Sequence record: MN850579.1
Source: Escherichia phage mogra
Length of the DNA stretch: 64,000 nt
Strand: one strand, 5' to 3'
In this document: positions 1-64,000 of the stretch, in pieces
Numbering within the stretch: position 1 is the stretch's first letter
How the letters are laid out: each line of letters begins with the position of its first letter
The notes under the pieces: model-generated
Told to the model about the DNA's origin: nothing
What the model saw: the letters and a program-made list of their open reading frames with translations, nothing else
The model's database searches: none
Translations under genes and position numbers: made by a program

Positions 1-1
1 A

Positions 2-232
2 GCTTGTTATGTTACATTAAATCGTGTCAATAATGTTATTTCTAAGATTGGGACTGTAACGCCAAAAGATTTTGGCAAAGTGATGGGATTGACTGTTCAA
101 GATATTCTGGAAGAAACTTCTCGTGAAGGTATTGTATTAACATCATCTGATAATCCGAATCTTGTTAAGAAAGAATTAGTCCGAATGGTGCAAGATGTTC
201 TGCGTCCTGCATGGATTGAATTAGTATCATAA
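2..232 (+). CDS. rnlB: 3' end of an RNA ligase 2 (RnlB)-like gene; 5' part outside window
   Basis: Open frame from window edge to TAA at 230-232 (...KELVRMVQDVLRPAWIELVS*); convergent with gene 24 as in T4 gene order; assignment from memory. Confidence 0.45.
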   Translation, partial: ACYVTLNRVNNVISKIGTVTPKDFGKVMGLTVQDILEETSREGIVLTSSDNPNLVKKELVRMVQDVLRPAWIELVS

Positions 233-266
233 CAAAAAAAAAGGGACCTTACGGTCCCTTTTTTTT
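233..266. terminator. Bidirectional rho-independent terminator between convergent rnlB-like gene and gene 24
   Basis: A9 run, GGGACC-TTAC-GGTCCC hairpin, T8 run; works on both strands. Confidence 0.8.
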
Positions 267-268
267 GT

Positions 269-1552
269 TTATTCATCTATAATAATTTTAGGCAATTTAA
301 CACCGAGTAAAACAGACAAGTCTGAACGTCCTGCCATTTTATCCATGTCCCCGCCATCAATTACTCTCGCTTCTTTTTCATCTTTTGCTACTGTATAAGG
401 ATTTGCTGATAAAGCATATCTAACCAATAAACCTATAGACGGTTGTAAGCTTTCCGGATCAACTACAACTTTAAATGCACCGACATGTTCCGGGTCGTCT
501 AAATCCATTCCTTCAGTGTATGGAGCATAAAAGATGGACCCTACAATCTCTTTTTCGCCGATATTTTCTACAACACCCACAATAACATAATCTAACGGAC
601 TGTTGGTATCGCAGTAAAGAGGTAATCCATTTGCCAAGAATCCATAAGCATTTTGTGAAAGGTACTTATCATCTTCCGGCTTATGTTTTAACCAACCCGA
701 AGCAGCAAGAATAGCAGCCGCACGAGCTGAAGCTACGCAAAACGTTGCAGTATAAGTTGACTCTTTTTGAATGTGTGATACCATTTCACACACCATTCGA
801 TATAACGAACGACCTGCTTCCGGAGCAGACGCATAACTCAAGTCAATAAATCCGGTGTCAGTAATTCCAGTAACTTTATAACGTTTCGATACGGTAATTA
901 AAGACTGAAGAATATCTTTATTAATTTCATCAGCCATTTCAGTAGCAAGCAAATCTTCTAAGAAGTTAGGGGCATCAAATCCATTCGCTTCCAAATCTTG
1001 CGCTAATTCAACCGTGAGGCCGGTTTTAAGTTTACGAGATTTGACTGAAGTTTGCCATTTATTAATCTGGAATCTTGCATCAGAAATTTCGCTACCAGAG
1101 CTTTCAAATTTGCTTGTTACCGCTGCATCTGAAAATAACCGTACCTTTAAATGAACGACCGCAATCTGAAGAGCTAATTCTAGATCACTTTCCTGAATAT
1201 CTGCAAACGGTGTATCTTCTAACACTTTATAGACTATATTATTATATTTGAAAAAATCACCTTTATTTAGTGTGGCTTTTGATTCTTCTGTGAGCTCGGT
1301 AATTTTTTCTCGGTCTACATATCCAGCTTCACCTGCATAAGTAGCACCAGTTTTAAATGTTAATTCGTTGTCTGGGTTAAGATATTTAATACCATAAAAA
1401 GCAGCAACAGGTTGATTAGTTCTTTGTGTTGCCACAATGTCAGAATATATTAATTTAGTCGTAGCGCGAGTCAAAGCAACGAGATTTGGGCGACCGATTG
1501 AGTTGCTAGTAGACGTTGTAGATTCACGCAATAATTTTTGGATTTTACTCAT
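269..1552 (-). CDS. 24: gp24 head vertex protein
   Basis: 427 aa ORF; sequence near-identical to T4 gp24 as remembered (MSKIQKLLRESTT...KLPKIIIDE). Confidence 0.95.
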   Translation of the reverse strand: MSKIQKLLRESTTSTSNSIGRPNLVALTRATTKLIYSDIVATQRTNQPVAAFYGIKYLNPDNELTFKTGATYAGEAGYVDREKITELTEESKATLNKGDFFKYNNIVYKVLEDTPFADIQESDLELALQIAVVHLKVRLFSDAAVTSKFESSGSEISDARFQINKWQTSVKSRKLKTGLTVELAQDLEANGFDAPNFLEDLLATEMADEINKDILQSLITVSKRYKVTGITDTGFIDLSYASAPEAGRSLYRMVCEMVSHIQKESTYTATFCVASARAAAILAASGWLKHKPEDDKYLSQNAYGFLANGLPLYCDTNSPLDYVIVGVVENIGEKEIVGSIFYAPYTEGMDLDDPEHVGAFKVVVDPESLQPSIGLLVRYALSANPYTVAKDEKEARVIDGGDMDKMAGRSDLSVLLGVKLPKIIIDE

Positions 1553-1578
1553 TGCATTTTTCCTTATGTGATATAGAT

Positions 1579-1586
1579 TATTTATA
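1579..1586 (-). promoter_or_regulatory. T4-type late promoter (TATAAATA) for gene 24
   Basis: TATAAATA on minus strand about 27 nt upstream of gene 24 ATG. Confidence 0.7.
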
Positions 1587-1592
1587 AAGATT

Positions 1593-1652
1593 GTTTACAA
1601 CGTATTTGGTATGTGATACTATAGACTTATCAACTACAGAGGAGTAAACAAA
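1593..1652 (+). promoter_or_regulatory. Early sigma70-type promoter cassette (PeSL-like) inside the 23/24 intergenic region
   Basis: GTTTAC -35, about 17-bp spacer, TGnTACTAT -10, GAGGAG SD; 1613-1658 identical to 38451-38496. Confidence 0.6.
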
Positions 1653-1769
1653 ATGACTAAAGCACGTTTCTTACGAGATACTTTAAAAGTTCTGGAAGCT
1701 GAAGCAGTTAAGTTAGTAGAAAATATGGTGCAAAAGTTAATGGTAATGCCTTCAACAAAGTATGGATGA
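1653..1769 (+). CDS. Small hypothetical protein (38 aa) driven by the early promoter cassette
   Basis: ATG 9 nt after GAGGAG SD; MTKARFLRDTLKVLEAEAVKLVENMVQKLMVMPSTKYG; below ORF-track size cutoff. Confidence 0.4.
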   Translation: MTKARFLRDTLKVLEAEAVKLVENMVQKLMVMPSTKYG

Positions 1770-1921
1770 AAGTTGATTCTGAAGCTCGAGCTAAAGGTTA
1801 TTGGGCCACTGATAAACTTGCATCATTCAAAAACAAAGACGGTTCTCCGGCATATGTCCAAGAAGGTATGCCTAATTGGCAAAATATTTTGAAAACTTAC
1901 ATCGAAATTGCACAGAAATAA
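1766..1921 (+). CDS. Small hypothetical protein (51 aa), ATGA-overlapped with the preceding small ORF
   Basis: ATG overlaps upstream TGA (ATGA coupling); MKVDSEARAKGYWATDKLASFKNKDGSPAYVQEGMPNWQNILKTYIEIAQK. Confidence 0.35.
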   Translation: MKVDSEARAKGYWATDKLASFKNKDGSPAYVQEGMPNWQNILKTYIEIAQK

Positions 1922-1949
1922 AACCAAAAATGGGAGACCGAAGTCTCCC
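1922..1949 (-). terminator. Rho-independent terminator downstream of gene 23
   Basis: Minus strand: GGGAGAC-TTCG-GTCTCCC hairpin followed by T-run, right after gp23 stop. Confidence 0.75.
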
Positions 1950-1973
1950 AAAATAAGATTTAATCAATTAAGA

Positions 1974-3542
1974 TTAGATGCCTTTTACATATACACGGCG
2001 GAAGTAAGCGTTCTTACCAAGGCTGTTCAGGATAGACGGCATACCGGACTGGATGCGAGCACCTGGAGCCTGCAGGGAACTTTCAGCAAACGGGTTAACA
2101 CCGATACCGTAACGAGTTTTAAAGCCCATTACCGGCTGGAAGTTCTTAGGATCGGAACCACGCAGTGGGGTAAGTGCAACGTAAGGAGCATAGTAAATAC
2201 CTGCATCCATTTCGTTAGCGCCTTTGTAACCAACGGTGAAGTAATCCTGTTTAGCATACTGGTCGATGTATACGCGGTATTTACCACCAAGTACACCGGC
2301 AAATACAGACTTAGTAGTGTCGGTATTAAAACCGGAAGCCAGACCCTGTGCAGCGTAAGAAATACCAGTATCAACTGAAGCCAGTACGTTAACTACGTTA
2401 CGGGAAGCGATAATGAAGTTACCTTCACCACGACCGGTTTGACGAGCAATTTCAACTGCTTCTTTATCAATCTGGAACAACAGAGATTTAAAGCTTTCAC
2501 CGGCCCAACGAGCACCACGGATATCAATCGGGTCCTGGAAGTCAAATACACCAGCTTTAGAACCTGGAGTCAGGGTCATACCAGATTTACCAACCTGTGC
2601 TGAGTAGTTAATCCAATCAACAACTTCACGGTTGATTTCTAGCATAATTTCTGTAGCCAGAATACCGCTCAGTTCAGCATCAGCATCCATACCGTGTACT
2701 GCACGGAGGTCTTGTGCTAATTCGATAGAGTAAGCAGCTTTCAGCTGGCGAGATTTAGCTTCGATAACTTGTTTATCGATACGGAAGCCCATTTCATTCC
2801 ATGGGTTATCGGTAGAACCGTTGAAACCTTCCTGAAGTTCAGCGATAGAAGTAGCCATACCTTCAGCGATTTCTACCAGTGCACCAGCTTCCATTTGTTT
2901 CTTAACTTCTGCATCTAATTTAGCTGCATCAGTTGCACCAGAATCAAGTGTTACGACAGCAGAAGCTTGCAGATATACAGTACCAGTTTCTTGGAAGAAG
3001 TGAGTATAGATATCACCTACAACAGTAGTAGTGTCAGCAGCCAGAGCTGGGAATTTCTTAGCAGCACCCTGACCAGAGAACATCGCGTCTGGGGCATACA
3101 TCGGATGGAAAGCTTCTTTAGCGCCAGCAGCGATAGGGTCTTTACCATATACTGCACGGAGAGCAAATACCTGGCCGGTCGGGCTGTTCATAGGCTGAAC
3201 ACCACAAATATCAAAAGCGATCAGATTAGGAATAGCACGACGAACCATACCCATAACTGCCGGCCCAATTTGGGTTACTGCACCAGAGGTTTGACCTGCT
3301 GCGATGTTCTGAGCATTATAACCATGGTCACCACCAATTTCAGCTTCGGTCAAGAAAGAACCAAATGCCTGAGCGATTTTCTCGTCTTTATATTCAGGGG
3401 ATACTTCGAAATCTTTTTCCTGGTTTTCGAAGATTTTAGCGATAATAGCCTGCTTGCTATTAGCGATTTCCGGCAGGCCTTCACCTTCCAGCAGTTCTTT
3501 CCATTTGTCTACGAGCTGAGCTTTAGTTTTGATAGTAGTCAT
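1974..3542 (-). CDS. 23: gp23 major capsid protein
   Basis: 522 aa; near-identical to T4 gp23 (MTTIKTKAQLVDKWKELLEGEGLPEIANSKQ...RRVYVKGI). Confidence 0.98.
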   Translation of the reverse strand: MTTIKTKAQLVDKWKELLEGEGLPEIANSKQAIIAKIFENQEKDFEVSPEYKDEKIAQAFGSFLTEAEIGGDHGYNAQNIAAGQTSGAVTQIGPAVMGMVRRAIPNLIAFDICGVQPMNSPTGQVFALRAVYGKDPIAAGAKEAFHPMYAPDAMFSGQGAAKKFPALAADTTTVVGDIYTHFFQETGTVYLQASAVVTLDSGATDAAKLDAEVKKQMEAGALVEIAEGMATSIAELQEGFNGSTDNPWNEMGFRIDKQVIEAKSRQLKAAYSIELAQDLRAVHGMDADAELSGILATEIMLEINREVVDWINYSAQVGKSGMTLTPGSKAGVFDFQDPIDIRGARWAGESFKSLLFQIDKEAVEIARQTGRGEGNFIIASRNVVNVLASVDTGISYAAQGLASGFNTDTTKSVFAGVLGGKYRVYIDQYAKQDYFTVGYKGANEMDAGIYYAPYVALTPLRGSDPKNFQPVMGFKTRYGIGVNPFAESSLQAPGARIQSGMPSILNSLGKNAYFRRVYVKGI

Positions 3543-3559
3543 TTGTGTTAACCTTTAAA

Positions 3560-4372
3560 TTAGAAACGAGATGCGACTTTCGCATATAAACTTACATTAG
3601 AATTCTGTTCTACCTGAGTTGTGGTAGTGTCAACTGCTTCGGCAACAAAATTAAGACCGGCAGCGTCATTGTCAACTGTATTTATACTTTCGGTAATAGC
3701 GGCTTCTTCTTTAGTAGAACCTTTAACCATTTCTACAATAGCAGTTAACTTAGTACCAAATGCGTCAGAATAATCCATACCTTCAACCAGGCCAATAACT
3801 TTTTCTTTCTGAGATTCAGTCAGGTCTTTTACGCTTTCATTAATAGCGGTTTCACGCTGAACGTAATTGATATATGCATCACGTTTGGTAACTTCTTCGA
3901 ACAAACGAGCGGTTTCTTCTTTATGTTCGGCCAGCTCTTCTTCCATTTCTGCTACAACATCTACAGATTCTTCTGGAACAACAACGTTATGTTCAACAAA
4001 CAGTTCTTTCAGACCACCAAGCATGGATTCGAACAAATCAGCTTTAATGCCTTTATCAACTGCGATTTGGTTTTCTGCGAGCCATTCTTTTGCAAGATGG
4101 TCTAGGAATTTAGAAGCTTGTTCAGCCAATTTTTTATCAGCTTTCTCTTCAGCATCTTCTTTAGCCTTTTCAACTTCTTCTTCGGCTTTTTCGGCGATAG
4201 CTTTGATATGAGATTCAGCTAGTTTGACTGCTTCCTGCTTAACGGTGGCTTCGAATACAGTGCTGAAATTAGCTTTAACGTCCGGAGACAGTTCTACTGA
4301 TTCGAAAACACTATTAAGAGCAACTGAAGTCTCGATATTCTGAGCTTCTTTCAAAAGTTGTTCTTTGATCAT
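3560..4372 (-). CDS. 22: gp22 prohead core scaffold protein
   Basis: 270 aa acidic coiled-coil ORF in T4 position upstream of gene 23. Confidence 0.9.
   Translation of the reverse strand: MIKEQLLKEAQNIETSVALNSVFESVELSPDVKANFSTVFEATVKQEAVKLAESHIKAIAEKAEEEVEKAKEDAEEKADKKLAEQASKFLDHLAKEWLAENQIAVDKGIKADLFESMLGGLKELFVEHNVVVPEESVDVVAEMEEELAEHKEETARLFEEVTKRDAYINYVQRETAINESVKDLTESQKEKVIGLVEGMDYSDAFGTKLTAIVEMVKGSTKEEAAITESINTVDNDAAGLNFVAEAVDTTTTQVEQNSNVSLYAKVASRF
3679..3686 (-). promoter_or_regulatory. Late promoter-like TATAAATA inside 3' end of gene 22 (candidate P23)
   Basis: Exact TATAAATA on minus strand 137 nt upstream of gene 23 ATG. Confidence 0.4.
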
Positions 4373-4402
4373 TTTAGTGTCCTGTGGTTTAGATTACATT
4401 AT

Positions 4403-4410
4403 TATTTATA
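4403..4410 (-). promoter_or_regulatory. Late promoter (TATAAATA) for gene 22
   Basis: TATAAATA on minus strand about 31 nt upstream of gene 22 ATG, overlapping gene 21 stop. Confidence 0.65.
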
Positions 4411-5047
4411 ATGCTTTTAAGCTCTCTGCGAGAGCTTTAAATGCTTCATCAGCACTGTTTTTGGTGATTTCCACCGAATTTTCTGATTCTGATATTTGTT
4501 TAGGAGTAACCCAAGCATCTGGAGCAGAAGGTCCCCATACGGCATCTACGCCGACGGTTAATTTAAATCCTTCGTTCACGATACGGTACCCTTTATTGGT
4601 GTCGGTTAAAGAACCAAGACCACGAGAGGAAACACCTGGAATCCAACCAGCTCGTATATTAGCAGCTAATTTATCACCGGGACCATGGTCGCCTTCAATA
4701 ATTCTAGCACGTCCATATACATCGTTTCCTTTCCACCACATATCTTCAATAATGATAGCGGCTTGCATAGGGTCAACATTTGCGCGAGGTGGATGGTTTA
4801 ATTCTCCAAGGGCTTGTTTGGTTGCGACTTGTTCTTTAATATAGTCACTTACTGCTTTTTCCAAAACGCGTTTAGGATATAAACGTTTATTTCGGTTAAC
4901 AACCTCTGCCTGAAGAAAAATACCTTCTATATAAAGCCCTGGTTTTAAGCCAGAATCTTTTCCATCATGAGATTCCAACATTGGAACGCCATCAATAATC
5001 TCACCGGGTTGACCCCAAGTTTCAATAAGTAACTCGGGTTTATTCAT
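4406..5047 (-). CDS. 21: gp21 prohead protease
   Basis: 213 aa; matches T4 gp21 ([31 protein letters not shown]...). Confidence 0.93.
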   Translation of the reverse strand: MNKPELLIETWGQPGEIIDGVPMLESHDGKDSGLKPGLYIEGIFLQAEVVNRNKRLYPKRVLEKAVSDYIKEQVATKQALGELNHPPRANVDPMQAAIIIEDMWWKGNDVYGRARIIEGDHGPGDKLAANIRAGWIPGVSSRGLGSLTDTNKGYRIVNEGFKLTVGVDAVWGPSAPDAWVTPKQISESENSVEITKNSADEAFKALAESLKAL

Positions 5048-5472
5048 TAGCTTAATCCTAATGCTTTACGACGTTTAAGAGCTTTTTTACGCTTACGTAA
5101 GCCTTTAACTTGGCCTGAAGGGTTAGCTTTTTTAGCTTTAACGACCTTACGAGCGATTTGTCTACGTTTTGCTTTAGAAAGACCAGTGGTTTGGAACGCG
5201 TTACGTTCACGAGTTTTACGGTCTTTAGTGCGGGTGACTTCACCGCGAGAAGAAACATGTTTAACGATAAACTCATTTAACTGTTCTTCATTAATAATGG
5301 AAGCCATTGCAACAGCTAAATCCGTTTCAGTTTCAAGCATGTTCTCGATAATAGTATTTATATCGTCAATATCGAGAGCAGAAGACAATGCATCGATTCG
5401 GCCCTGTGCTTCAGGAATAAGTGCTTCGACATTTTCGAGTACCAATTCATAAGATTCAGGGATAAGATACAT
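5047..5472 (-). CDS. 68: gp68 prohead core protein
   Basis: 141 aa, basic C-terminus, between gene 67 and gene 21 as in T4. Confidence 0.85.
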
Positions 5473-5708
5473 TATTCATCGTCCTCATCATCTTCGTCTT
5501 CGTCGTCATCGCCTTCATCAGCGTCGTCTTCCGAAGCTTTAGCTTTCTTTTCTTCTTCAGGTTCTTCGCCTTCAATCAAAAATTGAGAAGCGATTTCTGC
5601 TTTGCGTGCTTCAATCAAACGAACCGTTTTTTCTGCCATTGCACTTTCAAAAAACTTTCGAGTAGCAACGAGGTCGTTTGATTTAATAGCTTGAATTAAA
5701 TCGTCCAT
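5472..5708 (-). CDS. 67: gp67 prohead core protein
   Basis: 78 aa with poly-acidic C-terminus ([11 protein letters not shown]), T4 position. Confidence 0.85.
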
Positions 5709-7279
5709 TAAAAATCCTCTTGTTCTTGGTCGGGGTCTTGGAAACGAGCCTCTTTCGACTCTTCTTCAATTTGCTTAGCCTCTTGTTCAATTTCCTCATC
5801 AGACATCTGAAGAATATCTTTCATAGCTGTTCTGTGAGAAATATATTTACCAATAAATGGTTCGGCCATCTGAAGCATATTAATGCGACGCTCCAGAATC
5901 TCAGCATCCTTTAATTCCGAGAAATAACTATCCCGATGAAATTTTATCTTAATATTATTTATTTCATCATTCCACTCATCTTCTGTAATAATTCCTTTAA
6001 GAATTAAATTAGTTTTAAGCGGGTCTAGGAATATCTCTTCAAATTTATGTTGCAGCTCACGAATAAATTTACCAAATGACAATTCATCTCGTGTAATAGA
6101 AGTACCAGCATCAAACTGTATACCACCTTGGTCACTTGGAATACGGGTAATAGGAATACGTAAAGCCATATAAAGCGCATTACGGAACCAACGTACATCT
6201 TCCATATTTCCGGTATTATCTGCACCTGGTAATGTGTCAACTTCTGTTACTGCTTTACCATCACGTCGTTGTAACCAATAATCTTCGGTCATCGACATAA
6301 TATGCTGTTGGTTTTTAATCTTGCCTGTAGTAGCATCATATGCAATACGGTTTTTCATCGTATTCATAACATGTTGCATATGTTCTGCTGCTTTTCTTGA
6401 AGGCATATTACCTGTATCAACGTACCATACACGACGATCGGGAGCACGAGTAATACGATAAATTACGACGGCATCTTCAAGAAGTTTTAATTGGTTCGCT
6501 GGCTTAATAGCCCGATGCAAATAACCGATGATATTTTTACCACAACAATCAACTAAACCAGAATGGGCGTAAACAATCGCGGCTTTAGGGATTTTTATTT
6601 TTGTGCCCGCTTCATATATGCGACCATCACAAGCATAAGATTCGTGTGATGTGTCATAAATGAAATATTCTTTATAACCCTTGACTATTTTAACACCGGC
6701 TTCAGTGGTTGTAATAACTTCACGGACATATTGAACTTGACGTGGGTCTAAACGACGAAGCTCTTTAATACCTTCTTTAGGGCGTTTAGGGTCAATAATT
6801 TTATGGAAGAAAATTCGAGAATCTACATACCAACGCCTAAAATGGTCTGAACCTTTACGTTGGAAAGATAAATGATTTAACACTTCGTTAAATTCATCCA
6901 ACATCATTGATTTGATATTTGGACTAAATTTTGTGTTGTCTAAATTTATAGAAACGACTTCTGTATCATCTTCATACACGATAGCATCGGAAACTATTTC
7001 AGAGACTGCATTATCCACTTCATAGTTCGTCATCAAATTTCGATACGTATCGATTAATTCACGGGTTGATTTGAGCCCTGGTTCTTGACTACCGAACATT
7101 CTCTGAAACATAGCATTATATGTTTGCTGTGCTTCATTTTCAGATACTTCGTATTCTTTAGCGCCGTCATCTAATTTTGGTGCGGTGATAGATTCTAAAT
7201 TTTCTTTTTCTTGGTCTTTGTAATCACGTTCGTCCATTTTTGCCCATGGAGCAAACAAACTTAAGATATTAAATTTCAT
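5708..7279 (-). CDS. 20: gp20 portal vertex protein
   Basis: 523 aa; T4 gp20-like sequence and position. Confidence 0.95.
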
Positions 7280-7307
7280 TGTATTCTCCGAATGGGAATT
7301 ATAGTTA

Positions 7308-7315
7308 TATTTATA
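7308..7315 (-). promoter_or_regulatory. Late promoter (TATAAATA) for gene 20
   Basis: TATAAATA on minus strand 29 nt upstream of gene 20 ATG. Confidence 0.65.
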
Positions 7316-7363
7316 TGGACTTCTCCGTCATCACGGGAAGCTGGGGATTTCTCCCCAACCAGA

Positions 7364-7855
7364 TTATTCCCACCAATCAAGAGCAAGAGTTACTTCGAAC
7401 GTTTCAATCTCGTTATTCGAATCCCAATCAAGAGATACTTCACCAACGTTAGTAGGCCACAAGCCGACAATTTCAACTTCTTTAGTGACCGTTTTAGCAT
7501 CACGAGCAAATTGACGAACGATAGCAGACTTTTTATATTCAGCAGGTTTACCACCGGTAATTTCATTACCTTGTCCTGCTGCAATACCTTGCCAATCAAC
7601 AAATTTCTGACGAATGCTATGAGCATCATCGTTCATTACTGTAATAGTCCAATCATCGAATGTACGATCACCGGCCACGTTAATTTTACGGTTCATATAA
7701 GAAACAGGAACCTTTTCAACAATCGCAGCAGGAAGAGCCGTAGCACGACACTGGAAGCTAAAGTTTTGCCCAAGATAAGAGATTTCTACTTCGAACAGGT
7801 TAGGGCGAGCGAAATCACCTGATTCGAAGGCACGAGTTACGTCATCTACAAACAT
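7364..7855 (-). CDS. 19: gp19 tail tube protein
   Basis: 163 aa, same length as T4 gp19; T4 position. Confidence 0.95.
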   Translation of the reverse strand: MFVDDVTRAFESGDFARPNLFEVEISYLGQNFSFQCRATALPAAIVEKVPVSYMNRKINVAGDRTFDDWTITVMNDDAHSIRQKFVDWQGIAAGQGNEITGGKPAEYKKSAIVRQFARDAKTVTKEVEIVGLWPTNVGEVSLDWDSNNEIETFEVTLALDWWE

Positions 7856-7927
7856 ATTAGCCTCTGTAGTAATATGGGCTTAGGATTAACCTGATGCCCA
7901 TAGAATTAATTTTTAAACGATATAGTA

Positions 7928-7935
7928 TATTTATA
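7928..7935 (-). promoter_or_regulatory. Late promoter (TATAAATA) for gene 19
   Basis: TATAAATA on minus strand in 18/19 intergenic region, flanked by ATGGGC/GCCCAT hairpins. Confidence 0.6.
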
Positions 7936-7967
7936 TGGGCCACCGAAATAGCCCATCAGGCGTCTTA

Positions 7968-9950
7968 TTAACCACCTACAGCACCAATCAGTTCGTCGAA
8001 ATCGGCACCAGTTGCTGTTGCTACAAAGTTCAACGTAATATAATTTATCGAGCGGGCAGGTTGTAAGTAGAAAGTAGCTACAAATTCATTACGGTCGATA
8101 ACTGCCGGGGTGTTATTGGTAGTATCACAAACAACTTTAAAGTTATATACACCACCGAGAGCTTTAATACCCTGTAGATATTGAGAAGTCTCTGTACGGA
8201 AAGAAGAACGGGTAAATGCGTTGTTCAATTCAAACAGGCGATATTTAGATGCTGAACCAATATTCGTTTTAACCATATTGAACAAACGACGAACGTTAAT
8301 ACGGTCAAATGGCGAAGGAACAGAAGTGGCAGTTTTATCACCGTACAGAACATACCCATCACCACCGGTACCAGTAACAGGGTTAATAGCTTCCTGGTAC
8401 AAACGATCACGCTGCGCTTGGCGAGTTTCAATTGCAAGCTTAATAACGTTAAGAATTTGTCCACGGTTATAACCGGCAGGAGACATCCAAGGCTGAGAAA
8501 TATTGTCTGTGCGAGCACAAAGACCAGCAATATCAGCAGCTAATGGAACCCAACGATTCACATCATTATATTTGTCATATTGATATTTATAGTTACCGTC
8601 AATAGCAGCATAAGTAGAACTTACATTAAAGTTATTATCGGTGTAAGTTCCTGACGCAGTACGCCAATCAACCAGATTATCAACTGCACGATTAACAGGA
8701 ATACCGACTATAGTTGCACGTGGCGGTGAGCAAAGAACCAAGCAATCTTGGCGAGAATCACCAATTGCTACAACATGTTTCTGAACTGTAGAAGCAACTT
8801 CTAAAGATTCACCTGCACAAGAACCGGCAATAAACAACTGCGCATTAACAGATTCGCGGTCAGCAAACAAATCCCAAGCTTCCATTAAATCACCAGCGTC
8901 AACGGTTTCATTAGATGATAAGCCGCCGCCCAGTTTGATTACGCCAGAGAAACCTTTTGGCCAACCTTGTGCAGTAGCGAAAATATAATTGCTTGCGCCT
9001 TTAGCAAAGAAATCATCAATAAAGATATTACTACCATAAATATCGCGTTCACCACGTTTAGTAGAAAGAACCACACTCTGGACTACAGCATCGTTACGAC
9101 GAACGATAATTGCATATTGGTCATCAGTTTGTGGGCCATACCCAAAGATTGCTTTAGCAGTAGATGCACGAGTACCACCATCAGGATAAATTTTTAACTG
9201 GGCTGAAGCACCTTTGTCATAGTCTGCTTTAGATACGATTTCAATTTCGAGCTGGTCGCCAAGTTCACCAGGATAAAGAGCAACTACGCCTGGGACACCA
9301 TATTTTTTAATAGATTCTTGGAAAGTTAGAGAAGTAATAGCTTCTTCGGAAGTTTCAACTTCAGTTAACAGAATACCCGAATCGGTTACGATAGAACCAA
9401 TTGTAATAACGCCAGAGAGACCAGAAGAAGAACTGGCAACTTCGGCGGTCCAGTTAGAACCCAATGCCGGATATTCATTAATTTCTTTTGCACGAGCAAT
9501 AATTTTACCGGTTGGGATATAAATGTTAAGAATTTTACCATCGACATCAACTGAAGTGACATAACCATCTGCTTCAACAGTTTCGGTCAAATACTTAACG
9601 ATAATTTTATCACCAACTGCATAGTTACTACCAGCAGCAGAGATTGTGAATTCAATATTGCCTGCTACAGGAGATGAGTTCTTAGCAGTATCACGATCAA
9701 CTGCGCGTACAACACGAAGGTCATTACCATATTGAAGGAAGTTCATAGCAGACATGAAATAATCTGCTGTATCCGTATTAGGAGTACCAAACATATCAAC
9801 TAATGCAACTTCATCAGTGATTTGTTTAATCTGGAATGCAGGTCCCCATTGGAATTTTCCAGCCAGGGCAGCAGTACCAGTGGAGTTATTAACTACAGTA
9901 CTCTGTACGGTAGTTTCTTTGAGCTCAACGCCCGGAGAGAGAAGTGCCAT
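7968..9950 (-). CDS. 18: gp18 tail sheath protein
   Basis: 660 aa; T4 gp18-like sequence and position. Confidence 0.96.
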   Translation of the reverse strand: MALLSPGVELKETTVQSTVVNNSTGTAALAGKFQWGPAFQIKQITDEVALVDMFGTPNTDTADYFMSAMNFLQYGNDLRVVRAVDRDTAKNSSPVAGNIEFTISAAGSNYAVGDKIIVKYLTETVEADGYVTSVDVDGKILNIYIPTGKIIARAKEINEYPALGSNWTAEVASSSSGLSGVITIGSIVTDSGILLTEVETSEEAITSLTFQESIKKYGVPGVVALYPGELGDQLEIEIVSKADYDKGASAQLKIYPDGGTRASTAKAIFGYGPQTDDQYAIIVRRNDAVVQSVVLSTKRGERDIYGSNIFIDDFFAKGASNYIFATAQGWPKGFSGVIKLGGGLSSNETVDAGDLMEAWDLFADRESVNAQLFIAGSCAGESLEVASTVQKHVVAIGDSRQDCLVLCSPPRATIVGIPVNRAVDNLVDWRTASGTYTDNNFNVSSTYAAIDGNYKYQYDKYNDVNRWVPLAADIAGLCARTDNISQPWMSPAGYNRGQILNVIKLAIETRQAQRDRLYQEAINPVTGTGGDGYVLYGDKTATSVPSPFDRINVRRLFNMVKTNIGSASKYRLFELNNAFTRSSFRTETSQYLQGIKALGGVYNFKVVCDTTNNTPAVIDRNEFVATFYLQPARSINYITLNFVATATGADFDELIGAVGG

Positions 9951-9977
9951 TTTAATTCCTCTTAATTTGCTTTATTT

Positions 9978-12303
<2,326 letters not shown>

Positions 12304-13125
12304 TTATTGTTTTCTAGGACCAGGAGGGGTTGGTGGAGTCGGGATTGGAATATCATGAGTATAAGTTTGTTCAACTTCACCATTCCAATCTTGTGCTTCA
12401 ACGTCTCTCGGTTTAATTTCTGTATCAACTGATTCAAAAACACTGGCGGCTGTTTGAAGGTCTCGTTCATTAGCATGAAAATCAAGATAAGTCGTTTTAA
12501 TAAGGCCTTCAGCTGCGCCTACCGGAGGATACATCCATCCATTTACTTCAAATGTTAATGACCACTCTAAACGTCGACGGGATAAATTATCACCGTCTAT
12601 TTGTTCATCCATTGCTGCTGCCATCCATACGACTTTAATATCCCTTTCAAATGGAATATCCTGCCCATATTGCTCAATCATAGTCGTATTAAAATGCGGC
12701 TGAAAATATGGAATAATTTGCTCAACGATTTGGAACATATCATCTTCATAACGAGTAAAGATGCTCAGTTCAAAAATCATTTTAATTGGTGATGGGTTGT
12801 ATTGGTCTACAATATCCTTAGTCGATTTACTCAAAAGAGAGTTATTCAATATATTCGTTTTAAACGTCGGGTTATAAACGAAATCTACCATTTGGAGATT
12901 TATACGTGGTAGAATAGTTTCGACTTTAGCCACATCTTCTTGTGAGTTTATAGAGGTCCATTTATTAAGTTTCATCATAAAGTGCTCTTTAGATGCATAC
13001 GTAATAGGAACTCTAATTAATTTATTGCCTGTAGACAATTGACGGTTAACTTGGATATTTGAAAACAAATCGCCCATCATTGTGATATATCGCCTGAACG
13101 ACGAGTTGTAAAAATAGCCAAACAT
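12304..13125 (-). CDS. 15: gp15 tail sheath stabiliser / tail terminator
   Basis: About 273 aa; MFGYFYNSSFRRY... matches T4 gp15 N-terminus; second Met chosen as start. Confidence 0.9.
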   Translation of the reverse strand: MFGYFYNSSFRRYITMMGDLFSNIQVNRQLSTGNKLIRVPITYASKEHFMMKLNKWTSINSQEDVAKVETILPRINLQMVDFVYNPTFKTNILNNSLLSKSTKDIVDQYNPSPIKMIFELSIFTRYEDDMFQIVEQIIPYFQPHFNTTMIEQYGQDIPFERDIKVVWMAAAMDEQIDGDNLSRRRLEWSLTFEVNGWMYPPVGAAEGLIKTTYLDFHANERDLQTAASVFESVDTEIKPRDVEAQDWNGEVEQTYTHDIPIPTPPTPPGPRKQ

Positions 13126-13177
13126 CATTTCTCCTAACCGGCCTTTCGACCGGTGTTTGCTTTATCTTATCTATTTA

Positions 13178-13942
13178 TTAATTCATAAACCCGTCGTCAA
13201 ACGGTGAATTTTGTCTACCACGGTTGTTAACTACTACATATGGTTCAACGTATTCACTTGCCTCTGAATTGATTTGCTCAACTTCAGAATATTCATCGAT
13301 ATTAATGTCATGGATACCGTCAAGATTTCTAACAGGGTTAAGTTCCAAGTCACTAAATTCAGGTATATTGATACCTTCATTTTTCTGAAGCACCGGATTG
13401 ATTTCTTCGCCAGAGTAAATAAACTTGCCTGCAGTAATTTTACGAATCGCATTTTTACCTACTTGATAGAATGGGTCATATGGTTCAACCCAGTTAATCT
13501 CAAACAAACTGTTGTCCATTGGGAAGTATATTAAATCACCTTCCTTGGGCTCCTGATTGTTGACCTGGTGTTTGAAAAGACCCGGGTTAATAGATAATGT
13601 AACTTCGTCTTGAACTTGCATTCCGAAGTTGCTGAAGAACGATTTCGCTCCTTCATAACCTTCAAAAGAGTTCAGATATGCAGCAAATTTCCATGCTTTA
13701 GTAAATTTATTTTTAAGGTCCTCGCCAAAGATAAGGTCCACGGCAACATATTCACGTGGAACATAAAAACATTCAATACCGCGCATTTGTATGCTTTCTG
13801 CTACTAACACATCAGCTAGGGTTTGACTATTTTCGTATTTGTTGAAGTTCACGTATTTGTTTAAAATCTCGGTTTCATTAGTTTTAGAATAGCCTTCTCG
13901 GTTTTCTAACTTTGCAAATAAATTTGAATTATACGTCGACAT
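13178..13942 (-). CDS. 14: gp14 neck protein
   Basis: 254 aa in T4 gene 14 position. Confidence 0.88.
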
Positions 13943-14564
13943 AATTCCATCCTGCCCATTTAGGTTTGTTGTTTTTGCATCGGCCTATAACCGCGCTTGA
14001 TGTGATATTAAATTCTTCACCACATTCTTTGCAGGTGTTAAATATTTTACCATTTACACTAACTTTTCGAGCTGCTGGATTTTTTGAACCAGAAAAATCA
14101 GGATGTCTATGTTTGAAATCTTTCCACATTCTTGCTGTAGATTCTTTACGTTTTCTTAACCCTTCTTCAGTCCATTTTCTTGATTTTGCGGCGTCAGACA
14201 TTTTCTTTTTAGATTGGACTGAACGTTTTTGTCCTATAGATGGATTATCTTCTGGGTTAATATACGACCTTCCGCCTGCACCACCTTTAACAAGATTTGC
14301 GCAATTTTCTAAAATGGATAATTCATCTACCAGTAACTCTTCAGCTTCATCCATTAGAGCTTTAGATTCAAATGGCTTAGACCATATAATTTCTTTTATA
14401 CAAGATGGACCGTATTTTCTTTTGGCCCTTCGTATAAAGGTACCAGACCCAGTATAAGGGTCTTTTGAAGGGTCTTCGTAAACTGATTTGTGTTTACCAC
14501 CATAAATCTTTATACCGGTGGATGTTTCAAATGTTGTAATATACAATCTGTAGTATGTTGCCAT
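13929..14564 (-). CDS. GIY-YIG (Seg-like) homing endonuclease inserted between genes 13 and 14
   Basis: 211 aa; N-terminal [24 protein letters not shown] resembles Seg GIY-YIG motif, basic linker, C-terminal Cys-rich CKECG...GRCKNN; T4 has no gene here. Confidence 0.6.
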
Positions 14565-14565
14565 A

Positions 14566-15492
14566 TTAACCTACCAAAATACCTGCAGGAGGGTCTAGTA
14601 AATATAACTCTTCTCGTAAAGCTTCTTTCTCTAAACGAGCTTCTTCAATTAATCGAACACCATCAACAGTGACGCCACCGGGTAACATCATACCTTGATG
14701 TTTAGCAAGAATTTGTCCATTAAGCTCTTTAGCTAATGCAGTTGCATAATCTTTAACCCAGCGGTTGTTATATGCGCCTTGTTTAGTTGCAGGATCTTCA
14801 CCAACTCGTCGTCCGACCAAATTATGGTCTGGATTATCATAACGTTCAGAAATAGACCATGAATCACGAGGACCGACCTGACCGTACCCTACTGTATTTC
14901 CTACCATCTTATGGGTCTCGATATAAGAGCGAACATACGATTCAACGATAATGACATCTTTCTGTCTAAAGTTACCCATTACTTTTAATTGCTCGTTTGC
15001 AGAATTAAACCAAAAATCCGGAATAGGAGCAATCATATCTTGAAGCATACCCATATAAGATACTAATTGAGAATAATACCCGAGGTCAGCGCCAAAAGCG
15101 TTCGGACCGTAGAATTTACCACAATTACTACCCATACCACCTGAAACACCTGCCATTCCTAAAAGGAAATCAGTGAACCATGGATAAGTTGCATTACCAT
15201 CCATTGAAGTAATAGAGCCAACATTTGTTCTTATAATTCTTGTTACAGCAAATACGTTAGAACCACGCATATCAAATACGCCGTGACGATATTTTTCTTC
15301 GTCATCAACAAAAAATACATGGAAACCTTTATTCAACCCGTCAAAATGGTAATCGCCATAAAGTTCTAACGCTCGTGAAATACAATCATAAATTTGGTCC
15401 GTAGTTAATTCAACATTTACAATAGGAGCGCCTAAACGACGTAATATTACGTCCTTTAATTCTTTAGGGTTTTGTGCATTATAACCTGACAT
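14566..15492 (-). CDS. 13: gp13 neck protein
   Basis: 308 aa in T4 gene 13 position. Confidence 0.9.
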
Positions 15493-15503
15493 ATAAATCC
15501 TTT

Positions 15504-15519
15504 AGGGCCCGAAGGCCCT
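15504..15519 (-). other. Stable hairpin between wac and gene 13 (no T-run on coding strand)
   Basis: AGGGCC-CGAA-GGCCCT GC-rich hairpin; T-run only on plus strand. Confidence 0.4.
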
Positions 15520-15524
15520 TTTCA

Positions 15525-16973
15525 TTAAGCTGTAGGAAGTTCAACCCATGCACCATCTTTGCGAACATAGAATTTACCGTCTGAAGGAGCATCTTCAATA
15601 TATCCAGCGTCCTTAAGAGTTTGGATTTCGGCTTCTGCAGCGGCCAAATCAGTTTCAAGAGTAGCAATTCTAGAAGTTAAACTATTAATTGTCGTATCAT
15701 GACTTTTAACTGTAGGCAATATACCGCGTTCTTCAACAGTCGAACCATTTGGGTTGGTGCCATTTATAAGAGTATTTAATGTGTTTACAGAACCCTTAAT
15801 TCCTGTGGAATTAGTCCCAACATCGGTTTGAATGTTCTGAATGTCATTACTCAGCCCACCGATAGTTCCTTCGAGCTCTCGAGTACGATAAAGCAAAGAG
15901 CCGTCTGGTTCCGGTTTCCCACCTGAAGCGTCAACACCAACTACGTTATTTAACCATGACACATTAAAACGCAATCCTGACGAAGAATCAGAGCCGACAA
16001 CAGTGTTCAATGCTCCGATAGCATCAGTATTGAGTTTAATACGTCCTTGGATTGTAGTAGGCAAATCATCAGCGCCAATGGCAGTTTCTACTGTAGTCAA
16101 ACGAGGTTTAATACCACCGGATTGATTGAGCTCAAGATTAATGTCGTTTATTGCTGAACTATTCGCATTAGTTGTAGTAATAATAGAAGTCGTATTAGGA
16201 TACCCAATAGACTGTTTAATGCCATCCAAGTCAGCATTTTGACGCGACAAAGTTAAATCAATACTGGAAAGACGACTAAACACTGGAGTAGTGAAAGAAG
16301 TACGAGGCCCCATTTCTTCGCGCAAGTGTTCGACTTCAATAGTTAAAGAGCCGACGTCAGAATCAGCAAATTTAGTTTCTAAATCAGTTAATCGAACACC
16401 ATGGTCAACAATTACGGAGCTATTAGTCATAATACGGCGTTTCATACCAGTGCTATCATTTCCTGGAGTAGGAACCCCATTAATATCTTGGCCAGTATAT
16501 TGTCCTAATTCGTTTTTAATCCAAAGCAGGTCGTTACGAACCGTTCTATAAACTGAATCTGTTTCCTGATTATAAACACCAATATCATCAGTATTCGCAT
16601 CAATATGTTCATTCAAATCATTCAATTCACTAGCATGGGTTTGAACTGTGACTTTAATGACATCGATATCTTGGGTGTTCTGGCCTATCTGTGCAAGAGC
16701 ATCAACATCACCAGAAACATCTAAAATACCTTGAATAACTTTGATATCTTCATTGGCTGTATTCAAAGAAGATGCTATAGTTTTAATATTAACATCTAAC
16801 GCTTCTACGTTACGTTGAACTTCAACAATAGGACGGTTCATTACACCTTCAGAACCGTATTTTGTGTCAGCACCTGTTATTTCTTCATCGTTTTTAATCC
16901 ATTCAATACGACTCTGACCCGCGTCTGGCGGGCCGTCAACATATGGTAAATCTACCAGAGTTATATCAGCCAT
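15525..16973 (-). CDS. wac: Fibritin (whisker antigen control)
   Basis: 482 aa; N-terminus and C-terminal foldon GYIEDAPSDGKFYVRKDGAWVEL match T4 fibritin. Confidence 0.95.
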   Translation of the reverse strand: MADITLVDLPYVDGPPDAGQSRIEWIKNDEEITGADTKYGSEGVMNRPIVEVQRNVEALDVNIKTIASSLNTANEDIKVIQGILDVSGDVDALAQIGQNTQDIDVIKVTVQTHASELNDLNEHIDANTDDIGVYNQETDSVYRTVRNDLLWIKNELGQYTGQDINGVPTPGNDSTGMKRRIMTNSSVIVDHGVRLTDLETKFADSDVGSLTIEVEHLREEMGPRTSFTTPVFSRLSSIDLTLSRQNADLDGIKQSIGYPNTTSIITTTNANSSAINDINLELNQSGGIKPRLTTVETAIGADDLPTTIQGRIKLNTDAIGALNTVVGSDSSSGLRFNVSWLNNVVGVDASGGKPEPDGSLLYRTRELEGTIGGLSNDIQNIQTDVGTNSTGIKGSVNTLNTLINGTNPNGSTVEERGILPTVKSHDTTINSLTSRIATLETDLAAAEAEIQTLKDAGYIEDAPSDGKFYVRKDGAWVELPTA

Positions 16974-18556
16974 TATTTTACCTTAATGATATAGTTTAAA
17001 GAAATGTTCCACGGACGTGTTTCATTTCCAATTAATTCAGGACGATTTAATGTATATTTGGAATTTCGTTGTGATGCCGGGTCAATTTCATATCCGTCAT
17101 TGGTGAAGTATGAACGGTTATCCCAGTCAAGTCCTTTACGTGTACCAACAAAATTTGATCTACGGGTATTACCGAATGCTCCAGAATCATCATGCTCACC
17201 AAATCCGCCAGCGTGTTTATGATAAGACATCTGTTGTTTTTGCACTTCACCGACATATCCACCAGTACAACCTACACCTAATCTAGGCTTACCAAACTGG
17301 TCATTACCATTAACATTTGGATTTGTTAAGTGAGAGCCACGACCTGAGCCACGAACAAATAATCCACGCATATCAGGCAAGCCCGGGTTAGAAGAACTAC
17401 CGCCATATCGTGTCCCAATTCTGGAAGCATATACCGGACATTCTGAAGCAGAAACGGTCCCACCATGACAGAAGCGCCAATCAGAACTCGGTAAACTATC
17501 TGCAGCCCACATTGTAATAGCGCCAACTGGAAGAATTCGGTCTAATTCGTTTTGAGTCACAATACGATTGCCTTGAATATAACCACCAGTCATATTGACA
17601 TTACCAGTTATATTAGCACCACCAGAACCAACCGTCAACGTATTATTAATGCGAAGCGTGCCATTAATAGTTTGGCCGCCTCGTTGGTGGATAACATCAG
17701 CATTCCAAGCAAGGGCAGAAGAACCATCACCGCCTGATTGGCTACCCACTTGTGTAGTTAAACGAACAACTCCACGTAAAGAAGTTGTAGCACCACGTCC
17801 GTTTAATGTTGCGCCGGTCACTACAACTGAAGAGTTGTTACTATTTACTTCAGTCTGTGTCCCTAGTTTAACGACACCTTTATTACTTTCTGATGCTACT
17901 GAATTCATAAAGGTATAAGGTGAAATTGCATAGCCTTCACGCAGGGTGCCTTGTTGTGCTTGAGCAACTGTAGCCAAACGAACAACACCGGTAATAGATT
18001 CGGTGGCGTCACTATTATTTGGAGCAATTTGTGAAATAAGTTTAATTGCTAATTGTTGTGTTTTTAACGGGGTCATTGCCGTTGTATCATCAGAACCAGC
18101 TAATGCCGCAGCAGAAGTTGAAATTTTAATTACACCATTTGTTGCTTCTGTTGACACTTTTGTCTGAAATACATTGTCTATTTTTTGATTCAATTTAAGC
18201 GGAGTAATTGATGCATCGTCAATAGTTCCTGTTACTGCTTCATCTTCAGTAGCATAACGAGTTAAGCCATATTGAGTTTCGGTCGCATTAGGATATTGTA
18301 GACGAGCATTCAGTGATGCCGGAGTAACAGCTTTACTATTATCTAATCCATCAATAACTTCTTGTGGAGTAGCTATTTGAATAATTCCTGGTGTAGTAGT
18401 TGTCGCTTCCGGTACACCATTAACACCTGAAGGAGAAATAGCAGCTAATGCGGCTTGGACATTAGTGACTGTATCTGGAAAATTCGACCCCGTAGGGTCG
18501 AATTCAACGTAAATGGATTCGTTTGAAACGTGTTGGTATGTATTGTTATTACTCAT
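16973..18556 (-). CDS. 12: gp12 short tail fibre
   Basis: 527 aa, same length as T4 gp12; T4 position. Confidence 0.95.
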
Positions 18557-19212
18557 GAGGCTCTCACAAAGTGGTAGAAAACGGTAGGAGTATCATGGTT
18601 ATCAAGAGTAACCGTTTGGGCACCCAATAAATTCCATGTTCCGTATCCGGATTTTGCTTCAGACAAAATTTCTTGCGAAATTGTTACACCAAACGAAGCA
18701 TATGTTGGCAACACATGACGTTGGTTATCTAAATATGTCACCTGAAGTTTATTACCTTCAGACGGATGGTCTTTATAAGAAGAAATAGCGATTTGATTAG
18801 CAATGGCTTCTTGTAAAGCTATACGAACTTGTGCCGTTAATTCGTTATCAGTCATACCGATTGTTGCTTTAACAGCAAGTCCAAATACATTAATAACGAC
18901 CGGCGTTCCAGGGGCCAAAGTATCGTCGAGAACATCACCAGAAAAAGTCCAATAATCAACTTGTGCTGTACCTTCAGGCGATATGCCTGAAGTGTTTGTG
19001 ACAACAGTACCAATATCGGCTCGTGCCATATTATGGACATCATTTATTGCAGATTCTACGTTAGCGTCATAAAAACCGCGAGCTAACTGAGAAATAGTCA
19101 CGGAACCTACAGCTTGGTTGTTTAAAACATCAATTTGATCTGGATTTTTTCTGTAATTCAAAAAATCAGCATGACGGGAAATAACTCCCGCCTTTGTATT
19201 AAGTACAGTCAT
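18553..19212 (-). CDS. 11: gp11 baseplate wedge / short-fibre attachment protein
   Basis: About 219 aa from internal Met (MTVLNTKAG...); ORF-track start 19230 would overlap gene 10. Confidence 0.85.
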
Positions 19213-21017
19213 TATGCAATCCTTACCCAACGGTATACAGTTATAGATGGCTGAATATTAGTTATAGAACGCGCTGGAACATGAGATCCGTTAGTCTTTG
19301 CATGGTCTTCACGATATTTAGTGTAAATAGGACCTTCTTCATCCGGGTCATATTGGCAACCGCCTATAATTACTGTACCATTATCATCAGAAATAAGAAC
19401 CTTTTCATCGGTTTGTGTAGCCGGTAAATCAGCATTTTCTAATGTGACGGTTGTTACACCAACAGTACCACCTGCGGTATGAGTAGGGTTACCATTGACG
19501 TCAAGGTCATTATTATTTAATGCAAAATTAGGATCCGACGCGTCGTCATTCCAACCTGCTAATACTTTGCCTTGTCCCCAAATTTTCCACGAACCAAAAC
19601 CTAAATAAGTGGCCGGATTATTAGGGTTAACCGCATTTTCGTAAATAGTCCCGACAGGATAAATTGTATCAAATATTGCTGAGATAGTCGAGAATTCACG
19701 TTCATACTTAGGAACAGGTTCTACATTAGGCCATCCAATTTTATCGAAATCGGTTAATGCAACGTCACCAGTAATTTCAATGTTAGACCCTTGAGAAACA
19801 TATTTCTCATCAGCGACATCAAGGATTTCTTCCATTTCAAGAAGAGTTCCTAAATCGTTATTAAACCATGTGATGGTAATAATGTCTTGGTCTTCAAATT
19901 GGCGGTCAAACAGAATTGCGCTAGGGATATTATCAGTATATTCAATCGCATAATCTGTATACGATTGAGTCCATGTCCCACCGAGATTAGCGCATGACTC
20001 TTCAGAATCAGCATCCACACCTTCACAACGGAAAATAGGAGTTCCAACAGTACCAGCTAATTCTTGGAGAATACCATTGAAGCGAACTTCTAATGAATTC
20101 GGGTTAGGTGGTTCTGTAGGATTAATACCAAATGCTGTAAATGGAATAGACCTGAATGTACTCAAATCAGTAACGTAAATACTTCCATCAATAGACTTTT
20201 TAGCAGTTAATTTACTATCTAAAATGCGAACTTGGCGACGAGTATATGAACTACGCCACTGAGAAACACCGTCTAGGAATGTCTCAATTTGTACAGTGTC
20301 CCCAACATTACATGGTTGGCGTAATCTAATATTAAATCCATCAAGTGCAACCAGTTCACCAGGATTAGCGCCTGGAGAACCAAAATCACTATTATCACTG
20401 AATACATCACCATAATACAATTCGTTGCCACGATGTTTTACGCGAATGTTGTTAACGTTATAAGAGGTCCCGTTAAAAACATCCATGAAATCGGTCTGAC
20501 CTTGGGTTTCAACCAGATATTCTCTACGAGCAACATTACTAATGTCAGAGCTAACTATTTTATCAATTTGTTTGTTCTTGATGTATTCCCAACGTCCAGG
20601 AGCACAATAAACTAATTCTAAATCAGAGAACTGAACGTTAATTTCTACCGGAGATGAAGAACCTTTAATCGTATCTCCGTTTGCCGGAATTAAAGTAACA
20701 GGGTTAATGTTCCAAGTTGCAAATACGTCACGAGCACGAATAACTTTATTATAGTCTGCAATTGTCCCTTTAGGAAGATTTACCGAAACTCGCCCAGAAG
20801 TAGTATTAATTGCATAAGATTTACCCCAAGCAGCCTTAAGATTAAGACCATCAGCCGCATCATAAGTCTTCCATGCGCCAGCGGCATAAGGAACTTCACC
20901 ATCACCTAATTCATAATAGATTTCGTCAAAGTTCTCATTTATCTTTTCACCACCTCGACGAAGGTAATCGCCTTGTCCGTCATCAACGACGTTACCAATT
21001 TTAATATTTTGTTTCAT
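19212..21017 (-). CDS. 10: gp10 baseplate wedge protein
   Basis: 601 aa; T4 gp10 size and position. Confidence 0.93.
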
Positions 21018-21889
21018 TATTGAGCGACCCCAATTTTCTGAGTTGAGATAATTTTAACTGCCGAACGTAATCCAATAATATCGGATGTAATCGTCATAGT
21101 AGCAAAGTTGTTAATAATACTAAAGCTAATATTAGCAATCTCGTCGGTTTCATCTACATTACCAACTCGCATTACTGCAAATTCGGTAGAAAGAACTTCT
21201 GAGTTAATTGTATCTATTAGAATATTTATTTCGCATGTTTTTATTTTTCTACCGTCGGCGGATTGACATGTAACAAGCAATTTAGCCATGTTATAATCTG
21301 TGCGATAAAACAGAGGAATAGAAACTGTGTTTCCTGTAAGACTCCAAGTCCCATCAACAGGAGATTCTTTCTGCCCAAACATGCTATCAGTAGAATAATT
21401 CCATACTGAAGTTGGCCCATTAAGTTCAACACAACGAAGAACAACATGGGTATAAGGGGTGGAAATAACAAGATTATTAAGAACACCTTTAATCGAACCA
21501 TCGGTTACTTGGATACTTAAAGGATTGTTAACAGAAATAGACCCATTAGAGTTTATGAATTCTACAGAGTCACCTAATTCAGGACGGTCAATAATAACAA
21601 TCACACCGCCATCAGAAGCATCAATATCATGCATGGTGCCTGGTTTAATAGGAGTTTGATAATCGGCCGCCTTTCCTTTTTGATAATAACCTGTGGCATG
21701 AATAGTTTGACCTGTAGGTCCGGTTCCATCTGCTACAGCCATTTTACGTTGATCGCCAAATGCATTGTAAATAGCGTTGATATCGTCATTTATTTTATTA
21801 CCACCGTCGAATAAGATATCACCTGTTGAGGCATTACCAATTTCGCCGGTATCGATTAATTGTTTAGGAGTTTGCTTAAAAAATGCCAT
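21017..21889 (-). CDS. 9: gp9 baseplate wedge / long-fibre socket
   Basis: 290 aa; T4 gp9 size and position. Confidence 0.92.
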   Translation of the reverse strand: MAFFKQTPKQLIDTGEIGNASTGDILFDGGNKINDDINAIYNAFGDQRKMAVADGTGPTGQTIHATGYYQKGKAADYQTPIKPGTMHDIDASDGGVIVIIDRPELGDSVEFINSNGSISVNNPLSIQVTDGSIKGVLNNLVISTPYTHVVLRCVELNGPTSVWNYSTDSMFGQKESPVDGTWSLTGNTVSIPLFYRTDYNMAKLLVTCQSADGRKIKTCEINILIDTINSEVLSTEFAVMRVGNVDETDEIANISFSIINNFATMTITSDIIGLRSAVKIISTQKIGVAQ

Positions 21890-21922
21890 AATTCTGCCTT
21901 TTGTTGTCCGATATTATATTCT

Positions 21923-21930
21923 ATTTATAG
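21923..21930 (-). promoter_or_regulatory. Late promoter (TATAAATA) for gene 9
   Basis: TATAAATA on minus strand 34 nt upstream of gene 9 ATG. Confidence 0.6.
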
Positions 21931-21932
21931 AT

Positions 21933-21958
21933 ACAAAAATGGGAGCCCGAAGGCTCCC
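21933..21958 (-). terminator. Rho-independent terminator after gene 8
   Basis: Minus strand GGGAGCC-TTCG-GGCTCCC hairpin then ATTTTTGT. Confidence 0.75.
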
Positions 21959-21961
21959 TAA

Positions 21962-22966
21962 TTAAAACATAAACAAAATGTTAATTTCTTCTGTTTGGTC
22001 CATTGCCATAATAACAGGTGGTCGGTTTTCCATATAAATCATTTCACCGGAATGACGTTGCAGGTCTCTAGGGTCGTAATAATCCTTTTCTGCTTTAACA
22101 TTAGGGTCATTTGGATTTTTCTTAGCTTCTAACGGGTTTGCGATAATTGATATCTGTCTAAAACCCTTGTTACCAGGCAAAGCTGCCTCAGGGAAATAAA
22201 CAGAATCAAAATATGCTTTAAACCGCATCGTATTAGCTTTAACACGGTAAATCAAACCGTAGTCATCTTGTTGCCAAGTTAAGTTATTTTCATATCCCCA
22301 ACGGGTGGGGTCTTCTTTAATTTCTTCCGGCCATGGAACTACAAGATATTCGTTAGTGCAACGGTTAATTGACACATCGGCAGGAATCTCATAAAGGTAT
22401 TCCCAAATATATCCATCACCGGTTTCGATAACCCCATTAGCATCGCCCCTGCCTTCAGGAGGAGACATAGAACGAACAGACGGGGTCCATTTACCACCTA
22501 ATTTAAGACATTCATCTTTATTATCTAAAGATTCTATTGAACAGAGCCCTACGTCAGGGACATCTAAACAACGGTAAATTAACCAACCAGCTCCAACTTC
22601 TGTCGCGTTGTACGGAGCAGTATTACATGCGACTATATCGTTAATTCTAAACGTGTAAGGGTCTGGATATCGCACATCTCCCCAATCACGTCTAGGAATA
22701 ACAGAATCTAACATTGAAGGTAAAACTTTAACGGTACCCATCATATGGGTCCACATATCAGTAACACCAAGAACAGAATCTGTAGGATAAGGTGGGGCGA
22801 AGCCCACCTCATTTTCATTTGACGCCCAAGGCTCTGAACGTCCAAACGTAATATAAATGGAGTTCTTATCATCTCCATCCCCAACTGAATTATAAAAATT
22901 CAGCATTTTCTCTGTTCTAAATTTTGATGTAACTATTGCACGATAGATAACACTTGAATCATTCAT
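21962..22966 (-). CDS. 8: gp8 baseplate wedge protein
   Basis: 334 aa, same length as T4 gp8. Confidence 0.93.
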   Translation of the reverse strand: MNDSSVIYRAIVTSKFRTEKMLNFYNSVGDGDDKNSIYITFGRSEPWASNENEVGFAPPYPTDSVLGVTDMWTHMMGTVKVLPSMLDSVIPRRDWGDVRYPDPYTFRINDIVACNTAPYNATEVGAGWLIYRCLDVPDVGLCSIESLDNKDECLKLGGKWTPSVRSMSPPEGRGDANGVIETGDGYIWEYLYEIPADVSINRCTNEYLVVPWPEEIKEDPTRWGYENNLTWQQDDYGLIYRVKANTMRFKAYFDSVYFPEAALPGNKGFRQISIIANPLEAKKNPNDPNVKAEKDYYDPRDLQRHSGEMIYMENRPPVIMAMDQTEEINILFMF

Positions 22967-25900
22967 CTAATTTAACCTGTGGTGGATTCACGGGGTCTCT
23001 TGGATTTCCTACATTATCGATTAACCGTTGTTCAACCAAATCTCTAAATCTAGAGAATGTTGTTCCGGACGCATCAAATAATGGGCTCATCAGTTTACGT
23101 CGTTCCGATGGAAGTTGACCTTGAAATATGGAGTTATTGTTTTCAGCGTTATAATCTTCAGGCAATGGATAATCTTGACCAGCCATAGGGCCTATTTCAT
23201 ATATCGCTTTACCTGTAATAGGGTCAAACTCAACATTTCCTTGTGGGTCTAATTTAGCCACTCGGTCTGCATATTTAGTCGGTAATCCAGAATCCCACTT
23301 ATAGTTTTTGTATTTATTAATAATGGTTTCAACATGTTTAAGTGTTAATCCGGTGTTAATAAACATTGTGAGAAGGGTAATTGCGATAAATCCAAATCCA
23401 ACCGGATGAACAAAACGTAATACGTCTGATTTCCAACGAGATGATGGAAGTTTAGATTTAATCTTCATTACGTAGTATGCTCTACCACGATTTATGTAAT
23501 CGATGTTGTTCTGAGAAAGCTCTTTACCTTTAATACCACGAACAATTTCACCTTCAAAACCAGGGAGTCTTTCAGCTTTAACTTCCTGTCCTTGGATTAA
23601 ACGACCTAAGAGGTTGTGAATTGTTACAGTCCATTGTAATTTACCTTTAGAGTAACTTCTCTCGATATACGTCACATTACAACGTCCTGTCGCGGTGTAT
23701 ATGGTTTGTCCGACCAAATCTTCTGTCAACGAATCAGATTCAATGATGATATCATATTCGGTCCCGGAACTAGATTCAATTTCAATTTCAACATCTTCGT
23801 TATAAAGCACTTTAAACAAGAATTTATATGACGCTTCGGTTCCTTTAGTTGAATAGAAGTCATAACTTCTTGATTCAAAGAAACGAGACACTAAATCGCG
23901 TTTTTCGGCGTTTAAGTAAATGTTTCGTTTATAAATCTCAGACCATAAATATTCCCACGCATGTTCTTCTCGCGGATATTGATTTTTAATAAGATTTAAA
24001 AGGTTGTTATAATGAGTCCCATAACCGTCAGAAAGATACTGAATATAAGCCTCGCAGAATGCTTCGAAGTTTGTATTATCTAAAAGATAAGACTCCGGCA
24101 TCATTGTAGTGAGCAATGGTCGTAAATCTGGGTCTGCAATACCGTTCTCTTCTACAGGAGTCCATGTGGTATCTTTTTCTTGGTTTTGTAACGATGCTGT
24201 TAAGAATATATTAGTAGGCTTCCAAATTATAGAAACATTATCTCTAACACGATAACTAAAATCATAATAAGAAATAATCTCACCTGATGATTTATAGAAA
24301 ATCATGCCGGATGCATATTTTTTAAATCCGGTGAAATCTACGTTAGGCATCACTATTGTACAGTCACCGTCCTTCCAATATTCATGAACTTCACGGTCTG
24401 AAGAACTAAGTGGATGATTCTCAATAACCTTAGTGTAAAGTAAATCAGAATAAATTACAACAGCCTTGTCTGAGTTATTAATCCAACATCGAGTACCGGA
24501 CTTTCTAGAATAACTAAAGAATGGCTCAGCATAGTATTCCATCGGTTGAGGAGTGAACGATTCCCATTGAGAGTCTTCAGTTGAAATAAATGCCATCATA
24601 TGATAATGTTTATCAGCCAACCATTCGCGAGGATACTCATATTTAACAGCACCGATTAAACCGTACTTGATTTGTGTTTTTGGGTCATCAACAATATCCG
24701 ATTCTAGAAATTTAAAATTACTAGATGAAATAGATAACTCAACACCATCAGTAGACATACTGGTGTACCCAGGTTCAATACGACGGCGTTCTTCTTCAGT
24801 ATTACCAAACACACGTTTAAATGTGCCAGCATCATGGTCTAGAACGTAAACGCCCTTATCAGCAGAATCAACAATAGGAGTGGTCCTCGGGTCGTCATTA
24901 AGATTAACAACTTCGCCGATAATCAGTGCAAATATTTTACCGCCAACAGAATCCATTTTATAGCAAACTGCCTTAGGGTTACCTGTGATGTTAAATGTTT
25001 CTTGTTCAAACAAACGTTCGGAATATGTCGGAGATAACGGGTCTGAATCAATAGGGGCATTACTAGTTTTAATAAAACGAACTTTATCTCGAGCAGCAAC
25101 GTATACATAATCGTCGTTGCAAACGATAGCTTCTGCAATACGTGATACGTTAGCAGGTAATGATGCGTAGTTACCAAATATTTCTACATCAAATCCTAAA
25201 TTTAACTGGTCACCAATTTTAGCAAATGTTATATCTTGAGAACTAAATCTCACATCATCAGCAGACCAACGAACGTCAGTTGATTTACGGCCGTAAAATA
25301 ATTTATCATACCCAAGAACATACGTGGTATAACCTGTCTGGTAATACACTGTTCTTGATACAGGGTACCCTACACGGTCATTAAACAATTTAACCGATTT
25401 CCAGGTTTGTCCCTTATCATTAGAGACTTTAACCACAGGCTGATATCGTTCAAACAAATAAAGAATTCCTTCGGATTCCATCAAATAAACACGGTTTATA
25501 TCATGACACACCTGTTGAATCGAACCTTGAATTTCATGATACTCATTTTCGCCAATAATGAAATTTTTAATAGATGAAATATCCGCATAAGCAGGGCTAA
25601 ATTGGAACGATTCATTCATTAGAGCTGCCATTATAGTGTCGTTATTAAAATCGACATAAGACATGTTGTTATTTGTAAATTTTTCTCTAATAAAAGTGTT
25701 AGCCAATTGCATTTCAATCATATGTTGAAATGTATACGCGTTAGTCTGAAATGATTCAAATATTTCGGTATATACCCAATCAGATCTCTCGAAGCCTTCG
25801 GCGGCAGTTGATACACGAATAATATAAGAAGTTAATGGGTCTAAGCTACTTTCGAACCAGCTGCTATTAGGAGTATATCCTAAATTTATCCATCTGTAGC

Positions 25901-26057
25901 TGGCAGGGGGAATTATTTCCCCGTCTGCCGTTTTAGTCTCAGCGATTTCTACGAAATAGTAGAAATTAGCACCAACGTCATCCCAGCGTATTTGAACTTG
26001 GTTAGCGGACAACTTGGATATTCTGAGACTTGTGACTGCTGGCGCTTTTACTGTCAT
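22959..26057 (-). CDS. 7: gp7 baseplate wedge protein
   Basis: 1032 aa, same length as T4 gp7. Confidence 0.95.
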   Translation of the reverse strand: MTVKAPAVTSLRISKLSANQVQIRWDDVGANFYYFVEIAETKTADGEIIPPASYRWINLGYTPNSSWFESSLDPLTSYIIRVSTAAEGFERSDWVYTEIFESFQTNAYTFQHMIEMQLANTFIREKFTNNNMSYVDFNNDTIMAALMNESFQFSPAYADISSIKNFIIGENEYHEIQGSIQQVCHDINRVYLMESEGILYLFERYQPVVKVSNDKGQTWKSVKLFNDRVGYPVSRTVYYQTGYTTYVLGYDKLFYGRKSTDVRWSADDVRFSSQDITFAKIGDQLNLGFDVEIFGNYASLPANVSRIAEAIVCNDDYVYVAARDKVRFIKTSNAPIDSDPLSPTYSERLFEQETFNITGNPKAVCYKMDSVGGKIFALIIGEVVNLNDDPRTTPIVDSADKGVYVLDHDAGTFKRVFGNTEEERRRIEPGYTSMSTDGVELSISSSNFKFLESDIVDDPKTQIKYGLIGAVKYEYPREWLADKHYHMMAFISTEDSQWESFTPQPMEYYAEPFFSYSRKSGTRCWINNSDKAVVIYSDLLYTKVIENHPLSSSDREVHEYWKDGDCTIVMPNVDFTGFKKYASGMIFYKSSGEIISYYDFSYRVRDNVSIIWKPTNIFLTASLQNQEKDTTWTPVEENGIADPDLRPLLTTMMPESYLLDNTNFEAFCEAYIQYLSDGYGTHYNNLLNLIKNQYPREEHAWEYLWSEIYKRNIYLNAEKRDLVSRFFESRSYDFYSTKGTEASYKFLFKVLYNEDVEIEIESSSGTEYDIIIESDSLTEDLVGQTIYTATGRCNVTYIERSYSKGKLQWTVTIHNLLGRLIQGQEVKAERLPGFEGEIVRGIKGKELSQNNIDYINRGRAYYVMKIKSKLPSSRWKSDVLRFVHPVGFGFIAITLLTMFINTGLTLKHVETIINKYKNYKWDSGLPTKYADRVAKLDPQGNVEFDPITGKAIYEIGPMAGQDYPLPEDYNAENNNSIFQGQLPSERRKLMSPLFDASGTTFSRFRDLVEQRLIDNVGNPRDPVNPPQVKLDE

Positions 26058-28027
26058 TGTGAAATAGGCTCCAAATCTATAGTTAAGTACTGAGGACGTA
26101 AGTCATTTTCGAATACGATTAAAGAACCATCCTTTGTAAAAATAATATCATCTGCAGGGTCGGAATAAAGTTCAATTGTTTGAACTTCAAAACGGTCTGA
26201 AGTGAGGTCAATTTTAGCAATGTTCCAATAAATCGAATCGGCAGGATAATTCACTTCACCAATTGAATAGTATTTGTTTCGTCCGTCAGTAACAGTAAGT
26301 TTATTAAAATCATTACCTGTATAAGGTTGTATATTTTCGTTTTCAACAACATCACCGTCCGCAAATGGACCAATAATAACTTGACCTATGCCACGGTCAT
26401 TACGGTCAGAAGATACTATGCGAACACCATATTTAATAGTTTCGTTTGCATTTTCTGGATTAGGTCTGTGCGAATCAAACGAGAATATATTAGATTCCAT
26501 CGATCTATCTTTAATCTGATTATTGTATTTAATACCGGCCTCAGGCGTTTTATAGAAGTTTTGTACTTCGCGAACCATTTGAATAGTAGCTGAAGAACCA
26601 ATAATAGAAATATCTGCATCATCGACATAAGTTAGCATTTTAGATTTTGCAAACGATGAGTTAAAAATTTCTACATCTTCAATATAATATCGGTCAATTT
26701 TATTAATAATTTGCCCTTCAAGATATTGCTCTGATTCTTGAAGTTTATTCAACGCGTATGTAACTTTGATATTCATTTTGATAAACAAATAATCAGGCGA
26801 AATAACAACAGGTGTAATAGTCCCTAAGTTATAATCATTCAAATAGTTTTTGATATCATCACGTTGGACAGAAGTCAAATACAATCCAGATTTAGGCTTA
26901 GCAGCAATATATGCGTACCCTGGTTTAGATGAATCTGTGAATGTTTGAACCGCCTGAATAATAGAACCAAACCGCTCAGAAACGAATGTGTCATAGTCGG
27001 AAGCGGTTACACAACGTTGTTGAGTTTCGCGTTTAATTGTGCCTAATTCGCGGATACGTTCAATATCTTCAGGGTCACCACCGCCGTCGGCCCCAACAAA
27101 GTCTGGGTTATTGCTAGGGTTCTCATTAATATCTATTACCGTGATATTAGCTAATGTATCAGCATAAGAAAATCCTACAGCACCGTTAGCATCTGCGCCA
27201 TTAGTAGAAATATACTCAATTACGATTTTAGAACCCTGAACAGGTTTAAGGCCACCAATATAGTTAGATGTTAACGCACCTTCTGACGTGTTAATAGAGA
27301 TTTCGCCTTCACCAAAATAAAATTCGGTGTTCCCATCAACTGTTTCACGCATATAATAGATTGTTGACGTAGAACCAGCGTGAACCATCGACTTACGAGT
27401 CCAGTTAATCCATTCTGCTCCGTCAACATACAACTTAACCAAATTACGGTCAATATTCTTATCACGAATAATGATAGGTTTTAATCTATCAAATGTTAAT
27501 TCAGTGCGAACAATACGTCCTTGAGCTAATCGAAGACGTGGAAAATATTGGTTATTTTTGTCTTTAACTACAATGACATCTTCAGTAGAAACAAAGTTAT
27601 ACGGGTTAACAGAAGTATCTTTAGCGTATGCTAAGAAACGAGTGCCACGTGGAATGGTGATATAGTTTCTATTTAATGCATCCGTACATGTGAGCATAAT
27701 TTCTGTTTGTGCTGCTGATTTAGATGAAGGCAGATATCCGTTATCTTGAGCCGCTTGTACAACAGAACTACGCAAGTTTGCAGTACGCATAAAACTTTCA
27801 TATACTGCACTATTACTGAACTGTTGGATGTAAAGAGTGTTATATGCTAAAAGGTCACACAATACGTTTAAGCGTGAACCTTCAAAATCATAATCAAGAA
27901 ATTCATTCTGCCCATTGAGCCATTCAATAATGTTCTGTTTGATTTCGGCAAATGTGCCCCCGATAAAAATCTCGGGAATAGCATTCGCTGTTCGGGTTAA
28001 TTGATAATTTACAGGAGTGTTTGCCAT
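26054..28027 (-). CDS. 6: gp6 baseplate wedge protein
   Basis: Start set at internal Met (MANTPVNYQLTRTANAIPEIF...), matching T4 gp6 N-terminus; about 657 aa. Confidence 0.93.
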   Translation of the reverse strand: MANTPVNYQLTRTANAIPEIFIGGTFAEIKQNIIEWLNGQNEFLDYDFEGSRLNVLCDLLAYNTLYIQQFSNSAVYESFMRTANLRSSVVQAAQDNGYLPSSKSAAQTEIMLTCTDALNRNYITIPRGTRFLAYAKDTSVNPYNFVSTEDVIVVKDKNNQYFPRLRLAQGRIVRTELTFDRLKPIIIRDKNIDRNLVKLYVDGAEWINWTRKSMVHAGSTSTIYYMRETVDGNTEFYFGEGEISINTSEGALTSNYIGGLKPVQGSKIVIEYISTNGADANGAVGFSYADTLANITVIDINENPSNNPDFVGADGGGDPEDIERIRELGTIKRETQQRCVTASDYDTFVSERFGSIIQAVQTFTDSSKPGYAYIAAKPKSGLYLTSVQRDDIKNYLNDYNLGTITPVVISPDYLFIKMNIKVTYALNKLQESEQYLEGQIINKIDRYYIEDVEIFNSSFAKSKMLTYVDDADISIIGSSATIQMVREVQNFYKTPEAGIKYNNQIKDRSMESNIFSFDSHRPNPENANETIKYGVRIVSSDRNDRGIGQVIIGPFADGDVVENENIQPYTGNDFNKLTVTDGRNKYYSIGEVNYPADSIYWNIAKIDLTSDRFEVQTIELYSDPADDIIFTKDGSLIVFENDLRPQYLTIDLEPISQ

Positions 28028-28035
28028 TTTAATTC

Positions 28036-28329
28036 CTATTTTATAAAGACTTTTGACGAGGCCTGAGAAACAGTATCCCCGCATGAAATTGGGTCAGCCA
28101 TTTGAACGGCCTTTTTACCGGTGACGTATACTTTAGATGTACGAGGTTCAGTAACACCTCCATGAGTCTCGTATGGTTTTTTAATTTCTGTATGAGGTGT
28201 TATTTGGTCTCCTGCCACAAGAACAGGAATACCGCCGGTGAACACTTTAGATTGGGAAGCATTTATTACAGTAGGAGGCCATGCTTCATGGCCTGTTGTA
28301 ACGCACTTGTCGTAACTTAAGCCAGACAT
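28036..28329 (-). CDS. 5.4: gp5.4 PAAR-like spike tip protein
   Basis: 97 aa from internal Met (MSGLSYDKC...), matching T4 gp5.4 length; between 5.1 and 6. Confidence 0.8.
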
Positions 28330-28331
28330 TT

Positions 28332-28847
28332 TCACGGCCTCACATAAACATAGTTTCGTAATTGTTGAGCCCATTTGCTCCAATTTCCTACTATAGTTTT
28401 TGTATAAACCTTAGTAAGAGTTTTTTGTACTGGAGCCGGTGGAGGTTCTGTACCAGAGTCACTTCTAGAACCGCCTGATGAACTTTCTTCTTGGTAGTTA
28501 TAAATCATTTCAACCGTATAACTAAACACTTTACGAAGATTCTGAGGAGCTCTCCACAAATATAACTGTGTGGATTCATCTTTTGGTAAATCATCCCATG
28601 AAGATGCGGTTTCAAAATCATCATTTAATCGGTATTTCAATGCGTCCGAAGAAAAGCTAAACACACTTTCATATGTTCCATATAAACGATTACCATCTAC
28701 CGTAATGCCTTGTGTCGGTTCATAATCTGTTATATTTATTGACACTAAAGTTTCGGTTGTTTCTAACTGTGGAGTAAAAAGGACGTCAATAGACGCCCCT
28801 TCCATGTCTTCTCCTAAGTCGGTATTTAAAGGAAGTATTTGTGCCAT
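28332..28847 (-). CDS. 5.1: gp5.1-like protein
   Basis: 171 aa ORF immediately downstream of gene 5. Confidence 0.6.
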
Positions 28848-28850
28848 ATA

Positions 28851-30584
28851 TTACCCAATATCAATACGAGATCCGTCAACAGTGTATTGTCCTGAAGCTA
28901 CTGAGCTCATTGTAGACATTGTTTCTGCCCAATCCCCGGCAACAGTCATGTCAACATTACCATTAACAGTCCATTTAACGTTTCCGTTGACGGTGTAATC
29001 ATGATTCCCTTCGACCTGAGTTTTAGCATCACCTTTAACAAGAATATCTGCATTTCCGTCAACAACTATTTTGATATTACCCTTAACGTAAAGAGTTCCA
29101 TCGCCTTCAACAGTTTTAGCTTGGTTACCACGAATAAAGATTGTGTCATTGCCGTCTATTTGATGGAGGCGGTCTGCCATGTTATAATATATTTCATTAG
29201 CACCAACGTTAACAAGCTTATCGCCAGAAATCAAGAAGTTCCCATCACCATTAGTGATGTCAAAAAGGTCTTCTACAGTTTTACGAGTACGACGCCCAGA
29301 CGGAGAAACTTCCTCATATGACCCTGTTGGATGAACTAAGCGATAACGTTCATTACCTGGAGTATCGTCAAATTCTTGGATATGACCACTTTCTGTTTCC
29401 ATAGCATGAACATATGGGTACTCACCACGATAACTTGATTCCGGTTCTTTAAAAAGGATGCGTGAATCTAATGGAACAGGAGGACCAGCCGGGTCTTCTG
29501 AATCGGTATTTCTAGTAACTAAATCGGCACCAACTCCTGGTGAAGGCGGTGTTTTAACAGGAACACCGTATGATTCCATGTTACCAGTTAAAATAATTGT
29601 TGTTACACGTGAAGCGCGTCCTTTAGTCTGTTGGAACCATAATGAATCGCGCCCAGATTTGTATGCAGTTTTCCAATCGCCTTCGGCCATTGCTTTAAGC
29701 ATAGTATTGAATTTTGCTACACCACCAACGCCCATTTGGAAGCACATGTTTTCTAATGCCATTTGGCGAGATCTGTTCATTTTAGCATAAACAGGACCTA
29801 CTTTAGAATTAGAACGAATGTCTTTCTGCATCTTAGCAAGGTCCTTCTCAAATAACGCTGTTGCTTCTTCTAATGTAATAGTTCCGGGATTTCCTGTTAC
29901 TTCACGCCCTACTTGATCAGATAACAATTTATTAATTCGAGACATATCTCGGGTCTTTTCCATTACGATAAGGTGTCCAATACCTACTGTAGGATACCCG
30001 AGATGGTCCCAATACACTTTATCACGAAGACCTTCGTCACGACGTAACATTTCTGTTATTGTAAAATTAGGGTCATCATCTTCTGGAATATTTGCTAAAT
30101 CTGTATCGTCTGGGTTTATACCATAATCCAAGTTGTTATCTTGAATTACGTTAGAGTTCGAATAATAACCAGCTTCACCACCTTGGTTTAATACGTTCGT
30201 ATCATTACCTAAACGTCGCGGATACTGGCCTGTCGGGTCTGAAAAACCTTCAAGTCTATTAGGCTTTTCACGTACAATTCCGCCATATGTACCAAGTACA
30301 ATTCCGTTTGTTTTCCATTTGTCTAAGAAATGACCATATACTCGAGTTCCTTCAACAGGACCTGTAACAGAACCACCAATACCTGACATTGATGCAGACG
30401 TAATAGGTTGAATAACAGTCATCCATGGAAGTTTTTCTGTAGGAATACCCTGCACATCGCCTTGTACTCTCTGTGCGGGATGAAGCCCAACTACTCGCAC
30501 TCGAACTCGCCCTTGTTTTAATGGGTCCATTCTGTCCTCGACAACACCCACGAACCAATTAAGGCTACTGCTAATCATTTCCAT
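28851..30584 (-). CDS. 5: gp5 baseplate hub / tail lysozyme
   Basis: 577 aa; central T4-lysozyme-like domain and C-terminal beta-helix repeats (VKGNIKIVVDGNADILVKGDAKTQVEGN...). Confidence 0.95.
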   Translation of the reverse strand: MEMISSSLNWFVGVVEDRMDPLKQGRVRVRVVGLHPAQRVQGDVQGIPTEKLPWMTVIQPITSASMSGIGGSVTGPVEGTRVYGHFLDKWKTNGIVLGTYGGIVREKPNRLEGFSDPTGQYPRRLGNDTNVLNQGGEAGYYSNSNVIQDNNLDYGINPDDTDLANIPEDDDPNFTITEMLRRDEGLRDKVYWDHLGYPTVGIGHLIVMEKTRDMSRINKLLSDQVGREVTGNPGTITLEEATALFEKDLAKMQKDIRSNSKVGPVYAKMNRSRQMALENMCFQMGVGGVAKFNTMLKAMAEGDWKTAYKSGRDSLWFQQTKGRASRVTTIILTGNMESYGVPVKTPPSPGVGADLVTRNTDSEDPAGPPVPLDSRILFKEPESSYRGEYPYVHAMETESGHIQEFDDTPGNERYRLVHPTGSYEEVSPSGRRTRKTVEDLFDITNGDGNFLISGDKLVNVGANEIYYNMADRLHQIDGNDTIFIRGNQAKTVEGDGTLYVKGNIKIVVDGNADILVKGDAKTQVEGNHDYTVNGNVKWTVNGNVDMTVAGDWAETMSTMSSVASGQYTVDGSRIDIG

Positions 30585-31159
30585 TATGCAATCTCCATCT
30601 CACGAATCAAATCAGTAATAAACGAGTTTATATCTTCTTTTGCAACAATTTTTATTTTACGAAGTTTTTCATTATCTAATACTGCCGCTTCATAAGTATC
30701 TACTGCAGCTAAAGGTCCTTTATATTGCGGATACTTACGAGCTTCATCACCTTTATCATACCAAACTAAAGGCTCGTCTGGATATGAAACTAAATTGTAA
30801 AATTTCTCACGGTTCTCATTAATATGGTAAAGAATTTGGTCTCCACCAGCATTAGCATATTTCTGAATAGAAGCTTGATACGCTGCTTCCTGAGATGTAA
30901 TCCAACCATAATACGGGTCGTAGTTATCGTTGCACATCAAAAGAACCCAGTATAATTGCGGGTTGCCATAAATGATATTCGCTAGTTCTTCAGGACGTGG
31001 AGAGCCTTTAATATAATAAGAACGTAATCTATAATTGGCAGCAACACGCTTAAAGTACTCTTTATAGTTACGAAATATATCTGTCATAGGAATAGTAGGT
31101 GCGTTCTTATTAACTGTTTTAGCACTATATCCTATCGGGTCGAAGAATGTAAATAACAA
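30584..31159 (-). CDS. 53: gp53 baseplate wedge protein
   Basis: 191 aa in T4 gene 53 position upstream of gene 5. Confidence 0.88.
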   Translation of the reverse strand: MLFTFFDPIGYSAKTVNKNAPTIPMTDIFRNYKEYFKRVAANYRLRSYYIKGSPRPEELANIIYGNPQLYWVLLMCNDNYDPYYGWITSQEAAYQASIQKYANAGGDQILYHINENREKFYNLVSYPDEPLVWYDKGDEARKYPQYKGPLAAVDTYEAAVLDNEKLRKIKIVAKEDINSFITDLIREMEIA

Positions 31160-31186
31160 GATAGTCTCCTTCCAATATGAAATTGG

Positions 31187-31194
31187 TATAAATA
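31187..31194 (+). promoter_or_regulatory. Late promoter (TATAAATA) for gene 4
   Basis: Plus-strand TATAAATA 27 nt upstream of gene 4 ATG. Confidence 0.6.
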
Positions 31195-31201
31195 ATAATA
31201 C

Positions 31202-31209
31202 TATTTATA
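31202..31209 (-). promoter_or_regulatory. Late promoter (TATAAATA) for gene 53 operon
   Basis: Minus-strand TATAAATA 43 nt upstream of gene 53 ATG; divergent from gene 4 promoter. Confidence 0.55.
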
Positions 31210-31220
31210 AGGAGGACAAC

Positions 31221-31670
31221 ATGGCCTACTCTGGTAAATGGGTCCCAAAAAATTTAAAAAAATACCGTGGAGACCATACCAAAATAACGTATCGTTCAAA
31301 CTGGGAAAAATTCTTTTTCGAATGGTTGGATAAAAATCCAGAAATTATTGCATGGGGTAGTGAAACAGCAGTAATTCCATATTTTTGTAATGCTGAAGGT
31401 AAGAAACGTCGATACTATATGGACATATGGATGAAAGATGCATCAGGTCAAGAGTTCTTTGTAGAAATAAAACCAAAGAAAGAAACTCAGCCACCTATTA
31501 AACCGGTGAATCTTACAACTGCGGCTAAGAAACGTTATATGAATGAAATCTACACGTGGTCTGTGAACTGTGACAAATGGAAAGCTGCCTCAGCTGTTGC
31601 TGAAAAGAGAAATATAAAATTTCGAGTTCTAACCGAAGATGGTCTTAGAAAACTCGGATACAAGGGGTAA
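31221..31670 (+). CDS. 4: gp4 head completion protein
   Basis: 149 aa; T4 position adjacent to gene 53; strong SD TAAGGAGG. Confidence 0.88.
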
Positions 31671-31672
31671 TT

Positions 31673-32494
31673 ATGAGCATATTCCAAATTATATCTGAAG
31701 GCGTACAAGCCCCTAAGATTGCTCAGTCTATGAATGAAAGAAAATGGATTGAGATAGGATTAGAATACAAGAAAGCTAAAGAGAAAGGAATCACTGCAAA
31801 AGCATTTGCAGAATCAAAAGGAATAAAATACTCGTCGTTTACATCTGCAATGTCTAGATATGCATCATCTATTAAGACTGCACAGAAAATTGAAACGCTT
31901 GAATCTAAACCTAAAAATAAACTCAATAAGCAAGAACGTCAACTTCTGATGATAAACTCGTTTCGCAGTTCAATACGAGAAAAGATTAGAAATGAAGGCG
32001 CAGCAGTAAACAACAAATCATCTAAGTGGTTTGTTGAAACAATTAAGAAAAGTGTAAAAGGTCATAAAGTAGTCAAGCCTACACCAGGCAAAATTTATAC
32101 TTACGTGTATGATGCTAAACATAAAGATACTCTACCGTATTGGGACAGATATCCTTTGATTATTTATTTAGGATTAGGTAAACATAATTTGATGTATGGG
32201 TTAAACTTGCACTACATCCCACCTAAAGCACGACAACAGTTTCTTGAAGAATTGCTGAAGCAATATGCTAGCACAACTACTATTACTAATAACACAAAGT
32301 TGAAGATAGACTGGAGCAAGGTGAAAGGATTTCAAGGTGCTGACAAAATGATTAAAGCATACCTGCCAGGCCACATTAGAGGAACAATAACAGAAATAGC
32401 TCCTAAAGACTGGGCTAACATAATCATGTTACCTACTCAGCAGTTTATGTCAAAAGGAAAACGTTTCTCTGCGAATACTGTTTGGAAATCTTAA
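31673..32494 (+). CDS. 2: gp2 DNA end protector protein
   Basis: 273 aa in T4 gene 2 position. Confidence 0.88.
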
Positions 32495-32588
32495 TTCTAT
32501 TCTCTTCCGTTCTTCTGTTGAACCAGATTAATGGAAGAGACCTAAAACCATTATACTGCATTTTTATTAAAGCGTTTTTGAGGTGCTT

Positions 32589-33173
32589 ATGACTCGTCCA
32601 ACGAGACAGATTTTTAACCAAACAAATATAACAAACTTTGTTGTGGATATCCCAGATAGTACACGAACTTCAGGTTTTGTGCTCAATGCCCAAACGGCTC
32701 CATTGCCAGGTGTGAGAATTCCTGTTGTTGAAACTGTGACAGGCACGATGGGGTTAGGACGTGCAATGCGTGCAGGCACCACATTTGAATACGACCCTTT
32801 TGTTGTACGATTTATAGTTGATGAAGACATGACGTCCTGGATGAACATGTATAAATGGATGCTCAGCACTAATAACTATATAACCGGACATAATACGGCA
32901 CACTCCGATGGTCCTGAGTTTGTTACTTTGCACATTTTAAACAACAATAAGACTGAAGTAGTTTTGACGGCGAATTTCTATAAACCATGGATTTCCGATC
33001 TGAGCGAAATTGAATTTAGTTACACTGAAGATTCTGACCCTGCCGTTACGTGCGTAGCAACTATTCACTACGCGTATATGACGATAGAAAAAGACGGCGA
33101 AGTCATTGTATCTCAACAACCACGTCAGGCGGCCGAATCTAAATCCATTTCTAGACACCCTTCCTTGCGTTAA
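32589..33173 (+). CDS. 3: gp3 tail completion / tail tube terminator
   Basis: ATG after GAGGTG SD (ORF-track start is an upstream GTG); T4 gene 3 position. Confidence 0.85.
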   Translation: MTRPTRQIFNQTNITNFVVDIPDSTRTSGFVLNAQTAPLPGVRIPVVETVTGTMGLGRAMRAGTTFEYDPFVVRFIVDEDMTSWMNMYKWMLSTNNYITGHNTAHSDGPEFVTLHILNNNKTEVVLTANFYKPWISDLSEIEFSYTEDSDPAVTCVATIHYAYMTIEKDGEVIVSQQPRQAAESKSISRHPSLR

Positions 33174-33226
33174 TCGCTTCTAGCTCCGTATGTTATAATC
33201 ACTCATAAATTATATGAGGAAAACCT

Positions 33227-33961
33227 ATGGAGCTAATCTTTTTAAGTGGCATCAAACGTAGTGGTAAAGACACTACTGCTGATTATATCAATTCAAACTT
33301 TAAATCCGTAAAATACCAATTAGCATATCCAATTAAAGACGCTCTAGCAATAGCCTGGGGACGTAGGCATGCTGAAGATCCTGATGTATTCACTGAGTTG
33401 AAATACGAATACTTTGAAGGCATTGGATACGACCGTGAAACACCATTAAATCTCAATAAGTTGGATGTTATTGAATTATTGGAAGAAGCGCTAATTTATT
33501 TGCAAAGCAAATATTTACCAATTAATAATGTTAAAGTATTATCATCGTTAGAAGGTGGATATTCGTATCTAGATATTAAACCATATGAAGCCATGCGTGA
33601 AGCTATAAATAATATCAACGACACATGGTCAATCCGCCGTCTTATGCAAGCCCTCGGTACGGATGTTGTCGTTAATTTATTTGACCGTATGTATTGGGTT
33701 AAGCTTTTTGCATTAAACTATATGGATTATATTGGAAGTGATTTCGATTACTATGTCGTAACCGATACACGTCAAGTCCATGAAATGGAAACCGCTAGAG
33801 CGATGGGTGCTACAGTTATTCATGTGGTTCGCTCTGGTACGGAATCCACCGATAAACATATTACAGAAGCTGGGTTGCCTATTGAAGAAGGCGATTTAGT
33901 TATTACAAACGACGGCTCTTTAGAAGAGCTTTATTCTAAAATTGAAACAATCTTAAGGTAA
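33227..33961 (+). CDS. 1: gp1 dNMP kinase
   Basis: 244 aa; P-loop SGIKRSGKDTTAD matches T4 gp1. Confidence 0.93.
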   Translation: MELIFLSGIKRSGKDTTADYINSNFKSVKYQLAYPIKDALAIAWGRRHAEDPDVFTELKYEYFEGIGYDRETPLNLNKLDVIELLEEALIYLQSKYLPINNVKVLSSLEGGYSYLDIKPYEAMREAINNINDTWSIRRLMQALGTDVVVNLFDRMYWVKLFALNYMDYIGSDFDYYVVTDTRQVHEMETARAMGATVIHVVRSGTESTDKHITEAGLPIEEGDLVITNDGSLEELYSKIETILR

Positions 33962-33965
33962 TAAA

Positions 33966-34651
<686 letters not shown>

Positions 34652-34664
34652 TTTTCACAAAACA

Positions 34665-34730
34665 GTTTACATAAGGATGTTGGTGTGATACTATCATCCT
34701 ATCAAATCACAAACCAAACGGAAAAAACAA
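34665..34730 (+). promoter_or_regulatory. Early promoter cassette (PeSL-like)
   Basis: GTTTAC -35, 17-bp spacer, GATACTAT -10 between GGATG/CATCC arms. Confidence 0.65.
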
Positions 34731-35042
34731 ATGAAAACTTATCAAGAGTTTATCGCTGAAGCTACTAAAGCCGATAAAAATTTTATTATTAACACCACCG
34801 GTCCGTTAGATGATGAATACGCTAATGCTATTATTAAGTCAATTTCTAATCAAGGCGTTGAAGTAACAAATTTCGAATATAAGAAAAATGATACTTATAT
34901 GATAATTAGTATCAAAAAAGGTTCAAAAGCCAAAATTAAATCTGCGTTTGGTGTTATGCGAGTTGACCAAATCGATAACCACGATTTTTCACAAACAGGG
35001 GTCAAACGCCAAAATACCATTTCTTCTAAAGGCATAAAATAA
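34731..35042 (+). CDS. ipI: Internal protein (IPI-like) with capsid-targeting sequence
   Basis: N-terminus MKTYQEFIAEA is the T4 capsid-targeting sequence with gp21 L/I-x-E site; next to 57B as in T4. Confidence 0.75.
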   Translation: MKTYQEFIAEATKADKNFIINTTGPLDDEYANAIIKSISNQGVEVTNFEYKKNDTYMIISIKKGSKAKIKSAFGVMRVDQIDNHDFSQTGVKRQNTISSKGIK

Positions 35043-35103
35043 TTTACAACAAGATAGGACTATGTTATAGTAGTCCTATCAAAACAACCAAACGGAACCT
35101 AAA
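35043..35103 (+). promoter_or_regulatory. Early promoter cassette (PeSL)
   Basis: TTTACA -35, 17-bp spacer, TGT-TATAGT -10 in loop of TAGGACTA/TAGTCCTA 8-bp hairpin. Confidence 0.7.
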
Positions 35104-35367
35104 ATGAAAACTTTCAACGAATTCATCTCAGAATCATCTGGTGTGAAAATTAACAAAGCGGTCAATCAGGTTATTGCTGATATTCTTAATTTGTATAACA
35201 TTGACTTAACTCCGCATATCACGCTTGGTAACAAACGAAACTTTTTCATATTTGACACATCTGAACTTGATGAAAATCGGTTCAATAACATTCAACGTTT
35301 TGCGAATGATAAAGGTCTTCGACACGAGCCTGGTGGCTATAAAAAATACGCAATATATTTGAAATAA
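35104..35367 (+). CDS. Capsid-targeted small protein (CTS-bearing), function unknown
   Basis: N-terminus MKTFNEFISES resembles CTS with I-x-E site. Confidence 0.65.
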   Translation: MKTFNEFISESSGVKINKAVNQVIADILNLYNIDLTPHITLGNKRNFFIFDTSELDENRFNNIQRFANDKGLRHEPGGYKKYAIYLK

Positions 35368-35370
35368 AGG

Positions 35371-35437
35371 TATACAAGCCTATAGGGATATGTTATAGTA
35401 GTCCTATCAAAACAAAATGAGTAAATGGAGAAATAAA
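35371..35437 (+). promoter_or_regulatory. Early promoter cassette (degenerate PeSL)
   Basis: TATACA -35-like, 17-bp spacer, TATAGT -10, conserved leader AAAATGAGTAAATGGAGAAATAAAATG. Confidence 0.5.
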
Positions 35438-35623
35438 ATGAAACGCGCTGAACTGATTCGTAATGTTGCTGTAGTAATTGCTTCAATGGCTTTTAGTTTT
35501 TCGATGTTTGTAGGATTCATTTGTGGACTACTGACAACAACAGAAAATTCTATCTCATTGGTAGTAGCATTTCTAATCGGCTTAATCGCTATCGTTATGG
35601 ATAAAATTGCAAAAGGTGAGTAA
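35438..35623 (+). CDS. Small membrane protein (two predicted TM helices)
   Basis: Second ATG chosen (GGAG SD 10 nt upstream); hydrophobic stretches. Confidence 0.6.
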   Translation: MKRAELIRNVAVVIASMAFSFSMFVGFICGLLTTTENSISLVVAFLIGLIAIVMDKIAKGE

Positions 35624-35624
35624 A

Positions 35625-35987
35625 ATGAAATATCATGTATATGCTGATTTTGAAGCAAATCCTTCTAAAGACCCTGATTGTCGTTTGATACGCAGACCAT
35701 TTGATTCAGCAGCCCAAGCATGGGCTTGGATTAAAACTTGTACTCCTTCTTACACTTTCTTTGAAGTGGTAGATGATAACGGTGTTCTGCATCCAGAACC
35801 TACAGAAACTATTAATTTCCTTCTGTTTGCTGGTTATGACTGTTATCCTCTTGGTGGTATTGACGACCTTGTTGCTATAGGAAAAACTGTTGAAGCTCTT
35901 CGCGAAATTTATAAAAACGCGGAAGAAAATTTTGACTGGTATCATATCGTTGATGCTCATACCTTTGAAATGGTGGAACATTCATGA
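35625..35987 (+). CDS. Hypothetical protein
   Basis: ATG after GGTGAG SD; 120 aa ORF. Confidence 0.6.
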   Translation: MKYHVYADFEANPSKDPDCRLIRRPFDSAAQAWAWIKTCTPSYTFFEVVDDNGVLHPEPTETINFLLFAGYDCYPLGGIDDLVAIGKTVEALREIYKNAEENFDWYHIVDAHTFEMVEHS

Positions 35988-36274
35988 TTCTTTATGCTAA
36001 AGTATCGTCCATTGAGAACGGATATGAAAGCGACCAACGAGCAGCTAAAGCGTTAGTTGATGACTATGGTATTCTGACTATCTTTGAGGTTGAAAAGGTT
36101 TATATCGACCGTTCATCTTCACAAGTTAAATTACTCTGTGAAGACGTTAAATTTAACACAGTTAACTTTGATTTCTTTATTGAAACAGAAAAAGGCCCTC
36201 TTGAATATGATATTTTCAAGAACCCTTTGAAATTACGTTGCATTGAATATAACTACATTAATATGGTACGGTAA
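35984..36274 (+). CDS. Hypothetical protein
   Basis: 96 aa ORF, ATGA overlap with upstream gene. Confidence 0.6.
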   Translation: MILYAKVSSIENGYESDQRAAKALVDDYGILTIFEVEKVYIDRSSSQVKLLCEDVKFNTVNFDFFIETEKGPLEYDIFKNPLKLRCIEYNYINMVR

Positions 36275-36370
36275 AACGTAATTTGCTTTAAGAATTATGT
36301 GTTATTATTAATCTACCCTCTATTACCAAAGGTGCTCCCTCAAGTGCCTTTCATAATAGAAAGTTATTTA

Positions 36371-36445
36371 GGCCCTGTAGCTCAATGGGAGAGCTGTCAG
36401 CTCATAACTGATAGGTAGCTGGATCGAAACCAGCCAGGGCCACCA
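36371..36445 (+). tRNA. tRNA with CAU anticodon (Ile2 with lysidine, or Met)
   Basis: Hand-folded cloverleaf: acceptor GGCCCTG/CAGGGCC, D arm GCTC-AATGGGA-GAGC, anticodon loop CTCATAA, T arm GCTGG/CCAGC, encoded CCA. Confidence 0.8.
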
Positions 36446-36545
36446 ATTCGCGGTGAGTACGCTCTTAGGTAGGTAAGTTGTTCGAATAAGGGTTAAAAGT
36501 AGAACCTACAAACGAGTAACCCTGAAACACCCAAAGCCGCATCAT

Positions 36546-36622
<77 letters not shown>

Positions 36623-36640
36623 ACTTCAAGTGAGGAAAAT

Positions 36641-36985
36641 ATGAAAGGCAATATTTATTTGGTAGTTCATGATTTAACGTTTTATTTTAACGAACAGGAT
36701 ACAGTTATTTCCGACCGGTTGATTAATTCGTTATATCAACACGCTGATTACGTTTATTTTAAAAATGAATTAGGACATTGGAAGTTTCTTAAAAACCGTT
36801 CCGGGTTAACTAGTTTTGAATACTTTGACCGTAAAGACCTTTTAAACGAAATTCCATTACAACATCGGTTCCAGAAACGCGAATCACTATACTATTGTCG
36901 CCATATACCAAATGCTGAATGTGTTTATGAAGCGATTAATCTATGGCGTCGACGTCGAGAGCAAATTGATGATATGCCAAAATAA
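36641..36985 (+). CDS. Hypothetical protein
   Basis: ATG after GAGGAAAA SD just 3' of tRNA-Arg; ORF-track start 36593 would overlap the tRNA. Confidence 0.6.
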   Translation: MKGNIYLVVHDLTFYFNEQDTVISDRLINSLYQHADYVYFKNELGHWKFLKNRSGLTSFEYFDRKDLLNEIPLQHRFQKRESLYYCRHIPNAECVYEAINLWRRRREQIDDMPK

Positions 36986-36989
36986 GAAG

Positions 36990-37260
36990 CCGGGTCGCTA
37001 CCGGCAAGTCGTCGGACTGATGTTCCCTGAGTAAGGACTGGTCTTAATAAATCTTTATGTTTTGTTAATATCCCCTTACATCACAGCAGAAACGGCGCAC
37101 CGAATTATCGATTCGAGGAAATATCTTTGCCGTAAGCCGAGTAGCGTTTTTGACGGAACGTTCGGATATGGTCGAGATATGGCCTTTTAAAAATATTGAG
37201 TAGCGTCAACTACTTAATAACCGGGTTCGAGTCCCGGCGTTTCGTACAAACACTTGCCTT
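36990..37260 (+). ncRNA. Candidate structured small stable RNA(s) downstream of the tRNAs
   Basis: About 300 nt with no ORF, several hairpins (GCCGG-TCGCTA-CCGGC; T-arm-like CCGGGTTCGAGTCCCGG), ending in a terminator; T4 has stable RNAs C/D next to its tRNAs. Confidence 0.35.
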
Positions 37261-37267
37261 AGCAGGT

Positions 37268-37297
37268 GGAACCCCGACAAGGTTGGGGCTTTTTTTG
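37268..37297 (+). terminator. Rho-independent terminator
   Basis: AACCCC...GGTTGGGGC hairpin followed by T7. Confidence 0.75.
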
Positions 37298-37340
37298 CAT
37301 AATAATAAATAGATAAGTTAATTAACTTAGGAAAAGCAAC

Positions 37341-37805
37341 ATGAAATCATACGCTGAATTTTTGACTGAACAATCTAGTTCAGATGTAAAAGCCGCTGCG
37401 ATTGCAGCAATTCAAGCAGGTAAATATTCTTACAAAGACGCCTCTGATGAAGAACGTTTCCGTTTTATTAGAGATTTTAAAGCCGAAGGTTTTACTAATG
37501 CTAATACTGTTAGCCGAGTTTTTAAAAGCCTAGCTGCATCAGGTGAATTGTTCCAGAAAGCTACAGGTAAAGCACCTGCACCAAAAGCGGACCCTAAAGC
37601 CGCTCAAGAAAAAAATATCGCCAAAGGAATTATTTCTAAGTATGAAGCAATTCTTAAAGAGCTTTTAGTAATCAAAACAGAAGGCCAGAAACTGGCACGA
37701 GCACATAGCTTCAAAGATAATCCTCACGCTCATAGCCTTGAGTATGTTGAAGATATCCAAAAACTTATTAAAGACCGTATCTGGTCTGCTAAACAAATTA
37801 AATAA
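37341..37805 (+). CDS. Capsid-targeted protein (CTS-bearing), function unknown
   Basis: 154 aa; N-terminus MKSYAEFLTEQ resembles CTS with L-x-E site. Confidence 0.65.
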   Translation: MKSYAEFLTEQSSSDVKAAAIAAIQAGKYSYKDASDEERFRFIRDFKAEGFTNANTVSRVFKSLAASGELFQKATGKAPAPKADPKAAQEKNIAKGIISKYEAILKELLVIKTEGQKLARAHSFKDNPHAHSLEYVEDIQKLIKDRIWSAKQIK

Positions 37806-37811
37806 TAGAAT

Positions 37812-37838
37812 GCCCCTTCCTTACGGTTGGGGCTTTTT
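37812..37838 (+). terminator. Rho-independent terminator
   Basis: GCCCC...GGGGC hairpin + T5. Confidence 0.7.
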
Positions 37839-37871
37839 GGTATCTAGGGCATAAAAATATTTCATAAAGAT

Positions 37872-37928
37872 GTTTACTTCTTCCCTAGATGTGTTACTAT
37901 AGACCTATCAAAACATGGGGAGAATATT
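37872..37928 (+). promoter_or_regulatory. Early promoter cassette (PeSL-like)
   Basis: GTTTAC -35, GTTACTATAG -10 region, SD GGGGAG. Confidence 0.65.
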
Positions 37929-38432
37929 ATGAGTCTTTACACTGAACTGAATAAAAAATCTGAAGAATCTGCTGAAACTATTTTTAAAAACGTGCAAAAG
38001 CGTATTTTAGAAAAGATGTATAACGCTGCAGCTAAAGGTGAAAAATCTTGCCGGTTTCCGATTAGGTGTTCTTCAGATTTATGCGCAAATACTATTGAAT
38101 GGCTGGAAAGTGAAGGTCTTACGGTAGAGAAAAACCCGGCGACTTCTATTGATAGCGAATCATATATTAGTATTTCTTGGGATAAATCAAGGGTAGAAGA
38201 GAAAGATGGTGATTGGGTTGTAGATGTTAAAACTTCTGATGGTGGACGTTCTGTTGAAGTTTCAGCTGTAGTTAAAGGTACCCACGAACAAAGGACTTGG
38301 GGTTGGGGTGGTGAAGAAAAAGAAATTGTTCTTAGTGTGATTGCCAGGTCAACTAGTAATAAAATTGCACAAAGCATCATTGACGCTGCAATTGCTGAAG
38401 CAGAAAAAATTTGCAAAATTAAAAATAAATGA
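37929..38432 (+). CDS. Hypothetical protein
   Basis: 167 aa ORF after promoter cassette. Confidence 0.65.
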   Translation: MSLYTELNKKSEESAETIFKNVQKRILEKMYNAAAKGEKSCRFPIRCSSDLCANTIEWLESEGLTVEKNPATSIDSESYISISWDKSRVEEKDGDWVVDVKTSDGGRSVEVSAVVKGTHEQRTWGWGGEEKEIVLSVIARSTSNKIAQSIIDAAIAEAEKICKIKNK

Positions 38433-38491
38433 TGTACAAGCACCAAGGATGGTGATACTATAGACTTATCAACTACAGAGGAGTAAACAAA
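38433..38491 (+). promoter_or_regulatory. Early promoter cassette; 46-nt identical to copy at 1613-1658
   Basis: TGTACA -35-like, CACCAAGGATGGTG palindrome, GATACTATAG -10, GAGGAG SD. Confidence 0.65.
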
Positions 38492-38656
38492 ATGACTACT
38501 TTAATTATTTGGTTCGATGAAAATGAAGAAACATACTGTGTGAATATTGGTGAAAGTCCAATGCCTGAATTTGAATCCTCAGATAAAAACTCTGTTGTAT
38601 CTTGGGCTGAAGGTTATAAAGCAGCTAAAGGTGACGTTGAAATAATTTACATCTAA
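38492..38656 (+). CDS. Small hypothetical protein (54 aa)
   Basis: ATG 9 nt after GAGGAG; MTTLIIWFDENEETYCVNIGESP... Confidence 0.5.
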   Translation: MTTLIIWFDENEETYCVNIGESPMPEFESSDKNSVVSWAEGYKAAKGDVEIIYI

Positions 38657-38702
38657 GTAAGTTTATGTTATAGTAGTCCTATCAAATCAAGAGGAAAACA
38701 AA
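38646..38702 (+). promoter_or_regulatory. Early promoter cassette (PeSL)
   Basis: TTTACA -35 inside end of preceding ORF, 17-bp spacer, TATAGT -10, TAGTCCTATCAAA box. Confidence 0.55.
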
Positions 38703-38930
38703 ATGGCTAAAGTTAGTATTGATGTCGTTGATTATGAATACACTGAAGAAGTTATTCGCAACCGTCACCCTGAAGTTCGTATCGATTCAGTCCAAGATTC
38801 CAAGTTCTGGACAACTGAGCTTAATCTGAGTGGTCCTTATGAAGCCGTTAAGAAGTTCATGGTTGAAGAATACTGTGAAGGCATGCACCCGGAAGACGCC
38901 AAGTTTTATGTCAATTTGATTAAAAAATAA
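38703..38930 (+). CDS. Hypothetical protein
   Basis: 75 aa ORF, SD AGAGGAAAA. Confidence 0.6.
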   Translation: MAKVSIDVVDYEYTEEVIRNRHPEVRIDSVQDSKFWTTELNLSGPYEAVKKFMVEEYCEGMHPEDAKFYVNLIKK

Positions 38931-39000
38931 TTTACAAACTCTTGAGAGCAGAGTATAATGCTCTCATTGGATAATAAACCACCAATTGAAAGGTAATAAT
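38931..39000 (+). promoter_or_regulatory. Early promoter in stem-loop
   Basis: TTTACA -35, 17-bp spacer, TATAAT -10 in loop of TGAGAGC/GCTCTCA hairpin. Confidence 0.7.
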
Positions 39001-39594
39001 ATGAACACACTGAAGAAACTTGTTGAATTCATCCGCACTAAACTGGGTACTGCTATGGCTAAAAATCTGACTGTCGAAGAACAGTATAACGCAGCTGCAG
39101 ATAAGTTGATTACCCAAATCAAAGAACTAAAAACGGCTTCTGTTAAATCTATTAATGAAGAAAAACGTATTCGCGAACTTGTTAATGAAAAGAACAAGCA
39201 AGCCGCTTCTAAGGAACTTGAAATTCGTAAGCTCCTGGCTGAAGGACAAGATGTTACTATGCATGCTAAGCTTGGTCTTCTGTATCGTCGAACTGCCGAA
39301 CAACTTAATACAAAAGCTGACGGGTATGCCGCTATGCGAATTGAAATTGCTCGTAAGGTGGTTGAACTTGACGATGCTCGTCAGAACCTGGCAATCAAAC
39401 TCGAATACATTCGTGAAACTCGAGCAGCCAATGCCCTTGGTATCTCTACGGCCGATGATGTAATTGAAATCGCTGCACTGACTAAGGTTGATATCGAAGA
39501 CACTCTGACTCGTGTTGAAACGTTCAATGGCACTCCAGCCGGCGTCGAAACCACTTCTGCTGATGTACAAGAATATATTAACTCTTTGAAATAA
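39001..39594 (+). CDS. Coiled-coil protein with PspA/IM30-like character
   Basis: 197 aa, heptad-rich; loose resemblance to PspA family by eye. Confidence 0.5.
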
Positions 39595-39602
39595 AATAAT
39601 AC

Positions 39603-39624
39603 GGAGGACTCCGGTCCTCCTTTT
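39603..39624 (+). terminator. Rho-independent terminator
   Basis: GGAGGAC-TCCG-GTCCTCC + TTTT. Confidence 0.8.
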
Positions 39625-39643
39625 GGATAATAAAGGAGTTAAC

Positions 39644-40246
39644 ATGCGAAACCAAAATAATGATATTGACTCAATGTTCGAAGAGTTCCGAGATAAGGTA
39701 AATCCACCTACGTCTTTAGTTGATTCATTACGATATGTTGCAACTGGACGTAAATGGTACTGGTCGTCTTCTTATGAGACCACCGAGAAAACGGCTAGCC
39801 ATAGCAGAAAATCTTTATTAGCCCCAGGTATTATGATTCATGATATCGGAGCTATTGCTAAACTAGTTGCAGACCATGATATTAGATTCACTGATTTCGT
39901 TGCTCCTACGTGGTCTGTTTGTTGTTTAAACACTGAATGGGAATATATCAGCGAACGCTCTGAAGATTATTATGGCTTTAGAGATAAGCTTCTGAGGTCT
40001 AATATGTTTTATATCGATACAGAAGTTCTAGTCGATAATAAAAAATATTACTTTACGTTAATCATCGATTCTGAAACTATGTATGAAGGCAAGCCTTTGC
40101 TTAAGAGAGTTGATGCTTTAAGTGCTATTGATGCGCTTTATGAAACTATGGTTGTTAGTCCTAATTTCACTAATAATTTAATCCTTGAGCAATTTATTAT
40201 GGAATGTAGAGAATATGTCAAAGCCAACCCTATACATGCCAAGTAA
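39644..40246 (+). CDS. Hypothetical protein
   Basis: ATG after AAGGAG SD; about 200 aa; C-terminal ...QFIMECREYV. Confidence 0.65.
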   Translation: MRNQNNDIDSMFEEFRDKVNPPTSLVDSLRYVATGRKWYWSSSYETTEKTASHSRKSLLAPGIMIHDIGAIAKLVADHDIRFTDFVAPTWSVCCLNTEWEYISERSEDYYGFRDKLLRSNMFYIDTEVLVDNKKYYFTLIIDSETMYEGKPLLKRVDALSAIDALYETMVVSPNFTNNLILEQFIMECREYVKANPIHAK

Positions 40247-40610
40247 GCCCTGGGCGTATGAATACAAGCGTAAATTAATCCCAAATGAAGTATTATTTGG
40301 CCCTATTTTAGCTTTAGCATTTTTAATCTTTATGATTATAGGAGCTGTTTTAGATTCTAGTGAAGTTATATCGTCTGATGCAGCATTTTCATTAATGTTC
40401 GTCGCACCACTTATTGTACCGTTTTTATTAATGCCTATTAATTGGGTAGGATATTGGCACCAAGGCCGTCATCACAGAGCCCGATTAAGAGAATGGAAAG
40501 TTCAGTGCGCAAAAGCCCAAGCTCAGTATGATGAAGCTGTTAAAAAGTATGAATATGAAGAAGCTATGGAATTCGTTAAGGAAATAAGATGCAAAAGCCT
40601 CAACTCTTAA
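40215..40610 (+). CDS. Small membrane protein
   Basis: About 131 aa; two hydrophobic helices; start overlaps upstream gene. Confidence 0.55.
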   Translation: MSKPTLYMPSKPWAYEYKRKLIPNEVLFGPILALAFLIFMIIGAVLDSSEVISSDAAFSLMFVAPLIVPFLLMPINWVGYWHQGRHHRARLREWKVQCAKAQAQYDEAVKKYEYEEAMEFVKEIRCKSLNS

Positions 40611-40948
40611 CCGTATGGCCTTCTCTTGGTGAGAACATTCTAATTTTTATTATGAGTATTGGCATGGGATTTGCCTTTGGATTAGTTGGATTTCTTATTG
40701 ACGGCGTTGTGTTAGGATTTATAGGGAACACTGGTGGATTCACAGACCAATGGCAGGACTTACGGTATACCCAAGCCTTTGCATCCATCGCATCATTTTG
40801 TACTGTAGTCTATTTTTACTACGATTTTATAAACCATAACAAGAAAAATAAAAAGATTTACGCTTCTCAAATGATTAGTTATAATGAACTTCTAGCTAAA
40901 CGTGAAAATGAAACAATCGAAAACTTTATTAAGGAATGTAGAAAATGA
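40589..40948 (+). CDS. Small membrane protein, C-terminal NFIKECRK
   Basis: 119 aa; TM helices; C-terminal FIKECR motif shared with 43098 and 44091 genes. Confidence 0.65.
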   Translation: MQKPQLLTVWPSLGENILIFIMSIGMGFAFGLVGFLIDGVVLGFIGNTGGFTDQWQDLRYTQAFASIASFCTVVYFYYDFINHNKKNKKIYASQMISYNELLAKRENETIENFIKECRK

Positions 40949-41250
40949 GTAAGATTATTGAAATTAAAGTACCAGAGTTTAATGATGCCAAATCCGCTTC
41001 AGATGCAATTTATAAACTTCTGAATCAAGCTGAACGTATCGAAGAAGAAGCAACAAAGATCGCAGACCAATATGCCGTGTCATTTTCTGTAGGTGATTAT
41101 GGTAGCGGTCGTACTTATTATCCTAAGGGTGAAATCGTATCCCAGTGGATGAAAGATGAAATTGAAAATAATGGTGGCGATGTTAAGCGTGAAGGTAATG
41201 GTTACGTTATTACTGAAGGTGCTTGGGTTTCGTCTTCTGCGTTGTGCTAA
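40945..41250 (+). CDS. Small protein, paralog family member 1 (C-terminal GAWVSSSALC)
   Basis: 101 aa; ATGA overlap with upstream gene. Confidence 0.65.
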   Translation: MSKIIEIKVPEFNDAKSASDAIYKLLNQAERIEEEATKIADQYAVSFSVGDYGSGRTYYPKGEIVSQWMKDEIENNGGDVKREGNGYVITEGAWVSSSALC

Positions 41251-41259
41251 GGAATCATT

Positions 41260-41532
41260 ATGTCTAAAGAACAAACCGAACTGGCTGAAGCTGTAGCAAA
41301 AATCTATGCAGCTATTGAGGCTGCCAAAGAAATTGCTGATAAACAAAACACAACATTCAACTTGTACCCAGCTTATGGTATGGGTGGAACCTATCATTCA
41401 CCCAGACATCTTAAAGCCGATCTTGAACGTTGTACAAAAAACGGCTATGCTGAATGGGCTGACGTTTACCAATACGACTACAACCTGAGCCTCGAAACCG
41501 GTGGTTGGGTTGCATCTTCTCACACTTGCTAA
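41260..41532 (+). CDS. Small protein, paralog family member 2 (C-terminal GGWVASSHTC)
   Basis: 90 aa; SD TAAGGAA. Confidence 0.65.
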   Translation: MSKEQTELAEAVAKIYAAIEAAKEIADKQNTTFNLYPAYGMGGTYHSPRHLKADLERCTKNGYAEWADVYQYDYNLSLETGGWVASSHTC

Positions 41533-41541
41533 GGAAACAAT

Positions 41542-41739
41542 ATGTCTCGTGAATTAGATTGTGCTGTACGTACGGCAGTAGCTGCTCTGGAAAACCTGTT
41601 CCAAATTGCAACAGAAGAACGCGAAGAAGTTACATTATGGATTGAAGATAACGCAGGTCTGAATCTCCAGGACGCGATCTCATTATCCCACAATAGTATC
41701 ACTGTTCAAGGCTGGGTATCATCTAGTTATTCTTGCTAA
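41542..41739 (+). CDS. Small protein, paralog family member 3 (C-terminal QGWVSSSYSC)
   Basis: 65 aa; SD TAAGGAAA. Confidence 0.6.
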   Translation: MSRELDCAVRTAVAALENLFQIATEEREEVTLWIEDNAGLNLQDAISLSHNSITVQGWVSSSYSC

Positions 41740-41744
41740 AACAG

Positions 41745-41802
41745 TTTACAACAAGATAGGGCTATGTTATAGTAGTCCTATCAAAAACAAATGGAGTCCA
41801 CA
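41745..41802 (+). promoter_or_regulatory. Early promoter cassette (PeSL)
   Basis: TTTACA -35, TATAGT -10 in TAGGGCTA/TAGTCCTA hairpin, leader AAATGGAG. Confidence 0.7.
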
Positions 41803-42042
41803 ATGATTTATTACGAAAGTATCGGAACCAAAGTGGTTGGTAAAACCATTACTCGTGAAAAGTTTGCAAAGATATTCGATATGCGTTATAAAAAATCTGA
41901 ACACAAAGGCATCCGATTCGAAGATGCGCACTGTACAATTTGCCCTTATAATGAAGACATAAACGGTACAATCGTTCCATTGGTAGAGGCTTCACACGAT
42001 GACCTCTGGGACGAATATAATATCGCATGTCGTGAAATTTAA
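41803..42042 (+). CDS. Hypothetical protein
   Basis: 79 aa from second ATG (GGAG SD). Confidence 0.55.
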   Translation: MIYYESIGTKVVGKTITREKFAKIFDMRYKKSEHKGIRFEDAHCTICPYNEDINGTIVPLVEASHDDLWDEYNIACREI

Positions 42043-42070
42043 GTTAATGAATTAATCCGAGGAAAATATT

Positions 42071-43027
42071 ATGATGTTAGTTATTGGTTCTCGTGCACTT
42101 CACTATCACGGTCTTATTGATTCTAGCGCTATCAAAAATAGCGATTGGGACTTTATTGCGGACCAAGGTTCTTGGAATGCATTCAAAAATCAAATGATGG
42201 GTGTATATGTTCACCAAGATAACCCTGATGTCCAAGTTTTCAAATGCTTCCATAATGGACGCGAAACTCATTTTGAAGCATATATTGTTCCGGCAATCAC
42301 TAATGTCCGTGAATTAGTCGGTGAACTCACTCCTGAAGATTTCACGTCTTCTTATGACCTTTTAAAATACGCCAAGAAAAATTTGACTAAAGACCGTTTG
42401 AACGGGTTTTACTGGGCAACTCCTGAGATATGTCTTGCAATTAAGATGTCTCATCGTTTCAAGAAAAATAATCCATTCTTTTTAAAGACTATGAACCATA
42501 TTCAGTATCTTCGTGGTAAAGGTGTTACACTGAACGATGAACTTACTGAAATTATGCTGAAACGCCAGAAAGAAACCTTGAACTATGCTCACCCGGTTCT
42601 TGACACTTCTAAAAGTGCGTTCTTTAAAGATGACATCTATACATATGACCATGATACTATTCATGAAGCCATTGCACTAACAGACCGTCCGGCTTATACA
42701 TTTTATATGAAAGACGGTTCTGAAGTCATGACCTCACGCGAGAAGTTCGAATCGTTACCAGAAATGGTCAAATTGGCCGGTGTATATGAAGAATCATGTG
42801 TACTAGCATTAGAACGTTCTCAGATTCCTAATGACTTTAAAATTAACCCTGAAGCCAGTTTCATGATGGCATTAGAAAAAGTCTGCACAAGCATCACCTC
42901 CGGTTGGTTCCGTGAATACGCCTGGGAAAACTACAGCAAAGTAGTAAGTATGTACCAAAGCTTAGGACATAACGATTACGTCAAACGTTTCAAACAAAAT
43001 TTCCATATGGTAAAACCTTTCAAATAA
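42071..43027 (+). CDS. Nucleotidyltransferase-fold protein (pol-beta superfamily, AbiEii/DUF1814-like motif)
   Basis: 318 aa; N-terminal VIGSRALHYHGL...SDWDF fits hG[GS]...[DE]h[DE] NTase motif. Confidence 0.5.
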   Translation: MMLVIGSRALHYHGLIDSSAIKNSDWDFIADQGSWNAFKNQMMGVYVHQDNPDVQVFKCFHNGRETHFEAYIVPAITNVRELVGELTPEDFTSSYDLLKYAKKNLTKDRLNGFYWATPEICLAIKMSHRFKKNNPFFLKTMNHIQYLRGKGVTLNDELTEIMLKRQKETLNYAHPVLDTSKSAFFKDDIYTYDHDTIHEAIALTDRPAYTFYMKDGSEVMTSREKFESLPEMVKLAGVYEESCVLALERSQIPNDFKINPEASFMMALEKVCTSITSGWFREYAWENYSKVVSMYQSLGHNDYVKRFKQNFHMVKPFK

Positions 43028-43040
43028 TTTCGCAAAACTG

Positions 43041-43097
43041 TTTACACAATTATAGGACTATGTTATAGTAGTCCTACCAAAACATGAGGAGAATATT
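43041..43097 (+). promoter_or_regulatory. Early promoter cassette (PeSL)
   Basis: TTTACA -35, TATAGT -10 in TAGGACTA/TAGTCCTA hairpin. Confidence 0.7.
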
Positions 43098-43403
43098 ATG
43101 AAATTAGGCGAAACCAACCGAATTGGTCTTTTAACAATATTTGCATCACTTTTTTACGCAACTCTTTCTGTTGCAGTATTACAAAAGGCTTACAGTATGG
43201 ATGGTGTGCCTGGTTGTATATTCTTATCACCGTTTTTATTATTCGTCGGAGCTTTGTTATTATATGCCACGACTAGTTTCGACCATAATGTCTGGGTCAA
43301 TTATAAACGTAAATTGACCGAAGAAGAACACGCAGAAGCTCGTAAAAAAGCTATTGAATCTACCAATCTAGAAAATTTCATTAAAGAATGTCGAGGAAAA
43401 TAA
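43098..43403 (+). CDS. Small membrane protein, C-terminal NFIKECRGK
   Basis: 101 aa; two TM helices; FIKECR C-terminal motif. Confidence 0.65.
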   Translation: MKLGETNRIGLLTIFASLFYATLSVAVLQKAYSMDGVPGCIFLSPFLLFVGALLLYATTSFDHNVWVNYKRKLTEEEHAEARKKAIESTNLENFIKECRGK

Positions 43404-43404
43404 T

Positions 43405-44091
43405 ATGAATAGTTCTAAAGTGTTTAATAGTCAAGCTCGTGCAATAGGTGGTTTTGCTCATGCGATTAAAAACGACCAGATTAAAAACGAGCCTATGTTC
43501 TTTAACTGCGATTTGAATTTTGCTTTTGATAATGGCGGCCCAATTACTCGTAGCTTTATCCAAAATCTCCCTGACGATTGGAAAGACTCGGATGTAGTAT
43601 TTGATTCACGAGTCCACATGCTGATGCCTGGTTGGTACCCTGCTATTCCTGGATATCACCATGACGATGTTCCACGCCCTGATATTCCAGTTGGTCAACA
43701 TTTTATTACTGCAGGACAACCTGATTATGACAATCCTCGCTATTTGTCTGAACATATTCTTGGTCTTGTTAACGCTGATGTGTGTCCTACTCATTTTGCA
43801 ACAGGAACTGCAGAGTTCAGTCAGATTCCTGATGGCGAACTTATCTATCGCCAGTGGCACAAAGAAGTCCTCGAAAAAATCGAAAAAGGCGAACTAGAGA
43901 AATGGGAAGCTCCAGACCGTACTCTTCTTCAGTTTGATTGGCAAACATGGCACACTGGTTCTCGTGCAATTAGTAATGGATGGCGTTGGTTCGGACGTGT
44001 ATCTCGTAATACAGACCGAGTTAAAAAGATTACCAATGAAATTCGTGTCAATGCCCAAGTTTATCTGGAATTCCCTATGGAAGGTTGGTAA
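43405..44091 (+). CDS. Hypothetical protein (contains PGYHHDD motif)
   Basis: 228 aa ORF, translationally coupled. Confidence 0.65.
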   Translation: MNSSKVFNSQARAIGGFAHAIKNDQIKNEPMFFNCDLNFAFDNGGPITRSFIQNLPDDWKDSDVVFDSRVHMLMPGWYPAIPGYHHDDVPRPDIPVGQHFITAGQPDYDNPRYLSEHILGLVNADVCPTHFATGTAEFSQIPDGELIYRQWHKEVLEKIEKGELEKWEAPDRTLLQFDWQTWHTGSRAISNGWRWFGRVSRNTDRVKKITNEIRVNAQVYLEFPMEGW

Positions 44092-44582
44092 TGATTAACA
44101 AAACATATTGGTCTAATATAGACGATGGCAACGAAGGTATTTCGTATTATTCGGTAGATTGGACAGGATGTCCATCCTACTTAGTGAAACATATTTGCCA
44201 AGAATTTAAAATCTACCAGCCAGCAGGTATTATTGTGAACAGATACATTAATGGATATCAACCTATCGATGAAGTAATACGAACAACTCAAGCTGAGCTT
44301 GAAAAGTTTTTCAATAAGTGCCAATGGATAACAGGATGGATTATATTTGTACCGTCTATATGGTTTTTTAGTACTAAAGTAAGTGCCTTTGCTGTACTAG
44401 ATATTATCGCTATCTTATTAGCATCTACTATCGTAAGTATTATTGGTGGTATTATTGGTGGAGGTATTGTAGGCATCATTATTAATCTTATTAAAAGTAG
44501 TTTACAAGAACATAAAGACAAGATAAAAGCCAAGAATAATGAAGTTGAACGTTTTATTACCGAATGCAGGAATTTGAGATGA
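44091..44582 (+). CDS. Membrane protein with Gly-rich TM segment, C-terminal RFITECRNLR
   Basis: 163 aa; TAATG overlap with upstream stop; IIGGIIGGGIVGIII hydrophobic segment. Confidence 0.65.
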   Translation: MINKTYWSNIDDGNEGISYYSVDWTGCPSYLVKHICQEFKIYQPAGIIVNRYINGYQPIDEVIRTTQAELEKFFNKCQWITGWIIFVPSIWFFSTKVSAFAVLDIIAILLASTIVSIIGGIIGGGIVGIIINLIKSSLQEHKDKIKAKNNEVERFITECRNLR

Positions 44583-44815
44583 GTATAGCAATTTACATTA
44601 AATCAGAATCATGTGATAGTTATCTGTACACATACGATAAAGATGTGTCAGAAGAAAAAATCAAAGACGATCTTAATATGGACCTTGATATGTTCTGTCC
44701 TATTGCAGATTACAAACTTGCGGTCTCTAATAGTGAAAGTCCATCTAAAGAAACGCGCATCGAAGAATTTATGTCCGAATTAATGGCCAAATCATGGGAC
44801 CGAGATGATGAGTAA
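44579..44815 (+). CDS. Hypothetical acidic protein
   Basis: 78 aa; ATGA overlap with upstream gene. Confidence 0.55.
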   Translation: MSIAIYIKSESCDSYLYTYDKDVSEEKIKDDLNMDLDMFCPIADYKLAVSNSESPSKETRIEEFMSELMAKSWDRDDE

Positions 44816-45263
44816 GAAAAATAAAGTGAAAGAACTATCAGCCGGTATTATTTTCCTTACCGAAGATAAAGAATTATTCATGGGGCGTGTAACTGGTTCT
44901 TGTCCTAAAGGTTCTTTAGCTCATAGGTGGGATATTCCTAAAGGCCGTGTCGAACCTGGCGAATCTTCTATTGAAGCCGCTATTCGTGAATGCGAAGAAG
45001 AAACTGGGTTTACACAATATGACCCTGCCTTCCTGAAAGACCTAGGTGAACATCGTTACTCAGACAATAAGAATATTCATCTGTTCCTATATGCCATCCC
45101 TGTAGAGCACGAGCAATTCAGAAACAGTGTTTGTAATTCCTATCATACATTCCCAGACGGACGACAGATTCCTGAATTTGATGCATTCGCTTTAATTAAA
45201 CCTTCTCAATGGGAATATGTGATGGGCAAATCATTATATAAGGTGCTCACTACCCTCCTATAA
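44805..45263 (+). CDS. nudE: Nudix hydrolase (NudE / e.1-like)
   Basis: 152 aa; Nudix box GRVEPGESSIEAAIRECEEETG; immediately upstream of endolysin as in T4. Confidence 0.88.
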   Translation: MMSKKNKVKELSAGIIFLTEDKELFMGRVTGSCPKGSLAHRWDIPKGRVEPGESSIEAAIRECEEETGFTQYDPAFLKDLGEHRYSDNKNIHLFLYAIPVEHEQFRNSVCNSYHTFPDGRQIPEFDAFALIKPSQWEYVMGKSLYKVLTTLL

Positions 45264-45297
45264 GTAATAAATACCTCCTATAAACGTGGGAGGTATT
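45251..45297 (+). promoter_or_regulatory. Endolysin leader: RBS-sequestering hairpin with late-promoter-like loop
   Basis: ATACCTCC-TATAAACGTG-GGAGGTAT hairpin containing the SD; TATAAACG and upstream TATAAGTA resemble TATAAATA. Confidence 0.5.
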
Positions 45298-45786
45298 ATG
45301 AATATATTTGAAATGCTTCGTAATGACGAAGGTCTTAGACTGACTTTATACAAAGACACTGAAGGCTTTTGGACGATTGGCATAGGCCATTTAGTAACAA
45401 AGAACCCGTCTTTAGCCGTAGCTAAAGCTGAACTTGACAGAATGATCGGTCGTAAATGCAACGGTACAATTACCCTTGATGAGGCTGAAAAGCTATTTAA
45501 TGAAGACGTTGATAAAGCCGTTCGCGGAATCTTGGGTAATGCTAAACTTAAACCGGTGTATGATTCTTTAGACGCGGTTCGTCGATGTGCATTGGTCAAT
45601 ATGGTCTTCCAAATGGGTGTAGCAGGCGTCGCTGGTTTTACTAATTCTCTTCGTATGCTTCAACAGAAACGTTGGGACGAAGCGGCAGTAAATCTAGCCC
45701 AATCTAAATGGTATCGTCAGACACCTAATCGCGCGAAACGCGTAATCTCAACATTTAAAACAGGAACTTGGAAAGCGTATATATGA
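45298..45786 (+). CDS. e: Endolysin (T4 lysozyme)
   Basis: 162 aa; [32 protein letters not shown]... near-identical to T4 lysozyme. Confidence 0.97.
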
Positions 45787-46064
45787 AAACATACAATGAA
45801 TTTTTATCAGAATCTATTCTTAACGAAGCTACTGACACATTTGCAACTAAGCTAGGTGCAGCTTTGGTTGAAGCCGAAAGTCTATTAGCACGTATTTCTG
45901 AACTTGCTAGTAAGATAGATACTCGCAAATTTGAACGTACCAGCGATATCGTTAAGCTCGAAGCCTTGTTGCGTATGTGCGATAAACCGGAAGAAATCGC
46001 TAAGAACGGCTCGCTGATGAAACAACGTCTTGAAAAATATATTTCAGGCGCTTCAGAAAAATAG
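45783..46064 (+). CDS. Capsid-targeted protein (CTS-bearing), function unknown
   Basis: 93 aa; N-terminus [11 protein letters not shown]; ATGA overlap with e stop. Confidence 0.6.
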
Positions 46065-46065
46065 T

Positions 46066-46122
46066 GTTTACTTCCTCCAAGGACTTTGATACTATACATC
46101 TATCAACTACTTGGAGGAAATT
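46066..46122 (+). promoter_or_regulatory. Early promoter cassette (PeSL-like)
   Basis: GTTTAC -35, GATACTATAC -10 between TTCCTCCAAG/CTTGGAGGAA arms. Confidence 0.65.
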
Positions 46123-46536
46123 ATGACTCGTATCAATTTGACACTTGTTTCTGAACTGACCGACCAACATCTTATGGCTGAGTATCGTGAATTACCACGC
46201 GTATTTGGTGCAGTCCGTAAACATGTTCAAAACGGTAAACGTGTAAAGGATTTTAAAATCTCTCCAACATTTATCTTAGGCACAGGTCACGTAACATTCT
46301 TTTACGACAAACTCGAATTTTTACGTTTACGACAAATCGAGCTAATCGCTGAATGCTTGAAACGTGGTTTCAAAATCAAGGACACGACAGTCCAGGATAT
46401 TTCCGACATCCCTGCCGAATTTCGTAATAATTATGTCCCGTCTGAAGCGTCCATTGCGATAAGTCAAGCACGCTTAGATGAAAAAATTGCTCAACGTCCG
46501 ACTTGGTACAAATACTATGGTAAATCAATTTACTAA
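46123..46536 (+). CDS. denV: Endonuclease V (pyrimidine dimer DNA glycosylase)
   Basis: 137 aa; [34 protein letters not shown]... near-identical to T4 DenV. Confidence 0.96.
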
Positions 46537-46542
46537 GGAAAA

Positions 46543-46803
46543 ATGAAAATGTATCAAGAATTTATCGCTGAAGCAGATGCCAAAGGTCCTAAATTTAAAG
46601 TTAAAGCTTTCATTGGTGATGCCGAAGACTTTGGCTCATTAAAACGTAATGGGTATTCTTTCTTAGGTGGCGATGGTAAAGAAATCAACACCTATGCAAA
46701 ACGTAGTGAAATTGCTTATGTTGTAGCAAGTCCTAAAGTAGATGTTGACGATATTGGATACGATTTTAACAACTTCGGAATTATTTCTGGCGGTAAAGCT
46801 TAA
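46543..46803 (+). CDS. Capsid-targeted protein (CTS-bearing), function unknown
   Basis: 86 aa; N-terminus MKMYQEFIAEA. Confidence 0.65.
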   Translation: MKMYQEFIAEADAKGPKFKVKAFIGDAEDFGSLKRNGYSFLGGDGKEINTYAKRSEIAYVVASPKVDVDDIGYDFNNFGIISGGKA

Positions 46804-46805
46804 AC

Positions 46806-46866
46806 GGTTTACGCTTAAGTATTAATATGGTATAATTACTCTATCAAAACAAACAAGGAAACAAAA
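46806..46866 (+). promoter_or_regulatory. Early promoter
   Basis: GTTTAC -35, TGGTATAAT extended -10, CTATCAAAAC box. Confidence 0.65.
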
Positions 46867-47445
46867 ATGAAAACGTATAAAGAATTTATCGCCGAGGCCT
46901 TTGCAGGAAAAGCTCAAGGCATTAATAAGGACGAGTGGAATTATCGTGGCGGAAACGGCTTTGACCCTAAAACTGCTCCACTTGAACGATATCTGGCCAC
47001 AAAAGCTTCTGATTTTAAAGCCTTCGCTTGGGAAGGACTACGCTGGCGTAACGATCTAAATATTGAAGTTGACGGACTTAAATTTGCTCATATTGAAGAT
47101 GTTGTTGCTAGTAACTTAGACGCAGCTTTTGTTAAAGCCGACAGTGACCTTCGTCGCTGGAATTTAAAACTGTTCTCTAAACAAAAAGGCCCGAAGTTTG
47201 TGCCTAAAGCAGGTAAATGGGTCATTGATAATAAATTAGCTAAAGCTGTCAACTACGCCGGTCTTGAATTTGCCAAGCATAAATCATCATGGAAAGGTCT
47301 TGATGCAATGGCTTTCCGTAAAGAATTTGCCGATGTTATGGCTAAAGGCGGCTTTAAGGCAGAAATAGATACAACTAAGGGCACGTTTAAAGACGCTAAT
47401 GTTCAGTACGCTTACGCCGTTGCTAATGCAGCCCGTAATTCCTAA
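46867..47445 (+). CDS. Internal protein (IPIII-like size) with capsid-targeting sequence
   Basis: 192 aa; N-terminus MKTYKEFIAEA; size close to T4 IPIII. Confidence 0.7.
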   Translation: MKTYKEFIAEAFAGKAQGINKDEWNYRGGNGFDPKTAPLERYLATKASDFKAFAWEGLRWRNDLNIEVDGLKFAHIEDVVASNLDAAFVKADSDLRRWNLKLFSKQKGPKFVPKAGKWVIDNKLAKAVNYAGLEFAKHKSSWKGLDAMAFRKEFADVMAKGGFKAEIDTTKGTFKDANVQYAYAVANAARNS

Positions 47446-47486
47446 TAAAGCTAATACTCAGACCTATTTACATTTAAAGGAAACAT

Positions 47487-47789
47487 ATGAAAACATATCA
47501 AGAATTTATTACTGAAGCGCGAGTGAGTGCAGGTAAATTAGAAGCCGCTATAAATAAAAAGGCCCATTCATTTCATGATTTGTCCGATAAAGACCGTAAG
47601 AAACTTGTAAGCCTTTATATTGACAAAGAGCGTATTCTCGCTCTTCCTGGCGCTAATGAAGGTAAACAGGCCAAGCCTTTGAATGCTGTCGAAAAGAAAA
47701 TTGATAACTTTGCTTCTAAATTCGGTATGTCTATGGATGACCTTCAGCAAGCGGCTATCGAAGCAGCTAAAGTAATTAAAGGTAAATAA
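47487..47789 (+). CDS. Internal protein (IPII-like size) with capsid-targeting sequence
   Basis: 100 aa; N-terminus MKTYQEFITEA. Confidence 0.7.
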   Translation: MKTYQEFITEARVSAGKLEAAINKKAHSFHDLSDKDRKKLVSLYIDKERILALPGANEGKQAKPLNAVEKKIDNFASKFGMSMDDLQQAAIEAAKVIKGK

Positions 47790-47791
47790 CA

Positions 47792-47853
47792 GTTTACTTT
47801 CTCCTAGAATTGTGATAGTATATTCATAATTACTTGGAGGGGTAAATACAGAA
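47792..47853 (+). promoter_or_regulatory. Early promoter cassette (PeSL-like)
   Basis: GTTTAC -35, GATAGTAT -10 region, TCTCC/GGAGG arms. Confidence 0.55.
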
Positions 47854-47902
47854 ATGGACAATTCATGCGCCACGGAATGGCCCAACCTAAAAGAGAAACT
47901 AA

Positions 47903-48442
47903 ATGAGAACATTTTTAACTGGTCCTTATCTATCCCTGATGAATGCTTTTACACACCATTCTGATGCTAGAGTAGAAGAAATTTGTAAGAATGGTTATGT
48001 CCCACCATTTGAAGACGTACTCAAGCAGTACTGTACACTTCGTTTAGACGGTGGCAGACAATCAGGTAAATCGTCCGCAGTAACTAATTTTGCTGTTAAT
48101 TGGCTATACGATGGTGGAACAGTTATTGTTCTTTCTAATACTTCAGCTTATGCTAAAATTTCTGCTGGCAACATTAAAAAAGAATTTTCTCGTTATTCTA
48201 GCGATGATATTCGATTCCGTTTATTTACTGATTCTGTTCGTAGTTTTATTGGCAATGAAGGTTCTAAATTCCGTGGATTAACGCTTTCTCGTATTCTGTA
48301 TATAATTGACGAGCCTATTAAAGCTCCTGATATGGATAAGATTTACAATGTCCACATTAAAACAGTACAGCACTGCTGCAAAAGCAAATATTGCATCGGC
48401 GGTAATGCTCGTCCTCAATTTTTTGTGATTGGAATGCAATGA
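47903..48442 (+). CDS. P-loop NTPase-like hypothetical protein
   Basis: 179 aa; Walker A-like GGRQSGKS and Walker B-like LYIIDEP; weak SD. Confidence 0.55.
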   Translation: MRTFLTGPYLSLMNAFTHHSDARVEEICKNGYVPPFEDVLKQYCTLRLDGGRQSGKSSAVTNFAVNWLYDGGTVIVLSNTSAYAKISAGNIKKEFSRYSSDDIRFRLFTDSVRSFIGNEGSKFRGLTLSRILYIIDEPIKAPDMDKIYNVHIKTVQHCCKSKYCIGGNARPQFFVIGMQ

Positions 48443-48747
48443 TGACCACTATTGAAGTTTTTGAGTATTGTTATAACAGCCCAGTATGCAATAAAAGGGC
48501 TCTTGTAGAAAATTACGAGATTTACCATTTTAAACCTAAACGATATCGTTTGACTAAAGGTCCGTTCGCAGGGCAGCAGGTTCTTTGTACTGCTCCTAAT
48601 GCACGGTTGATGACTAGTATTCCACATTTCAAAATGGAATTTATTGATGGGCCATTTAAGGGATTAATCACTCAAAGTTTAATGGCGTTTAATTCCGACC
48701 CATTTTTGATTAAAGAAAAATCTTGGATAAATTTATTTTCTAATTGA
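48439..48747 (+). CDS. Hypothetical protein
   Basis: 102 aa; ATGA overlap. Confidence 0.6.
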   Translation: MMTTIEVFEYCYNSPVCNKRALVENYEIYHFKPKRYRLTKGPFAGQQVLCTAPNARLMTSIPHFKMEFIDGPFKGLITQSLMAFNSDPFLIKEKSWINLFSN

Positions 48748-48753
48748 GGTTAT

Positions 48754-49116
48754 ATGAAAGCATATCAAATTCTTGAAGGTACACATAAAGGCACTATTTA
48801 TTTTGAAGACGGTACTCAAGCCCGGATTATCGTCTCTAAGACTTTTAAAGAAGACTCTATTGTAGACCCGGAAATTTTCTACGGTTTGCATGCCCGTGAA
48901 ATTGAAATTGAACATCAACCTAAAGTTAAAATTGAAGGTGGTCAACATCTGAACGTTAACGTTCTGCGTCGTGAAACTCTGGAAGATGCAGTTAAGCATC
49001 CGGAAAAATATCCGCAGCTGACCATCCGTGTATCCGGTTATGCAGTTCGCTTTAACTCTCTGACTCCGGAACAGCAGCGCGACGTTATCGCTCGTACCTT
49101 TACTGAGAGTCTATAA
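48754..49116 (+). CDS. Autonomous glycyl-radical cofactor (GrcA/YfiD-like; T4 Y06I-type)
   Basis: 120 aa; glycyl radical motif RVSGYAVRF; C-terminal half appears near-identical to E. coli GrcA from memory. Confidence 0.88.
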
Positions 49117-49340
49117 TGGCTAAATTGATTATAGAAGGGTCTGAAGATGTTTTAAAATGTTTTGCCGCCTGGTTTAGTTGCTCAGGCGAGCAATCATTCA
49201 TTGAAGCATTTAGAACGGGTGATATTACTGGAAACTATCCGACAACTGATATCACTGTACGTGGATATGGTATTAATGAGCCTATCCAATTGGTCGAATA
49301 TGACCTTGCCACCGATGAGGAAATTCCTTATGTCGATTGA
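49116..49340 (+). CDS. Hypothetical protein
   Basis: 74 aa, ATGA overlap with upstream gene. Confidence 0.55.
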   Translation: MAKLIIEGSEDVLKCFAAWFSCSGEQSFIEAFRTGDITGNYPTTDITVRGYGINEPIQLVEYDLATDEEIPYVD

Positions 49341-49596
49341 AGACATCAAAGGCTACAAGCCACATACCGACGATAAAATCAGTAAAGTGAACGCTATTAA
49401 AGATGCAGAAGTCCGTCTTGGATTGATGTTTGATGCTCTGATTGAAGAAGCATATATCTTTAAAGAAAATGAAACAGAGCAACAAACCAAAGAAGATATG
49501 GATGCAGTGCAGGCTCTTAAGTATGCTAAGCAACATCTAAAAGAAGCCAGCATGTGGGCATGTCGTGCAGTATTTCGACCTGAGGAAAAATACTAA
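49330..49596 (+). CDS. Hypothetical protein
   Basis: 88 aa from internal Met of ORF-track 49162 ORF. Confidence 0.55.
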
Positions 49597-49895
49597 TGGC
49601 TCAAATCCTATCAGGCTTTGGAACTCATTATGAAGCATCTAGACGCATAACTGAAAGCAATCCTTTTGGCCTTGTTCCGAAGCACAAGAAAATTCAAAGC
49701 CTTGATGACTTTGAGAACCGCCTATGGGCCCTCTTTAATGAGTACAAGGCATATCTGAAAGAAGACGCTGACTATTGTCTTGAAGAAGATGAGATTGCGT
49801 ATTACGAACAACGCCTTGAACAGCTCAAGAACTTCCGTCAGGTTCGTGACGAAGTATCTAAAGCAGTTAAAAAGTTAATTCCTTTCAAAGAGTAG
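49596..49895 (+). CDS. Hypothetical protein
   Basis: 99 aa; ATGG overlap. Confidence 0.6.
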
Positions 49896-49951
49896 TTTAC
49901 TTCTCCTCTAGTTGTGTTACTATAGACTTGTCAACTAGAGGAGAAATCAAA
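49895..49951 (+). promoter_or_regulatory. Early promoter cassette (PeSL-like) for regB
   Basis: GTTTAC -35, GTTACTATAG -10 in loop of TTCTCCTCTAGTTG/CAACTAGAGGAGAA hairpin that also contains the SD. Confidence 0.7.
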
Positions 49952-50410
49952 ATGACTATCAATTCGGAAGTTTTTATCCGCCGTAATAAACTCCGTCGAA
50001 TCTTTGAAACGGAGTTCCGCAAAATAAATGCCGGTATAAAAGATGCTGCAAAGTCTCTTGGACTACCAGGCTTTCATATCAAGTATTCTCAACATCTCTT
50101 AGATCGTGCCATCCAGAGAGAAATAGATGAGAATTACGTTTTTGAATTATTTCATAAAGTAAAAAATCATGTTAAAGAAGTTGCAGAATTTTTATCAATG
50201 CCGGCACGTCCGGATGTTGATGAAGATTTTGTCGAAGGTGTCGAATATCGCCCAGGCCGTTTAGAAATAACTGATGGAAATCTTTGGTTAGGACTTACAG
50301 TTTGTCGCGAAAATCCAGCATTCAAAATGAAGACTCTTCAATGCAGAATGGCTATTATTAACAGTAAACGACTACCAGGAAAAGCTTCTAAAGCAGTGAT
50401 TAAAATCTAG
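49952..50410 (+). CDS. regB: RegB endoribonuclease
   Basis: 152 aa; MTINSEVFIRRNKLRR...LQCRMAIINSKRLPGKASKAVIK close to T4 RegB. Confidence 0.93.
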   Translation: MTINSEVFIRRNKLRRIFETEFRKINAGIKDAAKSLGLPGFHIKYSQHLLDRAIQREIDENYVFELFHKVKNHVKEVAEFLSMPARPDVDEDFVEGVEYRPGRLEITDGNLWLGLTVCRENPAFKMKTLQCRMAIINSKRLPGKASKAVIKI

Positions 50411-50418
50411 AGGTAAAC

Positions 50419-50961
50419 ATGAGAAAAGCACTACTCGCTGGTCTATTTGCTCTTTCGTTATCAGCACATAGCTCCGAGCATACTTTTAGTAATGTCCAAC
50501 TCGATAACTTGAATTATGCTTATCAGTTTGGGGAACAGTTTTCTAAGGATGGAAAATTTAAAACGCATGAAAATATGCATAAGAAAGGACTTGGATACAT
50601 AATGGCCGCAATACTATGGCAAGAATCATCTGCCGGTATTAATCTTAAAGATAAGAAAGGTCACCATGCGTATGGAATGTTCCAAAACTATCTACCAACA
50701 ATGAGGGCAAGAATTAACCAGCTTGGGTATAATATGACTGATGCCCAAATTAAGAAAATGCTATCTAAGCGGTCTAATTCAACCAGATGGGCTTATATCG
50801 AATTTTCTTATTGGTTAAATATACATAACGGGGATATAAGAAAAGCTATATCCTCATATAATGCTGGATGGAAGACAAGTGCTGGAAGTAAATATGCTTC
50901 TGAAGTCCTAGAAAAGGCTAATTACCTTAAATCAAATAAACTACTGGAAATAAAAGAATGA
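50419..50961 (+). CDS. Secreted soluble lytic transglycosylase (SLT domain)
   Basis: 180 aa; signal peptide MRKALLAGLFALSLSAHS; SLT motifs E-S (WQESSAG), GMFQ, SYNAG. Confidence 0.7.
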   Translation: MRKALLAGLFALSLSAHSSEHTFSNVQLDNLNYAYQFGEQFSKDGKFKTHENMHKKGLGYIMAAILWQESSAGINLKDKKGHHAYGMFQNYLPTMRARINQLGYNMTDAQIKKMLSKRSNSTRWAYIEFSYWLNIHNGDIRKAISSYNAGWKTSAGSKYASEVLEKANYLKSNKLLEIKE

Positions 50962-51305
50962 CCAAAATGTTGGCTTTAATAGTTGGCTTGGTTTCATTTA
51001 ACGCTCTTGCTAATACTACATATACTGATGTAACGGAGTATACAAACAGAACGGCGTCTGATTATTGTGGTAAAAGTCAAGAGTGTAAAGTAGATTTTTC
51101 ACAAAAATTGTTATACGCTTATAAAGACGGAGAAAAAGATGGGGCGTCTAGTAGGTTCAAGGCGTCTACCTTAATTAAAAGATACTATAAAAAATGGCAA
51201 ATATTAGAATGCTCGGTGGCGGAACCTAAAGATAAGGCAGCATGCAATTCTATGGTGGACCGTCTAGTTGACTCTTATAATAGAGGACTTGCAGCAAGTG
51301 ATTAA
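50958..51305 (+). CDS. Secreted hypothetical protein
   Basis: 115 aa; signal peptide MTKMLALIVGLVSFNALA; four Cys. Confidence 0.6.
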   Translation: MTKMLALIVGLVSFNALANTTYTDVTEYTNRTASDYCGKSQECKVDFSQKLLYAYKDGEKDGASSRFKASTLIKRYYKKWQILECSVAEPKDKAACNSMVDRLVDSYNRGLAASD

Positions 51306-51765
51306 AAACTATATCAAGGGCGATATTGTCGCCCTGTTTTCTAAAGGTAATAATATTGCTCATGGGTGTAATTGTTTTCATACAATGGGCGCTGGTGTGG
51401 CAGGGCAATTAGCAAAGGCTTATCCAAAAATTCTGGAAGCCGATAAACTTCAAACCGAATTCGGAGACAAGTCTAAACTCGGGACTTATTCGGTTTATGA
51501 AAAATATTTTAAGACCCATAAAGCTTATTGCTTTAATCTTTATACACAGTTTGAGCCGGGACCTAATTTTGAGTACTCTGCTTTAATGAATTGTATAATA
51601 GAATTAAATAAATTCGGAAAGAATAAGATAACAAAGCCTGTAATTTATATGCCAAGAATTGGTGCAGGTATTGGTGGTGGAAACTGGGATGTCATCGAAG
51701 AGATTTTAGATACGTATTCCACTAAACTAGAAATTGTGATTGTTGATTGGGAACCGTTATTATGA
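51298..51765 (+). CDS. Macro-domain protein (ADP-ribose binding / hydrolase fold)
   Basis: GTG start overlapping upstream stop (no in-frame ATG); GDIVALFSKGNNIAHGCNCFHTMGAGVAGQ and IGAGIGGGNWDVI resemble macro glycine loops. Confidence 0.55.
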   Translation: MIKNYIKGDIVALFSKGNNIAHGCNCFHTMGAGVAGQLAKAYPKILEADKLQTEFGDKSKLGTYSVYEKYFKTHKAYCFNLYTQFEPGPNFEYSALMNCIIELNKFGKNKITKPVIYMPRIGAGIGGGNWDVIEEILDTYSTKLEIVIVDWEPLL

Positions 51766-51974
51766 ATATACATTATCCACATCCATATGATCCAAAGAAT
51801 AAGGCAGTAATTATTCGTCAATGGGAACGCATTTGTCGTACCAAATGTCCAATTAATAGTCCACATGATGTAGATAAAGACTACATCGGAACATTCGTTG
51901 AATATACCTTTATTGATAAGAAAGGCCGTAAACAACATGTAGAAGAATATTGCTTAAAGGTGACATGGCTATGA
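51762..51974 (+). CDS. Hypothetical protein
   Basis: 70 aa; ATGA overlap. Confidence 0.5.
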   Translation: MNIHYPHPYDPKNKAVIIRQWERICRTKCPINSPHDVDKDYIGTFVEYTFIDKKGRKQHVEEYCLKVTWL

Positions 51975-52177
51975 GTCAAACAAAAATTCTTACAGGTGCT
52001 AAATGCGAAAAATGCGAATGGCCTGTAGTTTTTGCTTTATGCAATGACGAAATGGCTTGTGATTTTGATTATTGGTGTTACTGTTCGAACAAAGGTTGTA
52101 GCAATCATAAAGGTGAAGGGTTTTACTCAGGATTTTACCCTTACCCAGATTTCGTTAAAGAAGGTGAACCTAAATGA
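51965..52177 (+). CDS. Cys-rich small protein
   Basis: 70 aa; CEKCEW...CNDEMACDFDYWCYCSNKGC, eight Cys. Confidence 0.5.
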   Translation: MAMSQTKILTGAKCEKCEWPVVFALCNDEMACDFDYWCYCSNKGCSNHKGEGFYSGFYPYPDFVKEGEPK

Positions 52178-52356
52178 AATTAACTAAAGAAGAGAAAGCT
52201 AAACTGTTCGAACTTATCCATGACCTATTGGATGAGCAAGCAGCCACCAATGCGTATGATGAATATGCTCCTTTGACGGACGAAGAATATCAAGCATTGT
52301 TGGAATCATTTGACAGGAAAGAACAAGAACTCATTGACTACGTGAATTCACTATAA
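52174..52356 (+). CDS. Hypothetical small acidic protein
   Basis: 60 aa, ATGA overlap. Confidence 0.5.
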   Translation: MKLTKEEKAKLFELIHDLLDEQAATNAYDEYAPLTDEEYQALLESFDRKEQELIDYVNSL

Positions 52357-52365
52357 GGGACTCTT

Positions 52366-52947
52366 ATGGCTAGTTTAATTTTTACCTATGCCGCTATGAA
52401 CGCTGGTAAGTCTGCTTCATTACTTACTGCCGCACATAACTATAAAGAACGTGGCATGGGTGTATTAGTTCTTAAACCGGCTATTGATACTCGCGATTCA
52501 AAAGGTGAAATAGTCTCTCGTATTGGTATTCGTCAGGACGCCAATATAATTACAAAAGACATGGATATCTTTGAATTCTATAAATGGGCTGCAGCACAAA
52601 AGGATATTCACTGCGTATTTGTTGACGAAGCTCAGTTCTTAACTACTGAAAAGGTGTATCAACTTAGTCGTATTGTTGACGTATACAATGTGCCGGTAAT
52701 GGCATATGGACTACGAACAGATTTTAAAGGTAATCTATTTGAAGGTTCTCAAGCATTAATGGCTATTGCCGATAAGCTTGTTGAACTTAAAGGGGTCTGT
52801 CATTGCGGTAAAAAGGCCACAATGGTAGCTAGAGTCACGGAAGACGGACTTCCAATTACAGATGGCAGTCAAATTGAAATTGGTGATACTGATAGATATG
52901 TGTCATTATGCCGGAAGCATTGGAACGATTTGACAGGGTTGTTATAA
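52366..52947 (+). CDS. tk: Thymidine kinase
   Basis: 193 aa; P-loop MNAGKSASL, C-terminal Zn ribbon CHCGKKA...LCRKHW; T4 Tk-like. Confidence 0.93.
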   Translation: MASLIFTYAAMNAGKSASLLTAAHNYKERGMGVLVLKPAIDTRDSKGEIVSRIGIRQDANIITKDMDIFEFYKWAAAQKDIHCVFVDEAQFLTTEKVYQLSRIVDVYNVPVMAYGLRTDFKGNLFEGSQALMAIADKLVELKGVCHCGKKATMVARVTEDGLPITDGSQIEIGDTDRYVSLCRKHWNDLTGLL

Positions 52948-52974
52948 ATACTAATATCTAACCAAGAGGTATAT

Positions 52975-53187
52975 ATGCAGCAATTAAACGAAAGACAACT
53001 TCGTAATCTTACTGTAACCCAATTGGATGAAATCCGAAGAGAATTAGGACATTCTATTTCTCATTTAAACGAGGATATCCGTCAAACTGGTTCTAAAGCT
53101 GATTATACACGCAAGCGCAAGCTGGAAAAATACCTCGCAGATGTTAAGGCCGTCCAAAGGCGAAAAATAAATACTGGCCAAAATTAA
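52975..53187 (+). CDS. Hypothetical protein (rI.1 position)
   Basis: 70 aa between tk and rI. Confidence 0.6.
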
Positions 53188-53199
53188 CAGGAGGCCTAT

Positions 53200-53502
53200 A
53201 TGGCCTTAAGAGCGATAGCTGTCATGGCGATGCTGGGGTTTTTTGCAGCAACAACTCCTATCGTTGGTACTGCATATATCGACCCATATTTTGATAACTT
53301 TATGGAATCAGGGATTAAAAACGTATATACTTTGTTTGAAATTCAAAATGTCGAGAATTCTGAAAAATTCTATAAGTATATGGCAAAGCATTACAAAAAT
53401 AGTCCCTGTGATGATGCATTTGAATGTCATGAACAAGGCATAAAAACTGCCAGACAATTTGCCGAGTTCATGAAAATAAAATTAGAGCCTACATCTATCT
53501 AA
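53200..53502 (+). CDS. rI: rI lysis-inhibition regulator (antiholin)
   Basis: 100 aa; signal anchor plus DPYFDNFMESGIKNVYTLFE...SPCDDAFEC matches T4 RI. Confidence 0.88.
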   Translation: MALRAIAVMAMLGFFAATTPIVGTAYIDPYFDNFMESGIKNVYTLFEIQNVENSEKFYKYMAKHYKNSPCDDAFECHEQGIKTARQFAEFMKIKLEPTSI

Positions 53503-53508
53503 TTTACT

Positions 53509-53536
53509 AGCCCCTTCCGAAAGGTCGGGGCTTTTT
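53509..53536 (+). terminator. Rho-independent terminator after rI
   Basis: AGCCCC...GGGGCT hairpin + T5. Confidence 0.7.
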
Positions 53537-53547
53537 GGCATCTATCA

Positions 53548-53603
53548 GTTTACTTCTCCTCAGGTTGTGTTATAGTAAACCTTACTTACTAGAGGAGAAC
53601 GTT
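53548..53603 (+). promoter_or_regulatory. Early promoter cassette (PeSL-like)
   Basis: GTTTAC -35, TATAGT -10, TTCTCCTC/GAGGAGAA arms. Confidence 0.65.
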
Positions 53604-53783
53604 ATGTCACGTAAAGAAAAAATTTCTAAGTTAATGTTTTTGATTGAAGAGTACGCTAATGCGGTATCTGATTGGGAAAATGCTCATGGTTGCGAAGATG
53701 GAGACATCGACATTAACAGAGCTATGAAAAAGATGGCCGACGCCCACACCGAATTGCAAATGTATGTTAACGAGATTATGTGA
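53604..53783 (+). CDS. Hypothetical protein
   Basis: 59 aa; ATG after GAGGAGAA SD. Confidence 0.5.
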   Translation: MSRKEKISKLMFLIEEYANAVSDWENAHGCEDGDIDINRAMKKMADAHTELQMYVNEIM

Positions 53784-53790
53784 GGATATT

Positions 53791-54000
53791 ATGCTTTACG
53801 ATTATACTGGAAAATCTGAAGACGGTGTACTTGAACTTTTACCTGAAAGCGCTGAAGATGACGATATGGCGACGGTGATGTTTTGTAAAAATGGTCCCGG
53901 GGATAAGGGATGGATTTATCTTCGCCAAGAAAATGACCTAATTGTTTTAGACCCTAAACAAGTTGAAGAACTTTATCAACATTTAAAACACAATCGGTAG
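53791..54000 (+). CDS. Hypothetical protein
   Basis: 69 aa; GAGGA SD. Confidence 0.5.
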   Translation: MLYDYTGKSEDGVLELLPESAEDDDMATVMFCKNGPGDKGWIYLRQENDLIVLDPKQVEELYQHLKHNR

Positions 54001-54057
54001 TTTACATCTTGGTAGGACTATGTTATAGTAGTCCTATCAAAACGAACGGAGAACAAA
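54001..54057 (+). promoter_or_regulatory. Early promoter cassette (PeSL)
   Basis: TTTACA -35, 17-bp spacer, TATAGT -10 in TAGGACTA/TAGTCCTA hairpin. Confidence 0.7.
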
Positions 54058-54168
54058 ATGAAACTTTTGCTTATCGCTTATGTTGTAGTACAATACAATT
54101 ATCCGATGTTTACTTATAACATGGTAAACGGCATAGTGAATCTTATTGAAACGAGTATGGTAAAATGA
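54058..54168 (+). CDS. Small hydrophobic peptide (36 aa)
   Basis: MKLLLIAYVVVQYNYPMF...; below ORF-track cutoff. Confidence 0.4.
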   Translation: MKLLLIAYVVVQYNYPMFTYNMVNGIVNLIETSMVK

Positions 54169-54344
54169 CCCGTGAACAAGCTAATAAATTGATGGACCTT
54201 ATCCGTGACCTACGTGAAGCCGATTCAGATTTGAATGATGTAGCTTATCATGCGGTAAATGATAACGGAGACTTTTATGAAAATCAGGTTGACGCTTGTC
54301 AGAAGGCTTTGGTGAATTTTGTTGAAACTTTAATTGGTGAATAA
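54165..54344 (+). CDS. Small hypothetical protein (59 aa)
   Basis: ATGA-coupled; MTREQANKLMDLIRDLREADSDLND... Confidence 0.45.
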   Translation: MTREQANKLMDLIRDLREADSDLNDVAYHAVNDNGDFYENQVDACQKALVNFVETLIGE

Positions 54345-54345
54345 T

Positions 54346-54876
54346 ATGAAAACTGTAATTGAAACAACCGAGTTGTTTGGCGATTTATGTATCGAAAAAC
54401 GTGGTTATGCTTACGTTCTGACACAAGAAGATGATGCTGTTACTATTCTTCCTATGGAACTGGACAAGATTTTGAAACTCAATCCGCCCGGCCATGCATC
54501 TGTAATTAACATTGATGAAGACCTTCAAGTTCGTTTTTATCACGGTCTTTATAGTGGGGTTAATATCGAAACAGAAGATGAATGCCTTTCTATCAATAAT
54601 TGGAAAACATTCGTCTCTAAGGTGAAAGAATTCATAGAATCTGAAACTGCCAAAAAGGCCAAACTTCAATGGGCTAAATGCCGTAATGCTTTTATTACAA
54701 ATCAGGACCGCCCTGACTATACAACAGTCCTAGGCGTTAATCCTTCTTATGAAGACGGTGATGTCGTAGTTATTCGCCAAACTGATGACCTTCGTCAACA
54801 TATCATTACATTAGACAAAGATGAAGCAGTTGCTCTTAAAGCTTATCTCGATTCTATTATCCCAACTTTGAAATAA
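54346..54876 (+). CDS. Hypothetical protein
   Basis: 176 aa from ATG 54346 (ORF-track start 54334 is upstream alt start). Confidence 0.65.
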   Translation: MKTVIETTELFGDLCIEKRGYAYVLTQEDDAVTILPMELDKILKLNPPGHASVINIDEDLQVRFYHGLYSGVNIETEDECLSINNWKTFVSKVKEFIESETAKKAKLQWAKCRNAFITNQDRPDYTTVLGVNPSYEDGDVVVIRQTDDLRQHIITLDKDEAVALKAYLDSIIPTLK

Positions 54877-54885
54877 GGAATTATT

Positions 54886-55359
54886 ATGATTATCAATGAA
54901 AACTCTTGGCACTTTAAAATTTATGCCGCGTTCAATAGTACATGGAATCGCCCGAAAACGTTGTGTGCTTATTTTTGGAAAACGTTAATCCCGGTATTGG
55001 CTGTTTCAATTATTGGATTTGCGATTTTAGCAGCAGTCACAATCATTGGCCAGGAAATTTTAACTAAATTCTTTGTTTTTAGCAGTCTATGGACATTAGT
55101 TCCGGCCTCAATTGGTGTAGGCATTTTAATTGTAGCAGTCATGGCTTTTATTGCTACAGGGTTAGTAATTGGTCCGTCTTGGCTGTTAGACAAATATAAC
55201 GACAGAAAATATTATAAAGAAATTGAGCTCATTGCGCAAAACCAAGAACGAATTAAAAATGGACTTGAGCCTATTGAACGTAAGAAATCATTAATAGGCG
55301 AATACCTTAAAGCTCGTAAAGAAAAAGTCTGTCCTACTCTTGAATATAAGGCTAAATGA
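54886..55359 (+). CDS. Membrane protein (multi-TM)
   Basis: 157 aa; three hydrophobic helices; basic C-terminal tail. Confidence 0.65.
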   Translation: MIINENSWHFKIYAAFNSTWNRPKTLCAYFWKTLIPVLAVSIIGFAILAAVTIIGQEILTKFFVFSSLWTLVPASIGVGILIVAVMAFIATGLVIGPSWLLDKYNDRKYYKEIELIAQNQERIKNGLEPIERKKSLIGEYLKARKEKVCPTLEYKAK

Positions 55360-56345
55360 TGAAAACAATTATGAAAGGCTACTTTGGTAGCCACCTTTAT
55401 GGAACGTCTACTCCTGAATCTGACGTCGATTTTAAAGAAATTTATGTCCCTCATGCTCGTGATATCTTGACCGGTAACGTTAAAGAACACATGAGCAAGA
55501 ACACGAATAACACATCTTCTAAGAACACAAAAGACGACGTGGACCATGAGTTGTATAGTCTCAAATATTTCTTTAAACTAGCTGCGGATGGTGAAACTGT
55601 CGCATTAGATATGCTTCACACTCCACAAAGTCTAGTAGTTAAATCTGATTTGCCTGATGTATGGAAGTATATTCAAGATAACAGGTCTCGTTTCTATACC
55701 ACTAACATGAAATCTTATTTAGGGTATGTCCGTAAGCAAGCTTCTAAATACGGTGTCAAGGGTTCTCGACTGGCTGTTCTTCGTCAAGCCCTTAAACGTT
55801 CTAATGAATGGGGACAATACTTTGATAATGGCGCAGTAATTCGTTTATCACATATGAAGAATGTTCTGCCTGTAGGTGAATTTGCTTCGTGGGTTGAAAC
55901 TGAAAACGAGAAAACAGGTAAGCAAACATTCTATAATCTGTTGGACCGTAAATTCCAAGACACATTAACCAATAAAGAGTTCAATGCCATCCTGGTTAAA
56001 CTAGAAGAGAACTATGGCGAACGTGCTCGTAAGGCAGAAGCTAACGAAGGTATTGACTGGAAAGCATTGAGTCATGCATGTCGTGGTGGACTTCAATTAT
56101 TGGAAATTTACAAAACCGGCGACCTGGTTTACCCACTTCAGGATGCTCCATTTATTCTCGATGTTAAGCTTGGTAAACATACGTTTAAAACTGTACAAGA
56201 ATTCCTAGAAGATATTGTTGACCAAGTTGAACAAGCATCAGAAAAAGCCGCTAAGAACGGTATGCAACAAAAAGTAGATATGAGTTTCTGGGACGACTTC
56301 CTTGAACAAGTCTATCTCGAAAATCATAATTCTTACTATAAATAA
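55356..56345 (+). CDS. Nucleotidyltransferase-fold protein (pol-beta superfamily)
   Basis: 329 aa; N-terminal GYFGSHLYGTSTPESDVDFKEIYV fits GS...DxD NTase motif. Confidence 0.55.
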   Translation: MMKTIMKGYFGSHLYGTSTPESDVDFKEIYVPHARDILTGNVKEHMSKNTNNTSSKNTKDDVDHELYSLKYFFKLAADGETVALDMLHTPQSLVVKSDLPDVWKYIQDNRSRFYTTNMKSYLGYVRKQASKYGVKGSRLAVLRQALKRSNEWGQYFDNGAVIRLSHMKNVLPVGEFASWVETENEKTGKQTFYNLLDRKFQDTLTNKEFNAILVKLEENYGERARKAEANEGIDWKALSHACRGGLQLLEIYKTGDLVYPLQDAPFILDVKLGKHTFKTVQEFLEDIVDQVEQASEKAAKNGMQQKVDMSFWDDFLEQVYLENHNSYYK

Positions 56346-56376
56346 ATAGATAAATAACCATTAACTTGAGGTAAAT

Positions 56377-56658
56377 ATGAAAAAATTAGTAATTGGTTTA
56401 TTCGCAGTAATGATGGCATTCTCTGTTGGTGCTACCACAGGTGCAACCGGCGGTAGTGCAGGAGCTGGTGGTAACCAGTCTTCTGGGCCTTCCAATGGTT
56501 CGGTAAATGCATCACATTCTCAGGGTATTGAGAATATCAGATCAAGCTATATTAATAGCACGGCCGGACAAGCAACTGAAGCATGGTCAAAGGGCCGAGT
56601 AGTTACTCGCTCCGTATTCTGTGATATGCCTAATTATGTTGCTAAGTGCGATAAGTAA
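56377..56658 (+). CDS. Secreted Gly/Ser-rich small protein
   Basis: 93 aa; signal peptide MKKLVIGLFAVMMAFSVGA; two C-terminal Cys. Confidence 0.6.
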   Translation: MKKLVIGLFAVMMAFSVGATTGATGGSAGAGGNQSSGPSNGSVNASHSQGIENIRSSYINSTAGQATEAWSKGRVVTRSVFCDMPNYVAKCDK

Positions 56659-56663
56659 ATGTG

Positions 56664-56683
56664 GGGACCTTCGGGTCCCTTTA
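56664..56683 (+). terminator. Terminator-like hairpin
   Basis: GGGACC-TTCG-GGTCCC followed by TTTAGGG (weak T-run). Confidence 0.5.
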
Positions 56684-56710
56684 GGGGGTTAAAATATTTT
56701 TAAAAAGTAG

Positions 56711-56776
56711 TGTACATGCTTTTAGGATATGTTATTATAGACCTATCGAAACGAAATGAGTAAATTGGAGAATAAA
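56711..56776 (+). promoter_or_regulatory. Early promoter cassette (PeSL-like)
   Basis: TGTACA -35-like, 17-bp spacer, TATTAT -10, leader AAATGAGTAAATTGGAGAATAAAATG. Confidence 0.6.
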
Positions 56777-57757
56777 ATGTTCAACGTTCAAATCAAAAAA
56801 GGTATCTATCGTAATAACGAAATCTCTGGTTCTTATGTTGCCACAAAGACCTGGTTCCCGGCAAAGCTTAATCCTGAATGTTCCCACTTAGGTGATGGTA
56901 AAATTTTCGTTATGATTGATGGTTCTGAACGTGGAGTATGGGTCTTCAAATCAGACATCGTAATGGAAGGAGTTGAGACGTCACCAGTTGCAGTTATTGA
57001 AAGCACTGAAGATATGAAAACTCGTATCAACAAACGCTTTAAAGTAATGAACATGATGACGAATGGCATTATCGATGGCAAAATTCGTTCACTCATTATT
57101 TCAGGTGCAGCTGGTATTGGTAAGACGTATTCTCTGGATAAAGCACTTAATAATGCTAATGATAACGGTTTCATCAAATACAAAAGCATTAATGGTAAAA
57201 TCTCCGGTATTGGCCTTTACGAACAACTTTGGCTCAACCGTGATGCAGACAGCGTTCTCTTAATCGACGACGTTGACGTATTCTCAGATATGGACATCTT
57301 GAACCTTCTTAAAGCAGCATTAGATACCGGCGATAAACGCAAAGTTTGTTGGAGCACTGCGTCATCTTATCTCGAGGATAAGGGTATTGATAAAGAATTT
57401 GAGTTTGAAGGTACTATCGTTTTCATTACAAACGTTGATATCGATAAAGAGTTAGAACGGGGTTCGAAACTTGCTCCACACCTTCAAGCTTTAGTATCTC
57501 GTTCAGTGTATCTCGACCTTGGAGTACACTCTAATGAAGAGATTATGGTTCGAGTTGAAGATGTAATATTATCTACTGACATGATGCAGAAACGTGGCCT
57601 GACGGATGCAGAAACGTACAAAGCATTGTCCTGGATGAAGGCTAATGTATCTCGTCTTCGCAATGTATCATTACGTACCGCTCTTTATGTAGCAGATTTT
57701 ATTTCAACTGATAAAGATGGTTGGGAGGAAATCTCTGAAGTAACTTTACTGAAATAA
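56777..57757 (+). CDS. AAA+ family ATPase
   Basis: About 326 aa from second ATG; Walker A ISGAAGIGKT, Walker B VLLIDDVD, sensor-1-like IVFITN. Confidence 0.7.
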   Translation: MFNVQIKKGIYRNNEISGSYVATKTWFPAKLNPECSHLGDGKIFVMIDGSERGVWVFKSDIVMEGVETSPVAVIESTEDMKTRINKRFKVMNMMTNGIIDGKIRSLIISGAAGIGKTYSLDKALNNANDNGFIKYKSINGKISGIGLYEQLWLNRDADSVLLIDDVDVFSDMDILNLLKAALDTGDKRKVCWSTASSYLEDKGIDKEFEFEGTIVFITNVDIDKELERGSKLAPHLQALVSRSVYLDLGVHSNEEIMVRVEDVILSTDMMQKRGLTDAETYKALSWMKANVSRLRNVSLRTALYVADFISTDKDGWEEISEVTLLK

Positions 57758-57773
57758 GCTTATAGGAAGTTCT

Positions 57774-57823
57774 GAGGTAACAAAAGCCATAAAGATGAAT
57801 AATCATATGGCTTACCTCAAAGA
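57774..57823 (+). other. Bipartite stem-loop downstream of the ATPase gene
   Basis: GAGGTAA...GCCAT / ATGGC-TTACCTC nested inverted repeat, no T-run. Confidence 0.4.
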
Positions 57824-57894
57824 AGGACACCAGGAACCTACTGAGGGCATAGAAATATTTAAAATAATGATGTACAAATCAAAGAGGATATGTT

Positions 57895-58182
57895 ATGGAT
57901 TTTATGCAAAAAATTAAAGCCGCAGTCGAACTGTATGCTCATCGTATGGTTAGTTCTACGATGCAATATAGCGAGGAGGTTCGCCAGGACTCTTCCTTGA
58001 AAGGAAAAACTAAAGCCTTAATTACCTTAGATCGTTTGCAAAAGAATGCCATAGAGATGCTCCAGTACGACAAGGGTGTATATAAGAAAGAACAGGAAGA
58101 GAAACTTAAATCTGAAAAATTACAAAAAATCCCGAAGTCTGTTTGGTTCAGTGGAAAAAATACCGAAAAAAGTTTCTTTTAG
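57895..58182 (+). CDS. Hypothetical protein
   Basis: 95 aa. Confidence 0.55.
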   Translation: MDFMQKIKAAVELYAHRMVSSTMQYSEEVRQDSSLKGKTKALITLDRLQKNAIEMLQYDKGVYKKEQEEKLKSEKLQKIPKSVWFSGKNTEKSFF

Positions 58183-58184
58183 TT

Positions 58185-58240
58185 GTTTACAAGGTCTATG
58201 GTTATGTTATTATAGACCTATCAACTACTGGAGGTAAAAC
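58185..58240 (+). promoter_or_regulatory. Early promoter cassette (PeSL-like)
   Basis: GTTTAC -35, 17-bp spacer, TATTAT -10 in loop of AGGTCTAT/ATAGACCT hairpin. Confidence 0.7.
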
Positions 58241-58768
58241 ATGAACGCTAAAGATATTTTCAACCTGGTAAATTATAACGACGGTAAATTTAAATCTGAA
58301 GCACAAAGTAAGTTCTTTAATGACATTGCTTATGGTAACGAGATTACCGTGGACGGAGGTCAGATTTTCAAATCTCGCTGGAATTGGATTGTTATCATCG
58401 ATTCAGTTGGAATTGTGGAAGTCTACAAAAACACTAACAAAAAACGTACATTATTCTGGTCTCGTGAAACTAACGAGAAGTACAAAAAGGATAAAGCATC
58501 TCGTTTATCCAAAGTAACCCAGGAAGATATCGAGTTTATCAAGAAAGATATCGAGATGTACGAAAATTTAATCGCTGAAGACCAGGCAGTACTCGATAAG
58601 TTTGATGAAATTAAAGCTTCTCTTGAAATCCCTGACTTCATGAAAGAAACAGTAAACGAACGATACGCTCTCACTTCAGAACGTATTGCAAACTATACAA
58701 AACAGAAAGCAGAACGTATTAGTACTCTTCGGAAATTTGAAGAACGTTTAAAGACGGTTCACGCATAA
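58241..58768 (+). CDS. Hypothetical protein
   Basis: 175 aa; SD TGGAGGT. Confidence 0.65.
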   Translation: MNAKDIFNLVNYNDGKFKSEAQSKFFNDIAYGNEITVDGGQIFKSRWNWIVIIDSVGIVEVYKNTNKKRTLFWSRETNEKYKKDKASRLSKVTQEDIEFIKKDIEMYENLIAEDQAVLDKFDEIKASLEIPDFMKETVNERYALTSERIANYTKQKAERISTLRKFEERLKTVHA

Positions 58769-58830
58769 ACGCTTTACCCAAGGACGGGTTATAATGGTTT
58801 TGAGTTCCAATTCAATCTGAGGAAATAGTT

Positions 58831-59826
58831 ATGAGCATTACATCTGATGCGGTAAAACATGAAATTAATGGTTTATGTGCTTCACAGATTAAAGTGTGGT
58901 TTAAAGACCATAACGATCGCAGAGCACTTAATTATGAGCAAATTGCTATCCAAGTTCATCAATTACTGGTTAGTAAATTTGATTTTCATATGCCGTCTGA
59001 AATCTATACTAATCTGCCGCGAGCACTTATTAAAGCGTGTAAAGGTTATGGAAAATCAATGGCTGATGGAATCTTCAGCGCGCTGAATAAACTTAACGTT
59101 CTGTCGATGATTAACTCTAACAACATCCTGAGTAATCTAGGACGTACTGATTTGTTCGGACGTGAACAGTGTAAAATGCCTTTGAAATGGATTGTTGCTC
59201 ATCTTAACGAGAACCAAACACGTTTTATGGCCGTAACAGCACGTTTACAAATGGGCCTAGATCGTCAGATGAACTTTAAAACTCATCCACGTTATTCAGG
59301 TTCAACTGACTTTTATAAATGTGAGCTTCAAAAGGTTGGTGGCAAAACTGTCTTAGTAGTTCGTGTAACGTTTGAAGGACGTCGTCAAGGATATTTTGAC
59401 ATAATCGGCTCTGGACTTAAACATTGTGGATTTATCGACGAAGTTGATATCAAGCGAGACGGCATTGGATACCGTATTGGGTATGTTTGTACTCTTAAAG
59501 AAGAGATTTCAGGACCAGCTCCAGGACTAAAAGACGTTAGATATAAAGACGAGCTCGTTGAAGAAATAAAAGAAGTTGAATATGATATCAACCAAGAAGA
59601 TGCTCTTAAAGACCTTATTGATGAACTGAACCAAGACGTTATTCCGGTTCAGAAATTTGAATCAAAACATGCTGAGCAAATCAAATACTTTGAAGCTTTG
59701 ATTAACGAACTTAATGTAACTATTCAACAGACTGACGATGAAATCTCACGATTAGCAGGCTTAAACGGTAAAAATAAAACAGAACGAGCTAATCTTATTC
59801 AAGTAGTAAAACTTCTTAAGGAATGA
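58831..59826 (+). CDS. Hypothetical protein with C-terminal coiled coil
   Basis: 331 aa. Confidence 0.65.
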   Translation: MSITSDAVKHEINGLCASQIKVWFKDHNDRRALNYEQIAIQVHQLLVSKFDFHMPSEIYTNLPRALIKACKGYGKSMADGIFSALNKLNVLSMINSNNILSNLGRTDLFGREQCKMPLKWIVAHLNENQTRFMAVTARLQMGLDRQMNFKTHPRYSGSTDFYKCELQKVGGKTVLVVRVTFEGRRQGYFDIIGSGLKHCGFIDEVDIKRDGIGYRIGYVCTLKEEISGPAPGLKDVRYKDELVEEIKEVEYDINQEDALKDLIDELNQDVIPVQKFESKHAEQIKYFEALINELNVTIQQTDDEISRLAGLNGKNKTERANLIQVVKLLKE

Positions 59827-59881
59827 TGTACAACCAAGGATGGTTGGAGTATAATAAATTTTTCAACATGAGGAATATAAA
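59827..59881 (+). promoter_or_regulatory. Early promoter cassette (CAACCAAGGATGGTTGG type)
   Basis: TGTACA -35-like, 17-bp spacer, TATAAT -10; upstream core shared with 60822 copy. Confidence 0.65.
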
Positions 59882-60817
59882 ATGGCTTTTATTACACGTA
59901 GAGAACTTATCAAAGAATTTACCTCGAACGCATATACTCCAGGACCTAATCCTATCCGTATGCCTGTAAAGACTCCTGAAGAGATTGAGGAAGTCTGTTC
60001 ATATTATGGGATTACTTCTCGTAAGTTTACTCAATTTGAATGCGTTACTAACACACCCGTTAAAGAGTTCATTAAAAATGGTGAGTTCAGCCGTTTATTA
60101 GCCAAACAGAAACTTCGTAATTTTTGTATTGGTGGTGAAGGACAATATTTCGCTAAGCAGTTCCGGAATAACCTTAACAATCTGATGGCCATTGCTTCTC
60201 GTATTCGTCCTCAAGCAATTAACATGAAACATTTGAAATATACTTACGATAAGTTAGAAATCATGGTTATCAGTGAGAATGAGTTCACTCTTACGTATAA
60301 ACCTAAGAATGATAACGTTGCTCGTGTATTCCACCAAGCGTTGGAAGTTTTAGGTGATAATATCCACCAGATTAAAGCAATTTATTCTCGTGAGCTTAAT
60401 ATTATCGACCCTATCAAGAATAAGGGCCATATCGCTATCCAGGCTCGTGTATCTATTGGTAAAAAGGTTCCTGCGCCATGGTGGCACAAAGACTCTGAAT
60501 ACTATCAAAATCTTAAAAAGGAAAATGCAACGTTCGAAGCGTCAATTACTGCAACCCCAATTGGCCATGCTGAAGTTCTAGGTGCATATTCTACTGCTCC
60601 ATCTATACACATTTCACCGTCGACTAAACTGGAAATCTCTAACGGTCTTCTTCCTGCCGAAGATTACCATTATAATCAAATCAAGGCCACTGTAGACCAA
60701 CTATCCGTTGAACTTGACAAAGCACAAGCTAAGCTTCGTGATGCTCAACAAGTAGTTACCAAGCTCCAGTTGCAGTACTCTAAACTTTTTAACGCAATGA
60801 ATGCATTAAAATCATAA
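59882..60817 (+). CDS. Hypothetical protein with C-terminal coiled coil
   Basis: 311 aa. Confidence 0.65.
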   Translation: MAFITRRELIKEFTSNAYTPGPNPIRMPVKTPEEIEEVCSYYGITSRKFTQFECVTNTPVKEFIKNGEFSRLLAKQKLRNFCIGGEGQYFAKQFRNNLNNLMAIASRIRPQAINMKHLKYTYDKLEIMVISENEFTLTYKPKNDNVARVFHQALEVLGDNIHQIKAIYSRELNIIDPIKNKGHIAIQARVSIGKKVPAPWWHKDSEYYQNLKKENATFEASITATPIGHAEVLGAYSTAPSIHISPSTKLEISNGLLPAEDYHYNQIKATVDQLSVELDKAQAKLRDAQQVVTKLQLQYSKLFNAMNALKS

Positions 60818-60821
60818 ATCA

Positions 60822-60881
60822 GTTTACAACCAAGGATGGTTGGAGTATAATGAGAACCTATCTTAACGAGAGGAAAATATT
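60822..60881 (+). promoter_or_regulatory. Early promoter cassette (CAACCAAGGATGGTTGG type)
   Basis: GTTTAC -35, TATAAT -10; promoter core duplicated from 59827 copy. Confidence 0.7.
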
Positions 60882-61832
60882 ATGACACGTTCACATTACA
60901 TTGAATACTTTGCCGGTCTTATCGCTAACGTTCATGCCCAACGTGCTTCTGGTTCATTAGGATTTGATGTTCCACACCGAGATGTAGTAAGTGGTATTCT
61001 TCGCGATTTTGGTACATACACAGGCCAAGAAAATCATATCTGTAAAGATACTCAAAATGCATATTCTCATTCACTAGGGACGCTGCTTCAATGGTTCAAA
61101 CGTTCTCGTTTATTATCTTCTACTGTAGCTCGCGATAACATTAAAAACTTTATGAAACCGAGCTTTATTAAATCTGTGACATCTAAAACCGATTTGGTTG
61201 AATTCACTATTGTTAATGATGTTAAAAAGACTCATTTGGCTGATTGGTTATCTACCATTCCTGAAACTAAATTTGCTGATAAATTTGCTTGTGAATTCAA
61301 TAAACAAGTGAATATGCTTTTTAAACATTCTCGTAAATTATTCACTGGCGGTGATGGCCGTACAAATAAAGTTCATGTTAAAGATTGGGTTACTGCAGTA
61401 TTCAAACCAACTGGTAATGGTAACGCATCATTATCAATTGATATCCAGGTTCCTTATTACTACTCACGTAATCTCGGCACCATGAAAGCCGAAGAAATTA
61501 ATAAGCACAACAAAACTATTCGTTCGTTGTCTTATAAACTTATTACATTGTTAGAGACTATGGATGTTGTTGAAACGTTCGACGAATCCGAAGATAACGG
61601 TTCAATGTTATATAGTTCTCGTACCCGAATTAAGTTGAAGAACCCTAACGAGTATAAACTTAAGACTATTAAAGAACCTAAAGTAGAAAAAGTTGACAAC
61701 TTGAGCGAAGAACGTGAGTACCTCAAATCTCGTCTGAAAGAAGTCGAAGCCCAGATTGCAGAACAAACTAAATCGTTAAAAGCTCTGAATGCGAAAGCGG
61801 ATGGTTTACGAAATGCCATTGAGGTGTTATAA
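60882..61832 (+). CDS. Hypothetical protein with C-terminal coiled coil
   Basis: 316 aa. Confidence 0.65.
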   Translation: MTRSHYIEYFAGLIANVHAQRASGSLGFDVPHRDVVSGILRDFGTYTGQENHICKDTQNAYSHSLGTLLQWFKRSRLLSSTVARDNIKNFMKPSFIKSVTSKTDLVEFTIVNDVKKTHLADWLSTIPETKFADKFACEFNKQVNMLFKHSRKLFTGGDGRTNKVHVKDWVTAVFKPTGNGNASLSIDIQVPYYYSRNLGTMKAEEINKHNKTIRSLSYKLITLLETMDVVETFDESEDNGSMLYSSRTRIKLKNPNEYKLKTIKEPKVEKVDNLSEEREYLKSRLKEVEAQIAEQTKSLKALNAKADGLRNAIEVL

Positions 61833-62137
61833 TGAAACTACGTCTTTTAGAGGATATTGATATGAGCACTAATCATGGCTTGGTTAAGTTTATTGATGAT
61901 AGTTCAAAGATTGAATTTGTTCAGCGAGATAAAATCCACGGTGAAGAAAAGTTCGTTCCTCCGGCATGGAACGAAATAATGAAAATGGTTGAACGACGTG
62001 AAAATGCTGCCAAATCGGCAGCAAAACATCCATGTCCGGAATGTGGAACTATCCAAGTCCAACTGGTTAACTGGGCCAGTGATAACTTGAAATTGAAATG
62101 CCGTAAATGCTTCCACAAATTTGAGAGAACATTATAA
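61832..62137 (+). CDS. Zinc-ribbon small protein
   Basis: 101 aa; CPECG...CRKC. Confidence 0.6.
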   Translation: MKLRLLEDIDMSTNHGLVKFIDDSSKIEFVQRDKIHGEEKFVPPAWNEIMKMVERRENAAKSAAKHPCPECGTIQVQLVNWASDNLKLKCRKCFHKFERTL

Positions 62138-62544
62138 TGAGATATAGCCTTCGTTGTTTTATCGCAGCTTTAGTTTTTGCTATTATTCCATTCATTTGGA
62201 ACAGCCAGAATACTTACATGGAAACTAAAGTAATTCCTGTGGAGGTAGTGGAATTAATCTCAGGCCAATCTACAGGAAAATATTCTAAATTAGAATTTAT
62301 TGCAGTCTATAAAGATGAGCAAGGACGAGTTTTTGACAGGCGTGTATCACCTTCGTTTTATACGCTTCTGAATAAAGGTGATACGATAGCTATAGAAATT
62401 CGTGAGATGGATATCAAACAAACTACTAAAGATAACTTGATTTGGTTCTTTGGTACAGTGTTGTTGGTTTCTATCTGTATCACAGGTTTTATTACATGTA
62501 TTGTATTTGGCATTGCATATTTAATCGATGAAAGGAAAAAATAA
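62137..62544 (+). CDS. Membrane protein
   Basis: 135 aa; N- and C-terminal TM helices. Confidence 0.6.
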   Translation: MRYSLRCFIAALVFAIIPFIWNSQNTYMETKVIPVEVVELISGQSTGKYSKLEFIAVYKDEQGRVFDRRVSPSFYTLLNKGDTIAIEIREMDIKQTTKDNLIWFFGTVLLVSICITGFITCIVFGIAYLIDERKK

Positions 62545-62807
62545 TGTTTAAAGTGTACGGGTATGACTCTACTATTCATAAATGCATTTATTGTGATAAT
62601 GCGAAACGATTGCTGACTGTTAAGAAACAGCCGTTCGAATTCATTAATGTTATGCCAGAAAAAGGTGTATTCGATGAAGAAAAAATTGCTGAGCTTCTGG
62701 CTAAGCTTGGACGTGAAACACATGTTGGATTGACGATGCCTCAGGTGTTTGCTCCTGATGGAACTTCGATCGGTGGCTTTGATCAACTGCGAGAATATTT
62801 TAAATGA
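62544..62807 (+). CDS. nrdC: Thioredoxin/glutaredoxin NrdC
   Basis: 87 aa; MFKVYGYDSTIHKCIYCDNAKRLL...GGFDQLREYFK near-identical to T4 NrdC; CxxC present. Confidence 0.95.
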   Translation: MFKVYGYDSTIHKCIYCDNAKRLLTVKKQPFEFINVMPEKGVFDEEKIAELLAKLGRETHVGLTMPQVFAPDGTSIGGFDQLREYFK

Positions 62808-63160
62808 CATATTCATTAAATCTTAAAGATTTCCAAGATGTATACGAAGTTTGTGCCAATGAACTTGGTCCTGATGCTCCAACTATTATTGAAGTTTTAA
62901 ATGTGCTCCCTTCATCATTAGCTTACGAAGCCAAATCATGGGGTTGGAACGACACTGTCGTTCGTGATGACCTTTACGTCCTGATGAACGATATGATGGT
63001 TAAAAAGGCAGAACCGGTTGCACCAATGGTTACCATTACCGTTGAAGAATATAATCGCCTGCAAGCCATTGAAGAGCTTCTGTGGAACATTGAATGTGAC
63101 CTGCCGTCAGGGCTAGAATCCTGGATTGATTATGAAGAGCTCAATAAACTCCGGGGTTAA
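62804..63160 (+). CDS. Hypothetical protein
   Basis: 118 aa, ATGA overlap with nrdC. Confidence 0.6.
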   Translation: MTYSLNLKDFQDVYEVCANELGPDAPTIIEVLNVLPSSLAYEAKSWGWNDTVVRDDLYVLMNDMMVKKAEPVAPMVTITVEEYNRLQAIEELLWNIECDLPSGLESWIDYEELNKLRG

Positions 63161-63299
63161 GCCATGGTATTCGGCTCGATGGGAAACTGTCGAGCCAGAC
63201 GTCGAAACAGTTTACAACGACGAAGAAACGTGTTATGATGAACCTACAGTAAACGATATGATTGATTTGGAAATGGGAAGAGATTATTATGCAAGTTAA
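63132..63299 (+). CDS. Small acidic hypothetical protein (55 aa), overlapping
   Basis: +1-frame ATG inside end of upstream gene; below ORF-track cutoff. Confidence 0.3.
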   Translation: MKSSINSGVKPWYSARWETVEPDVETVYNDEETCYDEPTVNDMIDLEMGRDYYAS

Positions 63300-63459
63300 A
63301 TTATTGTACCGTTTATTAAAAAATGGCAAGCATGATTGGTATTTGCTTATTAAAACCGATCCGAATTTTTTCTCCGGACGACCATTTACGGTTCGACCAA
63401 CTAAACGTCAGCTTCGCAAAGCGAAACGCACGCATCGCAACTTTTATAGAGGATATTGA
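63289..63459 (+). CDS. Small highly basic protein (56 aa)
   Basis: MQVKLLYRLLKNGKHDWYLL...RQLRKAKRTHRNFYRGY. Confidence 0.45.
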   Translation: MQVKLLYRLLKNGKHDWYLLIKTDPNFFSGRPFTVRPTKRQLRKAKRTHRNFYRGY

Positions 63460-63460
63460 T

Positions 63461-63886
63461 ATGAATATTTCTGACACACATGGTAAATGGTTCAAGATTG
63501 TTAAAGAAGATGAAGAACTACAAGTCAAGTTTCCTGAATTAAAGAAAGATACAATCATCAAGGTAATTGGTACTACGACCGAAGATGGTTATGGCGACCA
63601 TGGCATTATTGAAGTGATGTTGAACACTGGTGAGAAACTTTGCATCTATGACCGTGATACTTCTCTTTGGTGCTTCTGGGAATCACATTCAATAGATGAA
63701 CTCGAAGAAATTGATTCGGCTGATATTGCGGGTGTGCTAGGTAGTAAACTTGGCGAATTCGAAGGTGAACGAATTTCTTATGCATTAGCTAAATTAGCCG
63801 GACAAGAAAATAACGACGGCTATGAAGGTAACCTGATGCAAGCAGCCGCAGAATACATTGAATATTTAGAAAGACGTTTAAGTTAA
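63461..63886 (+). CDS. Hypothetical protein
   Basis: 141 aa from ATG 63461 (ORF-track 63323 start rejected). Confidence 0.6.
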   Translation: MNISDTHGKWFKIVKEDEELQVKFPELKKDTIIKVIGTTTEDGYGDHGIIEVMLNTGEKLCIYDRDTSLWCFWESHSIDELEEIDSADIAGVLGSKLGEFEGERISYALAKLAGQENNDGYEGNLMQAAAEYIEYLERRLS

Positions 63887-63891
63887 TAAAT

Positions 63892-63916
63892 ACCCTTATC
63901 TATTTAAGGTAAGGGT
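63892..63916 (+). terminator. Terminator-like hairpin
   Basis: ACCCTTA...TAAGGGT 7-bp stem then TTTAT. Confidence 0.4.
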
Positions 63917-63921
63917 TTATC

Positions 63922-64000
63922 ATGTTATTATCAGGCGCAAAATATAAAGAAGAAAAACAAAAATTTTATGATGCACAGAACGGTAAGTGTCCTATTTGCC
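63922..64000 (+). CDS. 49: Endonuclease VII (gene 49) N-terminus; continues beyond window
   Basis: MLLSGAKYKEEKQKFYDAQNGKCPIC matches the T4 endo VII N-terminus including the first Zn-binding Cys pair. Confidence 0.85.
   Translation, partial: MLLSGAKYKEEKQKFYDAQNGKCPIC

Follow-up and report, generated by a model that had tools for sequence, protein, structure and literature searches.

Gene content of the locus

The window analyzed here is a 64,000-nucleotide stretch of DNA from Escherichia phage mogra (sequence record MN850579.1). The interval of interest closes a run of features in the order tRNA-Met, tRNA-Arg, a 114-aa ORF, the RNAs assigned here to rnaD and rnaC, a hairpin and a terminator. 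All lie on the + strand, and are listed below with the evidence for each.

36371–36445, + strand: tRNA-Met (CAU); ARAGORN and the Rfam tRNA model, 62.4 bits
36546–36622, + strand: tRNA-Arg (UCU); ARAGORN and the Rfam tRNA model, 71.1 bits
36641–36985, + strand: 114-aa CDS, RB69ORF150c-like, phrog_3355 (function unknown); ORF list and PHROG match, E = 1e-49
36982–37101, + strand: very probable rnaD orthologue (T4 species 2 RNA), 120 nt; T4 alignment, fold z = -2.3 and covariation
37102–37107, + strand: linker GAAUUA between rnaD and rnaC, single-stranded and A/U-rich; conservation
37108–37246, + strand: very probable rnaC orthologue (T4 species 1 RNA), 139 nt; T4 alignment, covariance model and fold z = -3.8
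37251–37268, + strand: hairpin CACUUGC-CUUA-GCAGGUG, 3' of rnaC; fold and conservation
37272–37296, + strand: intrinsic terminator with a 7-bp stem (5 G-C), an AAG loop, then C and T7; terminator scan and fold

The 114-aa CDS sits between tRNA-Arg and rnaD, has an annotated counterpart in ATK47, PhAPEC2 and RB69, and ends in a TAA stop codon (36983–36985) that overlaps the 5' end of rnaD. The 100-nt spacer at 36446–36545 showed no significant structure on folding and no similarity to the other loci compared. A megablast search with positions 36250–37400 against 50,697 phage records matched 808 T-even-type phages, the best matches being Mosigvirus (RB69-like T-even) genomes at 90–97% identity. 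The record of the Mosigvirus ATK47 has the same order of tRNA-Met, tRNA-Arg and RB69ORF150c-like CDS, followed by an ncRNA that is labeled, at the rnaC site, "rnaC; small stable RNA; species 1 RNA". The equivalent stretch is blank except for the terminator in the records of RB69 and PhAPEC2, and across relatives the rnaD/rnaC locus is blank in most and otherwise annotated as "hypothetical protein", "tRNA-Met" or "tRNA-OTHER".

An original prediction, made from the letters of the sequence, had described the interval as free of credible ORFs and rich in hairpins, and all of the features it named are present: the 5' hairpin GCCGG-GTCGCTA-CCGGC at 36989–37005, the hairpin AGTAG-CGTCAA-CTACT at 37199–37214, the T-arm-like element CCGGG-TTCGAGT-CCCGG at 37221–37237, and the terminator, whose stem CCCCGAC-AAG-GTTGGGG (37272–37288) is followed by C and T7 and ends at 37296. 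The ORFs of the interval are all of 42 aa or fewer in the ORF list and start with TTG, and their portions within rnaC are broken in some homologues. The start proposed for the interval, 36986, moves upstream by four bases, as the first RNA begins at 36982 by homology to T4. The suggestion of one or two stable RNAs like the species 1 and 2 RNAs of T4 proved well founded. In the covariance-model search that had been proposed as a check, no Rfam family matches the interval; a model built from our own rnaC alignment scores rnaC at 170 bits.

Folding energies were below those of dinucleotide shuffles in each of three consecutive segments, 36982–37101 (z = -2.3), 37107–37246 (z = -3.8, a value reached by none of 200 shuffles) and 37247–37300 (z = -2.6). 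Rfam has no family for rnaC or for rnaD. When the Rfam models were applied at gathering score only the two tRNAs passed and no curated family was matched in the interval; at E <= 10 the interval gave noise alone (KCNQ1OT1_3 and isrK, E ~7). ARAGORN at default settings reported the two upstream tRNAs only, with no tRNA or tmRNA gene in the interval. Two apparent likenesses were considered and set aside. A "tRNA-Leu with a 5-nt intron", returned by ARAGORN under relaxed settings with introns allowed, contradicts the helices supported by covariation, and a resemblance to conserved regions of RNase P RNA (GAGGAAA at the 5' end of rnaC and ACAGCAGAAACGGC in rnaD) was accompanied by no RNase P model match at E <= 10.

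Relationship to the T4 species 1 and 2 RNAs

The locus was aligned column by column with the tRNA-Arg–rnaD–rnaC region of T4 and with RB69, ATK47 and PhAPEC2, and the T4 boundaries were transferred to mogra. Judged from this comparison, the interval very probably holds the Mosigvirus orthologues of T4 rnaD and rnaC, as the distal part of the transcription unit of the tRNAs; we speak of orthologues rather than analogues because T4 rnaD and then rnaC can be aligned with it base by base.

T4 rnaC, the species 1 RNA, is 139 nt long (NC_000866, 70908–71046), and the mogra RNA shares its length, its place after rnaD and its position before a hairpin and terminator. The two are identical at 137 of 139 positions (98.6%), one of the two substitutions falling in the T loop (UUCGAGU in mogra, UUCGAAU in T4). 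T4 rnaD, the species 2 RNA, is 119 nt long (NC_000866, 71053–71171); its mogra counterpart is identical at 104 of 120 positions (86.7%), colinear, and directly upstream of rnaC, and homology was also found by nhmmer, with E = 1e-21 for a single-sequence search and 7e-32 with a profile. Common to both copies of rnaD are the 5' hairpin, the closing helix, the motif GUUCCCUG, the 3' segment CACAGCAGAAACGGCGCACC and the position before rnaC, while the differences cluster in the apical domain. The 3' end is CCG in mogra and CCA in T4, and the upstream neighbor is the RB69ORF150c-like ORF in mogra and tRNA-Arg in T4.

The RNA block is by far the most conserved DNA of the region, because the protein genes around it are 70–77% identical to those of T4 and tRNA-Arg is identical to its T4 counterpart at only 44 of 77 positions (57%). 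Two small stable RNAs of T4, rnaD and rnaC, have been recognized since the 1970s, and the elements found here are thus not new: they are the expected RB69-like copies of T4 genes, and their chief practical value is for annotation. What the present analysis adds is their boundaries in mogra, their distribution, the strong constraint upon them, and a comparative structure that includes a candidate loop-loop contact.

Structure of rnaC

Homologues of rnaC were collected from GenBank phages, IMG/VR and metagenomes, giving 34 distinct sequences with identities down to about 58%. They came from Tequatrovirus, Mosigvirus, Gaprivervirus, Kanagawavirus, Karamvirus, Tegunavirus, Marfavirus, Mosugukvirus, Moonvirus, Gelderlandvirus and Kagamiyamavirus, together with an Erwinia phage. 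RNAalifold, applied to a MAFFT alignment of this set, predicted a four-way junction with the following parts in mogra.

37109–37115, + strand: acceptor-like stem, 7 bp, CGAUUCG pairing with CGUUUCG at 37238–37244; covariation
37116–37185, + strand: long arm P2, about 70 nt, in the position of the D arm; helices 2–6, 93–100% paired
37186–37193, + strand: single-stranded junction UUUAAAAA between P2 and P3; conservation
37194–37219, + strand: arm P3, the equivalent of the anticodon arm, 10 bp with a 6-nt loop CGUCAA (37204–37209); covariation
37221–37237, + strand: T arm, a 5-bp stem with the 7-nt loop UUCGAGU; 99.4% paired
37245–37249, + strand: U at the discriminator position, then ACAA; alignments

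Over the 34 sequences 93.7% of the cells of the predicted pairs are paired, and 30 of the 45 pairs have changed on both sides. In the control with shuffled columns, none of 500 shuffles reached the observed value for any of five measures, and when the 3' partners were slid by one to three columns only 36–50% of cells were paired. At the acceptor pair 3:70, 16 sequences have A-U and 17 have G-C, and the middle pair of the T stem is G-C in 16 and U-A in 15; in P3 nine of the ten pairs have compensatory changes, as do most of helices 2–6 of P2. The acceptor stem contains a tandem U.U (4:69 and 5:68) in 31 of the 34 sequences, with Watson-Crick pairs at these positions in Tegunavirus and in PM2.

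The residues GAGGA, UGGCC, AAAAAU and UAAC of the junction are invariant or nearly so, and the same is true, in all 34 sequences, of the AA-AU core of the strand joining P2 to P3. The tail beyond the acceptor stem always has the U and the CA and varies at the position between them: Tegunavirus has UUCA, Marfavirus and PM2 have UCCA, and the majority of genera have UACA. At the base of P2, a 3-bp helix (AGG/CCU) is flanked by conserved unpaired A (37119–37121) and UGG (37180–37182). We interpret this base as resembling a D stem, and the arm as looking like a D arm whose loop has taken up an additional hairpin of about 58 nt.

A covariance model built from the alignment scored 107–170 bits on every homologue, the mogra sequence obtaining 170 bits, equal to T4 rnaC itself. 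The same model aligned genuine tRNAs end to end at 15–21 bits (tRNA-Gln of PQ824230 is an example), and for this reason we describe the architecture as tRNA-like. Together these results support a model of rnaC as a tRNA-shaped four-way junction, backed by covariation, that is like a tRNA without being one.

A candidate loop-loop contact in rnaC

The apical loop of P2 holds the sequence UUGACG (37150–37155), which is exactly complementary to the loop of P3, CGUCAA (37204–37209). Scored as a pseudoknot across the 34 sequences, this helix is 99.5% paired and there are no one-sided changes. Two lineages carry double changes that preserve it, UUGAUG with CAUCAA in Tegunavirus and UUGGCG with CGCCAA in Marfavirus; the covariation of the helix amounts to these two independent compensatory events only, each as the pairing predicts. 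On this evidence we propose a kissing helix between the P2 and P3 loops as a candidate feature of the rnaC fold. We know of no earlier description of a loop-loop contact in species 1 RNA, in a check that covered literature other than the sequence papers of the 1970s. Such a contact would sequester the equivalent of the anticodon loop and clasp the two arms that are foreign to tRNA, leaving the acceptor/T-arm end exposed, and the compact, clasped fold that results may account for the stability of the RNA.

Structure of rnaD

The structure of rnaD was derived from 21 distinct sequences, including divergent copies from Marfavirus and from Pectobacterium phage PM2 that were located by nhmmer elsewhere in the tRNA arrays of those phages. 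In this alignment (RNAalifold with pair counts) the paired fraction of cells is 95.4%, and compensatory changes occur in 11 of the 25 pairs. The 5' hairpin at 36989–37005 has a G-C closing pair in mogra and A-U in T4. It is followed by a closing helix, GUCGUCG/CGGCG-CA, in which 37008–37014 pairs with 37093–37097 and 37099–37100, and by an inner helix that has undergone compensatory changes. The motif GUUCCCUG (37022–37029) is invariant, and is one of three near-constant segments, the others being AAGUCGUC..ACU and CACAGC.GAAACGGCGCA. The apical domain varies by lineage and occurs in at least three unrelated versions. No tRNA-like features were seen in the rnaD structure; rnaD is a separate hairpin RNA, less constrained than rnaC.

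Distribution of the two RNAs

Phages of the Dhakavirus type (vB_EcoM_005, LQ5 and two IMG/VR genomes) are missing exactly rnaC and still have rnaD, the hairpin and the terminator, the junction reading CACCGAA followed immediately by CACTTGCC. The reverse arrangement is found in Kanagawavirus, Karamvirus, Tegunavirus, Moonvirus, Gelderlandvirus and others, where rnaC lies between tRNA genes with no recognizable rnaD adjoining it. The two RNAs are separable, each occurring without the other. A possible intermolecular pairing of rnaD with rnaC (GAAACG/CGUUUC) was rejected, as it is lost in Marfavirus and either RNA can occur alone.

A pattern scan for rnaC found 15 IMG/VR viral contigs and 11 metagenome contigs, nearly all of them from phages already in the set, and no match in 185,579 bacterial and archaeal species genomes (one genome per species), which gives no indication of a prophage copy or a cellular origin. 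From these searches, the family seems to occur only in T4-like phages that infect enterobacteria. A match in IMG/VR to the core pattern of rnaD looks fortuitous, its flanks being unrelated.

Transcription and proposed maturation

In T4, eight tRNAs and the species I and II RNAs are all derived from one primary transcript, about 1.75 kb long, whose end lies after species I (PMC2330249). T4 RNAC and RNAD accumulate late in infection as discrete RNAs and have been validated by Northern blot (PMC9697503). By analogy, a polycistronic precursor in mogra would end at the terminator at 37272–37296 and would release rnaD and rnaC. This terminator is shorter than the T4 and RB69 forms by a deletion of about 30 nt, as seen in comparison with T4, RB69 and PhAPEC2. 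The hairpin between rnaC and the terminator is present in T4, RB69 and Dhakavirus loci, even where rnaC has been lost.

An endonucleolytic cut within the linker might part rnaD from rnaC. T-even, Mosigvirus and Gaprivervirus sequences share the linker in the form [GA]AAUUA, and RNase E prefers to cleave R-N/W-U-U (the stroke marks the cut); because the linker fits this preference, we consider GAAUUA, partly on the strength of the older T4 literature, the likely site of separation. RNase P and the tRNA 3'-end and CCA enzymes classically need no more of a substrate than a coaxial helix of acceptor stem and T arm, and since rnaC presents such a helix it should be matured like its tRNA neighbors. 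The 5' end of rnaD may be formed differently from that of T4, as it is preceded here by an ORF and not by a tRNA.

Possible functions

The roles of rnaC and rnaD were given as unknown in 2010, 2022 and 2025 (PMC3014915, PMC9697503, PMC12685909), and we found no functional assignment for the species 1 and 2 RNAs in the literature searched; few phage non-coding RNAs have been known for so long without one. When a T4-like phage was evolved on E. coli ECOR34, one SNP inside rnaD was common to all lines (PMC12685909), which hints at a host-dependent role for rnaD.

We think it possible, with more doubt than confidence, that rnaC is a tRNA mimic occupying a host or phage protein that recognizes the acceptor stem, T arm or elbow of tRNA, and that rnaD is a host-dependent accessory RNA. 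A stricter version, in which rnaC would be a purpose-built mimic, its body locked by the kissing contact, that occupies or redirects a tRNA-recognizing protein, with rnaD an independent host-range accessory RNA, strikes us as rather doubtful. Deletions of the whole tRNA region of T4 are viable on laboratory hosts, and any function of rnaC or rnaD must therefore be accessory. If the mimic reading is true, it would offer an answer to the 50-year-old question of the species 1 and 2 RNAs in terms of anti-defense or host takeover.

Proteins that might be targets of a tRNA mimic include a host tRNA-targeting defense nuclease, a tRNA-processing or CCA-adding enzyme, and an aminoacyl-tRNA-dependent transferase.

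The two RNAs could instead be trans-acting regulators or sponges that base-pair through conserved single-stranded sequences, GUUCCCUG in rnaD and UUUAAAAAU in rnaC. A sponge derived from a tRNA spacer, 3'ETS-leuZ of E. coli, offers a comparison. Conservation of these unpaired motifs in both RNAs is consistent with such a role, the SNP in rnaD common to the ECOR34-evolved lines suggests an activity that depends on the host (PMC12685909), and rnaC and rnaD have been called small regulatory RNAs, in a source that does not give the evidence (PMC9697503). However, no target is known, and according to a 2010 review T4 had no functionally characterized trans-acting regulatory RNA (PMC3014915); moreover, helices and the proposed kissing contact take up most of rnaC, and the features that it conserves best resemble a tRNA and not a seed. 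We consider base-pairing regulation unlikely.

Less probable again is a function in cis only, in which the two RNAs would be 3'-UTR stabilizers or processing signals for the upstream ORF and the tRNA precursor, and the discrete fragments by-products. The arrangement in mogra lends itself to this view, since rnaD begins where the upstream ORF stops and the block is the last part of the transcription unit, right before the terminator. Gene order elsewhere argues against it: in T4 the two RNAs follow a tRNA, and in Kanagawavirus, Moonvirus, Gelderlandvirus and others rnaC has tRNA genes on both sides. Invariant loops, a T loop and a loop-loop contact that covaries would, furthermore, be superfluous in a stabilizer, and the T4 RNAs accumulate as discrete species (PMC9697503).

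The original prediction had also entertained a degenerate tRNA remnant, and the part of this idea that stands is the kinship to tRNA, as the acceptor stem of rnaC covaries and its T arm is canonical. That rnaC is a decaying tRNA pseudogene, or a spacer left by rearrangement of the tRNA cluster and transcribed without function, seems to us highly improbable. It is true that only the acceptor stem and T arm of a tRNA are retained, that neither ARAGORN nor the Rfam tRNA model recognizes the sequence, that rnaC is cleanly missing from Dhakavirus-type phages and hence dispensable, and that the T4 deletions noted above are viable. Yet rnaC is 98.6% identical to its T4 counterpart when neighboring genes are at 70–77% and tRNA-Arg at 57%, and 30 of 45 pairs are compensated across about a dozen genera in which loops and junctions are invariant; this combination is the mark of a folded RNA under purifying selection and not of decay. 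Finally, we give practically no credence to the interval coding for small proteins, as the "hypothetical protein" annotations under it in many of the matched relatives' records would imply, given that its ORFs of 38–42 aa depend on TTG starts, that the portions overlapping rnaC contain stops or frameshifts in 7–16 of 34 homologues, and that rnaC substitutions track base-pairing and not codon structure.

The comparative structure presented here provides handles for mutagenesis and for partner searches, namely the acceptor/T-arm end, the tandem U.U, the invariant junction and the loop-loop clasp.

Comparison with tRNA and other tRNA-like RNAs

Measured against the tRNA family (RF00005), rnaC scores below the gathering threshold of 29 bits, and there is no RF00005 match in the interval at E <= 10. 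What it shares with tRNA is the four-way junction, an acceptor stem of 7 bp and a T stem of 5 bp closed by a UUCRANU loop; further tRNA-like traits are its site inside tRNA arrays and the unpaired A and GG that flank its D-stem-like helix. It differs from tRNA in that the D arm is replaced by an arm of about 70 nt, with the insert of about 58 nt at the D loop, and in that the equivalent of the anticodon arm has 10 bp and a 6-nt loop sequestered by pairing, compared with 5 bp and a 7-nt loop in tRNA. The variable loop is missing, the acceptor stem contains the tandem U.U, and CCA is not encoded in most genera. In the structure as modeled, rnaC cannot decode.

In overall plan there are parallels with the tRNA-like domain of tmRNA and with the bacterial Y RNA-like RNA YrlA. 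ARAGORN found no tmRNA and Rfam no tmRNA or YrlA match in the interval. Unlike tmRNA, rnaC has no tag ORF and no ring of pseudoknots, and pair 3:70 is A-U in mogra, G3.U70 occurring in PM2 only. The ends of YrlA RNA form a Ro-binding stem and not an acceptor stem. The domains of tmRNA and YrlA resemble rnaC in that the 5' and 3' ends form an acceptor-like stem stacked on a T arm, with the rest of the molecule inserted between the ends, and for RNAs of this plan handling by tRNA enzymes is to be expected.

Separability of rnaD and rnaC

Either RNA gene can occur away from or without the other, as several of the fetched comparison loci (L-numbers) indicate. Dhakavirus-type phages (L008 703-870, L009 703-870, L052 and L055) show an exact absence of rnaC, with CACCGAA joined directly to CACTTGCC, and still keep rnaD, the downstream hairpin and the terminator. 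These phages are a natural rnaC deletion that can be used for comparing phenotypes. Divergent rnaD-like sequences were found at two further loci:

L011 133-209, Klebsiella phage PWKp16
L026 6161-6215, minus strand, Pectobacterium phage PM2

Both retain AAGUCGUC..ACU..GUUCCCUG, and the PWKp16 sequence also retains CACAGC..GAAGCGGCGCA, the place of which is taken in PM2 by the more diverged CAUAAC..GGGUGCA. Adjacency of rnaD and rnaC is not obligate, since in PWKp16 and PM2 the rnaD-like copies lie hundreds of bases from rnaC, elsewhere within the tRNA array.

T4 is nearly the only phage in whose public record rnaD has been annotated. The rnaC locus carries wrong labels in public records, namely a 95-nt "tRNA-Met", "tRNA-OTHER", or between one and three "hypothetical proteins", with examples in PQ824230 (L006 754-848), NC_054920 and many further matching records.

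Features within and upstream of the RNAs

Midway along its acceptor-like stem, rnaC has a tandem U.U mismatch that is kept in 31 of the 34 distinct sequences of alignment A5. Two lineages tolerate Watson-Crick pairs at these positions. The mismatch may serve as a signal for recognition or against it.

37112-37113 with 37240-37241, tandem U.U (A5 columns 6-7 with 139-140)

At the other RNA, the RB69ORF150c-like CDS ends with a TAA stop (36983-36993 region) that falls within the 5' end of rnaD as placed from T4, three bases short of the first rnaD hairpin. In T2 and P479, too, an ORF stops here. Termination of translation and rnaD folding or processing would compete on one shared transcript.

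Further upstream, tRNA-Met and tRNA-Arg are separated by 100 nt (36446-36545); the equivalent gap is 3-6 nt in ATK47 and RB69, and PhAPEC2 has an additional tRNA (Asn/Asx) there. The spacer was not significantly structured on folding (z = -0.9), had no Rfam match and no similarity to the fetched loci, and is apparently also present in phage AV118.

Possible rearrangements downstream of rnaC

The features concerned, all 3' of rnaC, are:

37272-37296, terminator, CCCCGACAAGGTTGGGGCTTTTTTT, compared with T4 (L003 2835-2885, minus strand) and PhAPEC2 (L002 2470-2540)
37341-37805, phrog_2280, the next CDS downstream of the terminator
37812-37846, terminator-like sequence after that CDS, CCCCTTCCTTACGGTTGGGGCTTTTTGG

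The first is a shorter, hybrid form of the terminator found at the equivalent site in T4, RB69 and PhAPEC2, where CCCCGACAAGGTTG and AAGGTTGGGGCTTTTT are separated by about 30 nt, and from its sequence it looks like the product of a deletion between two AAGGTTG repeats. Among the best 12 of 578 phage records matching a 106-nt query, none was colinear across the terminator; the alignment was always split in two pieces, spanning ~135 nt versus 106 nt in the query. Because 37812-37846 matches, with 86% identity, the T4 segment immediately 3' of rnaC (70822-70856), the phrog_2280 CDS looks like a cassette inserted, relative to T4, between two copies of a same-family terminator.

Follow-up and report, generated by a model that had tools for sequence, protein, structure and literature searches.

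The window analysed here, a 64 kb stretch of DNA from an RB69-like Mosigvirus (97% DNA identity to RB69), raises the question of why five small genes end in variants of one short peptide, and whether this peptide is maintained for its own sake or is a by-product of the junctions between tightly packed genes. A sequence-only reading of the locus described a junction reused by several cassettes and, as its product, a family of membrane proteins with a common cytoplasmic tail, possibly involved in superinfection exclusion or lysis timing.

The C-terminal tail and the genes that carry it

A six-frame translation of the window contains five matches to the strict pattern F[IV].E[CI]R, and all of them lie on the + strand, within real genes, 1-11 residues before the stop codon, at the 3' ends of e.5, e.4, e.3, RB69ORF133c, and e.2. 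Trinucleotide-block shuffles of the window averaged 0.21 matches and never exceeded 2, versus the five observed, and amino-acid shuffles of the long ORFs averaged 0.03. A scan of the remainder of the RB69 genome, including imm, sp, rIII, and t, found no further copy of the motif in a real gene. The shuffles and the genome-wide scan together rule out a chance origin of the motif.

The five ORFs, all on the + strand, and their C-terminal sequences are as previously described from the sequence. The e.5 orthologue (39644-40246; RB69 annotation; phrog_2607, E 1.5e-95) encodes a soluble protein of 200 aa, with no hydrophobic segment by hydropathy, that ends in LEQFIMECREYVKANPIHAK. Its motif, FIMECR, occupies positions 40193-40210, and its final 11 codons overlap the start of e.4. 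In a low-confidence AF2 model (pLDDT 58.6), this motif falls within the last helix (residues 179-194). The e.4 orthologue (40215-40610; 131 aa; phrog_2604, E 2.7e-64; C-terminus MEFVKEIRCKSLNS) has a hydropathy profile that fits a two-TM hairpin followed by a basic cytoplasmic region, and its start at 40215 is supported because the phrog_2604 match spans its full length. The motif FVKEIR lies at 40572-40589; its K-E codons, AAGGAA, are the Shine-Dalgarno (SD) sequence of e.3, and the e.3 ATG spans the R-C codons (AGA TGC). The e.3 orthologue (40589-40948; 119 aa; phrog_2330, E 8e-50; C-terminus IENFIKECRK) comprises two long hydrophobic helices, the basic stretch HNKKNKK, and a cytoplasmic helical region. 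An AF2 model, which at a pLDDT of 50.1 is of low confidence and informative for helix boundaries only, places helices at residues 9-45, 54-82, 90-107, and 110-118. The FIKECR motif of e.3 (40925-40942) contains an AAGGAA that, with a 9-nt spacer, serves the next ATG at 40945 through an ATGA overlap. Identity between this protein and T4 e.3 is 36%, and the tail is conserved.

The RB69ORF133c orthologue (43098-43403; 101 aa; phrog_9798, E 2e-65; C-terminus LENFIKECRGK) likewise fits a two-TM hairpin plus cytoplasmic region by hydropathy and weakly matches the C-terminal half of the e.2 family phrog_2203 (E 1.9e-4). Its motif, FIKECR, lies at 43377-43394 and the ATG of the next gene is at 43405; that gene has a generic initiation module, CGAGGAAAATAA, formed by the R-G-K-stop codons of ORF133c. 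By tblastn, ORF133c was identified in 149 records, each at least 80% identical and all from Escherichia, Shigella, or Enterobacteria phages or Mosigvirus, and judging from these matches it is found only in Mosigvirus. The e.2 orthologue (44091-44582; 163 aa; RB69 annotation; phrog_2203, E 1.6e-54; C-terminus VERFITECRNLR), of which P0059 is a near-identical 163-aa counterpart, has an ATG at 44091 that lies one base within the stop codon of the preceding gene. Hydropathy suggests a soluble N-terminal domain of ~78 aa, hydrophobic stretches that fit a two-TM hairpin, and a cytoplasmic tail. Its motif, FITECR, lies at 44553-44570, and the C-R-N codons, TGCAGGAAT, are the SD of the next gene, which starts at 44579. 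Four of the five proteins therefore have hydropathy profiles compatible with a two-TM hairpin followed by a basic stretch, and the earlier description of a membrane protein family applies to these four and not to e.5. Because basic stretches follow TM2, the positive-inside rule predicts that the tails are cytoplasmic.

The gene order e.6, e.5, e.4, e.3, ..., e.2, nudE, e is common to RB69, T4, VR26, and MX01, and the T4 genes e.2, e.3, e.4, and e.5 were formerly named msp7, msp6, msp5, and msp4. Databases annotate all of these genes as hypothetical or predicted membrane proteins and keep them as separate, unrelated families (PHROGs 2203, 2330, 2604, 2607, and 9798, and Pfam). The PHROG matches of e.2, e.3, e.4, and e.5 each span the whole protein, and Pfam families are precomputed on close homologues of the window genes (PF26896, PF26873, and, on e.5 homologues, PF26876). 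Sequence searches of Pfam, NCBIfam, and the PDB identified no significant match to a named family or solved structure, and PHROGs returned only families of unknown function; these searches, like the scan of imm, sp, rIII, and t, lend no support to a role in superinfection exclusion or lysis timing.

Profile comparisons with hhalign link e.4 to e.3 (91.6% over 41 columns), e.3 to e.2 (88% over 35), e.3 to ORF133c (85% over 17), and e.2 to ORF133c (62% over 65), and these links, from shallow alignments, are confined to 17-65 C-terminal cytoplasmic residues. This C-terminal similarity and the presence of F[IV].E[CI]R at five gene ends bear out the proposal of a common cytoplasmic tail. When the tail was removed from these shallow alignments, only an 18-column juxtamembrane signal between e.4 and e.3 was left (P 6e-4, probability 29%). 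Two further features are common to the e.4 and e.3 proteins: an N-terminus, M-[SQ]-K-P-x-L, whose codons lie in the upstream tails, and a TM1 that ends in GxhhD. Similarity between the families was not detected by hhalign in the TM regions, and full-length paralogy is therefore unproven. At the e.5 position, VR26 and MX01 encode a protein whose body has no detectable similarity once the tail is excluded (hhalign probability 0.2%). The neighbouring WVSSSxxC family also comprises tandem copies in which the C-terminus and the junction are conserved.

Word-indexed protein searches with tail alignments recovered only fragments of the same genes, a search of a protein collection with e.3 alone recovered only close relatives, and an IMG/VR locus search with e.3 recovered only 5 loci. 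An exhaustive profile search of 1.84 billion representatives yielded six matches at E <=1e-3, all from this cluster. By this profile search the tail module is not detectably widespread, although a profile of 51 columns has little power.

Selection on the peptide and on the next gene's initiation region

The motif also occurs in other T-even genomes. In orthologues from T4, Gaprivervirus, and Dhakavirus the conserved tail reads F-[IV]-x-[ED]-x-[RK], in most cases with Cys, even though overall protein identity across these genera is 22-47%. The T4 tails are FVKECR (e.5), FVKESR (e.4), FVIDCR (e.3), and FITECR (e.2), and those of VR26 and MX01 are FITECR/FIAECR, FIKEVR, FIKECK, and FIEECR. Cys is not universal, as e.4 carries I, S, or V at this position, and the e.3 motif of VR26 and MX01 has a final K in place of R. 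For the VR26/MX01-type protein that takes the e.5 position, 26 cluster representatives all have F, I, C, and R; x may be A, T, or K, and one representative has D in place of E. In the window, ENFIKECR is identical in e.3 and ORF133c and differs synonymously at four of eight codons. Because codons change synonymously, x varies freely, and the position of the SD shifts relative to the motif, these comparisons show purifying selection on the motif peptide itself, contrary to the view of the motif as a mere by-product of the DNA junction. At identical residues, codons match somewhat more often than expected (79 of 125 versus 61), so that some DNA-level constraint or gene conversion also contributes.

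The same nucleotides hold the SD, spacer, and ATG of the next gene because the genes are packed head to tail. At all five junctions the first base of the next ATG lies 0 to 11 nt past the last base of the motif; at the closest, the ATG begins 1 nt inside the Arg codon. At some junctions the SD coincides with the x-E codons (AAGGAA, GAGGAA), at others with the C-R-x codons (TGCAGGAA, TGTCGAGGAA), and it can also lie beyond them on the 3' side. Where x is Lys, the codon is AAG in 7 of 8 cases versus 26% genome-wide (P about 5e-4), and the Arg codon is AGA, AGG, or CGA, and never CGT, CGC, or CGG, in all nine RB69 and T4 tails (P about 2e-4). These observations show that tail codon choice is tuned to initiation of the next gene, a case of dual coding. 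The codon bias thus reinforces the earlier observation that tail DNA holds the SD and start codon of the next gene; this is no special property of the tails, since a ribosome-binding site (RBS) in the last codons of the upstream gene is the rule across this tightly packed region.

In the DNA itself, a repeat is registered for the e.5 and e.3 tails only (22 nt, 91%); the remaining tails are alike in DNA mainly because they encode the same peptide. The junctions have no common RNA structure, with z-scores of +0.55, +1.07, +1.54, +0.59, and -2.07; shuffled sequences are more structured than four of the five, which rules out a shared junction fold.

Gene loss at the junctions and known modular systems

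Many Tequatroviruses lack e.2, with a precise breakpoint within TGCAGGAAA; this junction is present in 33 of the 40 Tequatrovirus records listed, including PST, RB32, RB33, and PP01. MX01 and IME341 lack e.4, with a precise breakpoint within AARGAGGTTCRWAATG, a module present in two copies in VR26. In both losses the breakpoint falls within direct repeats 9-16 nt long. After each junction-to-junction loss, the gene upstream has a tail that is hybrid but intact, and the gene downstream keeps a complete initiation region. The earlier proposal of a recombination junction was thus well founded: genome comparisons show the repeated junctions to be crossover points for precise whole-gene loss. Since e.2, e.3, or e.4 is lost naturally, no single member is required. 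A 251-nt deletion in e.3 of LF82-31, phiE142, and PTE-Eco05 is not attributable to tail-to-tail recombination, because its breakpoint is upstream of the motif. Phages in which most of e.3 is gone retain its final 30 codons.

Deletions between short direct repeats are familiar in T4, and the repeat lengths at the e.2 and e.4 breakpoints fit its recombination machinery, which needs <50 bp of homology according to work cited in PMC2839356. The difference here is that the repeats are functional gene junctions, and what remains is therefore in every case an array still in frame and translationally coupled, not a random deletion. The junctions also resemble promoter-early stem-loop (PeSL) cassettes, which mediate modular shuffling in T4-type phages (Arbiol et al. 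2010, PMC2839356; Comeau et al. 2014, PMC4122927) and provide linker homologies for insertion and deletion that leave expression of neighbours undisturbed (PMC2839356), in that both are short conserved regulatory repeats that separate small, non-essential genes in a hyperplastic region. However, PeSLs are intergenic transcription signals made up of a promoter and a terminator-like stem-loop, whereas the tail junctions are coding and translational and also encode a conserved peptide. Two PeSL-like elements were identified on the + strand of the window. One, an early promoter (TTTACA-17-TATAGT) with an overlapping stem-loop at 41738-41786, was identified by promoter scan and marks a transcription-cassette boundary in the block inserted between e.3 and e.2. 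The other, at 43034-43082 directly upstream of ORF133c, was identified by promoter scan and as a repeat; the two form a 49-nt repeat that is 86% identical. No promoter-like site or stem-loop was found in the tail junctions.

The cluster is flanked in the window by six internal-protein (IP)-like genes with an N-terminal MK[TS]YxEF[IL]xE leader. The IP leader targets proteins into the prohead and is then cleaved off. None of the five motif proteins has this leader at its N-terminus. IP loci are described as varying greatly and as being accompanied by conserved elements in their flanks (PMC2839356). The two systems are alike in that a short terminal peptide is common to dissimilar small proteins from plastic regions of the same genomes, but the tail is C-terminal, occurs on early membrane proteins, and is defined by the dipeptide C-R. 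We judge kinship between tail and leader to be coincidental. Annotation of a shared C-terminal motif, dual coding, or junction-mediated loss was not found in the records and libraries searched, nor was relevant literature on the functions of T4 e.2-e.6.

Candidate roles of the tail

On balance, we lean toward the explanation that these are non-essential early accessory genes that share a C-terminal cytoplasmic module, with dual-coded, recombination-prone junctions and a docking-type tail. A short amphipathic helix, hydrophobic-[E/N]-x-F-[I/V]-x-[E/D]-C-[R/K], would form the end of the module. The gene set may have grown by tandem duplication or unequal crossing-over at the junctions, through which each new copy would automatically receive the same tail. 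Conservation, helical propensity, and co-expression make a cytoplasmic docking helix the likeliest role of the tail. Such a docking or oligomerisation helix could gather the co-expressed proteins (soluble e.5 and the four that are predicted to be N-in/C-in membrane hairpins) at the inner membrane face, or could tie them to one common cytoplasmic partner.

Much of the same evidence could be read at the level of DNA only, with a reusable SD-spacer-ATG coupling cassette that is incidentally read as F-I-K-E-C-R by the upstream gene and a peptide that has no function. All motifs lie immediately 5' of the next start codon, the AAG/AGR bias reveals selection on the SD, a generic initiation module (CGAGGAAAATAWTATGA) occurs three times at unrelated gene starts, K-E-V-R-N of VR26 e.4 is the same module as A-K-E-V-Q-N downstream of the e.5-position motif, and the last 30 codons of e.3 outlive the rest of the gene. 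Yet the F-[IV] and E-C codons lie outside any SD and encode the best-conserved residues, the SD takes at least three positions relative to the motif, and most other junctions in the region have an SD without such a peptide. Together with I/V and E/D swaps and a free x, which are the signature of a protein motif, the synonymous differences between e.3 and ORF133c and the lack of shared RNA structure make this account improbable.

Descent from tandem paralogues, with the tail as the slowest-diverging ancestral remnant and part of each protein's own fold, is unlikely but deserves slightly more weight. It would explain why profile similarity reaches 17-65 columns upstream of the motif, why e.4 and e.3 have common N-termini and a common end to TM1, and why, in the e.5 model, the final helix of an alpha/beta domain contains the motif; the neighbouring WVSSSxxC family shows a like pattern, with tandem copies whose C-terminus and junction are conserved. 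However, the same tail is on soluble alpha/beta e.5, on hairpins with dissimilar TM segments, and on a VR26/MX01 protein whose body, without the tail, has no detectable similarity, and a single structural role across such different bodies is hard to envisage. A processing or turnover signal, either a host-protease degron or a T4 prohead-protease-type site akin to the MKTYxEFIxE leader, is highly improbable. The F-I-x-E core does resemble EF[IL]xE of the six IP-like leaders and fits the T4 prohead-protease cleavage consensus [L/I]-x-E; but the IP leader is N-terminal and acts in proheads, whereas these are early inner-membrane proteins with a C-terminal motif, the tail-defining C-R is missing from the leaders, and known C-terminal degrons are non-polar, unlike the charged tail.

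A bolder version of the docking explanation, which we regard as doubtful, is that each junction is a three-in-one coding linker that serves as docking helix, initiation region of the next gene, and preferred crossover site. If so, a gene that recombined into the array would automatically gain coupled translation and an assembly-docking tail, and the junctions would be the equivalent, at the level of translation, of PeSL or integron cassettes and would diversify a phage membrane complex.

The finding is real and tidy but modest; it does not touch a question that has long been open, and the phenotype could prove subtle. The genes e.2-e.5 nevertheless occur in roughly 700 sequenced T-even records (716 with e.3, 680 with e.2), and the common tail connects four families that databases keep apart. 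A shared cytoplasmic tail predicts that the proteins carrying it work jointly or have a common target, and its residues F, I, C, and R give pull-downs and genetic work a small handle that can be mutated. In the junctions a peptide motif and an RBS overlap, which makes them a clear example of dual coding in nature. As short functional repeats, they let a packed, coupled array gain or lose whole genes cleanly, which complements the PeSL model of genome plasticity.

A C-terminal motif common to five early genes

Window positions 39600-44900 share 97-98% identity with RB69-like Mosigvirus phages, and the genes considered here follow RB69 nomenclature: e.5 (39644-40246), e.4 (40215-40610), e.3 (40589-40948), RB69ORF133c (hereafter ORF133c; 43098-43403), and e.2 (44091-44582). 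The set is flanked by e.6 on one side and by nudE/e on the other, and a 3.1-kb block that is missing from T4 separates e.3 from e.2. Around the cluster most neighboring genes abut or overlap, and as a rule the ribosome-binding site (RBS) of a gene falls inside the final codons of the gene before it.

The encoded proteins end in LEQFIMECREYVKANPIHAK (e.5), MEFVKEIRCKSLNS (e.4), IENFIKECRK (e.3), LENFIKECRGK (ORF133c), and VERFITECRNLR (e.2). A six-frame search of the whole 64-kb window for F[IV].E[CI]R returned five matches, all of them at the ends of these genes, as compared to a mean of 0.21 (maximum 2) in trinucleotide-block shuffles and 0.03 in amino-acid shuffles. A scan of the rest of the RB69 genome (~104 kb) detected the motif in no other real gene. 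The motif-bearing gene ends noticed in the sequence-only reading are thus real and well above chance expectation.

Homologous tails were identified in T4 (e.5, FVKECR; e.4, FVKESR; e.3, FVIDCR; e.2, FITECR), in the Gaprivervirus VR26 (e.5 position, FITECR; e.4, FIKEVR; e.3, FIKECK; e.2, FIEECR), and in the Dhakavirus MX01, where the e.4 gene is absent (e.5 position, FIAECR; e.3, FIKECK; e.2, FIEECR). The tail consensus is hydrophobic-[E/N]-x-F-[I/V]-x-[E/D]-C-[R/K], and overall protein identity across genera is only 22-47%. Homologs of e.3 and e.2 occur in 716 and 680 phage records, respectively, and ORF133c is restricted to 149 Mosigvirus-type records. A frameshift splits e.2 in the T4 reference (NC_000866, 3502-3961, minus strand; e.2a and e.2b in T4T); its FITECRKLK tail can still be read, in a different frame, immediately before nudE, and e.2 is intact (162 aa) in sister phages. 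An exhaustive comparison of the tail profile with 1.84 billion representatives gave matches at E <=1e-3 to this cluster's own members and to nothing else. Given the limited power of so short a profile, the tail module appears not to extend beyond the Tevenvirinae of enterobacteria.

VR26 e.4 (locus 5605-5963) is probably annotated with too late a start (5697). Translation from an upstream ATG yields MRTLYLPSKPEKF.., in agreement with T4 e.4 (MSKPSLYLPSKP), and the gene then overlaps the tail before it, as it does in T4.

Other elements were observed in and around the cluster. The block between e.3 and e.2 encodes two soluble, well-conserved proteins that are also found in VR26 and MX01, one with DUF7277 and DUF7275 (42071-43027; E 1e-28 and 3e-79) and one of the ORF132c family (43405-44091; phrog_1843). 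In VR26, a Cys-rich ORF of 215 aa (8818-9465) lies upstream of the ORF132c homolog, in the slot held by ORF133c in Mosigvirus, and might be a mobile endonuclease-type insertion. Three small tandem paralogs, RB69ORF139c, 137c, and 136c (40945-41739; phrog_899, phrog_4882), each terminate in W-V-[S/A]-S-S-x-x-C and have in common the repeated junction TGCTAAGGAAnCAnTATGTCT (48-nt repeat, 77%). They form a second family in the inserted block whose C-terminus and junction are conserved, and VR26 and MX01 carry five copies. Repeats of 49 nt at 41738-41786 and 43034-43082 (86% identical) each contain a promoter of the T4 early type, TTTACA-17-TATAGT, which is preceded by a TG and whose -10 element lies in the loop closed by a 7-bp stem (AGGRCTA..TAGTCCT). 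These repeats look like cassette boundaries of the promoter-early stem-loop (PeSL) type. A near-identical initiation module, CGAGGAAAATAWTATGA, is present at three gene starts (42058-42074, 43085-43101, and 43392-43408), the third copy doubling as the R-G-K-stop end of ORF133c. Finally, six plus-strand genes on both sides of the e-cluster (starts 34731, 35104, 37341, 45783, 46867, and 47487) begin with an internal-protein-type leader, MK[TS][YF]xEF[IL]xE. Its core, EFIxE, resembles the tail motif, and we judged this likeness to be coincidental.

Protein architecture and the two levels of constraint

Hydropathy analysis of e.4, e.3, ORF133c, and e.2 revealed hydrophobic stretches consistent with a two-transmembrane (TM) hairpin followed by a basic stretch, to which e.2 adds a soluble N-terminal domain of ~78 aa; no hydrophobic segment was detected in e.5. 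By the positive-inside rule, the tails would be cytoplasmic. Profile-profile comparisons paired e.4 with e.3 (91.6%, 41 columns), e.3 with e.2 (88%, 35), e.3 with ORF133c (85%, 17), and e.2 with ORF133c (62%, 65). The signal lies entirely in the cytoplasmic region after TM2, and no similarity was seen among the TM segments. When the tail was removed, only an e.4-e.3 signal was left (18 juxtamembrane columns, P 6e-4). A weak match also links ORF133c to the e.2 PHROG, over the C-terminal half of the latter (E 1.9e-4). The e.5-position protein of VR26 and MX01 carries the same tail (FIxECREYAK), and its body, with the tail removed, has no detectable similarity to that of T4/RB69 e.5 (hhalign probability 0.2%, shallow alignments). 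Judged from these alignments, what the proteins have in common is a C-terminal module. For e.4 and e.3, paralogy plausibly extends over the full length; for the other members this is unproven. The N-terminus M-[SQ]-K-P-x-L, common to e.4 and e.3, is encoded within the tail of the upstream gene and would be the expected product of unequal crossing-over at the junctions.

Both peptide and DNA are constrained at the tails, and the two levels can be distinguished. The octapeptide ENFIKECR is identical in e.3 and ORF133c with four of its eight codons differing synonymously, and among 26 cluster representatives of the VR26/MX01-type e.5-position protein, F, I, C, and R are invariant, the third motif position (x) varies among A, T, and K, and D replaces E once. 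The Shine-Dalgarno (SD) sequence of the next gene is supplied by AAGGAA or GAGGAA of the x-E codons at some junctions and by TGCAGGAA or TGTCGAGGAA of the C-R-x codons at others; at the VR26/MX01 e.5 position it lies further downstream of the motif. Because its position shifts, the SD does not account for the F-[IV] and E-C codons. The retention of ENFIKECR through synonymous change, together with the shifting SD, contradicts the treatment of the peptide as a mere by-product of a DNA junction in the sequence-only reading.

The DNA nonetheless bears its own signature. Lys at the third motif position is encoded by AAG in seven of eight cases, versus 26% genome-wide (P about 5e-4), and the sole AAA belongs to ORF133c, at whose junction the SD lies elsewhere. 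In the tails of the RB69-like phage and T4, Arg is encoded by AGA, AGG, or CGA in all nine instances (P about 2e-4), and within-genome comparisons yielded 79 codon matches at 125 identical residues, where 61 were expected. This codon bias and the placement of the next SD in or downstream of the tail codons uphold the proposed overlap of tail and RBS. A nucleotide-level repeat was detected only between the e.5 and e.3 tails (22 nt, 91%). Folding of the five junction RNAs revealed no common structure, and four folded less well than shuffled sequences.

Gene loss at the junctions

In T4, e.3 ends in ..GATTGCAGGAAAATTAAATGA and e.2 in ..GAATGCAGGAAATTAAAATGA. In a T4-like contig (L007), e.3 ends in ..GATTGCAGGAAATTAAAATGAAAACA and is followed directly by nudE, the 485-bp e.2 having been excised inside the shared TGCAGGAAA to leave the hybrid tail FVIDCRKLK. 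A 141-nt probe spanning this hybrid e.3/nudE junction aligned as one unbroken segment to 33 of the first 40 Tequatrovirus records among the matches listed; the 33 include PST, RB32, RB33, PP01, and UFV-AREG1, and some are RefSeq/GenBank duplicates. Similarly, the module A[A/G]GAGGTTC[A/G][A/T]AATG occurs twice in VR26, at the junctions of the e.5-position gene with e.4 and of e.4 with e.3, and once in IME341 and MX01, where it fuses the e.5-position gene directly to e.3 and e.4 is lost. After either loss, the tail of the upstream gene and the initiation region of the downstream gene are complete. The suggestion that the junctions serve as recombination sites is therefore borne out by the precise removal of e.2 and e.4 within shared junction sequences. 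Such clean losses are in keeping with T4 recombination, which is known to work on very short stretches of homology, and with the view of PeSL cassettes as linkers (PMC2839356).

A different deletion was identified in LF82-31, phiE142, and PTE-Eco05 (L008, L009, and L010; ~5990-6090), in which 251 nt corresponding to window positions 40606-40856, and with them most of e.3, are gone. What survives of the gene is its final 30 codons, which now follow the e.4 stop in frame and still provide the RBS for the gene after them.

In OLB35 (L011, an UNVERIFIED record), a chimeric ORF (P0008; 6076-6258) links an N-terminal fragment of e.3 to a piece of the e.3 tail region and to the e.4 tail, and the e.4 tail is present once more next to it. 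Such a structure points either to a true rearrangement among the repeats or to a faulty assembly.

Possible role of the tail

The tail proteins matched no named family, defense or anti-defense model, or solved structure, leaving unsupported the earlier guess that they are superinfection-exclusion or lysis-timing factors. In an AF2 model of e.3 (pLDDT 50), two long hydrophobic helices are followed by a cytoplasmic helix and then by a short helix at the C-terminal end (residues 110-118), which holds the motif. The spacing of the hydrophobic residue, F, I/V, and C at i, i+3, i+4, and i+7 suggests that they form one hydrophobic face. The tail could act as a docking or oligomerization helix through which, at the membrane, the tail proteins bind one another or a single cytoplasmic partner. 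We favor this inference because the tail genes overlap from start to stop and are organized in two transcription units. The natural loss of e.2, of e.4, and of most of e.3, and the frameshifted e.2 of T4, show that each member is dispensable.

The five genes are already known as hypothetical genes, whereas their common tail, its dual coding, and junction-precise gene loss appear to be undescribed so far. These features are variations on known themes of T4-type genome plasticity.

Follow-up and report, generated by a model that had tools for sequence, protein, structure and literature searches.

Diversifying small phage proteins with a near-invariant C-terminal tail are encoded beside a nucleotidyltransferase-fold protein in large phages

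Three consecutive genes of Escherichia phage mogra encode small acidic proteins which, judged from their sequences, are diverged tandem paralogs, the third in a shortened form, and which share a near-invariant C-terminal tail. We call the family S and the three genes S1, S2 and S3. Downstream of them, on the same strand, follows a gene for a protein (NT) with a nucleotidyltransferase (NTase) fold and an intact catalytic triad, and this S-to-NT synteny is near-obligate across distant phages. Our best reading is that the S proteins are either substrates of NT, which we favor, or its regulators. We give about an even chance to the more specific proposal that S and NT form a two-component module in which the tail is the element that engages NT, most likely as a substrate for nucleotidylylation.

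The window, i.e. the whole 64-kb stretch of DNA that was analyzed, derives from an RB69-like T4-type phage (Mosigvirus); over positions 40000-43000 its DNA is 98% identical to that of vB_Eco_F27 and RB69. The S genes are placed in a variable region bounded by the lysozyme gene e and tRNA genes, the S-NT module being about 4.3 kb away from the latter (Table 1). In RB69 the three ORFs are annotated as RB69ORF139c plus 138c, 137c and 136c, all “hypothetical” and flanked by e.3 upstream and by ORF135c and ORF134c downstream. The RB69 annotation gives them no T4 counterparts, and the S-family HMM found no member in the first 50 kb of phage T4. The ATG of S1 overlaps the stop codon of e.3 (ATGA), and an AAGGAA ribosome-binding site (RBS) precedes each of the three genes. 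Between the array and NT stand a promoter-like site and one extra gene of 83 codons. The product of the latter (PHROG 3723) is present in four loci only, all from T4-like relatives, and because of this restriction we leave it outside the conserved pair.

Table 1. Positions of the S genes, NT and neighboring features in the window
Feature	Position	Strand	Basis
tRNA-Met and tRNA-Arg	36371-36622		
Tentative sigma-70-type promoter-like site, TTTACG-17-TATAAT, 60 nt 5' of S1	40857..40885	+	Consensus match only
S1, small acidic protein, 101 aa, pI 4.6, end GAWVSSSALC; homologue of RB69ORF139c+138c	40945..41250	+	ORF, PHROG 899, family HMM
Tail motif WVSSSALC of S1	41224..41247	+	
S2, small acidic protein, 90 aa, pI 5.2, end GGWVASSHTC; homologue of RB69ORF137c	41260..41532	+	ORF, PHROG 899, family HMM
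Tail motif WVASSHTC of S2	41506..41529	+	
S3, shortened paralog, 65 aa, pI 4.2, end QGWVSSSYSC; homologue of RB69ORF136c	41542..41739	+	ORF, PHROG 4882, family HMM
Tail motif WVSSSYSC of S3	41713..41736	+	
Tentative sigma-70-type promoter-like site, TTTACA-17-TATAGT with TG, 3' of S3 and ahead of the genes that lead up to NT	41745..41773	+	Consensus match only
83-aa ORF between the array and NT; RB69ORF135c homologue, PHROG 3723	41791..42042	+	
NT, conserved partner gene, 318 aa; RB69ORF134c homologue	42071..43027	+	Pfam DUF7277+DUF7275

Strong sigma-70-type promoter-like sites recur between genes in this part of the window. In addition to the one that follows S3, they are found at 43041-43069, 38646-38674 and 38931-38959; all four read TTTACA-17-TATAGT or TATAAT, three of the four have a preceding TG, and they are typical of T4-type early promoters. 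In the RB69 reference record (AY303349) one extra T (CAGTGG-T-ATG), falling at window positions 41148-41149, divides the 101-aa gene between RB69ORF139c and ORF138c. The intact 101-aa ORF occurs at ≥99% identity in 126 other phage records, and the extra T reflects an error of sequencing or else a frameshift peculiar to the strain. Further downstream, a 228-aa ORF at 43405-44091 (RB69ORF132c homologue, PHROG 1843) had no match in Pfam or NCBIfam and contains the His/Asp-rich stretch GYHHDDVPRPD.

An earlier note on this DNA had read three consecutive ORFs with the lengths and C-termini listed in Table 1, and this is exactly what the sequence holds, all on the + strand. In a six-frame scan of the window, W[VLIM][SA]SS..C was found solely at the ends of these three ORFs. 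Pairwise BLASTP comparisons of S1, S2 and S3 gave E values of 0.002, 3e-4 and 0.001. A family HMM of 157 relatives matched S1 at 1e-22, S2 at 6e-24 and S3 at 1.4e-4, and no other ORF of the window scored below E = 2.7. Profile matches assigned S1 (1.3e-22) and S2 (2.4e-18) to phrog_899 and S3 (7.7e-37) to phrog_4882, both phage families of unknown function. S2 has the family core motif YGMGGTY, and S3 is without the YG.GG.Y core. The same note described the N-terminal helical regions as different, but they are not unrelated: the 101- and 90-aa proteins both belong to PHROG 899, and the 65-aa subfamily, taken without its tail, aligns in register with the family N-terminal helix, albeit weakly (hhalign P = 7.5e-4). 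When the last ten residues were removed from the tail-bearing ORFs, 198 of 221 still joined one BLAST cluster. Given this tail-less clustering and the in-register helix alignment, S1, S2 and S3 can be regarded as true paralogs.

Compared with orthologues in other genera, the S genes have dN/dS ratios of 0.14-0.44, at a dS near saturation, and pN is far below pS; they are therefore real coding genes under purifying selection. In the same phage pairs the S bodies are 43-63% identical as against 67-76% for the neighboring NT. Of the two explanations in the earlier note, the one that sees paralogs diversifying around a constant C-terminal motif is thus borne out at the level of sequence, by a family of 578 clusters in which the bodies diverge faster than the enzyme and the tail is near-invariant. 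The NT gene downstream, which proved to be the telling part of the context, does not figure in the note.

The other explanation, that the shared 3' end and RBS serve as a junction at which recombining cassettes swap gene bodies, is scarcely credible. It could draw on the occurrence of TGCTAAGGAA after S1 (at 41245) and S2 (at 41527), and on the fact that paralog order and number differ between related genera, the 65-aa type being, for example, the third gene of JS98-like arrays but the fifth of L083-like ones. However, the DNA-level conservation of 3' ends and RBS holds for the first two genes and fails for the third, which has TGCTAAAACA. The longest exact run shared is 10 nt and amounts merely to the codon for Cys, the stop TAA and the RBS of the next gene, and TAAGGA is common, occurring 16 times on the + strand of the window. 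Within the motif the codons show synonymous differences (TCG/GCA/TCA, TCT/AGT, GTT/GTA), so the likeness of the DNA is what protein conservation would produce. Direct repeats of a length that would permit homologous exchange are lacking, what is conserved is the protein, in phages between which synonymous DNA change has reached saturation, and purifying selection on the S genes as ordinary coding genes also counts against such cassettes.

Word-indexed searches returned few S relatives, yet the common architecture was already visible in them. A profile search run exhaustively over 1.84 billion representatives (cut-off E ≤ 1e-3) yielded 578 clusters at 50% identity, nearly all of them 65-145 aa long and matched through the last residue. 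The proteins begin with a helix ending in A-x-x-IAD. Next come a strand (F-x-F), a loop rich in Gly (YG(M/S)GGTYYP) and a linker that is acidic and contains Trp, and the very end reads G-x-W-x-S-S-S-x-x-C. Among 157 members the median length is 87 aa, the pI 4.5 and the net charge -8. The search of relatives for the motif that the earlier note had proposed came out in its favor: the Cys-ended tail is kept by 147 of the 157, and eight more carry one extra residue after the Cys. Trp at position -8 and Ser at -5 and -4 vary hardly at all, Ser, Ala or Pro occupies position -6, and Gly is the commonest residue at -10 (81 of 147) and -9 (88 of 147). The terminal Cys is the sole Cys in 99 of the 157. 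The spacing from the Ser pair to the Cys ranges from 0 to 3 residues, and S1, S2 and S3 all fit the definition W-x-[S/A/P]-S-S-x(0-3)-C of this small S-tail family.

The tail appears to behave like a linear motif. In about a fifth of the members W-x-x-S-[S/D/E] occurs once more inside the protein, one subfamily carries the full motif twice (DWLNSSC...IWYPSSC), and the 65-aa paralog retained the tail after losing the family core. A few tail-bearing bodies could not be linked to the S family by BLAST.

In an AF2 model of S1 (pLDDT 89) a long helix is followed by a small sheet with W-V-S-S as its last strand. In this monomer W94-S98 packs on the body (pLDDT 84 for residues 91-100) and only the last residues are flexible. 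Conservation of the tail could therefore be partly structural. The stronger form of this explanation is that the tail is an intrinsic structural, oligomerization or metal-binding element of S and that NT is a mere co-functioning neighbor which never touches it. For example, the Trp would anchor the last strand, the terminal Cys residues of several subunits would share a metal or a disulfide, and the long N-terminal helix could drive oligomer formation. The single conserved Cys is compatible with this, and any thiol role would be intermolecular since one Cys cannot form an intramolecular site. On the other hand, the motif recurs internally in acidic linkers, outlasts the loss of the core and sits on a few bodies that BLAST cannot tie to the family, none of which is expected of a purely structural strand, and the strict synteny with NT would be left unexplained. 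We consider this explanation rather improbable.

The S1 model had no fold match among PDB structures, no PDB chain matched the S1 sequence with E < 0.1, and Foldseek of the S model against viral models matched only uncharacterized family members. The S proteins had no credible match in Pfam, NCBIfam or PADLOC. In particular, no HEPN domain (R-x4-6-H) was found in them with Pfam or PADLOC, and S1, S2 and NT had no significant match to PADLOC defense or anti-defense models.

To survey loci starting from S, we used a degenerate DNA pattern for YGMGGTY on IMG/VR, which was present in 73 stretches, 43 of them with S members. Arrays of two or three S genes were common and the maximum was six per locus. 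Clustering of neighboring ORFs gave one outstanding partner, a protein of about 315 aa (NT), in 34 of 44 loci, and wherever an S locus had enough downstream DNA, NT was found downstream on the same strand.

A reverse survey of IMG/VR was started from NT alone, with the peptide patterns SITSG[WY]FR and CVLALER[SC]. An HMM-detectable S gene lay within 3 kb upstream on the same strand in 71 of 80 NT loci. Nine loci had no such gene, 21 had one, 30 had two, 16 had three, one had four and three had five; ORFs missed by the HMM and further upstream still end in the tail, including some in several of the “zero” loci. A regular expression for the tail matched 221 of 1617 upstream same-strand ORF segments compared to 9 of 2532 others on the + strand and none of 5764 on the minus strand. 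Across 22 NT lineages (<60% identity) S was the only other common gene family, present in 18, and the next best family occurred in four.

The pair is found in differing contexts, in T4-like phages, Phapecoctavirus ukendt, Otagovirus M5.1, Acinetobacter phage Berthold and jumbo phages, which suggests that it moves as a unit. NT homologues occur in 733 of 50,697 GenBank phage records and in at least 22 lineages, from phages of enterobacteria to those of Acinetobacter, Pseudomonas and Aeromonas and including jumbo phages, and on only six MAG contigs among 185,579 bacterial and archaeal species genomes. Being near-absent from cellular genomes, the module appears to be phage-specific. Proteins in which S and NT are fused were absent from the best 150 S-family matches and from the 120 NT homologues listed.

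The N-terminal domain of NT (DUF7277) is of the Pol-beta nucleotidyltransferase type. Its catalytic residues, G6 S7, D25 x D27 and E69, are invariant among 37 diverse homologues within an otherwise poorly conserved domain, and in the model of NT (pLDDT 90) they map to strands 1, 2 and 5. NT has the features by which the Pol-beta superfamily is recognized: hG[GS]...[DE]h[DE]h, a third carboxylate on a later strand and the NTase alpha/beta fold. The helical second domain (DUF7275) is very highly conserved and has an invariant set of His, Asp and Glu residues; conserved C-terminal blocks in the 37 homologues are K-M-S-H-R, Y-D-H-D-x-I-H, G-V-Y-E-E-x-C-V-L-A-L-E-R and K-V-C-T-S-I-T-S-G-W-F-R-E. 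NT matched no PDB sequence, either as a single sequence or as a profile, and it lacks the PolyA_pol head domain (Pfam PF01743) of class II CCA-adding enzymes and poly(A) polymerases. Its closest structural relatives act on tRNA or small molecules, not proteins. One NT homologue carries the label “prohead assembly scaffold protein”, which looks like automatic annotation and was set aside.

A few NT lineages are without S (L098, L117 to L119, L144, and those of Gordonia and Streptomyces phages), indicating that NT can function without it. The actinophage homologues, in Gordonia phage ClubL (L166, 2309-3100) and Streptomyces phage Muntaha (L167, 2351-3097), are shorter (248-263 aa) and have no S upstream. 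They keep GS...DxD, the NTase triad and the His/Asp/Glu set. What they have lost is a further layer of residues, C243 and C272 among them, that S-linked lineages conserve. This loss would fit a surface of NT devoted to S, a faint hint at best, as it may reflect only evolutionary distance. One metagenomic lineage (L117, L119 and L144) has NT and no S. The NT frame of L119 is broken in two pieces (3788-4711), possibly a sign that NT decays in the absence of S, and Arg replaces Trp279 of S-G-W-F-R-E in L117 and L144.

The simplest reading of diversifying bodies, a near-invariant linear motif and linkage to an NTase with an intact active site is that the tail is a handle to NT. In the model that we favor, the S bodies diversify and would supply different specificities while the tail W-x-[S/A/P]-S-S-x(0-3)-Cys stays constant as the element that NT docks. 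NT would then transfer a nucleotide onto the invariant Ser pair, protein O-nucleotidylylation being the most likely chemistry, and the DUF7275 domain would hold or process the tail. NTase-fold enzymes are known to act in this way on hydroxyl groups of proteins and antibiotics. Points against the model are the NT lineages that lack S, the absence of S-NT fusions from the matches listed, the promoter-like site and the extra gene that stand between the array and NT in the window, the packing of the tail strand in the S1 monomer, and the tRNA or small-molecule targets of the structural relatives of NT. An extension that we regard as a long shot is that, once NT has nucleotidylylated the Ser pair, DUF7275 eliminates the nucleotide, leaving a dehydroalanine to which the Cys adds, so that a thioether ring closes at the C-terminus; S-x-x-C spacing is that of lanthionine and AviCys rings. 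If this were true, the phages would have a system that writes a universal C-terminal tag on diversifying small effector or adaptor proteins.

A related proposal, which we judge very improbable, makes S a RiPP-like precursor: the tail octapeptide, often after Gly-Gly, would be modified, for instance through dehydration of Ser and a thioether bond to the terminal Cys, and possibly released, the S body being a long leader. The i, i+3 distance between Ser -4 and Cys -1 is that of the lanthionine and C-terminal AviCys rings of epidermin-type lanthipeptides, the frequent Gly residues at -10 and -9 also speak for the proposal, and tandem precursor genes beside one modifying enzyme are known from Nif11/NHLP-type arrays, which S resembles in having several paralogous small genes beside one enzyme and a Ser/Cys C-terminal segment. 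However, S arrays differ from these in that the C-terminal part is constant and the N-terminal part variable, the reverse of “core” and “leader” in known precursor arrays, and in that the S bodies are predicted to be folded domains. The spacing from the Ser pair to the Cys is not fixed. Moreover, the genes conserved around S in the 22 NT lineages include none for a known RiPP enzyme family, be it a dehydratase, a cyclase, a LanD-type decarboxylase, a radical-SAM enzyme or a leader peptidase, and Pfam gave no match to LanB/C, LanM, LanKC/L or LanD among the neighbors in the window.

For nucleotidylylation there are precedents, and an NTase with a dedicated small-protein partner is the probable class of mechanism, as far as comparison with known systems can tell. 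In GlnD-PII an NTase enzyme with an HD domain uridylylates a Tyr residue, and in MntA-HepT a Tyr residue is AMPylated. Like these, NT has a Pol-beta-fold NTase domain and is paired with a small protein bearing an invariant hydroxyl residue, and like GlnD it has a second domain, whose invariant His/Asp/Glu set could be that of a phosphohydrolase. DUF7275 was considered as a possible HD-domain phosphohydrolase, a class defined by an H...HD...D metal-binding motif in an HD fold. In contrast to both systems, S has no sequence or fold similarity to PII or HEPN, neither NT nor S matched the HD, ACT or HEPN families of Pfam, and the nucleotide would be accepted by the Ser pair of the C-terminal tail and not by a Tyr in a loop. 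The antibiotic nucleotidyltransferases ANT(2'') and LnuA act on small molecules and have neither a partner protein nor DUF7275.

The main rival to the substrate model is an arrangement like that of MenAT1. MenT/AbiEii toxins are recognized by the addition of nucleotides to tRNA 3' ends and by a toxicity that the cognate antitoxin, encoded upstream, neutralizes. They contain a DUF1814 NTase domain, and MenA1, a 68-aa protein usually encoded upstream of menT, blocks the active site of MenT1 (PMC10435456). By analogy, NT would be MenT-like and target tRNA or another nucleic acid, and the S proteins would be inhibitors or timers whose tail plugs the active site as a pseudo-substrate. We regard this as unlikely while giving it serious weight. 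The S genes are always upstream, small and acidic as expected of such blockers, and tRNA genes lie near both the module of the window and the NT gene of ClubL, which is about 1.2 kb from a tRNA cluster. On the other hand, NT is not basic (pI 6.6), and DUF1814 was not detected in it or its 37 homologues even at E ≤ 10; instead there is a large extra conserved domain, DUF7275. S has no similarity to MenA1 or to COG5340 antitoxins, and arrays with up to five or six different “antitoxins” per enzyme are unlike known toxin-antitoxin pairs. Such a pair would be expected to spread in cellular genomes, where the module is near-absent: unlike MenAT/AbiE, which reside on bacterial chromosomes, S-NT is confined to lytic and large phages. 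Finally, some NT lineages persist without S, and the invariant Ser-Ser...Cys motif suggests chemistry over mere plugging.

Other genes near the module were also noted. A second Cys-tailed family consists of the homologues of e.3, RB69ORF133c and e.2 (40589-40948, 43098-43403 and 44040-44582), predicted small membrane proteins with the common C-terminal tail [E/R]-x-F-I-[K/T]-E-C-R; L098 has similar endings as well. The homologue of e.4 in phage F27 is labeled “sulfurtransferase”, which looks like automatic annotation and was set aside. In phage ukendt a gene of the Acb2/Tad1-hairpin family of anti-CBASS/anti-Thoeris sponges (Pfam 1.2e-16) lies inside the S array (L164, 1638-1913), and a 60% identical Acb2 homologue is encoded at 49330-49593 of the window, about 6 kb downstream of NT. 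This hints at an anti-defense neighborhood. As a general argument for an anti-defense role the association was rejected, as it falls within the array only in ukendt and is about 6 kb off in the window.

We found no description of the motif, the S family, the NT family or their linkage in the literature, and a comparative paper on jumbo phages does not mention the module. Both partners are in databases solely as families of unknown function. As S matches no known fold or family, and NT and S together do not have the features of any known class of NTase and partner, the module appears to stand outside the known kinds. The fast-evolving S bodies and their variable copy number make it a candidate for a module of host-phage conflict, and from this we infer a possible downstream role in, for example, host takeover or counter-defense. 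If the tail is indeed the handle by which one enzyme acts on changing small proteins or is controlled by them, S and NT would constitute a new and widespread two-component system of large phages. Two uncharacterized Pfam domains and two PHROG families would thereby gain a role, and a new protein modification may come to light.

Follow-up and report, generated by a model that had tools for sequence, protein, structure and literature searches.

Our comparison of phage loci shows that, as judged from sequence conservation, a 318-residue protein of the RB69-like Escherichia phage mogra (MN850579.1; the 64,000 nucleotides analysed are hereafter called the window) and small proteins with a shared C-terminal tail constitute a conserved, phage-restricted two-component module. 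Residue conservation and an AF2 model support that the larger component adopts a pol-β nucleotidyltransferase (NTase) fold with an intact and strongly conserved catalytic triad, and the NTase is apparently active as an enzyme. The features on which this rests are collected in Table 1.

Table 1. Features of the NTase locus in the window.
Feature	Position	Strand	Evidence or remark
Partner copy 1, 101 aa, end ...GAWVSSSALC-stop	40945..41250	+	HMM E 2.4e-23; tail regex match
Partner copy 2, 90 aa, YGMGGTY loop, end ...GGWVASSHTC-stop	41260..41532	+	HMM E 1.9e-22; tail regex match
Partner copy 3, 65 aa, end ...QGWVSSSYSC-stop	41542..41739	+	HMM E 5.9e-13; tail regex match; phrog_4882
Early-type sigma-70-like promoter match, TTTACA-17-TATAGT, extended -10 TG	41745..41773	+	Consensus scan, 10/12
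Intervening 83-aa ORF, phrog_3723 (function unassigned)	41791..42042	+	
Ribosome-binding site GAGGA	42059..42063	+	7 nt 5' of NTase ATG, read from sequence
NTase gene, 318 aa	42071..43027	+	ATG-initiated ORF; homologue of RB69ORF134c; PHROG 2141
Minimal pol-β NTase core, Pfam DUF7277, aa 2-101	42074..42373	+	
G6-S7 codons, hG[GS] motif	42086..42091	+	G 256/257, S 254/258 non-gap positions
D25-W26-D27 codons, predicted metal-binding DxD	42143..42151	+	D25 257/259, D27 259/260
E69 codon, predicted third catalytic carboxylate	42275..42277	+	E or D in 256/260
All-α C-terminal domain, Pfam DUF7275, aa 120-305	42428..42985	+	
H194-D195-T-I-H198 codons, HDxxH at helix start	42650..42664	+	Invariant in 142 members
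E240-E241...E248-R249 codons, acidic/basic helix face	42788..42817	+	Invariant in alignment A2

The NTase family and its fold

The protein is identical to RB69ORF134c at 315 of 318 positions, matches phrog_2141 with an E-value of 1.7e-150, and is covered by two Pfam families, DUF7277 (97.2 bits) and DUF7275 (265.8 bits; gathering threshold cutoff, 27), which were likewise detected in 135 and in all of 142 relatives, respectively. Homologues occur in 733 phage records and fall into 2,211 clusters at an identity of 90%, or 1,240 at 50%; on the cellular side, scanning about 185,000 species genomes with two peptide patterns, at limited sensitivity, yielded only 6 MAG contigs. The family thus appears to be essentially phage-restricted, and ranges from T4-like phages over Phapecoctavirus and Otagovirus to Acinetobacter phages, with shorter forms in Vibrio and actinobacterial phages. 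The ORF map of one of the MAG contigs shows many small ORFs. The ORF is real, with an ATG start and a GAGGA upstream, and the lack of a T4 counterpart noted in the original prediction holds for the regions covered: e.2 abuts e.3 at the syntenic slot, tblastn returned no homologue within T4 positions 1–75,000, and a profile HMM was also negative for positions 1–56,000.

The N-terminus (IGSRALHYHGLIDSSAIKNSDWDF) matches the pol-β superfamily motif hG[GS]x(n)[DE]h[DE]. Taken alone, this bare pattern is only moderately informative; it is present in 4 of the 107 window ORFs of at least 100 aa and in 1.4% of shuffles of the NTase protein (0.04% when restricted to the N-terminus). Our assignment is based on the near-invariance of G6, S7, D25, D27 and E69 in an N-domain that otherwise diverges, as counted over 265 relatives plus the query with gaps left out, and at least 98% of the relatives carry an acidic residue at the positions of D25, D27 and E69. 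In the AF2 model (pLDDT 91.3, pTM 0.86), which exhibits a minimal α/β NTase fold with strands at residues 2–5, 26–31, 45–47, 54–61 and 64–73, I5-G6-S7 is located between the first strand and a helix (7–12), D25-W-D27 on strand 26–31, and E69 in the middle of strand 64–73. Both the motif fit and the pol-β fold that had been proposed are supported. The third carboxylate, E69, was missing from the motif as originally described.

The C-terminal domain starts with helices that correspond to the C-lobe of MenT/5uvd and continues with a family-specific helical extension of ∼150 residues, which is dense in invariant His, Asp, Glu, Arg and Lys (142 members with pairwise identity of at most about 50%) and for which no solved structural relative was found. 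Family members share invariant K125-x-x-H128-R129 and D193-H194-D195 motifs. K125 follows the DxD motif by ∼100 residues, near the D41-to-K137 spacing of MenT1, and the two motifs are candidate equivalents of MenT1 K137 and D152, residues of the AbiEii C-terminal motifs III (a helix with Lys) and IV (an Asp motif), by which the active site is completed. The H...HDxxH...E pattern also raised the possibility of an HD / class I phosphodiesterase phosphohydrolase, which was rejected as the domain does not have the helical fold of HD domains.

The original prediction likened the protein to the DUF1814/AbiEii family, and membership of that family is not supported. PF08843 matched neither the full protein nor its N-terminal half at E-values up to 10, a single relative out of 142 gave an AbiEii match (E 0.021), and PADLOC returned no match. 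The S-D-W-D-F stretch is not confirmed as an AbiEii signature, with S24 being variable across the family, and the spacing is not AbiEii-like either: GS and DxD are 17 residues apart, in an indel-bearing segment, compared with 9–13 residues in motif I of AbiEii. From the suggestion that the protein is a domesticated tRNA toxin, the NTase fold stands, but its simple version is disfavoured by the acidic character and phage restriction of the family, by the ∼150 extra residues, and by the lack of an annotated AbiEi/MenA-type neighbour gene in the sampled phage and metagenomic loci. Other pol-β families were considered and rejected. RlaP (PF10127) has no Pfam match to the query or its relatives and ligases lie close by in a few lineages only; T4 NrdC.11, which itself matches RlaP (E 4.6e-12), aligned to the NTase family with an hhalign probability of 0.04. 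For class II CCA-adding enzymes and poly(A) polymerases (PF01743), there was no Pfam match and Foldseek TM-scores reached only 0.14–0.20. No sequence relatives were found in the PDB by the single sequence or by two profiles, searches of the literature for DUF7275, DUF7277, RB69ORF134c, PF23940 and phrog_2141 found nothing relevant, and those on phage NTases and on RiPP/AMPylation gave no match.

Partner proteins and other neighbours

The partner proteins comprise 60–120 residues and are encoded by 1–4 tandem genes, three of which are present in the window (40945–41739). They have no Pfam match, and their sole invariant feature is an eight-residue C-terminal tail, W(-7)-x-x-S(-4)-S(-3)-x-x-C(0)-COOH. 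Copy 1 matches the C-terminal part of phrog_899, and a tblastn search with copy 2 identified 280 phage records, which belong to enterobacterial T4-like lineages in which the NTase is present as well. The tail expression W..S[ST]..C$ has 1–4 matches at every one of the 15 NTase loci carrying the tail, whereas the remaining 964 window ORFs, 77 kb of T4 and 40 shuffled windows have none. Likewise, all 19 matches of the small-protein HMM lie 5' of the NTase gene and share its strand, and none was found elsewhere in the 64-kb window or in T4 1–75,000. Tail-carrying long-type lineages include Mosigvirus, Phapecoctavirus, Otagovirus, Lazarusvirus, Ceceduovirus, Menderavirus and several metagenomic contigs. 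When the search was reversed, starting from three small proteins on unrelated contigs, a DUF7275 gene was encountered downstream in each case, at distances of 87 nt, 107 nt and about 1 kb. Partner and NTase have changed places in phage Moby but are still adjacent, and the gap between them reaches about 3 kb in one lineage, so that direct adjacency is not required. Two long-type loci (L006, L015) have degenerate tails only. The decisive context of the NTase gene, a conserved small-protein partner, lies just outside 42071–43027.

In the window, partner and NTase genes are separated by a promoter-like site, which is a consensus match only, and by the 83-aa ORF (41791..42042). Neighbour BLAST detected no homologues of this ORF beside the NTase gene in other sampled lineages, and it is probably not part of the module. 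None of the sampled loci has an annotated conserved gene directly adjoining the NTase gene; Metallophos, Pnkp/Rnl1, SIR2 and Nampt genes recur a few kb away, in some lineages only.

Short-type enzymes (251–266 aa), represented by three actinophage proteins and one of Vibrio phage K412, retain the DxD motif and are encoded without tail proteins, having another tandem small-protein partner, with the motif GGEGxGDxW, downstream. Since they nevertheless retain K125, H128, K139, HDxxH, E240-E241 and E248-R249, these core invariants cannot be purely tail-binding.

Proposed activity and alternatives

Based on the conservation pattern, we tentatively propose that the NTase nucleotidylylates a tail serine of the small proteins, which we consider a real possibility while falling short of calling it probable. 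The small proteins would then be acceptor substrates, with the distal extension docking the tail such that the terminal carboxylate is bound by basic residues (e.g., R249, K270 and R281) and the terminal Cys by the His/Asp/Glu cluster, possibly through a metal. The hydroxyl group of a tail Ser would thereby be placed at the two-metal NTase centre, and NMP be transferred onto it from NTP (O-nucleotidylylation). As the modified protein is presumably made early in infection, host takeover or counter-defence would be the likeliest setting. We favour a substrate over an inhibitor because (i) the partners are conserved only in hydroxyl- and thiol-bearing residues whose distance to the C-terminus is constant, (ii) they are encoded in anything from 1 to 4 copies, which need not adjoin the enzyme gene, and (iii) the short-type enzymes lack tail proteins and, in the three that were aligned, also R165, H174, C272, W279, F280 and R281. 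Several findings speak against this proposal. Among the best structural neighbours, those whose substrates are known use tRNA (MenT) or antibiotics (ANT(2''), LnuA) and not proteins, and the small protein encoded upstream of MenT1 is an inhibitor (PMC10435456). The degenerate tails, the ∼3 kb gap described above, the promoter-like site and unrelated 83-aa ORF between partner and enzyme genes, and the core invariants kept by short-type enzymes without tail proteins weigh against it as well.

Whether such a reaction would serve a widespread, phage-only system for protein tagging or peptide maturation, acting on a Ser in the W-x-x-S-S-x-x-C tail of the tandem small proteins, is slightly more doubtful. 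NMP-serine might itself be the functional end product, or it might act as a leaving group, in which case elimination would give dehydroalanine, and the terminal Cys could capture this to close a lanthionine-like ring (Ser-to-Cys i+3 or i+4). This reading is supported by a layout resembling that of a RiPP cluster, with a helix reminiscent of a leader, a loop that contains G-G and is often present, a short core conserved at the C-terminus, and several precursor genes in tandem.

Alternatively, the NTase may be a MenT-like transferase acting on the 3' end of tRNA or other RNA, for host translation shut-off or for repair or capping of damaged ends, with the upstream small proteins being antitoxin-like inhibitors or regulators. 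The arrangement of the genes is the same as for MenA1, a protein of 68 aa encoded directly upstream of MenT1 (PMC10435456), the position of the invariant K125 relative to DxD resembles that of MenT1 K137, Rnl1, Pnkp and RNA ligase genes occur within 1–5 kb of the NTase gene in three lineages, and Foldseek lists, weakly, also terminal uridylyltransferases and CCA-adding enzymes. We nonetheless regard this as unlikely. The AbiEii/DUF1814, RlaP and CCA-enzyme profiles are all without a match, and ANT(2'') and LnuA match the structure nearly as well as the MenT toxins do. The partners occur in 1–4 copies, may be non-adjacent and share only the W..SS..C tail, whereas MenA1 works by contacts of a hydrophobic helix. 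CCA addition to the phage tRNAs was rejected, as CCA is already part of both tRNA genes in the window and PF01743 does not match, and a general tRNA poison would hurt translation of the phage as well. Most members of the family are acidic (median pI 6.2, 77% below 7), which is weak evidence only against RNA binding.

The same acidic pI, along with the dense invariant acidic/His cluster of the acceptor-side domain, is typical of enzymes binding cationic or metal-bound small ligands, and would fit an ANT(2'')/LnuA-type transferase whose target is a metabolite, a second messenger or some antibiotic-like compound directed against phages, with the small proteins being accessory or co-inherited. The C-domain is extremely conserved even between unrelated hosts, which points to a universal ligand that does not itself evolve, and NAD-related genes recur nearby: an Adps-phosphatase-Namat-like cluster two genes upstream of the NTase in phage K412, Nampt about 3.3 kb upstream in Moby, SIR2 downstream in Phapecoctavirus-like phages, and NudE 1.8 kb downstream in the window. 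This proximity is, however, seen in few lineages only, and the tight, order-independent linkage to tail-bearing proteins is left unexplained, as is the different tandem partner of the short-type enzymes; we consider a small-molecule transferase to be quite unlikely. Sugar activation for the arabinosyl-hmC DNA of RB69 was rejected as a specific case, the literature assigning it to a different gene, gp52:53, without mention of the NTase gene (PMC13326640, PMC12838424). Finally, pseudoenzymes do exist among NTase-fold proteins, but a catalytically dead, structural or regulatory protein is highly improbable here, since the three carboxylates and GS are near-absolutely conserved throughout the roughly 1,240 clusters formed at 50% identity, in contrast to the residues around them, which drift.

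Relation to known systems and implications

The toxins MenT1 (with MenA1; Rv0078A/Rv0078B), MenT3 and MenT4 of M. tuberculosis belong to AbiEii/DUF1814, for which the phage NTase has no match. The helical lobe is alike, but the phage NTase adds ∼150 conserved residues, is mostly acidic, and is encoded in phages and not in bacterial toxin-antitoxin loci. To ANT(2'')-Ia (4xje) and LnuA (4wh5) there is no sequence relationship; the phage NTase is much larger, has another C-terminal elaboration and, unlike these enzymes, is encoded among phage genes and has a linked protein partner. In HepT-MntA (HEPN-MNT, a type VII toxin-antitoxin system), a minimal pol-β NTase AMPylates a protein encoded by the neighbouring gene, which is the same logic as proposed here. 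Unlike HepT, the phage partner is not a HEPN RNase and the proposed modified residue is a tail Ser, not a Tyr; MntA did not match the phage NTase by sequence or among the top-ranking structures. CitX and MdcG (EC 2.7.7.61, 2.7.7.66) transfer a nucleotide-derived group onto a Ser of a carrier protein of ∼100 aa encoded in the same operon. They function in bacterial metabolic operons with the Ser located outside a C-terminal tail, whereas a tail Ser is proposed for the phage module, and neither profile matched at E-values up to 10. Among the pol-β NTases already known from phages, RlaP (e.g., T4 NrdC.11) and CCA-adding enzymes have been proposed to restore RNA ends in repair (PMC7824862); unlike RlaP, the present family is not in the consistent company of RNA ligases.

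Our findings provide a testable hypothesis for a large, uncharacterised phage family that hardly occurs in the genomes of cells and has so far been annotated as "hypothetical protein". If the NTase turns out to be a regulated tRNA transferase, phages would carry toxin/inhibitor pairs of their own that are akin to MenT. If, on the other hand, the tail is the substrate, virulent phages would possess a new system for protein or peptide modification by an NTase-driven route, operating early in infection, from which new counter-defence or host-takeover chemistry, and a new enzymatic tagging tool, could plausibly be drawn.

A phage nucleotidyltransferase with a conserved C-terminal module

The reading frame of the nucleotidyltransferase (NTase) is real, and its product is identical at 315 of 318 positions to RB69ORF134c, a protein annotated everywhere as hypothetical. 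As the original prediction claimed, the N-terminus matches the pol-beta pattern hG[GS]x(n)[DE]h[DE], although the bare pattern is informative to a moderate degree only (4 of the 107 window ORFs of at least 100 aa and 1.4% of shuffles of the protein itself contain it). The motif is convincing because it is conserved across relatives while the N-domain around it diverges freely: among 265 relatives, including representatives 37-52% identical to the NTase and counted at non-gap positions, G6 is retained in 256/257, S7 in 254/258, D25 in 257/259, D27 in 259/260 and an acidic residue (E or D) at E69 in 256/260. Judged from this alignment, the catalytic centre appears intact and under selection. The supposed 'S-D-W-D-F' signature fares less well, S24 being variable among relatives, and the GS-to-DxD spacing of 17 residues exceeds the 9-13 residues of AbiEii motif I.

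The protein matches the Pfam families DUF7277 (aa 2-101; E 9.5e-28) and DUF7275 (aa 120-305; E 2.9e-79) as well as phrog_2141, which has no annotated function; PADLOC yielded no match, NCBIfam nothing above its curated threshold, PDB sequence searches no significant match, and the literature on the Pfam, PHROG and RB69 identifiers nothing. Among 142 divergent relatives, DUF7275 is found in all 142 and DUF7277 in 135, whereas AbiEii is matched by a single sequence (E 0.021); weak matches to DUF6036, labelled a nucleotidyltransferase in Pfam, and to DUF4269 recur. This profile test rejects the DUF1814 toxin that had been proposed; the defining features of the RlaP, CCA-adding and HD families were likewise looked for and not found, nor did the loci sampled contain an annotated antitoxin of the AbiEi type. 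In one metagenomic relative (P0053, on a 3-kb contig), DUF1190 replaces DUF7277 N-terminal of DUF7275, possibly through a domain swap or an assembly chimera.

A confident AlphaFold2 model built on a 48-sequence alignment (pLDDT 91.3, pTM 0.86) comprises a five-stranded alpha/beta core (residues 2-73) and an all-helical region (77-309). Its structural neighbours are, with scores in brackets, MenT1 (9.9), ANT(2'') (8.5), MenT3/TglT (8.4), 5uvd (7.7), TM1012 (7.6), MenT4 (7.5), 4ok0 from H. pylori (7.4) and LnuA (7.1); Foldseek likewise places 5uvd and MenT1 on top, followed weakly by terminal uridylyltransferases and CCA-adding enzymes. The predicted fold and the MenT resemblance thus hold at the superfamily level, and the enzyme appears, from sequence and model, to be built on a minimal pol-beta scaffold displaying all sequence and fold hallmarks of the superfamily. 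The substrate cannot be read from the fold, since the matches to antibiotic transferases are about as good as those to tRNA toxins. Conservation is higher in the C-terminal domain than in the catalytic core: K125, H128, F137, K139, L177, F184, H194, D195, H198 and P207 are invariant in the 142 sequences, as are E240, E241, L245, E248, R249, G278 and R281. The distal ~150 residues of this domain form a conserved and novel extension.

Genomic setting and phage distribution

The window represents an RB69-like Mosigvirus; over the 5 kb around the gene it shares 98.5% identity with phage vB_Eco_F27 and 97.0% with RB69. A promoter-like site (see the table) suggests that the NTase may be an early gene. 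T4 has nothing in the syntenic slot: there e.2 directly abuts e.3, so that the block RB69ORF132c-139c constitutes an insertion relative to T4. Besides the NTase gene, the block comprises the genes of the tail proteins (small proteins ending in W-x-x-S-S-x-x-C), an ORF of 83 aa and the genes of a membrane protein and of a protein of 228 aa. That T4 lacks a counterpart was correctly anticipated for the e.2/e.3 slot and, by tblastn, for T4 positions 1-75,000; a profile HMM search of positions 1-56,000 likewise found no homolog. T4 nrdC.11 is a different accessory pol-beta NTase (RlaP family, PF10127, E 4.6e-12), related at profile level to neither DUF7277 nor DUF7275. The sugar-activating transferase for RB69 arabinosyl-hmC is another gene, gp52:53 (PMC13326640, PMC12838424), and this role is accordingly not assigned to the NTase.

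Features of the window and of loci from other phages or contigs (L numbers)
Feature	Record	Position	Remarks
tRNA genes (two)	window	36371-36445, 36546-36622	tRNA-Met-like (anticodon CAT) and tRNA-Arg (TCT); 3'-CCA gene-encoded in both
e.4	window	40185-40610	ends ...EFVKEIRCK
e.3	window	40589-40948	ends ...NFIKECRK
Block RB69ORF139c-132c	window	40945-44091	absent from T4
Tail-protein gene 1	window	40945-41250	101 aa, intact, tail WVSSSALC
Tail-protein gene 2	window	41260-41532	
Tail-protein gene 3	window	41542-41739	
Early-type promoter-like site	window	41745-41773	upstream of NTase gene; sequence match
GAGGA ribosome-binding site	window (+)	7 nt 5' of NTase ATG	read from sequence
NTase ORF	window (+)	42071..43027	318 aa; ORF read
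RB69ORF133c	window	43098-43403	ends ...NFIKECRGK
228-aa protein	window	43405-44091	RB69ORF132c homolog, phrog_1843; H-H-D-D stretch; no Pfam match
e.2	window	44085-44582	ends ...RFITECRNLR
NudE	window	44805-45263	~1.8 kb downstream of NTase
Split tail gene (RB69ORF139c/ORF138c)	L001 (RB69, AY303349)	2946-3252	tail WVSSPALC
nrdC.11	L018 (T4)	436-1446	
Short-type partner genes	L011; L012; L013; L028	4534-5704; 4258-5800; 4627-5322; 4479-4856	
NAD-related cluster	L028 (Vibrio phage K412)	1-2663	two genes upstream of NTase
Nampt	L027 (phage Moby)	1-175	~3.3 kb upstream of NTase
SIR2	L002; L022 (Phapecoctavirus-like)	8203-9003; 8806-9606	~2.3 kb downstream of NTase
Metallophos	L014; L020; L022; L024; L002	7266-8027; 7647-8426; 2182-2919; 1341-2078; 1534-2277	

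The C-terminal tail F-[IV]-[KT]-E-[CI]-R is common to the products of e.4, e.3, RB69ORF133c and e.2; e.4, e.3 and e.2 are predicted membrane proteins in the RB69 annotation, and RB69ORF133c and e.2 both match phrog_2203. The four appear by sequence to be a paralogous family that flanks and interrupts the inserted block.

NTase homologs occur in 733 phage records, with hosts including Escherichia, Acinetobacter, Aeromonas, Pseudomonas, Vibrio, Klebsiella, Gordonia and Streptomyces, and form 2,211 clusters at 90% and 1,240 at 50% identity. A pattern-seeded scan of cellular genomes (one per species, 185,579 bacterial and archaeal species) yielded six loci, all on MAG contigs. Hence, in contrast to the MenT/AbiEii toxins, the family is essentially confined to phages.

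None of the annotated neighbours is conserved across the loci sampled. NAD/ADP-ribose-related genes recur in some lineages, among them SIR2, NudE, Nampt and, in Vibrio phage K412, a cluster of ribose-phosphate pyrophosphokinase, phosphatase and nicotinamide phosphoribosyltransferase; their proximity could be coincidence within accessory-gene regions. In at least two lineages, a calcineurin-like phosphoesterase (Metallophos) is encoded 0.3-3.4 kb from the NTase gene. L014 and L020 also have genes for Rnl1, Pnkp and DNA ligase close to it, and in Streptomyces phage Beuffert an RNA ligase is encoded ~1 kb upstream.

The small-protein partner

When the small flanking ORFs were compared all against all, the tandem ORFs of the window proved to have homologs in unrelated phages, again upstream of the NTase gene. 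These tail proteins have an N-terminal helix and, in most cases, a Y-G-M-G-G-x-Y loop; a spacer that differs in length then leads to the C-terminal tail. Of all their residues, W(-7), S(-4), S(-3) and the terminal Cys alone are (near-)invariant. The family has no significant Pfam match and no informative name in any source. With a small-protein HMM (E up to 1e-3), each of the 19 matches lay on the strand of an NTase gene and upstream of it; the remainder of the 64-kb window and T4 positions 1-75,000 gave no match. The expression W..S[ST]..C$ matched one to four ORF ends per locus in the 15 NTase loci carrying the tail, and none among the other 964 window ORFs, in 77 kb of T4, in short-type loci (actinophages, K412) or in 40 shuffles; L006 and L015 hold degenerate variants only. 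The genes overlap or adjoin the NTase gene or lie up to ~3 kb away, and in Stenotrophomonas phage Moby they are downstream, still adjacent. Conversely, searches starting from three tail proteins on unrelated metagenomic contigs each led to a DUF7275 gene, located downstream at 87 nt, 107 nt and ~1 kb. The linkage is thus real, and the tail protein is an obligate small-protein partner of the NTase with a Ser-Ser...Cys tail. In the RB69 record the first tail gene is split by a 1-nt insertion; either the copy is pseudogenised there or the sequence contains an error.

Short-type enzymes (251-266 aa), from Mycobacterium, Gordonia and Streptomyces phages and Vibrio phage K412, have a different partner: one to three mostly tandem proteins of 100-160 aa, at most two genes downstream, with the motif ...GGEGxGDxW...FRRxGxYxS...YDGP.... 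Those of three actinophage families keep GS, DxD, K125, H128, K139, HDxxH, EE and ER, but their sheet is reduced and R165, H174, C272, W279, F280 and R281 are missing; by eye, the 261-aa K412 enzyme carries the same hallmark motifs. The GGEGxGDxW-type partner is absent from every long-type locus, and tail proteins are absent from short-type loci.

Candidate acceptors

The best, if tentative, reading is that the partner's tail is the acceptor: the NTase would transfer NMP to a serine of the C-terminal tail, and the residues missing from short-type enzymes would be candidates for binding it. This reading is suggested by (i) a partner conservation limited to nucleophilic residues, whose distance from the C-terminus is fixed, (ii) the one to four copies and lack of strict adjacency, unlike an antitoxin, (iii) the covariation of enzyme subtype with partner type, and (iv) the precedent of minimal NTases acting on neighbour-encoded proteins, namely HepT-MntA and CitX/MdcG.

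The enzyme might instead be a MenT-like transferase acting on RNA 3' ends, which the small proteins would inhibit, given that MenT1 is the top structural match and that the gene arrangement equals that of MenA1/MenT1 (PMC10435456). We consider this unlikely: with a median pI of 6.2 the family is mostly acidic, the partner's features are unlike MenA1, the DUF1814, RlaP and CCA-enzyme profiles do not match, and CCA is already present in the phage tRNA genes. Transfer to a small molecule or nucleotide, for which the ANT(2'') and LnuA matches, the acidic, His-rich acceptor domain and the scattered NAD-related neighbours speak, leaves the partner linkage unexplained and seems slightly less likely still; that the NTase is a pseudoenzyme is very unlikely in view of its conservation pattern.

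The finding is real and goes beyond an 'NTase-fold hypothetical': it concerns an uncharacterised NTase family specific to phages, whose C-terminal module and tail-tagged partner are both novel.
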